The notes below the pieces were generated by a model that was not told the origin of the DNA, did no database searches, and worked only from the letters and a program-made list of their open reading frames with translations. A stretch of DNA of 64,000 nucleotides, taken from positions 1 through 64,000 of the forward strand of contig JAHLWZ010000791.1 of the NCBI GenBank assembly GCA_020536535.1, written 5' to 3'. This document shows positions 1-64,000 of the stretch, in pieces. Positions within the stretch are counted from its first letter, which is position 1, and each line of letters opens with the position of its first letter. The DNA comes from Pelomyxa schiedti. Taxonomy: Eukaryota > Protista > Evosea. The translations under genes were made by a program, and so were the position numbers.

Positions 1-423
1 CCCCCCCCCCCCCCCCCCCCCCACCAGCCAACCACCCCCGGCACCAAAAATTCGATTTTGTGCGTCGTTTTTATCGGCTCCGGAGCCTCTGTGTGTCCTG
101 GAAACACGCTCCCCGGGCAGCCCCATCGACGGTCTGCCTGGTCTGCGCACTTCCCGCCAACTTGGAGGCCCCAGTGCGGAGAACCACCAAAAATCTATGT
201 GCTTTTTCGCACGCTGGTGTTTTTTTCACGCACCCGTTTTCCTCAGAAAATTTTCATCATTTTGTTTTTGCTCAGCCTTGGAGTGCGGGAGCGTGTGGTT
301 CGACGACGGTTAATGGGGCGTGGGTGGGCGTGGTTGGTCAGTGTTGTTGGTGACAGCTTGTGAAGTGCCACTGAACATTGATTGTGGAAAAAATAACAAG
401 GGAAGTGTGGTGGGGCCACACCA

Positions 424-483
424 CACTGCGACTCACCACTTTGACACTGCGACTCACCACTTTGGCACTGTGACTCCCCACAC
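424..483. repeat. 21-bp tandem repeat, about 2.8 copies (CACTGCGACTCACCACTTTGR)
   Basis: Units at 424-444, 445-465 and a partial, diverged unit at 466-483, read directly. Confidence 0.85.
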
Positions 484-1382
484 AAAACAGTCGTTTTGGC
501 ATTTTACCCCAAGTCCCGGTTGGGGCAGAACAATGACAATTGTTTTATTATTGTTCTGTCAAGAAAGTGAGTGTGGTGCCACGGCTGAGTCTGAACCTCT
601 GATACGCAGGGGATAACCAACCATACCTATTTGTGGGTATGTGGCAGGGTGCCACTCTGGTAGTGTAGGGGTGAGTATCTATTATCCGTGTCGACGAGCC
701 AGTGGCCACACATACAAAAAAAAGAACGTTTCAGGGGGTTGCACGGATAACCAGAGCAATACCGACGCATGTTATCCTTCCACATGTAGCTCTCAACAGA
801 GACAGGTGATCAAGTACAGGTGTTTGGAAGTTGTTGACCGCCTGATGGTGCCTGTGCAATGCTCAACGGAGGAACAGGAGAAAAAAGTTGGTGGGTCTGT
901 TCGATTTCCATGAATTTTGTTTTACGAATGGCGTCGGCTTCTGCGACAGTTGGTGAAGGGGCGTTGTCAGCCCCGGTAGGAGGCGGTGGTGTGCACGTGT
1001 GTGAGACGTGGGGCGATGCGCTTGTCTCGGTGGGGTTCTCCTGCCCCGTGTGTCACGCCACCGCAGATTGTGGGACGGTATTCTTGTTGTTGTTTGATAA
1101 TTCCCGAGTGATTAGTAATATGAGTGGGCTTTTGGGCTCCTCCGTTACCTTCTGAGTGTCAGTTGTCTCACCAATTCGTTTTTCTATGGTGATGCTAGGA
1201 TGAGGCGTGCAAGAGATTGCAACCTTTCGCCGTTGGGCCTTTGGCTGTGTTGTTGAAGGACATGTACCAACTCCTCAAGGTAATCTATTTAATACCATGA
1301 AACCCAAACTGAGTTCTCACATACTCTTTACAACCAGGTCTACACTCCTACAACACATGATCTCAACCAAGAGATAAAGTCA

Positions 1383-4169
1383 ATGACAGAAAAAGTGGAG
1401 ACAGCGTTAAACCAGTTTTTCGAGCCAGAAGACCAGCGGCAGCAAGCAGTCCTTGCTCAAAAGCACCGAGCTCGCCTCTTTGTTCACACTTTGGAGGAAC
1501 TCTATGCAACTGGTACTTTCCCTCCCCCTTTTTTTTGTGATACTCACCAATTTCTCCCCCAAATGGATTTAATAGAATCCGATTATGTACGGGACCTTAC
1601 AGTGATGATTGAGGTATACCACATATTATGTGTCCCAAGGATTCAAATTGTTTTTAACAGGTTTGGCAACCGGAGTTGAAGAAGACTGGGGCCATAGCCA
1701 CAGCAGTAAGATATTTTGTTTCTCACGGTGTACACTTATGTGGCTTCTAGGACCTAGGGATAATCTTCAACGACCTGTACCCACTCCTTAGCTTATCTAA
1801 GGATTTACTAGAACTTTTCAAAAATGCTAAAGGTTTTCCGCATTTGCAATTACATAATATTTAAAACCTTCTCTCAGAGGCACCACTGGCTGAATTGCGG
1901 TTAGGTGAAAAATTGAAGAAGATGGTAGATAGATAATATGGACTCCCCATATCCACCTTTTTTTTAAAGATACCGTTTCTCCAATTGTACAGCCAATATA
2001 TGCAAAGTCAAGGCAAGGTCCGTGACATACTTACAGCAGCCAAAAAAAATACTAAGTTTCTTTCTCATCTGGAGGTGAGTACCTCAGATAATTCGTTAAG
2101 GATTCTCAGAACAGCAAATAGAAAGTGAAGCACACAGTCCCAGCAGTCAAAAATTTAGATCTAAATGATTACCTCATCAAACCTGTCCAAAGGGTTGCCA
2201 AATACCCTCTTCTCCTAAAGCAGCTCAGTGAGAGCATACCGCCAGGTAACCTGACAGGTTTGACTTAGTTGACACTTTTCCTAGATCATGCAGACTTTGC
2301 TGTACTCAATGAAGCACTGGATAAAATGCGAAGTGTACTTGTTCGTATCAATGATGCACAAAAGGAACAAGAATCCCGCACTATCATCAATGAGCTGACA
2401 CATAACTTGACATGGACAAATGTGGTGCCTGGCCAATTTATCGAAGCAAAACAGCACTCACTTCCCTTAGCCATATGACCTTATTGCATCAAAAGTCCTT
2501 TTGATTCTCCAAAAGAAACTGAAGTTCTCGGTGCTCAAGCATCCTGAAGAACAAGATGTATTGCCAAAAAATATTTTGAAGGGGAAAAACACTTGTGTAG
2601 GGAAATTATGTCATTCTCTTTGACAGAGCGATTCTCCTATGTAATTTAAAGAAAAAAACGGGGAAGCTTCAAGAAATATCTTTCTATCCCCTTGTAGAGT
2701 GCACACTTCATCCTGGTTGGTTGGAATACTCAAATTTAAAAGTCACACTTGTATAGGGCCCCCATCAAGTACCCAGTTCACTATCACAAGCAAGAACCCT
2801 GATGAAGCGGTCTTGTTTTCTCCCAAGGATATACATGCCAGTAAATTATTGTTCAATGCACTAACTGAAGCCTTGAAACAACTCCCCCTCAATCCTGAAA
2901 AAGTACGTAGGTTCTTACAGACTGTTAATACTAATTCTACTAGGCCCTTGTTCGAAAGGATGCAGCAAAGGATAAAACTGAAGGAATTGCGTGTGTATGC
3001 ATCCCCATAAGTAGGGAATACATTTTGACCCTCATAGGCTTCTCCATCCCCCATTTTCGAGAAAGAAGCCGTTCACACGGACCAACCAACCGCCACAGAA
3101 GAGCCGAGTAGCTTACCGAAGCCAGAACTTCCTTCGATGGACAATGTCACTCATCTCTCCGTTCAAGAGTGCCCTGAAAGCTTTCAAGGAAAACTTGTCA
3201 CAACAGATAGTAGGTCCAAGCTTTTAACTGCTCATAATCGTCTCTCGCTGCAAGTGCTTGTATCGAACCCAGTACAACTCCAAGGTGTAGTTAAACAAGG
3301 GTTGGCAGACTCCAGCTTACTCCGAGAAAACGAAGACACTTCTAAAAGTGACGACGACACTCCACCTGTTGAAGACAATAAGGCTCAGGTCGAAACAGTA
3401 ACTTACCTCTCAGTCAATCCAGCCGATGCTCCGGCAACAGAGGGCAGCGAATCAGTTCCCGGCCACAAGCACAAGCACAGCCACAGTCATTCCCACAAAC
3501 ACAGAGGGGATATAGGCTCCGTCTCCAAGAGAAGCAAGAAACCACCGCACCATGCGCATTCACCATCCCCCCACTCCCGCTCATTATCTCCGCATTCCGA
3601 TAATGTTCCCACTTCCGCACAGCCCTCGGCTGATAGTACACTTCAACCAAAGGTCACTCCTTCACCAGAGACCAAAATCCCAGTGAATAATCCTGACCAG
3701 AACACACCAAACAACAGTGCCGCTAATTGTGAAACCTCCGCCGGTATTGCCTATCTCTAAATCCCAAAATAAAATCTAACCAAAAAAAGCAGCAGGCACA
3801 CATGTCCCCGATTCACCCAACGAACCAAAGTCGCCTCCCATAACCAACAAGCCCCCTCCCGCCGAATCTTCCACGTGCTCGATCTCCTCTGCCCTCACGC
3901 CACTTTGTCCCATAACACCACCAAATACATCAACCACACCGTCGCTCAGTGACAGCGGCAGTCAATCGCTTGGAGCCAACGGCAACCAAAAGCAATCACC
4001 AACAAGCAAGGGCAGTAACACGTTGGGCGTTGCAGCTCCGCGGTTGCAGTCGTCGTATCAGACGCCACAGGGCGAGAGCAATGAGCTGCTGTGCAGGAAT
4101 TGTGGGAAGACCACACCGAGATCCGCCTTTTGTTTCAACTGCAAGAAGCCCGTCATGTGGAGATCTTGA
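1383..4169 (+). CDS. RhoGEF (DH-PH) with Ser/Pro/His-rich region and C-terminal zinc ribbon; multi-exon
   Basis: Spliced translation gives EELYATESDYVRDL and LDLNDYLIKPVQRVAKYPLLLKQL..PPDHADF..LNEAL..M..V..RIND (Dbl homology), followed by PH-like exons. The last exon ends LLCRNCGKTTPRSAFCFNCKKPVMWRS-TGA at 4167-4169. Confidence 0.9.
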
Positions 4170-4521
4170 TCTCGATCTTCCACCTCGAGGGCAAATGTGC
4201 TGTTGCATTGATTCACTTTGGTGCGAGACTTGTGTTTTATGTACAAAGAAGAACAACCAATGTTGTGAAAACAATGAGCTTCATGGTTTCATAGCTGCGA
4301 AAAGTTGTTTTCAAGGAACTGTCCCTGTTGTCAAGGCTTCGAAGCCTCAGCACCTCCACCCATTGACGGGTTTCTTCTGTGACAGGTAAAGATGACAAAC
4401 CCGAAAAAAGCAGGTAGAAATCAGTTACGCGAAGGACGCTTTCCGCGCAAGGGTTCTTGCCCTTTTGCGTTTCCTCTTCTTTTTCATCACAAACAAACTG
4501 CTGATTCCCTCACCTAGAAAA

Positions 4522-6523
4522 ATGTCGTCCTTCGGGCCACCACTGCGTTCCCACAAACGACACAAATCGGCGGCCTCGGCGGGCGTATCTCCCAGCACAT
4601 CCAGTTGCCCAGCTGATGAATATCACGCCGGGGCCTTCCAAAACGGTCACACATCCAACATCAGCACTATCAACAGCCTATTCGACTCTGGGCGAGACAC
4701 CCCCACGCCCCCGCTAGCCTCACTCACCCCGTCCCTCGACCTCCAGTCCCCCGCCACCCTCCCCCTTTCATTCTCCCAGGGTCTCGGCTATCCCAGCCTC
4801 GGTTCCGGCGGCGGCCTCCCTGGGCAGCCCACCGCCCCCATTTCCCTCGGCTCCTGCTCCCCGTTCGCGTCGTGCCTGGGGTCGTCGGCTCACGCCCCTC
4901 CGTCGCTCCTGTCGTCGTCCTTGCCCGACTACAACCCGGGAGCGAGTGCAAGACTAACGACGAGCGGCCTCAACGATTTCAGCAGGGCTTTTTTTTCATC
5001 TGCTGCGCCTTCCGAGGCCAGTTCCAATTTCAGTTTCAGCTGTAAAGATTCCAGTGGCAGGGCAATGGACCCGTCTCAATCGTCTCACTCACCATTGTCC
5101 TCTTATAGTTCTTTTCTCAGCGCCACTCGGACACTTGGTAATGTGGAATTCCACGCATCATTACCGCCATCACCATCACCTTCTTCGTCGACCCGGAATA
5201 ATCACTCTTCACTTTTTCATCAGCTTAACTGCACTACCCTTGATGGCACCTGTACATTTTTATCTTTACCTTCTTCACCATCATTGCAGCTTATGTCTCC
5301 AGAACTCTCTTATATTAATATGCCACCTTCAGGAATGAATGTAACTTCACCATTAAACACTCCCCCATTGGCGACACCACTAAACAGTCCTATTCAGACA
5401 CCCACCCAAACCGTTCCTGTGGCACTCTCTTCTCACAGGCAGTCACATAATGAGGCTGAGTTTGTAGATAGTTTCTTCAGAGGCACAACGCCATCCACTG
5501 AATATTGTGGAGTGTCTATGGCTCCCATGGGGAGCTCTTCTCCGAGCCAAGCAATACTGAGTTCGCCGCTTATAGCAGACTTCACTTCACCCTCCTCCAC
5601 ACCTTTTATGTTTATTAGAGAAACCAGTGCTGATTCCACCTCATGTTTTGGCACAGATTCAACTGAATCAATCCACATTCCTCAGAGGGAGCCCCCCTCT
5701 ATGTCTCTGGTGCGGACAAGCACTCGAGATAGCAGGCCTCCAATTTCCAATGTCAGTCTTTTATCTCCTAAGAGTGCTGAAAGCACCTGCACTTCGCAAA
5801 GCAAATATCCCCACGTGCATCTTGTAAAACGGAAGGGACTAAGAAGACGAAGTAAACTAAGCCCGCTATCCCCTTCGCCAGTGGTACACAGCGATTCACC
5901 TGGTAGGGTAGCTTTGCCTTGTTACACATTATCTTTTGTAATGCAAACTCGTCCCAGAGTGGCACCATCTTTTCCAGGTATCTGCCCTTAGTTACATCAA
6001 ATTAGCTCACCCCCACTATGAAGCTATATATCAGCTACTGAGTGTCATAACGGATAGTGTTGATGATGTGATGGCCATCATTCTTGATCAAGTGTGTATT
6101 CCCTCTATTTTGTCGTCCTACTCAAGTGAGTTCAAGAATGGAGTTGCATTGCATTGCAATACTGTGGTTACCCGGGCCCTGGGCATACCTGAAGCACAGT
6201 TCTCCCAAGGGGTACAATGGCTCAATGCCATAGTTTCCAAGCCGGAGCAATACCAGCTTCACGGGGTATGGCCAATGATAGTGAGTGGCACAAGGGATGG
6301 AACTAGGGAAACCTACAGCAACCTCGTGGATACAATAAATGGGCCAACCATGGTACATTGGAGCTATGTAAGTGTCAGCGATCCGACCAACAGATCAAGT
6401 CCACTGGTGCTGGCGTTTGGCAATAGATCCACCTCCGAGGTTGATCAGCGCCTCTCTATGGCCAAGGAGGAAATAGAAGCCAGCTTCTTCAGGGAATCCC
6501 ACGATACAGAGGATAATGAGTAA
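4522..6523 (+). CDS. Ser/Pro-rich disordered protein with C-terminal PAS-like domain
   Basis: Long low-complexity exon from ATG 4522. Last exon ILDQVCIPSILS..NG.ALHCNTVVTRALGIPEAQFSQG..W..IV...VDTINGPTMVHWSYVSVSD follows the PAS pattern. Exon joining is inferred. Confidence 0.55.
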
Positions 6524-6678
6524 CACAAGTCATTGTAAAGAGCTGTACAAATAAAGTGTATTTTTATTTTTTTATCTTCCTGTTTTTTCTCATTACTTCG
6601 GTCTCGTTTTTAAGAGGTGCCGAAGGTACGTCTTTTTGGTACTTTTAAAACAACGGTTTGAAGGCAGTGTTAAAGTGA

Positions 6679-7956
6679 ATGCTATCGTTGCAACTTTATT
6701 TCCTTAATAATCATACAGTGAGCTTGGGCGCAACTACCAACTGTAATGTCACTATTCCCCTCGTAGGTGCTATGTCATGGACAGTCACTAATTGTCTGAG
6801 TACTTTGCCAGAAGCATTCTGCTATGTGGGAAATGTGGCTGGCTACTGCAGTACTGTGATATGGTTGCTGGTGCTGTTACCTCAGGTAATACTCGAGGTT
6901 ACTCTTGCTGAGGGTTCACACCTAATTTATCTCAGTTGTACAAAAACTGGAAGCGAAAGTCCACGGCCGGGCTCTCACCTTGGTGGGCAACCGCTAATTT
7001 TACTGCCTCTTTGTGTAATATCTTCTTTGTTTTCCGCAATGATTTGCCCTTGTACTCAAAGGTTTGAATCAAAATAAACAGTATTTCCCTAAAATTACCT
7101 AGATATCCGCTGTGTATTTCGTAGTTATCGAAGCATGCCTACTGTTACAATTCCTATGGTATTGGAAAGCTAGGGTATCTTTGCGTGCAGCATTAGCTTG
7201 TGGAGGCGCCATTGTTAGTTTCTCTATCATGAAGCATTGTTTGAAATTATTCTAAACTCGCAGGCCTCATTCTCGGTGCTTCTTGTGGAAGGTCTTGTGC
7301 CATCTGTGACAAATCCATTTCAGTGGATAAGTACAGTACTTTGGGCAACTGAACTGTTTCCTCAATTGTACCCCTTACTCGTACTATGTTTTGGGCTTAT
7401 GCACCCAGATACTTAAACTTCTTGCTGGAGTCTACTGATGGGCAATCTGCAGTCAGTATCACTATAACTCTAATTGGGAAAACTACAGATTTTATTTCTG
7501 GTTATTTTCTTGATATGCCCCCTCAAGTACTTACTGAATGGCAACTGCATCCCCAATTTAATTACACTTCAGGTTCTAGTAATGACCTTCTTCTCATCGA
7601 GCACAGCCTTTACCAACGTTATACAAGCGATATATTACAATTCCAAATGGTTCGCAAAACCTGCACCACCTGTACCGGGATCTTCAGCCAGCACATCGGC
7701 GCTCACACAACATCAGCATGCAAAATTCTTGTTTGGAAAAGCACCGAGTGCGGTTCTCATTCTAGCAGTGGCATCTGGATTGATTGTATTTCTGGTTGGC
7801 CTGGAGTGGAGATTGAAGGGCCAGATCCTCGCTATTTTGTGCCCGCCAGCTCTCTGGATAGCCATTGGCGCCTGCTACCTTGCCACGTGTGATCTCACCA
7901 ACCCGCATAAAGATAGCGGAAAAGATTCGGGCACCGCATTTTCCTCCAAATGGTGA
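6679..7956 (+). CDS. PQ-loop repeat membrane transporter (PQLC2/cystinosin-like); multi-exon, start uncertain
   Basis: Two PQ loops: WLLVLLPQ|LYKNWKRKSTAGLS and WATELFPQ..LNFLLESTDGQS; several hydrophobic helices. Confidence 0.85.
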
Positions 7957-8126
7957 CACGCAGGGAACTACTTTTCTTGTTTTGACATGTACTAAAGCAC
8001 CAGTTTTCTCTTATTGCCGTGAAACATTTACGAGTGTTTTCCTTCTTTCTCGTCGACAGAGATTGGTAACAAAATTTCCATTCCGTTTTCTGGCCTCGAT
8101 GAAATTCAAAAAAAAAAAAAAACCCA

Positions 8127-11100
8127 ATGTCTGGGGGTGCAGCGGTCTGCGGAGATCCGCCTGTCTCGCAGACAGTCCAGCCAGCAACGACACCCACCAG
8201 ATCTCCCTATCTTGGTGTACGAAGGAAGAAGGTCACTGACACGTCATCGACGTCGCCTTCATCTGGCATTTGTGCGGAAACCAGCGACGCAGACGACTAT
8301 TATGTGGCAGATGAAACGACTTCTTGTTTGTCGCCGCCCCTAAACGTCTCGTCAGGGACGTCTCCGGAAACCGCTCATCGGGCGCGAAATAACACTTACC
8401 CTTTGGCTTCTGGTATATGTGGGTGTGCAGCAATCGGCGGCTTGATATCCGATGCAGAATCGATGCGATCTATGCAACCGGAGAAGCTGCATGCTGCACT
8501 GCACGCAGCAACAGCAGCTTCGCCGGCGGCATCGTCGGCAGCCGCCACAGCTGTCACTTTGGTCACAACTTTGTCACCACTGAGTGTTTTTAGTGGCACG
8601 CATTATGACAAAGCCGAGAGTGATGAGGTCACTGCCGCGAGGCTCACAAAGACCTATGAGATACTGTTAAGACTTGGAAACTGCAAGTAACCGTACTATT
8701 CCTCCGTCATATAGTTTATATTCTGAAGGTGGCCTGAGCGCCTTCCGAGCAGCATAGGAGCTGAGCAAGTCGAAGTTTGGAATGAAGCCGAACAGAGAAG
8801 AAAGAGAGTTGCCATGTTTTCAGCAACAACATTGTCAAATGCAACGTAAGGAAAGGATTGAATGTGACAATTCTGAACTACCCATACAGTGCGATTGTAT
8901 CATCTAAAGTTAACTGGCTACTGCACAGTAATGAAAATGGCGATTCCAGGACATCACCAAGTCCGGTACAACAAAGAGTTTGGTTTCCCAAAACTCCTGA
9001 GCAAATTTGGGATCAAATTTATGAAAAATGGAAAGGTGTGCTTGTCAATTTTCCAACTTCAAGTCACAAGAAAATCTTAAGGCGACTTCAGTCAATTGGA
9101 ACGGACCAGGGAGCTTTGTAACGCCATTAAGAAGTTTGGCATTCCAAGTGACCTGCGCGGCCCTGTAAGCATTCTCTTCATTACCTTTATTTTACGACAT
9201 GGTTATTTCCATAGATATGGATGCACTTAACAACAGCAACAAAGCACCAAGAAAGTAATCCGGGACACTACTCCAGTATGTGCTCGATATATGGGTTTCA
9301 GACCTCCCTAGCAACTTCACAAGTAGAAAAGGTGATTCAAAGTAATTTGTTGTCTCCCTGAAATGATACCAGGACATTGAGCGAACATTTGTAAGCAGTG
9401 CTGCACTTCAAACTGAAGAAGCTAAAAAATTGCTGCGCCGAGTTCTAAATGCATACAGTTGGCATAACCCTGAAGTGGGGTATTGCCAGGCTATGAACTT
9501 CATAGCTGCTGTGCGTTTTAGTGTGTATGCATGTTCTTGAACTGTGCTTCTTTTTCTGTTTAGTCGAGCCTGCACTAGGCTCTTCATTTTGTGTTTTATG
9601 AGTAAAATTTTTACTTACTTTCAAATTTCAATGTTAGGCCTTGATATTACATTTGGATGACGAAGATTCATTTTGGTTTGTTTCTGCTGTGTTTTCCCTG
9701 ACGCTTACGCAAATAAAGGCTTCTTGAAAGCATTGTCAAAGATATTCTTCCCCGTGACTATTACAAGTAACTTTGTATCAACTTGAACTTGGTCACACTT
9801 TGTAGAGAGAAACTCGATGGTGTACTGATAGATATGTGGGTATTGAATATTCTTGCAGAGCACCACTTTCCGAAACTGATGGTACACTCTCACATTTTCC
9901 TCAGGGCTTATTAGAATTAGCAACATTTATCGCAAATATCTGTAGTGCTTGATGTTTTCCTTGCGAGATGGTTTCTCAGTTTGTTTGTTGGTGTGTTCCC
10001 TCTCGAAACGGCAATTCGCGCCCTTGATGTAATCTTCCTAGAGGTAATATTCCCTTATCTTTTTTATGGGAAGTTTAAAAAAAAAAAAGGGGGATGCAGT
10101 CATGTTCAGTATAGCTCTCGGTCTTTTAAAATTTAAGGAAAATGAGTTACTCAAAGCGGATACAAGTTCTGCAATGATTATACTCCGTGACATACCCAAT
10201 GATGTCTCACCCAATACTATGTGTCAGGTTGACATATTAGGCATCCTCTCTTTTAATTATTGTACAGGCAATAGGTTGTGTTCCTCTGATAAAGCCTAAC
10301 AAACTTGATGCTTTACGGAAAGAAGGCAGACAAATACTTGCAGAGCAACGCTCACTACTTCCTCCAATTGGAAGCGCGTCCGCGCGGCCAATACAAACGC
10401 CCCCAACATCAACTCAAAACGGAACAGCTACCGCTACATCTACAGCTTCAGCGTCAGCTACGGCTATACCCACATCTACATCTACAGTTTCAGATTCAGC
10501 TTCAGCTACAGCTATACCCACATCTACAACTACAACAACCACACCACCAGCAATGCCAACTTCAACCACGCCACCATTAGCTCCAACCACACCATCAACC
10601 ACAACACCTGTACCAACAGCATCAATATCAATACCAATACCGGCACCAGCACCCAAGACTTCAGACCAAAACTCGGTTTGTACCGAGGATGTATTGAATC
10701 TAGCGCAGTCGAGCTTAAGTGAAAATGTAACAAACAGTATACAGACACCTGTAACAGTATCGGCTTCAGTAACCAGACACCTCCTGGCTGAGCCCCAAGT
10801 TGTATGTACCGCACTCCCACTTATCAGGAGTTGTAAAAAATACCCACAACAAGTATGAACTTGATGGAGCTTTGTGGTGTGGGCCACATCTCTCTGTTCG
10901 GCCTGGTTCTCGTGCATCCGTCTCTCTAAGAAGCATCCAAGACTTCCTGTCCTAGTAAGTCTTTCATTTTCCCTTTGAAGCACAAGCACTAACTCCTGTC
11001 CAGTGACCCGATTCAAATCATGACCGATTGTCAAAACAGTGGGTTCACACCAAGATCAGCCAGTGGGAGTCTCAGGTAACAAATCCACCCTCATCCGCCA

Positions 11101-11210
11101 CCGTCCCTTACAACGCTCACAGGACCATCCCTGACCTCTATGACAACACCGACTCGCCAGTACCGCCCCAGGCCACCCCAGCACCATCCAGCACTCCAAA
11201 TTTACTGTAA
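8127..11210 (+). CDS. TBC-domain Rab GTPase-activating protein; multi-exon
   Basis: GIPSDLRG, DIERTF, LRRVLNAYSWHNPEVGYCQAMNFIAA, RWFLSLFVGVFPLETAIRALD; Thr/Ser-rich tail. The 3' end is approximate. Confidence 0.9.
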
Positions 11211-11270
11211 ATAAGCTTAGTTCATCAAATCTCGTTAATTATTGACAATCCTCAACCAATAGAATAAGCC

Positions 11271-12587
11271 ATGGAGTGCGACGACGATGGACGGCGGCCT
11301 CTGTGGTGGGTCCCAGGGCTCATTGTTTGGGCTGCCATCGTAGCTCTTAGGTGGGGGTATGGCCTGGGCGCGCTACACGTGGCCGGCGGCGCCGCCATCT
11401 CCTTCGACGCGGTGCTGTGGCTCCTGAAGCGCATCCACCGCCCCTCCAGCCCCGCGCACTCCTACTACGAGTCCGCCCCGCTCCCCGTTGTGCCCATCGT
11501 GACGCGGCTCTGCGGCGTCGCCGCCATCGCGGTGGCGTGGTGCACGGTGCGCGGCGGCGGCGGCAACAGCCAAGGCGAGATCGAGAGCCCCGCGCACCAC
11601 TGGGCGTGGCGGTGGGTCGACGCGGCGGGCCTGGCGGCCGTCGCGTGCTACGAGGTGCAGCAGTGCTGCCGGCTGCCAGTGGTGGCGTGCCGCGCCCTGG
11701 CGGAGGGCCGCAGCGGGGGCGTGGGGGCCGACGCGCGGGTGGGCCCGCTGGGGGCCGCCGTCGTCGGGGCCCTGGGCGGCGCGGCGGCCGGCGGCTGCGT
11801 GTGGTGGGCCAGCGGGCTGCGGGCGGTCGGGCGGGACCTGCCTTGGGGGGGCCCGGCTGCTGTGGGGGCCGTTGTGTGCGGGGTGGCTTGTGGGGCGGTT
11901 CTGTGGGCGGCCGTGAGCTCGGAGAGCCGCGGGAGCTTCGTGAGCGCCGTGGTGGTGTGCGCCGTTTGCGTGATGATTCAGTGCCTCGCTCCCACCGCTG
12001 TCTCGGTTGTGCATATCGCGGAACAGAAGGCACCTGAGGTTATTATGGGAACACCTGCCGGTTTGGGTTTGGCTTTGGATGTCGCTGGGGCTGAAGCCAG
12101 GAAGCCATCAAAGTGGGGCGTACTGCTTCCCATGTTTGGCAGAATGATAGTCCGGACACTTGGGGGAGGCTATGCTGCAGCTAGTAGGAAAGTTGAACCT
12201 ACTCAACTCTTGAACACTCCACCTGTGCCGCCGCCACCTATCGTTGAATTCATTCCATCATCGCCACACACACAATGGATCAAGCACGTTATTTCTTGCT
12301 GTTTAGCACTCGTCTGCCTTGGGGCCACGGCATATCAGAACGCCGGAGCTCCGTCTTCAGATAGACTGGAAGATACTGAGGATACTGTAAGCATATACCA
12401 CAACAACAGCAGCCTAGCTCGCTCTCTGCGCCACATTGGAAGAATTCTGTCCTGGGACCTCATCAATTCCATTGCCGGTATTTACTCCATCAAGTTGCTT
12501 TTTGGAGATGTGGCCACACCCGGCCTGTGGTTGCGTACTACACAAGTTGTTCTAATATGCTGTTTCTTCTGTGCATCAGTAAGCTAA
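11271..12587 (+). CDS. Intronless multi-pass membrane protein, possibly ICE2/SERINC-like
   Basis: 438-aa ORF with about 8-9 hydrophobic segments; family resemblance is weak (see findings). Confidence 0.65.
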   Translation: MECDDDGRRPLWWVPGLIVWAAIVALRWGYGLGALHVAGGAAISFDAVLWLLKRIHRPSSPAHSYYESAPLPVVPIVTRLCGVAAIAVAWCTVRGGGGNSQGEIESPAHHWAWRWVDAAGLAAVACYEVQQCCRLPVVACRALAEGRSGGVGADARVGPLGAAVVGALGGAAAGGCVWWASGLRAVGRDLPWGGPAAVGAVVCGVACGAVLWAAVSSESRGSFVSAVVVCAVCVMIQCLAPTAVSVVHIAEQKAPEVIMGTPAGLGLALDVAGAEARKPSKWGVLLPMFGRMIVRTLGGGYAAASRKVEPTQLLNTPPVPPPPIVEFIPSSPHTQWIKHVISCCLALVCLGATAYQNAGAPSSDRLEDTEDTVSIYHNNSSLARSLRHIGRILSWDLINSIAGIYSIKLLFGDVATPGLWLRTTQVVLICCFFCASVS

Positions 12588-12821
12588 TCACCTCAATGCT
12601 TGTTTGGATAATACCAGCCGGCATTATATCACACCTCACTTCAAAACTGTAAATCACTAAAGCAAATTTCCATCCCACTCTGTTGCCCTTCTGTGGGCAC
12701 CTTTCTACTTGGTTCTTGTTACTGAAGAGATAATTCTTTGTGTTTAGCCGAAAATAGAGACTGGGACCAATGAAAGGCAGAGGAAAAAAACAAAAAAGAA
12801 AAAAATAATTAAGAAATAGAG

Positions 12822-14559
12822 ATGGCGACCACAACACCAGTGATTGACCCGGCACGTCGGAGTGCGTTGGTGGAGTATGCCCGACGAGTGCGTGATCACA
12901 CGGAACAGGAAGGCAAGGTTAAAGAGAGTGCGTTGAGCCCCCGCCCTTTGGTTTTGTTTTTTTGTTTTTTTTTTTTTTCTTTTCTCGCACAGCTTGTGGT
13001 TGGGTTTGTTTTCTGTTGTTGTTTTACTGGGAGTAATTTGTGTAGTGAGGGAGACGTTGTCGGTGGCAAAGAGAGACTACGACAAAACCGAAGAAGACCT
13101 AAAGGCTCTCCAAAGTGTGGGCCAAATCATCGGCGAGGTTCTAAGGCAGCTTGGTGAAGACAAGTGTATGTCCTACACTCCTTTGTTTTTTCTGAAAAAA
13201 AACAACCCTCTCCACTCTCCTTATGAATTACTGTCGCTTACATATTATTGCTGCCTAGATATTGTCAAAGCAAGCAATGGGCCTCGCTATCTTGTGGGGT
13301 GTCGTGTGGGCCTCGACAGATCAAATATACAAAATGGGACCCGAGTTGCTCTTGATATGACTACTCTCACTATTATGAGGGCACTCCCAAGGTGCGCTTT
13401 CCCTCTATTAAATTAGGTTTATCCTCTTTCCATAGAGAAGTGGACCCACTCGTTTTCCACATGCGGGCGGAAGATCCTGGGAATGTTACATACAGCTCCG
13501 TTGGAGGATTGGCGCAACAAATCAGGGAGCTTCGTGAGGTACCATAACAACGGTATTACATCCATTGACTTGATTCAAAAGGTTATCGAGCTTCCTCTTA
13601 CGAACCCGGAACTGTTCCTTCGTGTGGGAGTGAAACCACCAAAGGGTGTGCTTCTGTATGGGCCCCCAGGCACTGGGAAGACCCTGCTTGCTAGAGCAAT
13701 TGCATCTAACATGGACTGCAATTTCCTTAAGGTATCTTCCCTCCTTTTTTTTTGACATCTAAATTTTTACCTAAACTGCTTTTTCCTGTAGGTGGTGTCC
13801 AGTGCTATAGTAGACAAGTACATCGGAGAGAGTGCCCGCATTATACGTGAAATGTTTGGCTATGCAAGAGAGCATGAACCTTGCATCATATTTATGGATG
13901 AAATTGATGCCATTGGTGGAAAACGTTATTCTGAGGGTACATCCGCTGACAGAGAAATCCAACGCACTCTTATGGAGGTGAACATTAATGCTATTTCGCG
14001 ACCATCGTTCCTTATACAAAATTTTTAGCTCCTTAATCAAATGGATGGCTTCACTGAGCTCGGGAAAGTTAAAATGATAATGGCAACAAATCGACCAGAT
14101 GTCTTAGATCCCGCACTTCTAAGGCCAGGCCGACTTGATAGAAAGGTTGAAATTCCGTTACCAAATGAACAAGCTCGTATCGAAATTCTCAAAATTCACT
14201 CCGGCCCAATCACAAAAAGAGGAGAAATTGGTATCCAAAATTTTTTTTGCTCAACACCAACCTAATGTCAAAATAGATTTTGAATCGATAGCCAAGCTTG
14301 CAGACACATTCAATGGTGCCGATTTGAGGAATGTTTGCACCGAAGCCGGTGTGTAGTTCTTGTGCTGGGTTTTTTCCCTCACGTCTAAAACCAGGTATGT
14401 TCGCCATAAGAGATGAGCGGGACTTTGTCATTGAAGAAGACTTCATGAAGGCAGTTCGAAAAGTGGCCGAAAACAAGAAACTCGAGAGTATGTTTATATT
14501 GTGTATTTTTATGGTCTCACTTTTTTCAAACAGCCCAACTTAACTATGAAAAACTGTAA
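12822..14559 (+). CDS. RPT4: 26S proteasome AAA-ATPase subunit RPT4 (PSMC6/S10B); multi-exon
   Basis: [69 protein letters not shown]; stop TAA at 14557-14559. Confidence 0.97.
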
Positions 14560-15114
14560 AAAGAGATAGGATTTTTTGCTCACTTCTTTTCCTGTATCAT
14601 ATCCTGCCATACTTTTACTAGACTTCTTCAGGAATCTTTCCTAAGAAGCAAAAATGGTAGGAAACAACAAAAAGCTTGTGTAAAGTATTGGTGCAACCAT
14701 AGCCACCGTTGTACCGACTTCTCACCAAGCAACAAACCCTTGTGGTTTATCTTTTACTTGCGCACAAAAAGTACCCATTCCACGTTACATGCAGGCGGAC
14801 CAGTGAGTAATTCAATACAGTCTTTTCTTTTTGCAAACAAAAACTTCTTTACCGCACTTCTTCCCAGCAAAGAGGACATGCATACCACACACAAATAACA
14901 AATTCCCCAAAATAAAAATGTGGGAGGGCCCGTACGGGCAGACGAGCTCCACACCGGTATGGGGCTTGGCATTCCGGCTAAATCGTGGTTCCTCCTGGCC
15001 ACCTAAGTAACCACCTCCCACGGAAAAAACCGGGAAGAGTGGGGAGAATAAAAGCCAAGCAGCCGACGGACAAATACTTATGGGTTTAGATTTGGTTTTT
15101 TATTCCAAGATAAA

Positions 15115-16780
15115 ATGGCGCCTGTTGCGATGTGTTTGTATGTAGTGTGTGCGGTGCTGTTGGTTTTGTTGGGTGGTTTGATGTCTGGTTTGACTCTGGG
15201 GCTTCTATCCCTTGACACTACGACATTGCAGGTACGCGGGCTTTTCTGGTACTATCAGTTCTTTAGTGCCGGGGTAGGTACTGGAGAATTGTGGAACAGA
15301 GAAAGAGCGGAGTTGTGCGAGGAAAATAAGACCGTTGGTATCGCGCCATCATCTACTATTAACTACATTGTTGCTTGTTAATGCGGCAGCTATGGAAGGT
15401 TTGTGTCTTCACAGAGGTGGTGTATTGTTAGTTACGGAACCTATAGCCCTCCCAGTTTTACTTGATGAGCTTGTTAGTACATACGCAGCTATTATAATAT
15501 CTGTCACAGTGGTGCTTGCTTTCGGAGAAATCATTCCACAAGGTAAGCAACGAAAGTACGAATTAGCTTATTAAGCTCAGCTGTTTGTAAGAGATACGGC
15601 CTGATAATTGGTATGCTAGAGTTACATCCTTTACAATTCATTTGCGAGAAGGGGCTCGTTGTACCTGGTTCGTGTGGCTGCTTGTTGTTATAGTTCTACC
15701 AATAGGCTGGCCAGTAAGTAAACTGCTGGACTTTATACTAGGTCCGAGCCACCAAGGCACTTTTTACCCGCGGAGGCAATTGGCCGAGCTTGTGAAAATT
15801 CATGGTGAACATGGTCTCACTCAGGATGAAGTTGATGTTATATCAGGGGCACTCGGTCTGTATTTGTGCTTTACAAATATCCAACTAACTTGTCAAGGAA
15901 GAGCTGCAAGGAAAGACTGTGGCGAAAGTTATGACACCACTTGAGCATGTATTTATGCTCTCTGATGACGAACAACTTGACATGGCAACTCGCACACGGC
16001 TTGTCGAATCAGGGCACAGCAGAGTGCCAGTGTGTCACAGCGGAGATCGCAATAACGTGGTAGGTGTCGTTCTTGTCAAACAGTTGATTATTTTGGAGCC
16101 ATCCCTCAAAACGCCTGTGGCTTCCTTGAACCTGCAAAAGCCAGTTTCCGTTTCCAGTAAAACTGCTCTGTTCGATGCACTTGTATGTACATTGATCACT
16201 TGAAAGTCAACCAAGGGCCTTAAACAGAACCTTTTCTTGAGTAGTAGATCACACCTGGTATTGGTGCACAACGAAGAAGATAGCAAGTATGCAGGGGCAC
16301 TAATTAGTACAACCCAACAAATTCTAAGAAGAATCATTGGAATTGTTACCCTGGAAGATGTAATAGAAGAGCTCATACAAGAGGAGATAGTAGATGAAAC
16401 AGACCAATATATAGACGTTGCTCATCAAGTATTTTTTTCAAAAAAAAAAAAAAAAACACCACCTGTAACTTAAACCTCAAAAGGTGCGGGTTCAAAGGTC
16501 GTCAACAATTCACGCGGCTTCCACACTGAAAGAAATAGCTATCTCGCAACAGCACCAACAACAGCAACAACCAAGGAGCCCACATCGACCCACGTGGGCG
16601 ATGCAAGTAGCACACGCGCAACCCATAAGTCACCTACGTAACTGCGAGCAAATACCCGCCGACACGGCTGCCTCACAGTCCCCAACACCTACAGCGAGCA
16701 CGGTGCAGCCACGAGATCTCTTAGTCTCTTGCACAGCACCCCCTCAGCCTCCCTCGTGCACCACCGAACAGCGAGTGTGA
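15115..16780 (+). CDS. CNNM/DUF21-CBS domain protein (Mam3-like metal transporter); multi-exon
   Basis: [67 protein letters not shown]. Confidence 0.93.
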
Positions 16781-16912
16781 TCTTGCGAGTTTCCAAACAA
16801 CTTTTGTTTCTGGGAAAGGTGAATGAGAAAATCCAAGTACGGCATCGCGGTGCGTGCAACACAAAAAAATTCTTTATTTTGCATGCTTATTCATGTATTG
16901 GTGTGGATTATT

Positions 16913-18873
16913 TCACAACCACAGCTGTTGAGCCAGTTTGGAGGTGAGGTAAGGGACAATATGATCGAGACCAATCGATGCTTGAAAAATGAATGGGTCA
17001 ACCTTAACAAACCGCACACATACTGAGGGCTTCAATCTCCATCTTGCACTTCTTCTCCAGCATCACTTCAACTGTAAAGAGGTTCAGACACGAAAGAACC
17101 TTGAAAGCTTGGTTACCCTGGGCTTTCCATGTCAGATTCTTCTTTAAGACATGTCTGTCATTGATAAGTTCTTGTGCTTTCTTTACATCGCGAGGCCTTG
17201 ACGGACTTAGCCCTTTCCAAAAGAAAAAGGAATACAAACTTCAGGGGGATCAAGCATTCTGGATTAACCTTTTGAATATCACAGGAGTGAATACCAAGCC
17301 ATTTTATTCCAGGTGTTGCCTGTTCTTATATTAGTTTCGAAGAAGTAGAACACAACTACATGCCATTGTATCTGAAAATAGTCCCATTGCACGTGATCCT
17401 GGATTTGTCAGTACAAAAAAAAAAAAAAAAAAGGATGAGCAATGCCTGCAGAATAGATACACAAGATCTCAATTCCATCAGGATCCCAGTCCATAACACC
17501 TGCCTCAGTTTTACTTTAAAATGATAATCAATCATTAACCATAAACAGGGAGGTTGAATCTTCGCCACAATTCATGCAAAAATACGCGAGTGGCCACATC
17601 TACTAATGTTGATTGTGCTCCCGAAATATGGTTGCTTAGAATAACCTGGGTATCCTCTCCCACTTACAATAATCTGTACGAATATTAACTCATGCAGTTT
17701 GAGTGTAAATTTGCAAGAGAACGTACGCAGGGTTCATGGCACTGCCAGTAATTGGTAGAGCAAAGCCACTACATGGCAATAAGGAAATATTAGGCAGCTT
17801 ATTAGAACCTGGAAAGCAGAATGCTTTTCTATAACCAGAATATATCTTGCGGATGTTATAATCTTGATGAGGTGGGGCAGTGAAACGGAATGGAATGAGT
17901 ATTACCTTATCAACTCTACCAACATATAAGGTTATTGTTGAAGGACATTACTACTACTAATTTGCTCGATACCCACTTTGTAATCAGTGTTGGTATTGGA
18001 ATGCCACTGGAAGTTGTTGCGCAGCTTACCAGCCCACCATCATAACTAAAATCTATGTTTCCAGCCACTACTCCTTTTGGATTGGCCTGTGCATAAAGCT
18101 TAGGAGGCCAAAAACTACCCTTAGGTGGCAAAAAATCACGCACAACTATGTTTAAACTGTGTCTTGGAGTTTGGAGGAGTGCAGCTATCTTGTATGGAGT
18201 TAGCAAATTACTGTAAGATAATACACATTTTCTATTGCGTTGTCAGTCTTTCCCTGTGACCTGAACGAGAGAGTGAGGTACTTTTACCCTCCCATTTTGG
18301 AGTTACCTGAACAGAGTAACGTCTGTATAATATATTTCCCTATTGGAGATTAAAAATATGGATACAAATCGTGGCAACCTTTTGGTGAAGATCAATTTGG
18401 CTTTAACAATTCTATAAATCATAGACAACAGTCGAGTCATAATAGCTGCGGCATATGAGTATTGGGAAAATGGAATTTGTTACTACCGAAACTACGGGAA
18501 GTTGAAGAACTCCCCCATTTCACTTCAGAAAAATGTTCCAATCCCGTGTGACTAATACCACTCCCTGTGTCATATTCCACATTTTCGGCACTAGTGCGTT
18601 GTTGAGGTGCAATCACTTTTCCTTCTAGGTAACGCCACTCACCTTCTACGATTAGCAAATACAAAAGCCGGCTTTTTGTGAGCTCCATTAGCGCACTGAA
18701 CGAGATCCACCAGTAACTGTTGTAAAATTCCTTCAATTTTCTGTGGGTGTTTGGTCAGGAGCATAAGCGCACAGTCCACATTCTCAACCAGATCGTACCT
18801 GACACAAATCCTCCGGCTGGCTTTCACTCACGACGCCCAAAGAAGATTTCCTTTCGATCTCACACCCCTCCAT
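16913..18873 (-). CDS. SPO11: Meiotic recombination protein SPO11 (TopoVI-A family); multi-exon
   Basis: Spliced translation: TKR|EIYYTDVTLFR|SQ..TDNAIE, AALLQTPRHSLNIV, ANPKGVVAG, ARYILVIEKHSAFQ, IIVSGRGYPD.ATR.FL, VMDWDPDGIEILCIYSAG|SRAM, IKWLGI, RD.KKA..L, W...VEVML..KCKMEIEAL. Confidence 0.93.
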
Positions 18874-19010
18874 AGTGTCAATGTCACTGTCTTTTTTTTT
18901 TAATTTCCCGTTTCTCCTGTCAACTTGCCAAACGCCAACATTTCCTACGCCTGCGCCAAAGTAAACGATAAAACATAAACAATAAAATCCGGAGCGGGAA
19001 GAAAACTTAA

Positions 19011-19082
19011 TGGCCCCGCTCAGAATCGAACTGAGATCAAGAGAGCCAAAATCTCCCATACTAACCATTATACTACGGAGCC
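19011..19082 (-). tRNA. tRNA-Gln (anticodon TTG)
   Basis: GGCTCCG TA GTAT AATGGTTAGTATG GGAGA TTTTGGC TCTCT TGATC TCAGTTCGATTCTGAG CGGGGCC A folds as a cloverleaf with A/B boxes and a downstream T-run. Confidence 0.93.
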
Positions 19083-19388
19083 TTCACAGTTTGGTGTGTG
19101 GTGAACAGAGTTCGTTCTGCTGCATTGCCTTTTTATCAGAAAGAAAAAATGATGGATATGTGGTTCGAACCAAACACAACACCTGAAATCGGCGAGTTTG
19201 TTGTCATTCCGTTGTCATTCCAGTGTTCCACCTCAACCGGCAATGTCCCTCTCAATTGTCCACACGAGCGCAAAAACCTTTTCTTAATCGCGTTTGAGAA
19301 CAAGGCAAAAAAAAGAGCAAAACAAAAAAGGGAGAATAAAAGGAAGAAGGGGCACGCGGTACTCACCTCGCATCATCTGCACGAAAGA

Positions 19389-21493
19389 ATGAGCAGCGAT
19401 ATCTCCTCCGCTCACCAAGGTCCATCATGCGGAATCACACCGAGAGCGAGTTGACAGGTCTCCCCCAAGACATCCCGGAGCCGCTCGGGGTCGCACCACA
19501 GGGCACCAACACCACCCCGAAAGGCGATCCCGCTCCCCGCTCCAGCCAGCGAAAGAGGCTCAGAAGAGGCAAGCACCCCCCTTCGGCAGCCACCAGCGCA
19601 ACAACCAAGCCTGTGTCGGGCTCGTCACTTCCAAACCCCAACACCCCCAAAGTTGCTTCATCATCATCCTCTTTAACCACAACCACCACCGCCTCTTTGG
19701 CGTCTCCTTCTCTGTCTGAATCCCGCTCGTCCTCCACCTCATCGTCGCAGAGATAACTAGCTACCAAAACCAAGACCCCTTCCTCTTCGTCCTCATCCTC
19801 CTCATCCATAGTAGTAACCTCGAGCCAGAAGAACGTGAATCCCCCAAAATCCAAAAAGGGGAGGGTAGATGAAGAGGCGGAGCCACGCAAACCACTCGTT
19901 GTCGGTCTCACTCCAACCCTCACCATCACACCTGCTGAACGGGAACGAGCCTCAGAAACAGTAACAAATGCGCCAGGCCTCATAGCCTCCTCTTCAATAC
20001 AGTCAGAGGAGCCAATTGGAACTCAAGAAAGCCTCACCAGCAATGCCTCCGAACATAAATCCGCGGTTCTGTCCCACACCGCAACAACACCAGCAGTCAA
20101 TAATAGTGCAGAAAGAAGAATGACTTCCACAGGAGTGACGCCAGTGGGAGACGTAACCATTTCTCCTGGAAACTTCCAAGTTCCAAAGTCGGTGGAGCCG
20201 GACATCGAAGGAATTCTCTTGAGAGATCAGATGGTGAACCTCCTGGCGGGAACTCTTCCCCGGTGCGGGGGTGCCTCTGCCCTGCGAGTCTTGACGCCGT
20301 CGTTGTTATATCCTGTCTTCAATTGGGCAAGAGCAACTGAGAAGAGGCTTGTCATCGTGCTCCGCACAAGCGCACGTCAAGGAATCCCAGACAAGCGAGT
20401 CCTGAAGCTCGGACTCCTGCAGGATGCAGGTGTAATATCCTCCGAGATGGAAGACAATCCCGTTTGGCGTCACCCTGAAGACCGCTTCTGGGTGACATGT
20501 GCTGGAGAGGATCACTACGTGGTTGTGGAGAAGAAGGGTAGAGGGTTCCCTTCCATTTTCAAGCTTCGAAACTTGCAAAGCCCGGGAGATTCGAGGGTAT
20601 TGTTAGTGCACAATGATCCTCCCCCTGGAGTATTTCACTGCAGGACAAACAGCCACTGGATCCTTTATCAATGTGGAGGTGAACCAGAATTTTACATTGA
20701 GCCTGCCCTTCTGCCCGCATCACCGATTAGAAGTTGCCTGTCCTCCCTGTTGAAATTCAAACAAGAAGACCTGGGCTTGTTGGAAGGCCACATTATATCC
20801 TTGGTACTTCTGAGCAAGAGGGAGCCCCACCTGGCGCTCCTCATTTCTCAGAAGGTGAACCCGACTGAGCATCAGATACTCTTTTGGGATGTGAAGAAGT
20901 CCATGGAAAGCAAGCTATTCCACGAGATGGAGAGGTGGTTGGTGACTGGGATTGGCCTGCACGGCGAGACCATTTTAAGCGCGCTTGTGATCAGGTCTGG
21001 TTCCTCCGGTGACGAACTGGGCGACGACGCAGTCGTGGTCGCCAAGTCATCGATGGGCAGAGTATACATCATCAAGAGGAATTCAGCACCTCTCCTCATA
21101 CAAAGTGCCGGGTCAGAAGTCAGGAACTTGTTTCGAGTTGGGAACGGAACCAATTTCTGCGTCACATATGACGGAAGATATGAAATACGAGACGTCAACA
21201 CGCCAGAGGAGGTGCTGATGACCGTCGACACCACAGGGTTCGAGAGTGTCCAGTGGGAGACAAACAGCGGGCTCATGCTGGCAACTTCAGAAAAGAGGAA
21301 TGTGGACCCCACGGATTGCACCAAATCCGACACCATCCAGCACATTCACGTGACAAACGTGGAGGACAACAGATCACTGTGCAGTCTGAAGTTGATTCAA
21401 CGTTGGTACGCTGATACCACCCTCGTCAGGTGTTTCTCGTTCTGTTCCCCTCACAACAACATCCTCCTGGCAACCACACCCCAAACCCCATAA
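19389..21493 (+). CDS. Lineage-specific protein (low-complexity N-terminus, 'LPRCGGASALRVL' motif, beta-rich C-terminus), copy 1; in-frame TAA at 19754
   Basis: 552-codon open frame 19835-21493. The upstream frame is co-linear but has TAA where copy 2 has CAA. Putative 38-nt first intron. Confidence 0.6.
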
Positions 21494-21899
21494 CCAACAA
21501 AATTTGCCGTAAAAAAAAACCTGCCCATAAGTGTTCGTTGGCGGAAATAGAGCTTACAAAAAGCCGATGAAAAAAAAGTCTGGTACAGGCGAAATCAAAT
21601 TAAGAGATTTCCAAAACGGGAGGGGCGAAAGTTAGGCTCTCCTTGAACCGAAAACCACCCACAGGGGACAGATAACCAAGGATACCGTGTGAGGGATGGA
21701 ATAGGCGATGGGATTTGATGCGCTCTAGCCCTGACCTTGACTGATGCTAAGGGGGCGGACCCACTACACCCTGTCTGGCGGAGGTCAACGTCGGCCTGTG
21801 TGACCCTTGGTGAGAAAATTTGGTGAGGATCCCCAAAACAAATCAAAGGGGTGAACCTGTGTCAACATTTTTTTTGCATTCTACCACTCTACAGTGAAC

Positions 21900-23020
21900 C
21901 AAGAAATATATGGGGAGCTAGTTGACAATGATGGTGAGTAGAGGGGAAAACAGCTGAACTTCCAGCAGCTGTGTATAATGTCCCATTGCTGGAAGTACAG
22001 GTGGAATTGATGTCTTGTTTGGGTTGGTGGGGCTTGTGGTTTAATTGTATGTGGGTCTGTGGTTATACTTTTGTTCAAGGCGGGTCATATTGCTGGTATC
22101 TCGGGTGGACCACGGCTGCTTTTGTTGACAACCCCAAAGCCGAGCGGACCTCCACTCACACAAGTTCTTGCGGGAGTGTCGAGGTGTGGAAATTGTAGAG
22201 TCCAACGAGGGTTTTGGCTGCTGTCTTAGCAGAGTCTGGCGAGGGAATTACGTTCAGGATCTTGTGAGGGGCTTCGCGTTTAATTCGCGCCGGAGGTCAG
22301 AGTTATGTCCGCATCTGTTTAGGATGTGCTTCATCATTTCCGGAGAGTCACATCCATAGCGGCAAGTTGGGGCCACATCACAAAGATGCGGTTGTTGAGT
22401 GGCTTCATGTTAGTGGCTACTTGGAGTGCTTGATTATGGATCGATGGTGGGATTCCGGGGGTGTTGAGGTTTCTTGACTAAATTGAGCCAGTTGGTTTCA
22501 GTTGGTGGAGTGTCCATGGCAATGTGAAGTTTGTGGTGTAGGGGTTTGGTGGGTCGTTCTTGCATGATACTCCTGTAGATGTCAGTGGGTGTGCTCATGT
22601 GGGCTGGAATATGCTTATTGAGGAGGGCAATCTCCAAATTGGGCTGGTGTTATCTTTATTTGTGGGGTTATGACGATTGGGGTTGCGATAGGCTGAAGTT
22701 GCTGTTGCAACGTTCCACCACGTCATACAGCCAGGGTGTAGACAGCCCCCCTTGCTTTTTGAGGGTGGTGAGGTGCTCCGGGTGTGCAGTTTGAGGGGGT
22801 GATCAATCGGAAAATCTTGGTCATGTATGGTTTCCAGATGTCTGTTGGGGAGAAAACTTCGAATCGGCATTGGTATTGGAGGATGGAGTGGATGTAGATA
22901 TTGGCAGCCAACACTTTGCGTTGGAGGCCAATAACCTTCGGAATGATGGCTTGAGCTCTCTTGCAGGCTTTGTTGATTGCTGGTTCAATCTTTTCTTTAG
23001 CGGTGATGTGACCGATGTGT
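21900..23020 (-). mobile_element. Decayed, 5'-truncated non-LTR retrotransposon (L1/Tx1-like ORF2 C-terminal part), copy A
   Basis: LQRKVLAANIYIHSILQY (post-RT region), LKKQGGL motif, zf-RVT-like CRYGCDSPEMMKHILNRC, SPDSAKTAAKTLVGLY; frameshifts and stops. The 3' boundary is approximate. Confidence 0.8.
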
Positions 23021-24877
23021 GCTGCTTCATCATCCTCCATTATCACAACCACCACAGGGTCTTCAGCTTCTCCTTCCCCGTCTGCACCTCCATCCCGCTC
23101 GTCCTCGGCCTCATCGTTGCTGAGACAACTAGCTCCACCTCATCGTCGCAGAGACAACTAGCTACCAAAACCAAGACCCCTTCCTCTTCGTCCTCATCCT
23201 CCTCATCCATAGTAGTAACCTCGAGCCAGAAGAACGTGAATCCCCCAAAATCCAAAAAGGGGAGGGTAGATGAAGAGGCGGAGCCACGCAAACCACTCGT
23301 TGTCGGTCTCACTCCAACCATCAGCACCATCGCGGCTGCTGCTGTTGCTGAACGTGAAAGAGCCTCAGAAACAGGCACAAATGTGCCAAGCCTCACAGCC
23401 TCTTCTTCAATACAGTCAGAGGATCCAATTGGAACTCAAGAAAGCCTCACCAGCAATACCTCCGAATGTAAATCCGCAGCTCTGTTCGACACCACAATAA
23501 CCCCAGCAGCCAACGGTGTGGCTGAGACAAGAATGATTTCCGCATCCACAGGGGTTCCTCCTGGAAACTTCCAAGTGCCAAGGTCCGTGGAGCCGGACAT
23601 CGACGGAATATTCTTGCGAGAACAGATGGTGAGCCTTTTGGCGGGAACTCTTCCCCGGTGTGGAGGTGCATCTGCCCTGCGAGTTTTGACGCCGTCTTTG
23701 TTATATCCCGTCTTCGATTGGGCAAGGGCCACAGAGAAGAGGCTGGTCATCATGCTCCGCACAGCCACCAGTCAAGGAAGCCCAGACCAGCGAGCCCTGA
23801 AGCTCGGACTCTGGCAGGGGGCAGGTGTCATATCCTATGAAATGGAAGACAATCCCATTTTGCTTCACCCTGAAGACAACTGGTGGGTGACCTGGGCTGG
23901 AGAAGAAGGGTCAAGGGTTCCCTTCCATTTTCAAGCTTCGTAACTTGTGAAGCCCGGAAGATTGGAGGGTCTTGCTGGAGCACCGCGATCCTCCCCCTGG
24001 AGTATTTCACTGCCGGACAAACAGCCACTGGCTCCTTTATTACTGTGGGGAACCAGAATTTTACATTGAGACTGCCCTTCTGCCCCCACCACAAATTGGA
24101 GGTTCCCGGTCTTCCCCGTTGAAAGTTCAACAAGAAGACCTGGGCCTGTTGGAAGGGCACGTGATTTCCTTTGTCACCCTGAGCAAGAGGGAGCCCCACC
24201 TGGCGCTCCTCATTTCCCTGAAGATGAGCCCGACGATCTCGCCAACAGAGTATCAGATAATATTTTGGAATGTTAAGAAATCCTTGGAGAGCAAGCGATT
24301 ACACGAGATCGAGAGGTGGCCGGTAACTGGGACCCAGGCCCTGCCCCATGAGACCATTTCAATGGCATTTGTGATCAGGTCCGGTTCCTCTGATTACGAC
24401 TTGGGCGACGACGCAGTCGTGGTCGCCAAGTCATCGACGAGCAGAGTATACGTCATAAAGAGGAATTCAGCAGTGCCTCACCTCGTCCAAAGTGCTGGAT
24501 GTGAAGCCAGGAACTTGTTCCGAATCGGGAACGGAACCAAGTTCTGTGTGACGTACGACGGTAGATATGAAGTGCGAGACGTCAACACGCCAGAGGAGGT
24601 GCTGATGACCGTCGACACAACAGGGTTCGAGAGTGTCCAGTGGGAGACAAACAACGGTCTCATGCTGGCAACTTCAGAAAAGAGGAAGGTGGACCCCACG
24701 GATTGCACCAAATCCGACACCATCCAGCACATTCACGTGACGAACGTGGAGGACAACATACCACTGTTCAGGTTGAAGTTGATACAACGTTGGTACAACG
24801 TTGGTACGCTGAGACCTCCCTCGTCAGGTGTTTCTCGTTCTGTTCCCCTCGCAACCACACCCCAACAAAACCCGTGA
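23021..24877 (+). pseudogene. 5'-truncated, frameshifted copy 2 of the 19389-21493 gene
   Basis: Co-linear paralog with a 23-nt deletion at about 23900 and an 11-nt duplication at 24786-24807; its 5' end is replaced by retroelement A. Confidence 0.85.
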
Positions 24878-25005
24878 AACAAAAAATTTGTGGAGGGACT
24901 CTCAAAAAAGAAGGCGAGCCGGTCCCATAAGTCTTTGTTGGTGGAATCTCCCTTCTAAAAAAGCCGGCGAACGCCGCAACTAGACGCAAAGAAACTCACT
25001 TTCCA

Positions 25006-25290
25006 AGGCGAAATCAAATTAAGAGATTTCCAAAACGGGAGGGGCGAAAGTAGCTCTCCCAGAACCGAAAACCGTCCATGGGGAAAGAATAACCAAAGGA
25101 TACCCGTGGTGGAATAGGCGATGGGATTTGATGCGCTCTAGCCCTGACCTTGACCAATGTTAAGGGGGCGGATCTACTACACCTTGTCTGGCGGAGGCAA
25201 TGTCGGCCTGTGTTACCCTTGGTGAGGAATTTTGGTGAGGATCCCCAAAAAAAAACCATTGAGAAGGGCGTGAACCTTGAAAATTTTTTT
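25006..25290. repeat. Duplicated 3' flank, paralogous to about 21587-21870
   Basis: Shared blocks such as GGCGAAATCAAATTAAGAGATTTCCAAAACGGGAGGGGCGAAAG and GGAATAGGCGATGGGATTTGATGCGCTCTAGCCCTGACCTTGAC. Confidence 0.9.
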
Positions 25291-25376
25291 TTTTCTCTCC
25301 AGCCAAGCCTTGATTTGGACCAAAGTAAACGATAAAACCATAAACAATACAATCGGGAGGGTGAAGAGAAATTAAT

Positions 25377-25434
25377 GCTCAGAATGGAACTGAGATCAAG
25401 AGAGCCAATATCTCCCATACTAACTAAATACAGG
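25377..25434 (-). pseudogene. Degenerate tRNA-Gln copy; its flank 25319-25376 is also copied from 18956-19010
   Basis: CTCAGAATgGAACTGAGATCAAGAGAGCCAAtATCTCCCATACTAAC matches the intact tRNA. The 3' acceptor stem is deleted, the T-loop is mutated and the 5' end is degenerate. Confidence 0.9.
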
Positions 25435-25445
25435 TTAAGCCCACA

Positions 25446-26216
25446 CAGACGGCAGGCGTGTGTTGTAGTTATTACTGAAAAACGGTGTGGTGGGGGGCTT
25501 CTAGTGTACCGTGAGTGGCGTGGTTGTATGTGCGGTGTGTTGCTGACCAGAGGCGGTTTTGTGACGGTCTGGGTCTTCTCCCCGGTGTTTATGGAGGGTG
25601 GTGTATGTGATTGGGAGGGATCACAGCTTCCAAGTCAATCTTCGATTGAGTTGGAAGACCAACGTTCCTAGTGGCGGATTTAGTGGTGTTCGGGGTGTTA
25701 GGAGTGACATTCAGAGTCTTCGGGGAGTTTAACCGGAGTTCCTTGCGGATTGCGGCATTGTGGCGGCATGTGTTGAGGATGTGCTTGACCGATTCCGGGG
25801 AATTGCAGCCGTGCCGGCATGTTGAAGCAATGAGGAGGATGTGGTACAGGCGGTTGTTCAGGGGCTTCATGCCGGTTGCAATTTGGAGAGCAAGGTTCCG
25901 CAGGGTTGGAGGGATTCCCTTGGTGTTGAGATTCTTAACCAGGTTCATCCAGTGAGCCGGTGTTGGTTTCTCTATCATTGTGGTCCGAAGCTTGTGGCGC
26001 AGGGATTTTCCTGGGGTTCGTCCAGGATTGCCCTGTAAATGTCAGTAGGGTTCCTGAGGGTTGGTGGAATCTTCTCATTGAACGCGTGGATTATCTGCAG
26101 TGGGGAGGTTCTTTGGGTCCGTGCAGTTTGGGTGCCTGACGGCTGACACAGCGGTGGCAACATTCCACCATGCCATGTCCAGCAGGGGGTGGCAAAGCCC
26201 CATCTGCTGTGAGCGT
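25446..26216 (-). mobile_element. 5'-truncated non-LTR retrotransposon fragment, copy B
   Basis: PTDIYRAIL, WMNLVKNL...LRNLALQIATGMKPLNNRL...CRHGCNSPESVKHILNTC (zf-RVT-like CCHC), homologous to copy A. Confidence 0.85.
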
Positions 26217-26246
26217 TAACCACTATACTACGGAGTTAAGCCCACA
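26217..26246 (-). repeat. Putative target-site duplication: tRNA-Gln nt 3-21 plus TGTGGGCTTAA
   Basis: 26217-26235 matches 19062-19080 at 18/19 nt. GTTAAGCCCACA occurs at both 26235-26246 and 25434-25445. Confidence 0.75.
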
Positions 26247-26620
26247 TGTCGGGCATTTTTTATACTGGGATTGGGGAGTGTATGGTGGCTGCTACGGTGT
26301 GGTGTTGGGTTATTTGGTTTGCGCAATGCTTTGTTTGTTTTGGGTTGTGTTTGTTTTTTGTTGTGTGTTTGGCTTGACGGCGATTTGGCGGTTACTGGTT
26401 ATACTGATTTAATTGTAGGTGGGGCTGCAGTTATTGGTTTGTTCATGGCGGGTCATATTGCTGGTTTCTTGGGAGGACAACGGCTGCTTTTTGGACAATC
26501 CCAAAGCCGAACGAACCTCCACTCGCGCTAATTCCTGCGAGAGTGTTGAGGTGTGGTAATTGTAGAGTCCGACGAGGGTTTTGGCTGCTGTCTTAGCAGA
26601 GTCCGGCGAAAGTGCCACAG
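26247..26620 (-). mobile_element. Short 3' fragment of the same non-LTR family, copy C
   Basis: SPDSAKTAAKTLVGLYNYHTSTL..; the DNA at about 26408-26610 aligns with about 22040-22243 of copy A. Confidence 0.8.
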
Positions 26621-26749
26621 CCTACCAACAGCCCTCAGCTTCTATACGGGAAGTACTGTCATCCTACATCTAAGGCACAGACTAAGGTCCTGGAAGTACC
26701 ACACCACGGCACGGCATATGTACTTGGCTTGGTTTTTTTTTTTTTTTAT

Positions 26750-27083
26750 CTCTTGCGTGCCAGTTGGGGGTAGTAGTGGCAGTGGTAGTGGCAGTGGCAG
26801 TGGCAGTAGACACCGGAGGTTCTCTCCCACACGAAGGAGGCGCGGCCGAGGTAGTTGTGCCTGGCACTGGCACTGGCACTACCGCCGAGCTGCGAGGTAC
26901 GAGAGGGCGCACAGGGACCGCCCCCGGCGTCGGCGCACGCCAGGCACACCGTGTGCCGGCACGTGTAGGGCAACGGGACGGACCAGGCCCACCAGTACCG
27001 AGGGGCCCCCCCGAGCACGACGACGAGTCGCACACGCCGCACCACACCGTCTCCTCCTACGTATCGTGTTCTTCCTGTTGCAT
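26750..27083 (-). pseudogene. Probable decayed RING-finger gene
   Basis: MQQEEHDT*EETVWCGVCD, then after a frameshift VPLPYTCRHTVCLAC; RING ligands are split over two frames. Confidence 0.45.
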
Positions 27084-27313
27084 CTTCAGCGAACGAATGT
27101 CCCACTGGCGGCTAGTCCATGCAATGTTTCTGAAAGATGTTACGCATGTCACCCCTGTCACCCACGTAAGGATCTTCTGGACCACGTGTTGGGAGCGCCA
27201 CCGGGAGAGAATAGGTTACCCCACCAACTTGGAAGTTCGGAAAACCCAAAACAAACGCGAAAATCAAGAGTTGAACTCCAACAAAATCAAACAACACCAC
27301 ACCCCACAGCTGG

Positions 27314-30300
27314 ATGAGCGGGGCTGGTGACGCACGGGTGCCGGAACAGCGACAATCACCTTCCATGTCCCAACAGATCTCCACGTCCGCGACATCGATG
27401 CCAATGCCGCCGTTGCCGTTTTCGCCTATGTCTACGAGAACGACGGCGTCGTGCTTTTCTCCCCTGCCGCCACCCGCGCAGATCGCGATACCTAGAACTA
27501 CGTCGCCGCCGACGGGAGCGCGGCCGGTGTCGCCGCCTTCGTCTCAGCAGCGAAGGACGAATGTGACCGGGAGTGGACTGCTTGGAACTGGGGCCACGAC
27601 AGCAGCGCCGACGACCGCGACGCCGCAGCAAGTGGAGGCGCTGAGGAAGGCTTTTTCCTGTCTGGAGGGTTACATAAACCAGCTCTCTGTGTTTATGGCT
27701 CATCGCGAGTGGACGTCGCGCGAGATGGTGTACTCCACGCAAACGGTGCAGGCATTTGAACAGTTTGTGAAGCTCGCGGAGAGTGGCAATGAACCAAACT
27801 TGGTGGACTATGCACACAGGATTGTTCGCTCCCTATACTCGGCGGTGGAGAAGTTGAATCCAAAGAGAGTGTCTGAGATATTTCCGTTTCTCATTGTTCT
27901 TGTTCTCAGTGCCCTCTCGTATTTATCGTTTCCTTTTGATTTCAAACCAATGAAAATGCAAGAGTAATTGAGAAACTGGATCATAAAAAAGAACCGGTAT
28001 GCACACTGGATAAGTTGTTTGCTATCATACATCGTCAAGCTCTGAAAGTTTCCTCAAGTGATGATGTTTCAAGAAAGGAGTCTGCCATCTTATCTGTATT
28101 GAAATTTTCCTGCTATTTCCCTCGATTAATTCCTTCCCCCTATAAACAAAAGGCTATAAGCAAGTACGATGGCAGTTCTGTTTTTGCCAAACTTGGTGAA
28201 CTCTTGGAAAGTAGGTTATCATCTAAAGTTCACCTTCAGGTAAAACCCTGAACTTGTCATCAGTAACTTCCCTTAACATCACAGGCATCCTTTGAAATGT
28301 CTCTACGTTTATTGTACATGGGATTTCACCTTGTTGTGAAAGATGAGTCCTCTGAACAAGTCAGTGAAAATTTTGTCGTTCTACCATTCATGAATCCATA
28401 AGGTTGTTGAAAATTGGAAATCCTCCATCAAATTTATTGGGCGACACTCATTCACAACAATTAGAGATATATTTTTTTCGTACATTTCAAATTTATCAAA
28501 AAAACCCTGTAACAACAAGTAGGCCACTTGTCTTGTGCTCAAGAATTTCACTCTCCACACCTTATTCCGTCTCCTTGGCTGTATTACATGGGCTATTGGA
28601 GACCACAAAAAACGAGTCCCACAACTGCAAAATATCTGTGGAACAGCAACTTTCTCATATGTCTCAAGTACCGGCATTGGTGTATTGGACCTGTCCAGCT
28701 AAGTTCAAAATTCCTCATGATGACATCAATGCCATCCAGGTAGGCTTTCTCTTAGTTGTGCACTCAAATTTCTACTTACTGCATTAGGAACTATCAGAGA
28801 TACTACGAGGTTCTTTTAACCATTTTTTCAGGTGTTTTAACACACCCAACAGCATTTTTGGATGTATCATGCCCAAGGGACAGGAGTAGTGTCTTGCTGC
28901 CCTTATTTGTGGAATGGTGGTATTGGCTGCTGGGGATCGTTCAAGAGGTCTCCAATGAAGAACAGTAAACCTATTTGTGGGACTTTTTTTGTATCAGAAT
29001 AATCACATTCTATAGAAATAAATTCCTCTTGACAAAGTCTTTTTCTGAGGTGTCTGTTTATTATTGAATATTTTAATTTCTATTTCTGCTCACACATTCT
29101 CAGAGATCAATACACTGTGGCGTAACCAGACTACAGCAAGAGCTTACCAAAAAGGGGGCTTCTGTGACCACTTTTTTTGATGAATCTCTCAGATACTACG
29201 TAAAGACTACAACCATTTCAATTGAAGATGTCCCAAAGTTGTCCAACCTAAATTGTACAATGATTTATTTCAGTGTAGAATTCCAACAACTTACATGGAT
29301 TTGGCTACTATTTCAACCTTGCTAGAACACCAATTTGAATCTCTTTCGATCCAGCAATCAGCGCAACTAATCGAGCATTATGCAACCTTGCTATCTGCTA
29401 GTCCTCCTTTCAAGGTGTTATTTAGGCCCTTGGGTATTGTTTTATCAAGTGCTAATAGGTGAGGGATTCAATTTGTTCTTGTAGTTTTTCATTTTCCCAC
29501 AAGGTTTATTGAAGCACTTTCAATACCATTTTTCTGTCCTTGTTATGCACACTTTTTTGATCCCTTTAATGAGGCACAATTTATTTTTACAAAGACCCAC
29601 TTGTTGAAAGAGGTACTCCAAGTTTCATTTGTCACTCACTTACTTTTCTTTTCTTTTAGGTACCAATGCGTTCGTTTCAGGAGATTGCAACTGCCCTCTT
29701 AAACGAAGCTAATCCAGAAAAGGACAGCAATACTTTGCACCAGCTTATTCTTCGGTCTTTGGGTACGACACCCTTCTTTTCCAGTGTTTTAACTTACATC
29801 TGCACTTTAGCCTCCATGTTTATACGGTATGATCTAAGCATAGTAGGCTGATCCAAGGTTGACTCATTGTCAGGACGGAAGTACCCCCTGAAAAGCCTAT
29901 TCCTACGCAACTTGATTCTTTGGGGAACTGGTTTCACAGTCAAGTCTCACAAATCCCTCAAGTCAAAAACACTACACTCTTTTTTGCCACATTGATGGAG
30001 TGCCTGAGGACAAGATGTGATTTATCACGAAGTGATGTATTACACCTATCTCAGGATGTTTTGCCCTTGATTGCAGAGGAAGTGGCAAGCACCCACAAAT
30101 TTGCATTAAGCTATGCATCGTACAGACAACAAGTATACCTCAAGACTGTAAAACGTGCAACTCATTCCTTCAGATTCTTGAAAAAATACAAGTTCCCATT
30201 GAGGAACTTTGTGAGAAACATCTCACAAAGCAGACACTGGATTCTCTTTGCGCACATCAGTAATCAGAAACTTATCAGTGTCTCTTTTCAATGTTACATT

Positions 30301-33300
30301 AGGTCTAAGCACAACATGTCTCAGTATGACCAACTCGGAATCATAACCTCCAGTCTTTTCCCATCATTTACATTTCGACCTGCAAAACAACTTTATGAAG
30401 CCTTTATACTTTGTAAAGAACAGCTGGAACTGTTAAACCTTGTTCGCAGCTGGCTCATACAACAAGCAAGAATTCAAGTCAAGAACCTTACCACAGAACC
30501 CAATGTAGTTGTCCACTTCCACTCTACAAATCTTAACTAAATAGGTGGACTCTGGATACCTCGATGAACTGGAGACAGCTGTGGACCAGTACAGAACGAT
30601 ATTCTCTGGACTGGACCCCCTCCACCTGGATATGGTTTCCACCCATGCTTATGGTTTCTCTTCTCAACATTTAGCACTATTTTGTAGATGAAGTTCTTTC
30701 TTCCCAAAAGCAATACACTCTTCGAGGAGATTGTTAAAGAAAAACTAGAAGAGCATTTGGTACTTAGCTATTTTCTTTGGTCATTGCTGCTACCCTCATA
30801 CTTTAGGAAATGGATCTGGAACAATTTTCTATGGTGTTATCGGAGGTCTATTCCACTATGGAAAACCTGATTACGGGCATATCTCTGTTTTCTAAGGTTG
30901 TCTCTTGAGTTGTAAGGCACTTGTAATGGAGTTTCAGGTTAAGCATTTACTGCAGGCTGTAACAATCAAAAAAATTAAAACCCCCATTGTTCAGGAAGTG
31001 TATGTTTCTGTTTGTGTGGAAGTCTTAAGAAATTGAATCAGGCAACAATATTTTTCCTTATGTGGGAAAAACTATGAGGCTGTATCCCATTATTTGCAAG
31101 ATGGGCTCATTCTTGTGCAATATCTTGATCATATACCTGCTGTCACAAACTGCTGTAATCAGTTTTCGATTTGCTGTGCTTCCGCAGATAATCTCGGAGG
31201 GATGGTTCATAACCTTGACCATCAGTCTGTATGTCTTGCATCATAAAAGTTTTGCTCTCATCTTAATATGAGAAAGATACCTCTCAACAGATGCTCGGGT
31301 GTGCTGAAGGGACTACGAGAAGAGGTTTGTTGAATCTCACTTTTTCCCCACAAATGAAAATACCCAGATTTTCGACTTGACACCTGACCACCTCTCGTTT
31401 TTCCGTACTCTCAGTATTTCCGGTGATGTTGTTCAATGGTTCAAGGTGTTTCATTCTAGCCTCTGTAAACCATCCAATAACGTAAACAGACCTTTGAGGT
31501 ATCACAATTCCAGCAGAAGTCTGTTCTTGTACGTGGGACCACACATGGGTTGAGCTTCCGACTTGTCTTTTGCGTCCTGATACATCTTTAGCTGGAAATT
31601 TGGGCAAGATTTACAAATATGTGTGGAGAATTCCTACACTGCGTTACATGGCTTTGTTGAAATGTGTTCCACTCCCGATTCTGAACGCATGCTCCTCTGT
31701 GATCTCTGCAATACCTTGAAAAAAGTTTTTGAGAGGAACACTGTGGAAGACGTGGTTTTTAATGTTCGAGCTGTCTTTGAAAATTTGCCACAAATCAAGT
31801 TGATGTATTCTGGAACTGCTCTTAATCTTGACGCTTTATTACCTTGTATATCTCTTTCATAGATGTGAAAGCTCAACTTGAAACAGATATAACGAAACTC
31901 CGACAAGATGGGCAGTACCAAAGTTGTTTGTCACTCAACCCCAAGGGGGAATCACTTGTCATGCTATTGCATGAGCAGAACACTATTCAAGAGTTGTCAC
32001 ACTCATTCCTTATGAACCTCATTAGAGCTTCTAAAATATTCATTACCGGTGCTGGTGAGTGCTTCAGCACTTTTCTATCCTTTCATAATTATTTTCAAGA
32101 CGAAAGAGACCACACGAATGTGGGAGAATTTGTGCAAATCTTCACTTGGGTGGAGGTTGTGAAGTTACTTGCACTTTTCAAATTTTTACATATGAAAGGA
32201 AATGCATAGAATTCGACTGAAATTGGAAGCCAAAGGACATCCAGCATTTCAAGGGATTTCTACCATACTCAACAAACTTGGTGAAATCAACAAAGTGGAC
32301 TTCTTCCACAATTTGTATTTGCAGGTCACACTCCCCGTCTTCCTCTCTGTCTTAACCACTAAAAGATGGAGCAAACATTGCAACAATGGAAGTCGGCTCT
32401 AAAGGACGTTTACCAAGTACTTATTCATAAGACACACTGTTTTCCTTATTGAACCTTAGAAAGCACCTCGCTTAAATTTTGTCACTGCCAAGCAACTTTC
32501 TTCTTTTGGACAAATTCTGAGCACAGTGGTTGAGCTTCCTTCTGTGGAAGATGTTCATTTGACATCAATAGCTGCCTATCTTCAGACTTGTTTTCCAGAC
32601 GTGAACCAAATCACCCTTGGATCTGTCCGTCAAGCTGTTAAAGCTTCTTCAGAAGGTTTTGGTGAACACCCTAAAGTCTGGGATGCCATTTCCATGCTGA
32701 AGCTTGTACTGCTATGTGTTAACCAATTTGGCAGTAATGTGAAAGTAGTTCCCCGAGAAGAGGTGCATGAAGTGTCAGTAATACTTGCAGAACAATTCAC
32801 TCCATGTGGTCTAATGTATCTGCTGTTTGACCTTTTTGCAAGCAAACCATATCACCCATCTCTCGTGCTTGATGGGAAAACTGCTACAAAATCAGATGTT
32901 AAACGCCTTCTTTCATGCATTGCTACTTTCAAGGACTTATGTTTTGCTGTTGTGGGCTTGAATCAAATGACAGAAGAACTGAGGAAGAGGATATATCAAT
33001 GGTCGATTGTGACAGCGCAACAAGAAAACCCTAAGATTGCCCAAGTTTTCTTGATATTTACAACCAAGGTTGGCATTGATGTATTCTTTTCTTGGGATAC
33101 CAAGCAGCAAGAAGCAGTAGTTGAACAAGTTAAAACCAAGCTGCTGGGGCACAGTCTTACCCCAGAAAAGCTTCTTGGGGATAAAATTAGTATTGCAGTC
33201 TACACTGATGGTGCAAGATGTGGAAAAAGTACAGAGATTAGACATGTGATGTCAGAGTACGCACGAAACCATCCTGGGACTGAAACACTCACCTTCAGTG

Positions 33301-36300
33301 TAAACGAAGGCTGGGCAGTGTGTGATGTGATTAAGAAGTTTGACAGTTTCTTACCCAAGATTTCCGAAAACGGCACAGTGCAAGTCCACTTAGATATTTC
33401 TGCATATGCAGACTTCCATGCTGTTTCTTCATTTTTATATAATCTCCTACTTTGGAAAGTTATCCACGACAGTCGAACAGGCTGCATTTGGCCACTGCAG
33501 AATAAAACCTGCCGATGGAATTTCTATATTGAACTTGCCTTAGCACCTCCAAGTGATGCACAAGTCGGTTGTGGCTTCTCCAGCATCAAGGATCTCCTTG
33601 ATAACATTCCAATATTGTGCCACCTCCACCAAAATAACCCCACATCCCCCTTGAGCTACATCGAAGATGACAATTCAGTGGTTGTAGCTCGATTCCTCAA
33701 AGCTAAGGAGGAACACACCATGCAAGACTACAACACGTTTCTCACGTTCCTTCAATCCAATGTGCCAGTTGATACTGGTATTCACCTCTCAAGGTTTCGA
33801 CAGGAACATCAGATGCTTCAACAAATTCAATTGTTTCATCATTGCATAGGATTGCTGGCAGAGCGATGCCGTTGGTTACACCAGTTTGTGGAAAGACGTG
33901 TTCAGCAGGGACCAACAGACGGTTTGGTCAGTCTCCCAGAGCTATTTACTTTATTTGAAAAAGAAAGTACTCAGCTTTGCACACTGTCTCTTGACTGTGA
34001 AAATCAACTTCTCATTGTCAGACAACAAAATTTGAGTGATGTAGTCAAGCCCTGTGTGTTTGGGCTTGAACCAGGGAAAATCCCACTGGATGCTACCACA
34101 GGGATTACTCGACTGAACCACATGAACCAAAATCAACTCATAACCAAGCTCTCTGAGGTTTTTGGAATACATGACCTTACCGCAATACTGGAGCAGCAAA
34201 AATATATCCTAACACCCGATTTTGCGCTGAAACTGCTGCTAATACATGACCACTATAAGTGTGGCCAAAATCTCGTCCTATCTGGGGGGACGGGTGTGGG
34301 GAAGAGTGAATTACTCAATATTTTCAGTGTACTCATCAATGCCTCAGGAGACATTATCCCTAATATGACCTCCATCGTTCACAACATCCTTGTTGAGGTA
34401 GTAGATCTACTACCACCTTCAGAAGAAATTGAGGGATATAAAGCCACGCTCAGAAGCGCCAGCTTCCATCTTACATCTGCAGAACTGAAGAGTATTTTGG
34501 GGCAAATCTGTAGCCTGTCCGCCTCTAAGACTTCTCACAAGCACTCAACACTTTTCCCCCTAGTTGCATCACACCTTGTTGGCAGAATTAAGGACGCACT
34601 TGGGCAAATTAAAATCATACAGCGTACCAACCTTATGAACAGGGTTCTGGGCAAGTCTTTCAAGCAACCAACCGATTTCCATATAGAAGACAAAGAGGAG
34701 TATATCGTAAGTAACAAAAAAGAGCTCACCCAACTGATGACTGAATTTCTGGAGTCAAGATTCGAGTCAATTTTTACGAGAATCAAAATGCACCAGCGAA
34801 TTTCTGCCGATGAATTTAGAATGAAGATCAACAAAGCAAAGGAAATGGCGCTGCGACTCCCCAACCGCGGAAGAGTAATCTGTTTCATTGATGAGTGTAC
34901 TTCAACAAATATCCTTGGCATGGTTAAGAATGTCCTCTGCGATTCACAGCTCGATGGCGACCCTATACCACCACAGGTGTGGTTTGTTGCCGCATTGAAT
35001 AGAAACGATGAAGTAACACGGACTGCAAATCTTAAACATGTCTTTGATTTTGTTGGAGTTCCATCAGAACTGGAACAAGCTTTTGCTGTAAGGCCACCTC
35101 CTTTGGCTCTTGAACAGTTTATTGTGGATTTTGGGAAACTGTCCCAGTCGCAACAAGATAGCTTCACGCGGGGCATTATCATGACAAGGATAAAAAGTTG
35201 CACCCAAGACTCTCAGCTGGAAATAGCGGAATTGATTCTAATGTCACAGCGTTTTGTCAATGAAGCTGGAATTCACCGGGTTACTGCCAGCATTCGTGAC
35301 ATTGTTCGCAGCATTTCCTTGTACAATTACTTTCTGGAACATGACTTCTTTTTATGGCAAAAGGGCCTTCCCACACAAGAGTTGTACCCCACTGATCCCA
35401 ATTACAAAAGACGATTAGAAGACTTCAACAGGCACAAGCACTGGCAATCTCTAGTGGGCATCCTTTCTTTTTTTTTTCTGTTTCTAACTCCAAACAAGGC
35501 ATTATCTCTTGCCCTGTCGTACTATTTTAGACTACCATCAGAGGACTTTGCTAGTCAAATTGTTTCAACTCTTCCCTCCGATGGTACCCATCGTGAAAAG
35601 CTCGCAGCTTGGACCCGTGAGCAGTATACAGAGAAACTAGAAACATTTCTAAACACAGCTCCATTTGCCAATGTGCCATTGTATCTGTTTAGATTCGAAG
35701 ATTTTGTTATGTCAGCATTGTGTCAGTTGTGTGATAACACCAAACTCCCCGAGGGAATTGCCAAAACGAAAGCATTCATGGAAAATCTGTTTTGCAATGT
35801 TGTGTGCTTGGATGCCATGCTCCCACTAGTCATTGTGGGCCCACCGTATGTCAATCTCTAAATCTTAAGCTTCTCATTGAGCATAAACAGTGGGTGTTCC
35901 AAGACTCTGAGTTTCAAGGTTGCCGTTGACAACATGAAAGGGGATACGTCAATCAGCTCTTTTTACAGAAAACTGAGCCATATTTTACCCTTCAGGTGGA
36001 TTTTATTCCTCATAAGTAGAGCCTTCTCACAATATTTCTAGATACCAGTGCAGTGAGCGTTCAACCGACACAGAAATCAAAGCAGTGTATAAATCCGCTA
36101 TAGAAAGACAGAAAACATTGGCACGGAATTCTAAACAGCTATGTGCAGTTCTTCTGGATGAAGTTGGTTTACCCGATGAAAAGCATTCTCCTTTAAAGGT
36201 TGTTAACCCTAAAATTCCTTGAAGTCACCATTGTGGTTCCAGATTCTGCACTACAAATTGGATCATCCTAAAGTTTCGTCAATTCTGCTGTCCAACAAGA

Positions 36301-39300
36301 TTCTGGATGAAGCTAAAACCAACAGGACGTTAATGCTTCTACAGAGTGAGCCACCTCCTCGTGACTTGGAGACTCTTGCTCACGGTATCAGATCCCATTT
36401 AAGAGGATGTGTTGTGTTTCACACTTAGACCAGGTTGTATATTTGGTAATGATACCGACATCGCAGATTTATCCAAAGAGTTTCTCAGAGCGTTATGCAT
36501 TGCATACAAGGAGGTGACCCTCAAAAATTTTGGCCCTCAATATCCTTCACGATTCTTCCACCTTCGTGACTTTGTGTACTTCCTGCGGTTTTTGAGAAAG
36601 CACTCCGTGGTTCCGCGTGGTGGTACCCCCATCTTCCATCTATCACGCGAAGTGGTATTGCATGGTCTCAAACGTAATTTTGGAGGACTGGAACAAACTC
36701 ACTTTGGGGACCTGGTGAAACTGTTCTTTGAGAAAATCAACACTGCACTGTCCAAGTTTCGTGAACCATTATGGGACATTTCTGAATCAGGGCCAAAAAC
36801 TACCGAAATTCAAATGATCAAAGAGAGTTTAGCTGAACGATTACTCGATTCAGAGGACCCTAACACTGCACCTTTCCGCTATATTATGCTTGTATGCACT
36901 CATTTTTACGTTTGAACGCTAATACTCCAAGTTGGATCCAACGGAGAATGAAGTTGCTATTTCGCTTCTGTTTGACCTCAAATTATGTGAACGTGAAAAA
37001 ACTTCCATTTGTTATGTTGGTGATTTTCCAGCTGATCATGATCAGAGAGTGAAGGCTGCTATAATAGAAAAAGTTAAAACAGCAATGGAAAAAGGTAACT
37101 TGGTTTGCCTGTTGGAAAAAAATAATTTTCTACCAAGGGGAAACTATTCTCCTCGTGAATTCCACAAGCATTCACAGGTAATTCCTTATTTTTGAGATTT
37201 CTTTTAATGGTTTCTAGTTCCTTTTATGATGTATTCAACCGACACTACACCATAATTCCACGAGGTCAAAATAATTTAAGCAAGGATTCCAACACCCCAA
37301 GCTCTCGTTGCTGCTATGCTAATATTGCTGCTGGATCTTTTTCACAACCTTGCCTTGTTCATGACAATTTTCGTTTAATTGTTCACGTGCCCAAGTCACA
37401 TCTGAAATCCCTGCCTGCCCCTTTACTCAACAGATTCGAAAAGTACACTTTGGGAATGGATGATGCCTTACATGAAAGTATCTCTAGCTTCAAACTCCAC
37501 CCCCTTCAAATCAGTGGAAGCTATGAACACCCTTTCACAGTATTGAAAAATGGAGCCATACACATGATAAATGAACTGCATTTTAAGGCCACCAATTCAC
37601 TTCTCTTTTATGGAGTTCATCCAACAGAGACAGTGAGCTCGTTGATACTAAACACTATTGATTATACAAACAAACAGTTAGAGAAGTACAAGTTGGAGAC
37701 GCAAGTACCAACTGATAGGGACCAACATGATCCACAGGAGTTGAATCCAAACTCAGTTGTACCCCAGTTTCCCCCTATCCTTGGTTCTGCATCGCAATCA
37801 AAGCTCACTTTTGCTGAACCTGAACACTGGGAGACTGGTATTAGAGACTACATCAGAAAAATCAACTTTCACTTGTTGAAGCTCGCAAGACCCGAATCAA
37901 TGCACTTCTGCAAACAGATTCCTAGAGTCTACCTAGAGGAGTATCTACTTTCTCAGGAACACTTCTCTATATACCGGTTCCTGGAGCAACTCCTACAAGC
38001 TTTTAAGAGTGACTCCTGTGAGTATGCCCTGAGATGGTGTATATTTACTCGGACAAGTGCAGAGTTACTCAAACTGCCAAATGATGAACAGTTTTGTACT
38101 GTCTTGACTGAGTTGGTGGGAAAGGGAACAGCACAAGGATTATTACAGATATTAACTCTTTCAGAAATTTCATCCAGTAAACAGTGCAGTGATATGATAC
38201 ACACGTTCTGTGATTCAGAGAAGACTGTCCTGCTTTGCATTGCTGATCTCACCAGTGTAACCTCCAATCAGATTAATTTTGCTCGCAATGAGATAAATGA
38301 ATGTTGGAAAGCCCTCCCTCATCCTCGAATTGCGTTAATGTTGCTGCACTACCCACCAGAGATGGGTATCAAACCTGAAAGTTCCTACCATGCTATATTT
38401 CGCAATGGATGGGATTTTATGTACATTGACTCACTTGGCATTGCCCCGGGAACAGCACAAATCAAAGCACATCCAGAGGCCAATCCACGTCTGTGGCTTG
38501 CAAAAGCATATCGACTTCAAAACAAAAAACGTACTGGTAATGAGGAAGCAAACGAAGTCATTGCCTTTCAGGAATCCTTCTTTGACCTTCTAAAGCAATT
38601 TTGTGGCTGTATGGTTGGCAATGGATTGGTGGGAGCTGCTGGTCTTGATGGTGATTCTAAAGTATTCTATGACAAGAAGACTTTTGTCATGGGACGTGCT
38701 GGTGGTGCAACCCGGTTTAGAATTCTTCACAAGTTGTTGACAGAGCACCGTCTACTCTATGAAGGCCTCTTAGAGCAGTTGAGTCGATCATGGACTTCTG
38801 AGTTCCTTCACAAACTGATATGTGATGTTAGCACAGAGCTCTACCGTGGTTCATCTGCTTTGAGTTTCGTCAGTATCTTCAGCAATTCTTTCAACCAATT
38901 TTTGATCCCGCTTATTCAATCTTGGCTTAAAATGCTTTTGTCCTCTTATGGGCTGTACCCCGTTATGTGCATTTTTTCTTTGGACAAGGAAGTTTCATCC
39001 AAGCTTATGGAATTGGTGCACCTTGTTTATAAAACCATAGTTGTGCCTCAATTAGATAAAAAACTCCTCTCAAGGCAGCTGACACCAACACTGAGTATAT
39101 CCCGAGTATTTGAAGTTCCTTCAGAACTCCCCTTCTTTGATTCCATTTCACAAATGTTAATGGTTCATGTTACCCGCGCTGCCAATACTCTTCAAAGGAC
39201 TAAGCTTACTCAACAAACTTTATATGACAAAGCCATCGAAGTCATTAAGCAGAACACCGCTCTTCATAGTGTTGTTGAGCACATCAATAATAATAGAGTA

Positions 39301-42300
39301 CTCTCGTCGATGTTCAAACAAGATTTCCTTCTTCGCACAATGAAGCAATATGATTTAAATTTCATCAAGTTCAGTGAAGCAACAGGTGATAAAAATAAAA
39401 TGAGATGGAACCACTTCCTCAGCATCTTGCTTAGCATGATTGACCACTTAATTAGTAACTTCACTTGTCAGATAGTTGCACTATTCGTAGCAAAAAGGTT
39501 TCACGAAAACGAAATACATTACTTCAGATTGCTCCTATATCCACTTCAAACCCTAAACCCTCCTTTGACACCTACTGAACTCCAGTTTTTCCAGAATGTT
39601 CCCCACGATATCCACCTGAAGTTGGAGTCTTGGGTAACTGAACAAATTGGTGCAGTGCTTTGGGGGCGGCTTGTCACTAACATTTTACAACCCCCGCACC
39701 TTAGCCCTCAGGAACTTATCAACTGGGGCCAAGCTTACAGACAATTTTTTACCCATCTTAAACCAAGGAATGAGCTGGCAATTCTCCTTTCTAATAACTA
39801 TCCAACTTTGGTGAAACTGGACGCATTGCGAGTTTTTTACTTGTTTCTGCTAAATGTGAACCCATTGCAATTGGAGGATTCTCTGGCATTTGTGAAACGC
39901 AATCCCGCAATCACACAAGAAATGGAACGTTGGGCACAAGAGCCCTATTCCCCCAGTAACAGATTAATCCATGGCTTGATGCTGGCGGTCAATTTCTTAC
40001 CTCCTCGTGCTGCAGATTCAACAAATTTTCAAGTGCAGACCTTACAAAGCATCGTTGAGTACTTTTTGCTTGACCCAACAAAAACTGATGGGATGAATGA
40101 AGATGCACAGGCAAATTTCCGAACTTTCTTGATGGTATGATTTTAAACGCTTAATCACTATTGAGATTTTTTTTTTAAGCTCTGCAATGGCAGCCTCCAG
40201 AATGACAGCCCTGTAGTGCTTGAGTACTCAAGACTACTGCAGTCTAATATTGGATGGTGGAGCAACTTGTTGAATTCCTGGATCATGTCAAAGCCAGAAA
40301 CGTGGATTCTTGATTCACTCCATTCCATTGCCCAGGTATTGGCAACCACTTTTTCTGTTCCCTAATAATATGTTTATCTTAGCTCATTGCGGACGATAAA
40401 GCCAGCAAGAACACTGGTCTAGAGGCCTTTCAAATTGATCTTCGTTACCCCATAAAAATTCCCAAATCTACCAGTGCCCTTGAATATGCACTATTTCATA
40501 TCTTGCGAACTGCCATGATCAAAACCAAAGGCAATTCTAACATCGGTAACGCAATACTCGGGCCAAGTCTTCCTTTTCCTTTCACGGATCTTCAAGAAGC
40601 TGTCAGATTCTACACTACCTTGAAAGCAGGTCCACCAACTGGTTAGTTTTCCCCTCCTCTTCTTCGTGCCTCATACTCCAAAGATCCTGAACGTGTACTT
40701 ACAACCATTGAGAGGGCTGCTTGTGCCACTGTTATTCTCAAACTTGCATCTTCCCGATTGGTTGCCGAGCCAAGTATCGAGGATCAAGTTAAGGCTCTTG
40801 ACCCTGTTGTAAAAGAGGTTTTTCCTATCTGATTTTTTATCATTTCTCCAATTCTTTATTAGATTCTTCATACTATGCCGGCACTGCGAAAATCCAATTT
40901 GTATTTCTTGAACAATATTATAAGTGAGGAAGCAGTCCTTTCTTTAACTAGATGCTACCCCGCCCTTCAGGAATTGAAGCTCACAGATTTGTATGAACAT
41001 AATCGTTTTTCTGCTACTAAGAATTCATTGTAGTCATGCCCCAATCCCCGTTGTATTGGATAAGTTGTATTACTTCCCTTTCATGCTTCCTTCAAACACT
41101 GCTGAATACCGCCAAAGTCGGGCTGCCCTCTCTACTAAACCTGACCAGGCATCTACCACTTTTGTGACACTTGAGAATACCTATAGCATTCTCACGAATG
41201 CCATCAAATCTGGTACCGAACCGCTAATCAGCACAATAAAGCGCGAAATTGCCGACCCCGCCACAAAGCAGATTCGAAAATGTACTTATTATCGATTTTA
41301 CTACCCTCGATTTTTACAAATCCACAAAACAATAATACCAACAGATGCAATTAGAATGTGCCTTATTCTTGTCTCATATTACCAATATTTTGTAAACAAG
41401 GCTCCTTGTGCAACAATTCAGTCAACTCTGACTAATCTCCAAGAACTTCTTGAGCTCTCTAAAATGGAAAGGGATGCACTAGACTTTGTTTCACAGGGTC
41501 CAAAGAATATCCCTGAATCCAGGAACTCGATTTTGTATTCCTTTTCTATGCAATCTTATGAAGCCAAAGTGGACCATACACTAGCACGTGAGTGCTGTTG
41601 AAATATCATTAGCACTAAAATAACAAGATTTGATGGTGAATGTCCTTGCAACAACAATGGGTTTGCCTGTAACAAACCACATGAATATACGTATATTCAA
41701 CCTTCTTGCTTGTGATCGTACATTGTGTCCCGGATCAGGTGGGACAATATCTTGCTTATCTTACCTTTTCTCACTTGTCTTAGCCTATTCTCGGAATAAC
41801 TGGGATTGTGGCTTCACTTTAGGGGAGGGGAACTTAGCACCTGGGTCTCCCCCCATCATGAGAGATCACCTCACGTGAAATTCCTTTGTCCCATATGCAC
41901 TCCCCCTAATTCACTTAACAGACACAGGCTCGCCTTAAATGTAATCACTTGGTGCTCTTTTTGCTGGGCACTTGCTTTAGAGCCTTCTGAAGGCCATACA
42001 AAAGCACGGACAATAACTCACTTCCTGAACTGTCTTGGTGATGTGGTGGAAAAAAACCCTGTCTATCAAACACACACATACGTTCTCAACCGTGCCCTTG
42101 CTTTCTTTTTCGAGCTTGAAAATAATCAGGAGTTCATTTCACAGGTTAAATACATTCTAAGATCCAGGAATTTACCATATTCATGTACAGCATATTGATG
42201 CAAGCCACTTCATTACTGAATCTCTCCTATTTGTCTGGCAGGTACAGTTCTTGTGACCTTTTACACACAATTTACTGTTTCAGCATATCCACGCAAACCC

Positions 42301-45300
42301 AAACGATCCCTGTCTACCTGAAAACGGCATCTTCCAGGATGTCAACAAAATCGTTGCATACGAAAATATGGTACAACAACAAGGATTCGATATTGTCGGT
42401 CGGAACTATGAACTTCTAAAAGATGCCTTCATGAAAGCAAGAACGGTAAAAACCAGTCATGCCTTTTTTCTGGTAAAATGAATACAGGAGAATGGCAAAC
42501 TCAGAAAGATTGGAAGAGAGCGTGCGGCACATGCTAAGGGTTTACAGTCACCTCTCCTTACGTGGGAGTTGTTCCTAGACCTTATTTCAAATCTGTCAGT
42601 CAGTGAACTCCTTCGCACCTTCATCTCCCTAAGACCAAAGCTGCGGGCACTGAGCAAGCTTCCTGAGTTGCTTCACTTCTACAAATTGCTTAACGAAGTT
42701 TTTGGCCCTCTTCTCCAGGGTATTTTATTTTATTTTTTTTTTATGATCGTAGTAGTCCCACTTGCCCTGCAGAAGAAGACTTGAACTTATCAGTTCAGCA
42801 ATGCATTGAAAAGGTGGCAGCCATCAATCCTACCCTAGGAGAAGCAGTAAAACTGGACTTCGGCAAGTTTCTTGCCGCTTGGACTGTAATACATGGTGCT
42901 ATAGGAGAGATTGAGGGATGTCCTGCCCAGATGGCAGAAAGGTAGAAGTAGGACGCTCAACATTTCATTTTCCCACTCCAACCAGGCGGTTTGAAGCCAG
43001 TGTTCCACTCATTACTGAGGGAATTCCCTTCTCTGAACTGGTTAGCTTGAAAGCCACTGATAGAGGTGATATAATTTATCGCATGATACACACCTTGGCA
43101 CATGAGATTCAGAACAAACTAATCGAAAGTTGCTACAGTAACACTTGCAAGGGTACACCGAGTGCCTTTTACTAGTTGTCTTACATATTCCAGTGGAAGG
43201 AGTCAATCCTTGTGACCTTGTGTGTGACAATAAACCAGCATCACAAAACGTTGAGTTTATTCCTTACCAGCCTGAAACACGTATGGAAGATTTTTTTTGT
43301 GATTTGGGTATTCACCAAAACCTAGCACTGCTTGTAACCGGTGAGATTTCACCAAGAGAACTTGAGTATGCACTTCTTAGTCATGTGCAAGTACCAAGTG
43401 ATGGTCTTCGGGCAAAATTAACTGTGGATAATATTCAACTGCTCCGTCTTGTGAGCCTTCTACATGTACTTATTATGATGTAATCAAAGTCAGATCATCA
43501 GCAAATACCTCGCTGGTCGGTGCCTCCTCACGGACTCTGAATTGAGACTTGAATTTCCGGTAGCACGTTTCGAGGAGACCACAACCCAGATGAGAGGGAC
43601 AGAGGAAGTTTCTGAAGTTGAACAACCAAACACAGGTGACAAGCTTGAAGCACAACTAGTAAGTGCTGTGTCAAGGTATCACTTTCTTTCCATTCTAATG
43701 GTTTGCTGACCAAAATCGCTAATGTAGACTTGGACCTCAATTTTCAGAAGAATTACCTGTATCAATACATACCAATTTGGAACGTTCTCTGAATGGTTTC
43801 TCATTCCCTCTCTACCTGACGAATAACTTTTCAAACAGCTCAATCTGAGGACAATATCCGAGAGCTCATGCGGAACCTCATTCAGTTGCTTCAAGGACTT
43901 TATCGAGAAATTCGAAGTGACGACACACAAAACCACCACGAGACTCTATTTCCCATCTGTTGGCAAACTTTTATCCCGTCCAAAGCAGTACCGGAGATTT
44001 TTGTACCTCTTCAACATTTGAAGGTGTCGGTAATCAGATGTGTGGTTGGCCCTTTACTGGAAAAGTTTAAGTCAAAGCAATGGCTGTTTAAGGACGTCCC
44101 CGGAAGATTCAATAATAACCCTCCTCAGCCTTTGCAGCAATATCTTGAGGCCAAGATAAAGAAGGTACGAATACGCTTCTGTGCCACTGTTCTGAGTAAC
44201 GCAGGTAATGGAAGCACCTGTTGCAGATTTGAGGAAATTCCACAAAGCAGTGTCCACGATTTGTGGTTTCTTCAGTCGAGATCAAATTCAAACACAACCA
44301 CCAGGCACTCTTCTCAAGGTCCTGTTTACCAATTCCTCTGCACCAGAAGACACAAGACATGACGTGGAAGATTTCCTCTCCGAATTTAAAGCGAGTCATT
44401 ATTGTTATTTCATGCGAAAACTTCACACCTTGTGTGGTGACTTGCTTGTTGCAATCTCCAATCTGGTACAGAACATTTTTTATTTCTTTTTTCTGAACTC
44501 AATCAAAGGAAGATGAAGGGGTTGAAGGCTGTGTATGTCCAGTCCTTTTTTTCCTGTTCCCTAACTTCCCACACTTCAGTACCAGGAGCCAGTCGATATT
44601 AAGTTTGGCAGTCTTGTACAACCGGAACAAGAGAGCCCTCAACCGGAGACAACAGAGAATCCTGAAGTCATTCTCGCGACTCTAGTAACTTTACCTGAAG
44701 GTTGGGTTTTGGTCCACGTGCTTGTTCTCAATCTCCAAATAGGGAATCCCAGTGAAAGCCCTATCCAAAACATCGAAATGCTCAAAAAGGAAGCGGTGCG
44801 ATTGGTGACTGAGATCAATCAAACAAGGGAACACACGAGGGGTATTCTTTCTACAATGCCGAAGCTCTGTGACAATCTTACTGTCTTGTCTGACCTTTAC
44901 CAACAAAACGGGTCTGCCAAGTTAGAAGACGTTACTACAACTATGAAGCCGACCTTTGATCAGATTGTGAAATCTTTTACAAAGTTCATGGGTGAACTGG
45001 ATAAATTGGCTGAGGAGGCAGTTGGTGTCAACAAAACGTTGCAACTTGCTTCTGAAGTGAAAGCCATTGAAGAGAGTTTCGACCATTTAAAAAGCTTATC
45101 AAGAGAGTCTGCTGACAGGATGAGCAGTGTCGAAGTACTGGAAACCAAACTCCAAGAGCTTCAGCTCGAGACTGATAGTAGAACAGCAAAGGCACTGGAT
45201 GAACAAACAATTACAACTCCTTTGCAAACAAAACCGAGTCTATGTTTCGAGCCGATGCCATTTCCCCCTTCACACACAGATCAATTGCAAGGCAACCTGG

Positions 45301-46556
45301 ACAGGCCAACGATATCGCCCCAATCAATCCCCATACACTCCGTGTTACAACAGAAGCAAACAATACTACCAGCTATTCCACCTAGGCAATGCTCACCTCC
45401 TCTGGTGTTGCCATCAAAACAAGCGCAAGTTATACATCAACAGGCAATGATGAATCAGGCCATCACTCAACAGATAAGTGCACACCCACAATCCCAAATC
45501 TCACCGCAAACAATTCCTCATTTTGGACCACCTCCCAGTTTATCTCAGCCTCAAATTATCCCTCAGCCTACTATTCGAGCCTACTCAATTAATCACTACC
45601 CAACTAACCAACAGCCAAATACAACACCTCAGAATATACTCCCCATTCCAGGGACAATCCTTCCGATACAACAGATCCTCGCAGCCCAGTCCCAGGGCTT
45701 ACCCCCTAACTCTCCACAAGTGTTCACCCCACCTTCCAGCCATTACACACCACACCCATATCAAGGACCAATAACAGAGGGAACTGTGAAGTCCCCCCTC
45801 ACCTCCCACTTCCCCACTCCCAACATGAACATGGGAGGGACCACATTTCAACCGAACGTAATGCCCAAGCCCACCGTTATATCCTCCCCCCTTCCTACAC
45901 CCCCTTTCATTCCCAGACAATCCTCCGTGCCAGCAATGCCCTCACCAACCTTCATTCCGGCTGTACAGAGACACGTCGGAACAGGAATGCCCCCCCCATC
46001 ACCTCCAATTACGCACGGACTGCCCCCACCCCCTTATGCGGCCAATCTCGCGTTCCAACCCGGAATTCCGGCAGCAATTGCATCACCATCACATATGCCA
46101 GTGCCAACACCAATGCCAATGCCAACTCCGATGCCTATGCCTATGCCTATGCCTATGCCTATGCCTATGCCTATGCCAATGCCAATGCCAATGCCAACTC
46201 CGATGCCAACTCCGATGCCAATGCCAACTCCGATGCCTATGCCAACTCCAATGCCCATGCCAACGCCTATGCCAACTCCAATGCCAATGCCAACACCAAC
46301 ACCAATGTCTATGCCAACTCCAACGCCAATGTCGATGCCAATGCCTACTCCTATCGCTATGCCAATGCCAATGCCCCCTCCCACACCCATCAACTTCAAC
46401 AGACTACAAACCTCATCAGTAATGAACCCCATGCTACAGCCCCCCAATGTCTCAATCCTGCCTCCCATAATCCCAACGGGCCATCCAATGCACCCACAAG
46501 GGGGGGTGATGCCTCCCCCGCACCAACTTGGCGCCAGGTTACCCAAGAGAACCTGA
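27314..46556 (+). CDS. Giant RNF213/mysterin-like AAA+ ATPase (roughly 5,000+ aa); multi-exon
   Basis: Motifs in RNF213 order: GARCGKS, VHLDIS, KYILTPDFALKLLLI, LSGGTGVGKS, CFIDE, SIRDIVR, VGPP|GCSKTL, YQCS..ST, VLLDEVGL, SN..LDEAKTNR, FFHLRDF, RNFGG, FYDVFNRHY, CLVHDNFRLIV, PAPLLNRFEK. That the N- and C-terminal exons belong to the same gene is inferred. Confidence 0.85.
46097..46377 (+). repeat. Coding hexamer repeat (CCWATG/CCAACN)n giving a (PM/PT)n tract of about 90 aa
   Basis: Read directly within ORF 44709-46556. Confidence 0.95.
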
Positions 46557-46722
46557 GGTTGCGCCCCCCTGTAAAAAAAACCGAACGGCGTACATTTTCC
46601 TCAGTTTCTAATTGCTATGACAAGGGTTCCCTCGTCTGCTCATCACTTTTTTCGCCTTTTTGTTTTGTTCCCCAGATCTGGCTGACGGAGCTGAACTGTA
46701 TTCCAGGGTAACACACCAAGGA

Positions 46723-48486
46723 ATGCGCCAGGTGACCACAACTGCGTGTTTGTTTTCTTCTCGTTGTGCCCGCGGTTACGTGGCTTGTTTCAAACTCTGA
46801 CTGTCGCGTCCTGTTTTCTTTTTTTTTTTTCCCCCCTTAACATGTGTCGGCGTAGTCATCTTCGAGCGCAATCTTGGACTTCAGTTCAGTTTCGTTTGAT
46901 CCGGCACCTCATGCATCGCCGAGTATGAGGGCTCGGCTTCATCTAATGTGGCTTTGGGTCAAGTCGCACAAGATGATTCTGTTCGTTTGCTTTATGGCAC
47001 TTCTCATGATAACACTTATGATTTCGATGATTGGCGGCGACGACGTGTCACGGAAAATCGAAATGTGCGAACTTACATTGACAACATTTAACAAGTTTAT
47101 GCGCACTCTCATTTACTGAAGTGGGCAGGCATAAGCGTTTGTATCGATACCAGGACAGCTACTTGAAGTACAACTTCAGTTCTTCACACTACAGAATCGC
47201 CATGATCTCCGATAGAGATTTGGCTTCCAAGACCGAAAATGGCTGGGAGAGTGCTTTGTTGTATGCAGACCTATACCGCGACCCATCTACGGGCAGATAT
47301 GCTCTAACGCTGCAACCACCTGTAAAGCCCCATTCACAGCAATACTGAAACAACTATTACCCTCTCTTTAAATTAATCCCCCTTTTTTGTTACAGACTTT
47401 CCTCACATGGCAAACAAACGAAGCTGGGAGGGGAATGGAATTATCTGAGCTTGTTGAATTTAATGGCCGGCTTCTTGCAGTTGATGATAGAACGGGAATT
47501 GGTGTGCGGTTCGCTATGTCTGACATATCCCCGCTGATATGGGCCAGTTATGGAAGTCGATACGGGAAAAGAAAAAGTTTATGCGGTGTATATACTCGCC
47601 GAGGGTAACGGAAAGTCTAGTAAAGGAATGAAATGTGAATGGGCAGCCGTCCGTGGTGATAAATTGTACATTGGCTCCATTGGCAAGGAATGGATAAATA
47701 AAAAAGGGGTATGAAACTTGCCTTTAACAACTGTAATTGAATTGTGACCGAGTAGGAAATTGTCAACTATACTCCAAATTGGGTCAAAGTCATAGATAGT
47801 GAAGGCCGACTCCACGCTGAGGACTGGACAAATGTATATACTGCAATGAGAGTGGCAACAGGCACAACCTTCCCAGGGTATGAAGAACACTTTAACCGTT
47901 TTACTAAATAATCTTAGATACATGGTGCACGAAGCTGCTACTTGGAACCCTGTGACAATGCGGTGGTATTTCCTCCCTAGAAGAGTAAGGACCTTCACAT
48001 ACCTCTTCTTCTTCTAAAACAACTTACACCAAGGCAAGCACAGAGGCATACGAAGAAGAGGCAGATGAAGATAGAGGAACCAATAAGCTCATCTCCTTTG
48101 TTTCAGAACTGGACCCCTCTTCTACAATGACTGTTACCACTGTTCCGGTTTCTAGTCTAACATTCTCCCAGCTTATGTGAAATAACCTCCTCACAGGGAC
48201 TAAATACTCAGCGGGGATTCTCATCTTTGAAATTTGTCCCTGGGCATGAAACGGAGATTGTTGCACTTAAAACTCAGGAATACCGGGGTCAAATAAGTTC
48301 TTGTATGTCAACACGTCTTTCAGCCTTTACAACTTTACACCCATTTTACCAGATCTCACTGTATTCAATCTTTATGGTCAAATCCTACTTGAAGATTCCC
48401 TTCTTGGTGACATCAAGTTTGTCTTGCTGTTGTCATATTCTCCCTATTAATTTCTCCCAAGGTTTGAAGGGGTGGAGTTCATATAG
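46723..48486 (+). CDS. Calcium-activated nucleotidase/apyrase (CANT1-like) with N-terminal membrane anchor; start uncertain
   Basis: YRIAMISDRD, GRGMELSEL..FNG.L...DDRTG, GMKCEWA....LYIGSIGKEW, YMVHEA..W, WYFLPRR, DEDRGTN, GFSS.KFVPG, IVALKTQE, FEGVEFI*. Confidence 0.93.
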
Positions 48487-48551
48487 ACCCCATCATTGCT
48501 CACACGGCGCCGTGTTCCGGGAAAGAAAAGACAACGTTTTTTCTTTTTGTG

Positions 48552-50507
48552 ATGATACAGCACATTTTTTGCGTAAGTCGAGTGATATGGGACATTGTAA
48601 TACCGAACGTGGCCGGTAATCGCGGCGCGACGCGAGCGCACTGCAGCCACCGCCACGCCCCCAGCCGGCCGCTCTCGTTCTCGTTCGCGCCGCTGGTGCC
48701 CGGCCGCAGCCTCGAGCGCAGCCTGGAGCTCCTGGAGCTCTCGGAGCCGTTCTTCCCGCTCGCGGCCAAGTCGTTCTCGCGGTGCTGCGGGGCCCTGGGC
48801 GGCCCGCTCAACGCCTTCGTGGCGTGCGCCGGCGTCGGGGCGCTGGGCGTGGCCAGGCACGCGGTGTCGGGCCACCAGTACCCCTCGCTGCCCGCGAGCA
48901 CCGGGGCGCTCAGGGACTCGCTCGCCTTTTCGTGCGCCAACGGGCACGCCGACTTCGCGCGGTGGGTGCTGTCGCTCCTCCCCGGGGGCGCAGCGAGCGA
49001 CTGCAGACCCATAACGTGGAACGACGCGATGGTGGCGGCGTGTTCAGGCGGCCACTTGCCCTGCGCCGTGATGGTCGCCGACGACGCCCTGTGCCGTTTC
49101 GGCTCCGACGTGTGCAGGGAGGGCGCCGCCGAGGCCCTATCGTCGTGCTGCAAGTGTGGCAATGACCTCGCGGTGCTCGAGTGCTCAAAGTGGATTGTGG
49201 GAAGGTTCGGTATCACCAGGGACGAGATCATCGCGCGCCAAGTTGGTGCGGACGCCCTTTCTCACGCCAGGGTGGAGGTCGCCGCGTGGCTCGAGGAGAA
49301 ATTCTCGATTGTGGGAAGCCTCACCCGGACTCAAATTGGGACTGTACTGTCCACGTGTGTGGCTTCTGAGAATGGATTGGAGGGTGCAAAGTGGATTAAT
49401 GAGCACTTGGAGTTGAAGGCTATGGATGCATTTGTATGCGATTTTTTTGTTCTGAGGACCTGCTTGAGGTATGGCGGCCTTGAAACTGCAAAATGGCTGT
49501 GTGTGAGGTTTCCTTCTCTGCGGCTTCAATACATTAGACATCCTAGCACCAAAGTAATAAGGTGGGTATGTGGGGGAGGCATGCTGGAAACCGTCAAGTG
49601 GTTCTGTGAAGAGTTCCAGATAGCTGAGGAATGTGTCCGGATGGCAAGAGCCTTGGAAAAGTCTTGCTCACACGGCCACTTAGGCTGTGCACAGTTTCTT
49701 GTCAACCGGTACAATTTAACTTCGGAAGATGCTATCGCCGACCAATCCGCCGCATTGCGCAAAGCATGTATGCACGGGCATTTTACTTGTGCTAAATGGC
49801 TCGCAGAACACTTCTCCATCACCAGTGATGATGCTGCTCAGTTCTACTACGAAGCCTTCCGAGAGGCTTGCGGCCATGGCTACTTAGATATTGCCCAATG
49901 GTTACACTTAAAGTTCTTTTCCGGTACCCAGTGGGTTGACCAAATTGTAACCAATCTTTGCACATGCCTGTGTTTTGTGGAAGACGCAGAATGTGCAATG
50001 AGGCTGGAGATAGACCGCTACTCACCATCAGTTTGTATTGGAGTTCCGCTAATAAGAGCGTGCAAGGAAGGGCATTTAAATACCCTCCAGTGGCTTTGGG
50101 ACACCTTCCTTAGTGTCTGTGAACAATCTACCAAGTGCCTTCTTAGCAAAGTATACCCCCATCTCCTTGTTGCCTCTTGCCTTGGCAACCAGATTGAATG
50201 CCTGGAGTGGACCATCCAGGCCTTACATTCACTCCAATCACCAGTTGATTACCGTCTGTTACTATCTTCCTGCTGCACTGGTGGCTCCCTAGCATGCCTG
50301 CAACACATCCACACCATTATGTATCCGAGTTGCAACCAGCTTCCTCCTACTGATTTGGTAATGGGATGTATATTCCGGGCCGGCAGAACCAAGAACATTT
50401 TTCTGGTGCAGTGGCTGAGGGACACATTTTCTGATGTAATCGAGGAGGACCTCATTGCTGACACCTTGTTGGAGCAAATTGCTGCCAGTAAAAAAGGAAC
50501 AACTTAA
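48552..50507 (+). CDS. Intronless ankyrin-repeat-like protein
   Basis: Repeated AC..GH...A.WL motifs (ACSGGHL, ACMHGHFTCAKWL, ACGHGYLDIAQWL, ACKEGHLNTLQWL). Confidence 0.85.
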   Translation: MIQHIFCVSRVIWDIVIPNVAGNRGATRAHCSHRHAPSRPLSFSFAPLVPGRSLERSLELLELSEPFFPLAAKSFSRCCGALGGPLNAFVACAGVGALGVARHAVSGHQYPSLPASTGALRDSLAFSCANGHADFARWVLSLLPGGAASDCRPITWNDAMVAACSGGHLPCAVMVADDALCRFGSDVCREGAAEALSSCCKCGNDLAVLECSKWIVGRFGITRDEIIARQVGADALSHARVEVAAWLEEKFSIVGSLTRTQIGTVLSTCVASENGLEGAKWINEHLELKAMDAFVCDFFVLRTCLRYGGLETAKWLCVRFPSLRLQYIRHPSTKVIRWVCGGGMLETVKWFCEEFQIAEECVRMARALEKSCSHGHLGCAQFLVNRYNLTSEDAIADQSAALRKACMHGHFTCAKWLAEHFSITSDDAAQFYYEAFREACGHGYLDIAQWLHLKFFSGTQWVDQIVTNLCTCLCFVEDAECAMRLEIDRYSPSVCIGVPLIRACKEGHLNTLQWLWDTFLSVCEQSTKCLLSKVYPHLLVASCLGNQIECLEWTIQALHSLQSPVDYRLLLSSCCTGGSLACLQHIHTIMYPSCNQLPPTDLVMGCIFRAGRTKNIFLVQWLRDTFSDVIEEDLIADTLLEQIAASKKGTT

Positions 50508-50536
50508 AATAACAAACTGTTTTTCTCTTGCTGCTT

Positions 50537-53500
50537 TTACTCATTGCCATTTCGGGAACATAATTTTGTCACAAAGGTGTTGACATCGGGGCGAGAAGAG
50601 GTGTCAAAGCACGCGATGTCACTGAGGAATTTCTCACATTTCCTGATGGTGGTGAGTAAAATAAAAGGGACGCAAAACAAGGAACAACATAATGGCTTGT
50701 GTATCACCAGGGATATTCACAGAGGGATCAGGATTGTTAGGAAGTGCGTCGAGAGCTTTTTCAAATTGTTTACAGAGCTCACTGTTGGGAGATTGCCGGG
50801 GGAAAAACGAAGTTAGTGGTGGAGTGGAAATGTAGTAAAAGTGGTGATTACTAGAAGTCATCAGGGAAAAATTCAGCTATATTCATAGACTTGGAAAAGG
50901 AGCCGCAAGCCAAGCTTATAAGGGATATCAGTGCCTTTTGTATCTGTGAAGTCTCCCACACCGGTGGAGCGGGATCAGGGGAAATAGCACCTCTTACTTG
51001 CGCGACAAGTGCTTTGCAGGCTTGCTTTTCATTGGGTAAATTTCTTTAAGAATATTTTTGTGCATGGGATACTTCGAAAATGTCCACGAATATTTCGTGT
51101 GAAGTACATCCAACTGTTAACTGAGTTCAAGTTAGAAGTGGTGGTTATGGGAGTGATTACAGTAATCATTTTATCATAGTGCTGTAAGAATTTATCATAT
51201 CGGCCAATTTGCTGGAGGGCATTCAAGTACAATCGATTGATTGGTAAAGATACAATTACAGCTAAGGAAGTCTTTAGAATGCGGCACGTGAACAAGTTAA
51301 ATACATGGGGACTGTGTTTCAACTAAAGCCATCAAACGTTGGCCATTTTCAGGACCAGGTGCCATAAGAATGTCATTGAAGTACCTGTTTTGTGTTGGTT
51401 GAATACACATAGGAAGTTTTACTACTTGATGCATTTTATTTGCTCAAGTACAGCATTGGGTGTTTTGAGAACAGACTGAAGGTCCTCATTTTGACCTTCA
51501 GTAGTTTCAAAAATCGTCGGATACAAAAACATATGGGCAATTGCTGGAAAGTCCTCAAATCCAACACTACACAGCACTTGTGTATACTGAGGTCCAAGCA
51601 CGCAGACAGTATCAAGGTAATCATGAACTACAGAGAACTGGATCAGACGCTTCAGGAGATCACCCGTAATGTAGTTCTTCTCATGTTGTAGTTGAGCTAT
51701 AAGTTCACTGGTTCCTATCAGACATGGAAAAGGAAAAGGGAAAGTACAAATGATTTGAGGCCAACTCCTCGACGGATCCATGTTCCATTGCCAATTCCAA
51801 CTCTAGGGACAGCTTAAATTGCTTAATTTTAGATAACAGATCTGGTGCGACTGTCTGATAAAACTTTTGGTTTGTACCCAGAAATGGAATGCTCCATACC
51901 TTAGGTTCATATTTCTCACGGTACCTTGGAGGCATGTATCGTTTAAGTTGGGTTAAGAAGAACAGGATACAAAGAAAAAATAAAAATGCATAAAACTTAG
52001 TGGATATGAGTATTTTGATACATCTTCCATGAATTCTTCCTTGTTTGGCAAGGTTTCAAGCTAAAATCAATTAAAAACATAGACAAGAGCTAAGCCAGCG
52101 CACCGACACTGTCCACACAGGAATTTTTTTGGGGTAACATAGTTCAATTATGGACAAAGCTCTGTCATTCCTGGGTACGTCAACAAGAGGTACGAAAATT
52201 CACAATCATACTGGCCAGTTCTAGCAGTAGCGGTAGCTGTAGTGAAGGCGTGCTGGAAGGATTCAGTAAATTTTCTGAGATAAACAAATCGCTCCACTTC
52301 ACACATAGCAGATTTGTGGTCTGCCGACCTGTTTCAGTGAGATTGCGTTTTGTCTTCTGACCAGTGACAACATAACCTTGAAGCAACCAAGGAGGAAAGG
52401 AAGGGTTTCCCAAGGTGAAGAATGTCAATAAAGCCAGTGGTAGTCAGTCCTAGTATGCTACACAATGACCGTGGTAAGAAGTCCACTATATTCTGTGTGT
52501 AATGTGATATGAAAAAGGAAGTCCCTGTACCTTTCAGAATGGCGCTGGCAGATTCTCTTATGTCTGTGTCAGGCCCTCTGATCTCTGTTCTAAGTTCGTT
52601 GATTGTGTGGAGATAATGGTGTGGAGTTTCATAGAGACTCCATAAAATTACATCAGAGTCAGTCGAGCCACTGCACAAGAGTTCACAGTGTTGTTTGGAC
52701 CAAGAAATCTTTGGGTCTTAATTACTTGGAGGGTGTGGTACAAACATACTGATTGGACACTGTTGCAGTGCTGCTTCATGGATAAACTGGGTCTAGCAGC
52801 AAATCTCAAATCCCACACCTAGAGAGTTAAAAAAGAGATCTGATTCAGGGCAATACATTAACAACAGCGTCATTTCCTCCTGAGGCAACCCAAAACGGTA
52901 TATAAGGACTCCATGCTAGGGAACAAACACCATATGCATGTGCCCCTGGGATATGCTTAACCTGAGGAGTACGTTAGCTGGGGTGAGATGAGAAGTAGGA
53001 TTAACTGGACTTGACTGCCTTGTGTCAATATAAAAAAGGGACCCATCAGCGGTCCCCGCCATGAAATTGTTATCACGGCATGTCGAATCACAGGCACAAG
53101 ACAGAATTGTGTCATAAAGCTGTTATTACTAAATGAATATCTTCTGTGAATTTATTTCATTGTCGCTCACGTTATAAGCTTGGGGAGGTCCCTCTCGGGA
53201 TGAGTCCCAGGTACAAACAAGTCCACTTGAGGTAGCCAAAAATTTACTTGGATCTGCAGGGTAAATGCACACATTGTTCACTTGAGTGGAGGTTTCATTA
53301 AAGCGGCCTGTCTGAATCTTATATGCAGTGCTGTGCTTCTTACAGACACCAGAAGCAACAAGCTTTTTGTTTGTTGGGGTTGATTCTTAGTAAAAAAAAA
53401 AAAGAGATAGATAGATGCAGCTACCTCCCTTTCAGTTGGAAAACGGTATGTGTGAAGTAAGCGTGTATGTACATCATTTTTCATGTTGTAATAGTTGATG

Positions 53501-53962
53501 GTTGAACCAGTGGTACCCATTACAAGCATGGAACCAAAACTATCAAGGCTGCATACTCTACGTTGATTGCTCTCATGGGGGATTGAGTAATCTCGATCGA
53601 GCTTTAAGGAATACAGTTGAGTTTAGGTGTGGTATCAACAATATACCCACAGTGAGCTCTTTTTTGCGATGCACTGTGAAGGCATTGACAGTAGTCATAT
53701 CAGAGACAAACACATAATCTTTTGCCTGGTTTTTTTGTTAGTGGGCATTTGAAAGCCAATCATTAATCACATTAAATTGAGTTGCAGTAGCAGCAAGGCA
53801 GAGCCCAAGTTGTCTGTCACCCAATGGGGGTCTCTTTGGCAAAGAAATCAAAGCAGTTCTAGAACAAAAATTGGTCCACCAAATCAACAACTCCCAACAA
53901 AAACTTAGCCCATAACAACAGTACGCCACCTGGCCGCACGGTTGGCCTGTTCGTGCCTCCAT
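50537..53962 (-). CDS. WD40-repeat protein with helical C-terminal half; multi-exon
   Basis: AHAYGVCSLAWSPYIPFWVASGGND.|VWDLR, H.NSVQS, ISWSKQHCELLCSGSTDSDVILWSL. The ends come from manual splicing. Confidence 0.75.
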
Positions 53963-54342
53963 CTATCAAGCCCACTTTTCATCGCCGAAAAAACAAAGGT
54001 ATAGAATAGACCTTAGAATAGACTGGACGGCTGGTTAGGATTTGGGATAGAAACTGGCCCTGACGTAAAAACTAAACTTGACAGTTGCCTTGATCACTCT
54101 TTGTTTTTTTTTCCGTTCCGCGTCTAATTTCATTTTCGTACCACGCGAAGACACAGCGTCGCGCTCCGGTTAGTATCGCCTTTTTTGTATTGTCATTGGA
54201 TCTCTGTAGAGTTTTGTTTCGTTGTTATGTTGCGTTGTGGTTGAGCTCTCGCTTTTTTTTTCCCCCCAGCTGTGTTTTTTGTTCGTGTTTTTTTTTCCCC
54301 GAGCACGCAATAACCATACAAACATCAGCCACACCAACTCGG

Positions 54343-55175
54343 ATGGCCACCCCTGAGCCCAAGCTCTTCCACAAGTGGACTTACGGAGATGTTGTCGTGA
54401 ACGACATCTCACTTGTTGACTACATCGCACTCAAACAGAAGGACAAGTTCGCTCAGTACTTGCCACACACTGCAGGACGCTACAACGTCAAGCGGTTCCG
54501 CAAAGCCCAGTGCCCAATTGCAGAGCGTCTTGTCAACGCACTCATGTTCCACGGCAGGAACAACGGCAAGAAGCTGCTTGCTGTTCGGTATTGCTTTTTC
54601 CCCTTACCTTTTTTCTGTTGCTCCTTCTAATCCAACCCAAACGTTATCCTGCACCACAAATACGATTAATTAATTGAAACCAAAAAAGAGTTATTAACAC
54701 TTATTTCTCTTTACAGTGTTGTGAAGCACGCTTTCGAGGTTATCCACCTCATGACAGACAAGAACCCACTCCAGATCTTGGTTGATGCCATTATTAACAG
54801 TTGCCCCCGTGAGGATTCCACCCGTGTGGGTACTGCTGGTGTTGTCAAGCGACAAGCAGTTGATGTTTCTCCTCTGCGCCGTGTGAATCAATCACTTTAC
54901 CTGCTCACAACTGGGGTATATTCCCTTTCAAAAACAAACACAACAAATACAAGCGGAACCACCCGAAATCACCAACCACAGTTCGCCCGCCTCCTTTTTA
55001 CCGTGGTACTAAGTTCTTTAAATAACCGCAGGCACGAAACGCATCCTTCCGCAACATCAAGACACTGTCCGAGTGCCTTGCCGATGAGATTATGAATGCC
55101 GCTAAGGGGTCATCTAACAGCTTTGCCATCAAGAAGAAGGACGAGATTGAGCGTGTTGCCAAGTCAAATCGTTAA
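54343..55175 (+). CDS. RPS5: 40S ribosomal protein S5 (uS7); 3 coding exons
   Basis: [64 protein letters not shown]. Confidence 0.98.
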
Positions 55176-55277
55176 AAAAAGAAAAGGAAATTATCTCCAG
55201 CTGTTTCTTTTTTTTGTTTGGTTTTTCACGTGAATTGGGATTGAAGTATTTTTTTCGTTTTACGATGAGACATTTGC

Positions 55278-57071
55278 TCAGGCTTCTGGTACTAGGCCGC
55301 CAAGGATTCCATGGGAGTAATCATCATGCAATTGTTGTTTCTGTGGGTCACTGAGCTCAGCCCAAAAACTGACAAAAATCCTCAGTTCTTCAACAGAGGC
55401 TGTTATGGGCTGTTGTGTGTTTTGCGGTTGTGTGTTCTGCTGTGGTTGTTGCCGTAGTGAATCAATACGTTTCCACAGACTGGTAAATTCCTCTGAAAGT
55501 TGGTTGGCGAATCTGTCCCGGTTGTCATGTATAACACACGCACAATCATAGTCATTGGCTAGAATATTGCCCCATACTGATGATTGTGAGGAGCCGTTTA
55601 GTACATAGTAGTGTGGCGGAAGTTGTTTTCCCCCCTCTTCGGAGTGACGCTTGACAAGTACTCTGATTAGGAAGTCCGAGGTATGATTGAGGTGTTTTAT
55701 GTAGCCATTGAAGTTATAGATCAATCTTGCGAGAAGAAACAAGTTGGTATTCATTGGGTCTTCGCTCTCCACGCAGAGAAGCATATGGTACCTTGCGGGT
55801 TCTTTTACTGGGCCGTTGTTTCCGATTCTTCTGTACTTCCCCAAACCGTCTGTGTAAGTGTGAAAGCTTTCCAGCAGCCTCAATCTGTGAGCTTTGAACC
55901 ATTTCAGACACCCCGTCACTGTGGCTTGAAGGAGTTCTTGATACAAACGAGAAATATTCAAAGGAAATGGAAGACGCTGGTATGAATTCTCCATAGTGGG
56001 GAGTGGAAAATCGCGGCCTCTCTTTCTTGTCACTATGTCTAGTACTTGATCTTCCGTACCAACAGGGCATTGCTCTCGTCTCTCTGGATAGCCCTGAATA
56101 GGAGCCAACTGTTCAAGCCTCTCACAGTAGCCTTCTGGGCGATAGACAGGTGAACTTGGAGAATAAATTTTGGCCGTCTCAGCAGTAGCTGAACAGCAAG
56201 AAGACCCAGGCCTCGTCGGTGAAGAGAATCCCGGAAGAGTAGGACAACGGTTGCTCTCTGGAGATGACTGCGGAGAATTGTCATGCAGTGATGAATTGTC
56301 AAGAAGAAACTGCAGCGGTTGTTGCTGCAGGATAGCACCACATCCTCCTGAAGGTGAGGCTGGAAATCCCGAGAAGCAAGAAGAAGAAGCTTTGCTACCC
56401 CCATTGAGCCCCACAGGCGGAACCACCTGGGCCGGGCAATGCTGGCTCTCTTCAGTAATATCCACATCCTGGCGAGAATGCCGTGGGCAGGTACCAGCCA
56501 AAGTGCACGGCAGGCACCAAGTCACGCCCCCAGAAGTGAATGATAATGACGGCGAAGAAGAAGGCGGCGAGAACAAGCACCCGCCAACGCCATTGCTCTC
56601 CGGTGCAGTGCAAGCTGCAGCGGACGAGGACGAGGACGAGGACGTCGCGGGGTCATCTGATGTTGGAGAGGGCGTTGATGATGCTGAGGGCGGCGAATGC
56701 GGCTGTGATTGCAATTGTGGCGACAGCAGTCCCTGGGGGATGCCAATGACCATCAGCAGGGGTGCGCTGGCCTGGGCCCTGTGCCCGCTGGTGATGGGCC
56801 TGACATTCACAAACCCGATCTTGAGTTCTCCCTGAGGCTGAGACTGGGATTGGGACTGGGGCTGTGGTTGTGGCCACGTTCTGAGCCACTGGCGCCACCT
56901 GTCGTTGCCGCGAAGCTCGGGGACGGAAGCCCACTCGGCACCGTCGTCGGGCCTGAGAGGGCGTATGTCCCGAACTGAGCGGCGTGATGCCAACTGACGA
57001 AGCTGGAAGGGCGGTTGCTGGACCCACACTGGAGCATTGGACACGTAGATGCGAGAATTGGCCTGGCTCAT
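55278..57071 (-). CDS. Hypothetical intronless protein (disordered N-half, globular-looking C-terminal ~230 aa)
   Basis: 597-aa ATG-initiated ORF; no recognised family. Confidence 0.7.
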   Translation of the reverse strand: MSQANSRIYVSNAPVWVQQPPFQLRQLASRRSVRDIRPLRPDDGAEWASVPELRGNDRWRQWLRTWPQPQPQSQSQSQPQGELKIGFVNVRPITSGHRAQASAPLLMVIGIPQGLLSPQLQSQPHSPPSASSTPSPTSDDPATSSSSSSSAAACTAPESNGVGGCLFSPPSSSPSLSFTSGGVTWCLPCTLAGTCPRHSRQDVDITEESQHCPAQVVPPVGLNGGSKASSSCFSGFPASPSGGCGAILQQQPLQFLLDNSSLHDNSPQSSPESNRCPTLPGFSSPTRPGSSCCSATAETAKIYSPSSPVYRPEGYCERLEQLAPIQGYPERREQCPVGTEDQVLDIVTRKRGRDFPLPTMENSYQRLPFPLNISRLYQELLQATVTGCLKWFKAHRLRLLESFHTYTDGLGKYRRIGNNGPVKEPARYHMLLCVESEDPMNTNLFLLARLIYNFNGYIKHLNHTSDFLIRVLVKRHSEEGGKQLPPHYYVLNGSSQSSVWGNILANDYDCACVIHDNRDRFANQLSEEFTSLWKRIDSLRQQPQQNTQPQNTQQPITASVEELRIFVSFWAELSDPQKQQLHDDYSHGILGGLVPEA

Positions 57072-57327
57072 TTTTGTGGCTTTGGTGTTGTTTGTTAGTT
57101 TGGTGGTGTGTGTGCGTCGTAGTGGTGAAATATTATTAACTTGAAGGTTGTTGTATTGCGCTTTTCGTCACTTATCTTAGGGCCCAACTTGAGCCATTTT
57201 CGTTTCGACTTTCAGCAACGGTTGTAGCCCTCCAAGTTGCCACCACCAGCTTGATGAACGCACAATTGCGTTTTAGGAAGTTGATAAATGCCAAAAATGG
57301 TAAAAACATGGTTTTCTTTTTGTTGTG

Positions 57328-58880
57328 TCAGTCCCAGTAAACACCAAAGATGAAGATTGGAATCCCAGCATAGAAGCCGGACAAAAGCACCAGCAGCGAG
57401 ACTATCAACCCCAGGGTACTCACAAGAGTTCGGTACCTGCGGCGCACCACTTCTGCCAACAAACCTGTGGCGACTGTGCCAAAGGGTGATACTACTGCCC
57501 ACATGGTTATAGCCGAGACGATGCGGACGTCCATAGAGCACATCGAGGCGATGCTAAGGCCAATAAGTAGGAGGGAGCCGAGAACGCAGAAGACCCAGCC
57601 GGTCACGAACAGAGCCAGCGTATTTCCCGCTTGGGTGACAACTTCAATCTGTGAAAAAACAAGTGAGTACATAGGGGGATTTCTCAGGCGGCTTACAGAG
57701 GGTAGCATGATGAGTGTATTTCTATCCAAACGATTCAACTCGCGAAGCATCAGCGCAAAACCAACAGTGCCCATGATGACATATGGAAACTGGAAAGCGT
57801 ACCAAGCTACCCATGTGCATCCCCATAAGAACGCCCAATCTTCATCGGCGTAGTGCGTGATGTTCTCATCCCCAAGGCAGGCCATCATGATGAATCCTCC
57901 CATGGCAAATATGCAACCAAGAACACCAAAGGCGATTATACATTCTGCATTAACACTTGTCAAGTAAGGTATTTTAGACTAGAAGACTACTTGCGAAGTG
58001 AATCCTATTTCTCATCAAAAATGGGAAATAGTGGTAGAGGCAATATAAATATATGGACAATGCCATTGTAACAATTGAGCATGGTGCCAATACCCAGTAG
58101 ATCGCTGATATAATCTTTTCGAAGAGTTTTAACTTTTTTTTTTGGATGTGGGAGTGATCAGTACCCCAAAAAACACATTTGCAGCAAGACACATTGCCAG
58201 GACATTGTAGTGTGTTCTACGGCTACCACTAGTAAGTAGATTATCTACACGCCTTGAAGCCTTGAAACCACTTAAGTGGTACACAAAGTTAGTAAAAAAA
58301 AAACCCCTCGCACTCAACAAAGAAAGAAAAACCTCTGAATGAATTGATCAGAAGAGCACATCTTAGGGGCAGACATAGCAACGCCCGGCTTCCGCGAAGC
58401 CAGAAGATAGCATCCCAGGGCGAAACCGTCCCTGGTCGCGCCGGCCTCGCTTTGCTCGATGATGTCGTACACCCCCTGGACGACGTTCTCAGGCTCGCCG
58501 TATCTGGACCACTCCCCGCAGACGACGACCCTGCCGACCACGTCTCTGGTTTTTGGCAGGGTGTCGTAGATCGCGTCGCAGGCGGCGCGGAACTCCCGCG
58601 GGACGATCGAGCCCTCGGTAGGGGGCGCGGCGCCGGTCCCGGTCTCGGCGGCGGCGGCGGCGACGCCGGTTGAACCGACGGCGGAAATTACGGAGACTGG
58701 GACGGCGGTTGCTGAGGGGTCGGCCATGACTGTCATGGGGATGACGGTAGGGCCCGCGGACATGATTATGGGTGCGCCAGTTGGGGCGCCACCTACGGCG
58801 GACGGGTCCATTTGAACAAAGACTGTGCCGGGGGGTGGTTGGCCCACAACCGGGCTGCCGTCGGGGTTGACGTAGTACAT
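57328..58880 (-). CDS. Hypothetical membrane protein (Pro/Val-rich N-terminus, about 5-6 C-terminal TM helices); multi-exon
   Basis: ORFs 58314-58880 and 57328-57963 can plausibly be joined by short introns; the join was only partly traced. Confidence 0.55.
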
Positions 58881-59077
58881 TATGGGAACTGTGGCTGGGT
58901 TGGTTTGTTGTTCTCTTGTTATCTACACTGACGTTTGTTCTGACAACCGCCAAGTTCTCTGCCGGCTTTTTGAAGGTTTTTTTTTTTTAATAATTCAAAG
59001 TGTGAAAACAAATGTTTGATGTTGATCGTATGATTTTTCAACTTTTGCTAATGGCGTACCCCACAGATCTGTGAGGA

Positions 59078-62000
59078 TCAACTGAGGAGGTGCTTGAGGA
59101 TAGCGACCCGTGTGCCTTCGTCGATGAGGGTGGCCTTCTCTCGGAACAGAATCTCGCACCAGGGTGCAACTGCCGGATGACTCTCGATGTTCTGCCTCCT
59201 ATGGCAGCAATCCTGGTACTGAGCCATCAGCCTCTGGTCATTCAGCTGATTCGTATTCAAGGGGCACTTGAGGATCCTCCTCTCCTCAGCCTCCCGAGAC
59301 GCAAAGTCGGCCCTGAACAAGAACCTCTCCAAGTCTCCGTACTTGTGGTTCTGGGTCGCCAGCAGATACAAGATATCGCACACGGCCCACCTCCACACGT
59401 CCATCATATCCGACGTCCAGAACGTGCACCTCGGCCGCGCCGCCTCGGCCACCCTGAGCACGACGACGCGCCACAGGTCCCGCAGCTGCGCGGGGCTCGA
59501 GACGCACGTGGTGTGGCCCGCGACGCACCAGTGCAGCACGGCGTCGCGGATCACGCGGGCGCGGTTGCACTCGGTGTTGCCGAGCTCGCGCAGGTACGCC
59601 AGCCGAGATTCGTTGGAATGGAAGCGCAGCAGCTTGCGCTTGTCGCCCAGCACCTCGAGCTTGTTGCAGGCAAAGTAGATCGAGGGCCCGTAGATCGTCG
59701 TCGAGGGCTCCCACCCAGAGTCCACGAAGGCGTCGCCGGGCCTGGGCTTGAAGAGGAGGCTGCCGATCGAGGCGGCCGAGGGCGCGGCGGCGGCGGCGGA
59801 TCCGCACCACTTGACGTAGTTTTGCTCGGCGGTCGTGAGGGACGTGTGGGTCTGCATGGTGAAGAGGAACGCGAGCGCGCGCGTCAGGATTGTGGGAGGG
59901 ACCTGGGTGCACGCAAAGGCGCGCTCCGGGGGCGAAATCACGAGCTTCACGTGGGCGTTGGCGCACACCGCCTCGAATTGGGTGAATTGGAGCAATTTCA
60001 CGCGAGAGGAGCAGGGCGCCGTCGGGTCCTTGGGGTCGTACTCGAACATTTCCCCGGCGATGCCGGAGAGCAACTTGTCACTCTGGTCATTGAGCATGCA
60101 GGTAAGGAACAACTGCAGAATGTGCCGCTCAAAGCCGCGCTGCAAAACCTGCTGTTCGCACTCGAGGATGATGTGCTTCTGCTTGGGGGGCAGGACGATT
60201 TTCCCAATCGCGGTCATTGCGTGAAGTGCGTCGAACGGCTGCCTGCTGCAGACTTGTGGGAGCCCGACATTGACAAGTGCCTCGCTTATGCATACTTTGG
60301 CCTCTGGCCCGGCATCAAAGAAAGGGGACGTGCGAATATTGGAGGATATTTCCTTGATAAGGAATTCCAGGCTGTCAAACAAGTATGTCCTGATATCTTC
60401 GCGCTCAAGTTCTGTCACACACAGAGAGAGAAATTGAAGAAAGATTGGGATTCCAAGGTCCAGTCCTCCCACCATAACGCTGCAGATTGAACGGTAAACC
60501 AATTGCAAATTTGGTTTGAATTTCAGCGAAATGCACGGAACTGCTGCTGCCACTGGCTGGCGGTAAAGATCAATGCCCCGCCGTTTGAGCTGTAAAGCAC
60601 AACTCCAGCACAGCACACTTGATGAAAAGCATCTGGAAGAATTGGCTCCGCGGCATAGAGGAAAGTTGAGCCGGAAGTCGGAGGTGTTAAAATCGATGGC
60701 TGCTTTCTCTGGTGCTAGCACCAAAATGGCCTGGGCGGAATTCCCCATGCATACAAGGCATTCTGTGACATTGTGGGCATTAGTCACGAAGTCTACTTCA
60801 TCCTGCAACTGGGTTTCCTTTCCATCCACCTGTTTAGCTCTTGCAGCCCGATTGGACATGACATTCTGGGAGTTCATGGTGTTAGCAGAGATTCCAGTTT
60901 CCTTTTCTAAAACTGTAAGTCCGGCTAAAATAGGGCTGAATACAGATTCCACTACTCCAAGAACTGCTTTCCGCGATTGTCGCAACTCCTCTTCCAGTTG
61001 TTCTAGTTTGGCACGTTGTTGCTTGTACTCTGGGATGACATCACGATTTCCACCAGCAATCAAGTCCAGAAGTTCATCTACCTTCTGTGCGATAGCTTTG
61101 TATTCTTCCGACTGTCTCAATTCCGTGGCACGACGTTCAGTGGCCTCTTTAGAAAAGTGGTTGCGAAGTGATGACACCACTTCCCTGCATAATGGCAAAG
61201 CATTTTGAAGTCTACAGGTTTGTAATATGAGATCCCAGTCAAGAGCTGCTACTTCATCGAGAGTAATACCGGTTGTTCGATGTAACCTACGCAGATTGAC
61301 GGCAACACCCTTACTTGGCATCATTATCCAGCCTTCACTTGCTGGGAATTTTTTTTCAAGTCCCCAGCTCCTTTCCAAGCTGCTTTGGTTTACTGGAATG
61401 GTAGAGAGAGCCTTAAAAATGACAGAAACTGATGGATTTTCAGGGAGAGTAAGCCTTTCAACTGCTGGACCACGCTTCAAAACAACGAACGTCTTTTGAC
61501 CAGAGCTACTTGTAAACATAACTAGTCCAAGCATATTTCTGCACTGATACAGGGGTGCAAAGCAAGATATATTTGTTTGCATAGCGGACTCGAATGTTTC
61601 TTCTTCCCATGATGACTTCTGAACAACAACGAGTCCGATACCAAGAACTGCACTCCGGAAAGTACTTGCTGCTCTTTCAGTGAATTGTTTCACCTCTGTG
61701 GCATCAATTTCACCATCTGTAGTAATAACAACAACTGGAGATGACAACTCCTCAGTAAACGCTGATGAAATGAAGCAGCTTGGAACCGTTCCCCCACCAG
61801 ATTTAGAGCCTGCCCACTTATCTGTCCGTGTTGCTGTAGTATTCCACAATACACGCCTAATACATGCATTATCGCCGTGTCCGCCAAATCCACAAGTCAC
61901 GAAGTACTCAGAGAATTCACACTCTCGGCGAAGGACAAACCCGGCAGTCGAGCCAGAATTATCCACGAAAATGGAAATGGGTAAGTCACTGACAGGAGTG

Positions 62001-63151
62001 ACTTGGTCACCTTCTTCTGTACCACATGTTTCAATAGGCACCACTGCCGGAAGAACTCCTTCAGTGGCTGATCCAGTGCCAGTAAGGTTTGCTACATCAG
62101 AGAGTCGATGTGATGCGCGCTCCTTTGCTTCTGCAATCCTTGCAGCTTTTGCTGCGCGAACTATCTCAGGGTCCAGTGTTGCTTCCCAGCGAGAAACGGC
62201 AGCTCGCGAGGCAGCGTCAGCAACAACAACAGCTTCACATTCACGCTGAGTGAGGGAGAACTCTCGAACAACGTGAATTGCGGTTTCAAGGGAAATCATG
62301 TGGCCAATAGAAATGAAAACGGGATTACTTGCCTGCGTTGCCTGAGTTGCAAAAACAGCAGCCACACCCAAAACTCTGCCATTACGCGCACTGGAAGCAG
62401 AAGCTGATGTTGCGGAGGACGCAGTACAAACGGCCGTGGGTGACGATGATGCAGTGGAGGTAGTGGCAGTTGGTGAGGTGGAAGTGGAAGTGGAAGGTAC
62501 TGTGGATATACCTCTTATGGTGACAACCCTTTCGTTCGGGGAAGTAGCCTCATTTGGGCCTAATTCCCACTGAAGCATTGTCTCCTTTTCTCCCACTCCA
62601 TCGGCGAACAACGGCGTCTTGGCCACACCAATACTTGGCCAGTTTAGCTCAAATCCCACGTGAGAAGCAGACCCGAATGCGCGAGGGTGCCATATCCCAT
62701 TTCCATCAATAATCAACACACTGTTAGCAGGAGTAGCATCTGGAAAGTCAACTGCCATTCTGCCCTGTATGAGCTCTTTGAAAGCCGGAACTTCACGGAA
62801 TGCCAAGTAGCCACTAGGGTAGTTCATGTGCGAAGTGTTGTGCTGCACAAGAACACAACATTTGGCATGAGTGTGGGCATCCAGCACAGCTACACAGGCA
62901 AAACTCTGTGTTGGGTCCACAGGGGAGAACGAAATATCACACCCAATTACATACCTACACCCAAAGCACCCCAAAAAAGAATATGCATCATTTCAGTAAG
63001 TGATGATCCCGGCATTACAAACAAAATGAGGGATACAAAACAAAACAAAAAAAAATTACTTGAGGTCATTGTGGTAGTCAATTGCATCCGTAGTAATTAC
63101 CTTTGGAGCACACTCCAATTGGTATTTGGTCCACGCACTCACATCAGACAT
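59078..63151 (-). CDS. Endonuclease V - VWA - Cys-rich fusion protein (about 1,320 aa, one intron)
   Basis: Exon 1 MSDVSAWTKYQLECAPKVITTD..DLK splices to YVIGCDISF. Then YPSGYLAFRE, IDGNGIWHPRAFG.ASH.G, SIGVAK, PVFISIGH, ADAASR, followed by VDNSGST, GGGT, ITTDGEI, CLVC and CWSC. Confidence 0.88.
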
Positions 63152-63551
63152 GTTGTGTTTATTTTGTTTGTCCACGGTCAAAAAAGATTGGCGTCGCTTT
63201 TACTGCCCCAATCTTTTCCGGGAACGAAAACCACCTTTTTTTTTTCAAGTAATCCTTTCCCCTTGTAAAAACTCCTCGTACGCAATGCGTTGTGTGGCAT
63301 CTATGACATAGTAGCCATTGCATTGTACAAGTCATTGCCAACAGTTCTCTGCAAGCAAGAAGCCTGTGTCATAGCAGAGTGAATAATTCTGACTTAGAGT
63401 GGCTGGAGTGAAAGGGCGGCCTCGTTTGGGGAGCGACGTACTCGCACCCATATCGGGTGGATGATAATCAATATGAACATGTACAGTGGGTCAACGGCTG
63501 CAAATATGACTATAGTTGTTATTTCCTGTGTTTTGATGGCGTCGTCTACGT

Positions 63552-64000
63552 CTATGCAGTGTGTGTTAGGGTGGAAGCTTCGTTTGATGTTGGGAAAGTA
63601 CCTATCCAGCTCAGTATGACAGGGTCGGTGTCAATGGGAAATGGTGCAGTCACGCCGCTTAGAATTTCTTTGGCTGTGTCAATATTATCCTGGGTTGGAG
63701 TTACGCCGGACTGGATTGTGTTGTCCCTCCATCTCATCAAGCAGGCATAGGCATCAAATGAACCTTCAACGGCACAGCCAAGACTGGATGCAGTGCATAT
63801 GGCTAAGTACTTGACTGGGGCTTGCGAATCCGATTCAGTCTCATTCAAACCGAAAACGGGAGCGAGGAACCCCAGTGACGGCTTGCTGGAATCAAAGAGC
63901 ATAGCTTCGTAGTTTAGGGGAGCTGTTCTGTTGAAATCCACAACGGGCTATCCGGAGTATTCAACTGTACAGGTTTTTCTCCGCTATCAACCAATCGATA
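63552..64000 (-). CDS. Probable 3' part of a hypothetical gene entering from beyond the window
   Basis: 129-codon ORF of protein-like composition; no recognised motif. Confidence 0.4.

Follow-up and report, generated by a model that had tools for sequence, protein, structure and literature searches.

Two repeat copies in a contig of Pelomyxa schiedti end in the same 12-mer, each directly in front of tRNA-Gln sequence, and this locus raises the question of what brought them there. The window, i.e. the whole stretch of DNA that was analysed, is 64,000 nt long (contig C791:1-64000) and belongs to an assembly of 52.4 Mb in 5337 contigs. The genome was obtained by single-cell genomics (PMC8887013) and neither transposons nor tRNAs are mentioned in the text of the genome paper. 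Our reading, to which we give a probability of about 85%, is that the window holds tandem 5'-truncated copies of an APE-type LINE family of P. schiedti that targets the start of tRNA genes. The features on which this reading is built are:

19011-19082, minus strand: intact tRNA-Gln(TTG), the unoccupied reference target (ARAGORN, sequence)
22037-23026, minus strand: element A, a third fragment of the family, of a C1517-like subfamily, 92% identical (blastn)
25377-25433, minus strand: decayed tRNA-Gln downstream of element B (sequence; no ARAGORN call)
25434-26216, minus strand: element B, 5'-truncated, comprising a body (25446-26216) and the terminal 12-mer (25434-25445) (blastn, protein matches)
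25766-25819, minus strand: CX3CX7HX4C zinc-finger motif of element B ORF2 (translation of ORF 25589-25978)
26217-26235, minus strand: tRNA-Gln nt 3-21, read as the upstream copy of a target-site duplication (TSD), between the 3' end of element C and the 5' end of element B (sequence match)
26235-26609, minus strand: element C, a 3' fragment of a second, C1517/C139-like subfamily, with its 12-mer at 26235-26246 (blastn)
26610-27010, minus strand: Cys-rich, RING-like coding sequence, the host flank upstream of element C (matches the C139 flank only)

ARAGORN finds a single tRNA in the window, the intact tRNA-Gln(TTG). When this gene is used as a query against the genome, at least 40 copies are found and 32 of these are identical and full-length. 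The tRNA-Gln downstream of element B has indels in nt 3-18 and has lost the 3' acceptor strand; the anticodon and T arms are retained. A sister copy on contig C3784, where the tRNA-Gln is also decayed, retains the acceptor 3' strand. The 3' flank of the decayed window gene is similar to the flank of the intact gene at 19011. There are three paralogous tRNA-plus-flank units in the window.

Element B consists of the C-terminal part of ORF2 (with two stops), a 3' UTR and the terminal 12-mer. It is a repeat with more than 20 matching places genome-wide, belongs to a C659-like subfamily, and is approximately 91% identical to the copies on C659, C806, C1183 and C832 over 25665-26217. Compared with the intact ORF it shows 75% amino acid identity. 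The similarity to longer copies stops exactly at 26216/26217, which shows that element B is 5'-truncated at this position. Element C is 79% identical to L063 and 92.5% identical to L006 (blastn), and a Pfam search of the window ORFs around it gave no match. Contig C139 carries a variant of this locus in which the deletions differ and lie at short microhomologies. The 5' part of element C is deleted relative to C139, and because of this deletion there is no 5' junction of element C in the window. Judging from the match to C139, the sequence at 26610-27010 is host flank and lies outside the element. Element A gives protein matches at 22111-23022; it is without a 3' terminus and without the tRNA that it presumably adjoined.

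The 12-mer TGTGGGCTTAAC has exactly two minus-strand occurrences in the window (25434-25445 and 26235-26246) and none besides, and two window matches also arose in 4 of 100 shuffled sequences. The 3' UTRs of elements B and C are unrelated and converge only over the last 12-20 nt or so. An earlier reading of this region made from its letters alone (the sequence-only reading) had described two copies with different 3' UTRs ending at the same position, the 5' truncation of element B and the co-orientation of the elements with a tRNA at its 5' end, and all three descriptions hold. In the genome as a whole, the family 3' end reads TGTGGGCTTAA followed by one to five C, with no poly(A) tail. There are 20 exact occurrences of the 12-mer, and from the size of the genome approximately 6 are expected by chance. 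The number of one-mismatch matches equals that of the control, so only the exact matches are informative. Several flanks were read from the 80 nt downstream of the 12-mer matches. A co-oriented tRNA or tRNA remnant lies within this distance of 11 of the 20 exact 12-mers. Five of the 11 are tRNA-Gln (C832, C1718, C3784, window B and window C), although not all Gln junctions are independent events, since some belong to duplicated, paralogous units. The non-Gln cases are C597, C2312, C3920, C478, C312 (tRNA-like) and C659 (weakly tRNA-like). Every tRNA target that could be read is co-oriented with the element. The junctions are:

C832: tRNA-Gln, from nt 3 after the 12-mer
C1380 (motif with one mismatch): tRNA-Gln, again from nt 3
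window C: tRNA-Gln, from nt 3
window B: tRNA-Gln in a decayed state, starting at about nt 3
C3784: likewise a decayed tRNA-Gln, starting at about nt 3
C597: tRNA-Pro(AGG), from nt 3
C2312: tRNA-Ser(TGA), from nt 2
C3920: tRNA-Met(CAT), from nt 2
C1718: tRNA-Gln, complete, beginning after a further 11 nt
C478: tRNA-Ile(TAT), beginning after a further 12 nt
C312: tRNA-like gene with a B box, from about nt 2

The 3' terminus of the family therefore adjoins tRNA genes of at least five specificities. Consistent with this, a search pattern that combines the terminus with a B box at tRNA spacing gives seven matches, compared with one in the reversed control. Among the genome matches of tRNA-Gln, only those on C832 and C1380 begin at nt 3 rather than nt 1.

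These junctions bear on the claim of the sequence-only reading that tRNA-Gln is the specific target. An element that recognizes the tRNA-Gln sequence alone, as R1 and R2 recognize 28S rDNA, would fit the five or six readable junctions at tRNA-Gln(TTG) and the resemblance of the terminal TGTGGGCT to the Gln 5' flank plus nt 1-4. However, the same terminus is found at tRNA-Pro(AGG), Ser(TGA), Met(CAT) and Ile(TAT), the first 20 nt of which differ, and the excess of Gln may simply reflect the large number of tRNA-Gln gene copies. Specificity for tRNA-Gln is thus very improbable and we abandon it. The sequence-only reading had also left two choices for the shared 11-mer, the element terminus or a diverged target. 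Since the 11/12-mer also stands before tRNA genes for Pro, Ser, Met and Ile, the 5' ends of which are not alike, it is part of the element and forms its terminus.

Since the tRNA is always downstream of the element and in the same orientation, it might itself be part of the mobile unit, as a tRNA-derived 3' tail, or tRNA retrocopies might have inserted behind resident elements. We regard both versions as extremely unlikely, because the tRNAs behind the one terminus are of different kinds and have their respective 3' flanks and terminators. Additionally, the 3' flank of the window tRNA-Gln matches the unoccupied gene at 19011, and on C832 the conserved Gln 5' flank is located on the far side of the element.

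The termini on C198, C258 and C711a, and the flank shared by C711b, C1517 and C3542, have no recognizable tRNA in the downstream 80 nt. The C711a terminus is followed by another 5'-truncated copy, and tandem copies of the family are also present on C711. The 12-mers on C34 and C860 are without the C run and may be chance matches. No tRNA was called at the targets on C659, C1183 and C806 by ARAGORN or by Rfam at E 0.1. A focused scan of C659 gave a weak tRNA match (17 bits, E 0.2) that starts 27 nt past the junction, and downstream of the termini on C1183 and C806 there is only a B-box-like motif and a T run.

Between the TTAA of the terminus and the first target base there are one to five C, and the next base is mostly T. 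This C run could be a short oligo(C) tail or could consist of bases added in priming, and it makes the position of the nick uncertain by 1-2 nt. We also considered a conserved hairpin at the 3' end and rejected it; the folds of four termini have z values near 0, and only the last 12-20 nt or so are conserved.

The other side of an insertion can be read on C832. This contig carries the conserved tRNA-Gln 5' flank, which is the same as at the intact window gene, and tRNA nt 1-21/22 approximately 1.18 kb upstream of the 3' junction. This 5' part of the tRNA directly precedes GGGGAGACC and the remaining element, and nt 3-72 follow the 3' end of the element. The C832 copy is therefore a complete, internally deleted insertion flanked by an 18-20 bp TSD, made up of tRNA nt 3/4-21/22 and spanning the A box. 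It is the one two-sided complete insertion with a clean TSD that was found; a search for TSDs at other loci gave none, the 5' ends there falling beyond the stretches that were read. The tandem insertions proposed by the sequence-only reading hold, and the proposed duplication over the A box is borne out by the C832 copy; the proposed length of 19-30 bp agrees at its low end only, and in place of the proposed nick at -6 to +2 the junctions point to one between about +1 and +4 and, in two cases, to one at -11/-12.

The 265 bp at the head of the C832 element are found at nine places in the genome, and seven of these matches begin at query base 1 or 2. One match, on C4458, sits in another context. 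The recurrence of this head with a common start suggests that it is the 5' end of the family. The fold of the head is unremarkable (z -1.8). A tRNA-like module within it, made up of A-box-like and B-box-like strings, was considered and dropped, as Rfam gave no match at E 10 on 161 nt.

The 19-mer at 26217-26235 on the minus strand differs from nt 3-21 of the intact tRNA-Gln by one mismatch (the chance expectation is 0.00), in agreement with the 18/19 match reported earlier. Could this fragment between elements C and B be a scar of recombination or deletion in a tandem tRNA-plus-gene array, with no TSD involved? The three paralogous units in the window and the different deletions of the locus on C139 would fit such a scar, and the downstream partner of the supposed TSD, behind element B, is heavily altered over nt 3-18. 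On the other hand, the fragment begins right at the element terminus with nt 3, as on C832 and C1380, and ends at A21, which is the clean boundary of the upstream TSD copy on C832, another locus. It also has a G15 variant in common with the downstream tRNA remnant on C3784, which would be expected if the two derive from the duplication of a single target. A scar is therefore improbable, and we read the fragment as the upstream half of the TSD of element B.

Read support was taken from Logan contigs of two public runs of one sample. Both window junctions are bridged without mismatches by independently built Logan contigs, with records of 1040 nt over 26017-27057, 448 nt over 26032-26479 and 390 nt over 25175-25564. 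The junction at 26217-26246, for which the sequence-only reading had looked to reads, is thus confirmed within this sample. The sample is probably the source of the assembly, so these contigs rule out an assembler artefact but are not independent biological support. The single-cell origin of the genome (PMC8887013) and its 5337 contigs, many of those with elements being short, might suggest that the junctions are chimeras of whole-genome amplification or of assembly. However, the same type of junction is repeated on more than 10 contigs with different tRNAs, the window junctions are bridged by contigs of the two runs, and the TSD structure is predicted by biology and is not expected from chimeras. 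Taken together, these data make chimeras scarcely credible. Contigs from RNA libraries that derive from related copies span part of the element B 3' region and hint weakly at transcription.

The protein-coding capacity of the family is best seen in the longer copies on C659 and C806, in which an ORF of approximately 580 aa runs directly into the B-homologous part. NCBI holds proteins, filed under P. schiedti, that are identical or nearly so to ORFs of this repeat. RVT_1 is found in this ORF (E 6e-32 to 1e-31) directly upstream of the B-homologous region, which upholds the earlier assignment to non-LTR retrotransposons. The best PDB matches of the family reverse transcriptase (RT) are human L1 ORF2p and R2. 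In the 576-aa ORF RVT_1 is the only match and RNase H is not found, although this ORF extends to within about 210 nt of the 3' end; RNase H is present in two of the nearest outside relatives. The CX3CX7HX4C motif of element B (25766-25819) aligns with the CCHC of relatives that bear a zf-RVT domain. The C-terminal CCHC of the sequence-only reading is thereby supported, even though the Pfam zf-RVT match of the window peptide is weak and below the cut-off (E 0.035, 15 bits). The ESM Atlas supports the RT plus zf-RVT type only.

The sequence-only reading had left the type of endonuclease, APE or RLE, to be settled on a full-length copy. The answer is APE, which we place on C900, C644 and the annotated protein P0011, i.e. 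on family copies other than those whose junctions were read. On C900, PF03372 (Exo_endo_phos, APE) matches 35728-36333 on the minus strand with 38.9 bits (cut-off 24.5), approximately 0.8 kb upstream of a family RT on the same strand. In P0011 an APE-like N-terminus is joined to a region that is 54% identical to the C806 ORF; the APE matches of this protein are weak (Pfam E 0.001; L1 EN in the PDB E 0.006). The N-terminal extension of the P0011 RT matches L1 ORF2p at 1e-13 and R2 at 1e-3, and this much closer similarity to L1 ORF2p is the sole indication of the L1/Tx1 clade. Features shared with LINEs as a group are the non-LTR RT, the APE, the C-terminal CCHC, the TSD and frequent 5' truncation, which is seen in B, C and many other copies. 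From its predicted RT, APE and CCHC finger, the family is an APE-RT-zinc-finger LINE of L1-like type. The contigs of the outside relatives P0008, P0010 and P0014 end too early and have no tRNA on them, and a JGI metagenome scan found no relative.

We propose that the elements integrate by target-primed reverse transcription. The first nick would be made on the antisense strand at approximately nt +1 to +4 (sometimes at -11/-12) and the second, some 19 bp downstream, on the sense strand at nt 21/22, with the A box lying between the two nicks. After each insertion, the element would be preceded by the flank with nt 1-21 and followed by nt 3-72, and a second insertion into either part would generate the order seen in the window (element C, nt 3-21, element B, tRNA). 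Two insertions at one tRNA position, one after the other, can explain this arrangement, whichever of them came first. Replacement of nt 1-2 would break two pairs of the acceptor stem and would disable that copy of the gene, so that a tRNA copy that is struck is probably dead. The decay of the tRNA remnant in the window is in line with this. The host may tolerate the loss of a copy because tRNA-Gln(TTG) has so many.

How the site is found can be approached from the targets, which share their position and not their sequence. This favours tethering to the Pol III complex over direct reading of A-box DNA, and we give about even odds to recognition of the site through the gene-bound Pol III complex (TFIIIB/TFIIIC). 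Reading from the A-box region of the DNA is a lesser, though real, possibility. A stronger proposal is that this is a new mode of integration, in which a LINE is guided by the Pol III pre-initiation complex, or by the A box that this complex covers, nicks at nt 2/3 and 21/22 and enters the mature sequence of any tRNA gene. We advance this tentatively and at present consider it unlikely.

In summary, the strategy (tRNA targeting) is a known one, the position is new, and the lineage is one for which there is no earlier report. How mobile elements find safe sites in compact genomes is classically illustrated by the targeting of tRNA genes, and with this family tRNA-targeted LINEs are now also recorded from an anaerobic archamoeba. 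The solution is a different one, in that the first bases of the gene are cut and one copy of a highly multicopy gene is probably sacrificed; rDNA-specific elements do the same, yet here many tRNA species are used. The fixed stagger of 18-20 bp around the A box is a concrete and testable footprint of how the target is read. There is also a consequence for annotation, since tRNA genes that carry an insertion are still scored as tRNAs although nt 1-2 are missing. The finding bears on the origin of tRNA targeting in the Amoebozoa, where no TRE-like elements had been found outside the dictyostelids (PMC5006619, Spaller et al. 2016). If the RT groups with those of the dictyostelid TREs, tRNA targeting by L1-like elements would go back to an ancestor shared by Archamoebae and Dictyostelia, and if it groups elsewhere this would be a further, independent gain.

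In the literature that was searched we found no description of the Pelomyxa family. Its nearest analogues are tRNA-targeted LINEs of dictyostelids, TRE5, TRE3 and above all NLTR-A of Dictyostelium purpureum, and its TSD of 18-20 bp over the A box is one of the features that set it apart from known elements. The sequence-only reading had compared it with TRE5 and TRE3 but had missed NLTR-A and the tRNA-specific NeSL/LIN elements of the RLE type. TRE5 integrates 40-54 bp upstream of tRNA genes in the opposite orientation, TRE3 integrates 40-150 bp downstream, and Pp_NLTR-B, another tRNA-targeted LINE, is found approximately 50 bp upstream (PMC5006619, PMC5911963). TRE5-A and TRE3 resemble the Pelomyxa element in being amoebozoan LINEs with an APE-RT-zinc-finger ORF2, in selecting tRNA genes by position and not by sequence, and in tandem or multiple occupancy. 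In contrast, they end in oligo(A) and spare the tRNA, whereas the Pelomyxa element has the orientation of the tRNA, extends into the gene and has TTAA plus a C run at its end; none of its junctions lies at the TRE5 or TRE3 positions. Tethering to the Pol III complex is established for TRE5-A and for Ty3 (PMC5911963).

The closest known position of integration is that of D. purpureum NLTR-A, an APE-type amoebozoan non-LTR element that inserts 2-6 bp upstream of many kinds of tRNA genes (PMC5006619, Spaller et al. 2016). Both elements are amoebozoan, have an APE and use the 5' end of many kinds of tRNA. NLTR-A, however, stays outside the mature sequence and has RNase H after the RT and no zinc finger, whereas the Pelomyxa element has a CCHC finger and no RNase H match and usually inserts at nt +1 to +4 (or at -11/-12). 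None of the Pelomyxa junctions read falls in the NLTR-A range of -2 to -6.

Among LTR retrotransposons, Ty3 of yeast integrates at the transcription start site of Pol III genes and the dictyostelid DGLT-A approximately 15 bp upstream (PMC5911963, PMC5006619). Both are tied to the start of Pol III genes, and the Pelomyxa junctions at -11/-12 are in the same range. They differ in that an integrase acts on cDNA, in their LTRs and short TSDs, in inserting in either orientation (Ty3) and in not entering the mature tRNA sequence. Additionally, three tRNA-specific non-LTR elements have been described, NeSL-1_TV (tRNA-Pro), LIN15_SM (tRNA-Arg) and LIN25_SM (tRNA-Glu) (PMC4640811, Kojima and Jurka 2015). 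These belong to the NeSL-related lineage with a restriction-like endonuclease, LIN15 and LIN25 being planarian, and each uses a single tRNA species. In the Pelomyxa family an APE is found instead, and at least five tRNA species are used.

Finally, LINEs of the R1/R2/Tx1 type (for an overview see PMC4640811) disrupt one copy of a multicopy RNA gene, form a precise 3' junction without poly(A), and occur as tandem and 5'-truncated copies. These elements recognize one fixed DNA sequence, whereas the targets of the Pelomyxa family have in common a position in the tRNA gene and not a sequence.

A unit of about 3.4 kb, made up of tRNA-Gln, its flank and a gene, is present in three tandem copies at 18956-25435 of the window, and contig C832 also has a related unit. 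The state of each window unit, and the sequence compared between units, were as follows.

Unit 1: intact
Unit 2: element A in the place expected for the tRNA
Unit 3: element C, element B and a decayed tRNA
21610-21875 versus 25029-25290: window sequence compared between units

Genome-wide there are at least 40 copies of tRNA-Gln(TTG), 32 of them identical across the full 72 nt, and this is a large family given the 52-Mb genome.

Directly upstream of element C lies a Cys-rich, RING-like coding sequence (26700-27200, minus strand) that carries CCACTG/CCAGTG hexamer repeats; the ORFs tested gave no match in Pfam. The stretch C139:1-2560, which has an N run at its positions 555-654, is a variant of window 25610-27010, either a haplotype or a paralogue. 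In this variant about 860 additional bases separate element C from the host flank, and element C is joined to element B by a deletion at CCCC microhomology that takes out the intervening tRNA fragment.

Just after three element termini on other contigs (stretches L002, L003 and L004) come short sequences that carry a B-box-like motif and end-type T run (terminator).

L002, 2427-2500: B-box-like motif and T run after element terminus
L003, 2453-2524: the same
L004, 2422-2495: the same

Standard tools called no tRNA in these three intervals, which may be decayed tRNAs or another type of Pol III gene.

Contigs from single-cell RNA libraries match the 3' part of element B (window 25463-25790) with 95-99% identity and derive from sister copies, such as that on C3784. 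These matches hint that the element family is transcribed, but DNA carry-over may be the source of the contigs.

An internally deleted, non-autonomous derivative of the element was also seen, in which a 265-bp 5' head is fused to the last ~0.9 kb.

L005, 2045-2312, minus strand (C832:51157-51424): 265-bp head of the derivative
C4458, C258, C4844, C530, C821, C2312 and C819: further contigs with this head

The head opens with three to five G at the junction, a run that may include untemplated G. The derivative has multiplied on its own account.
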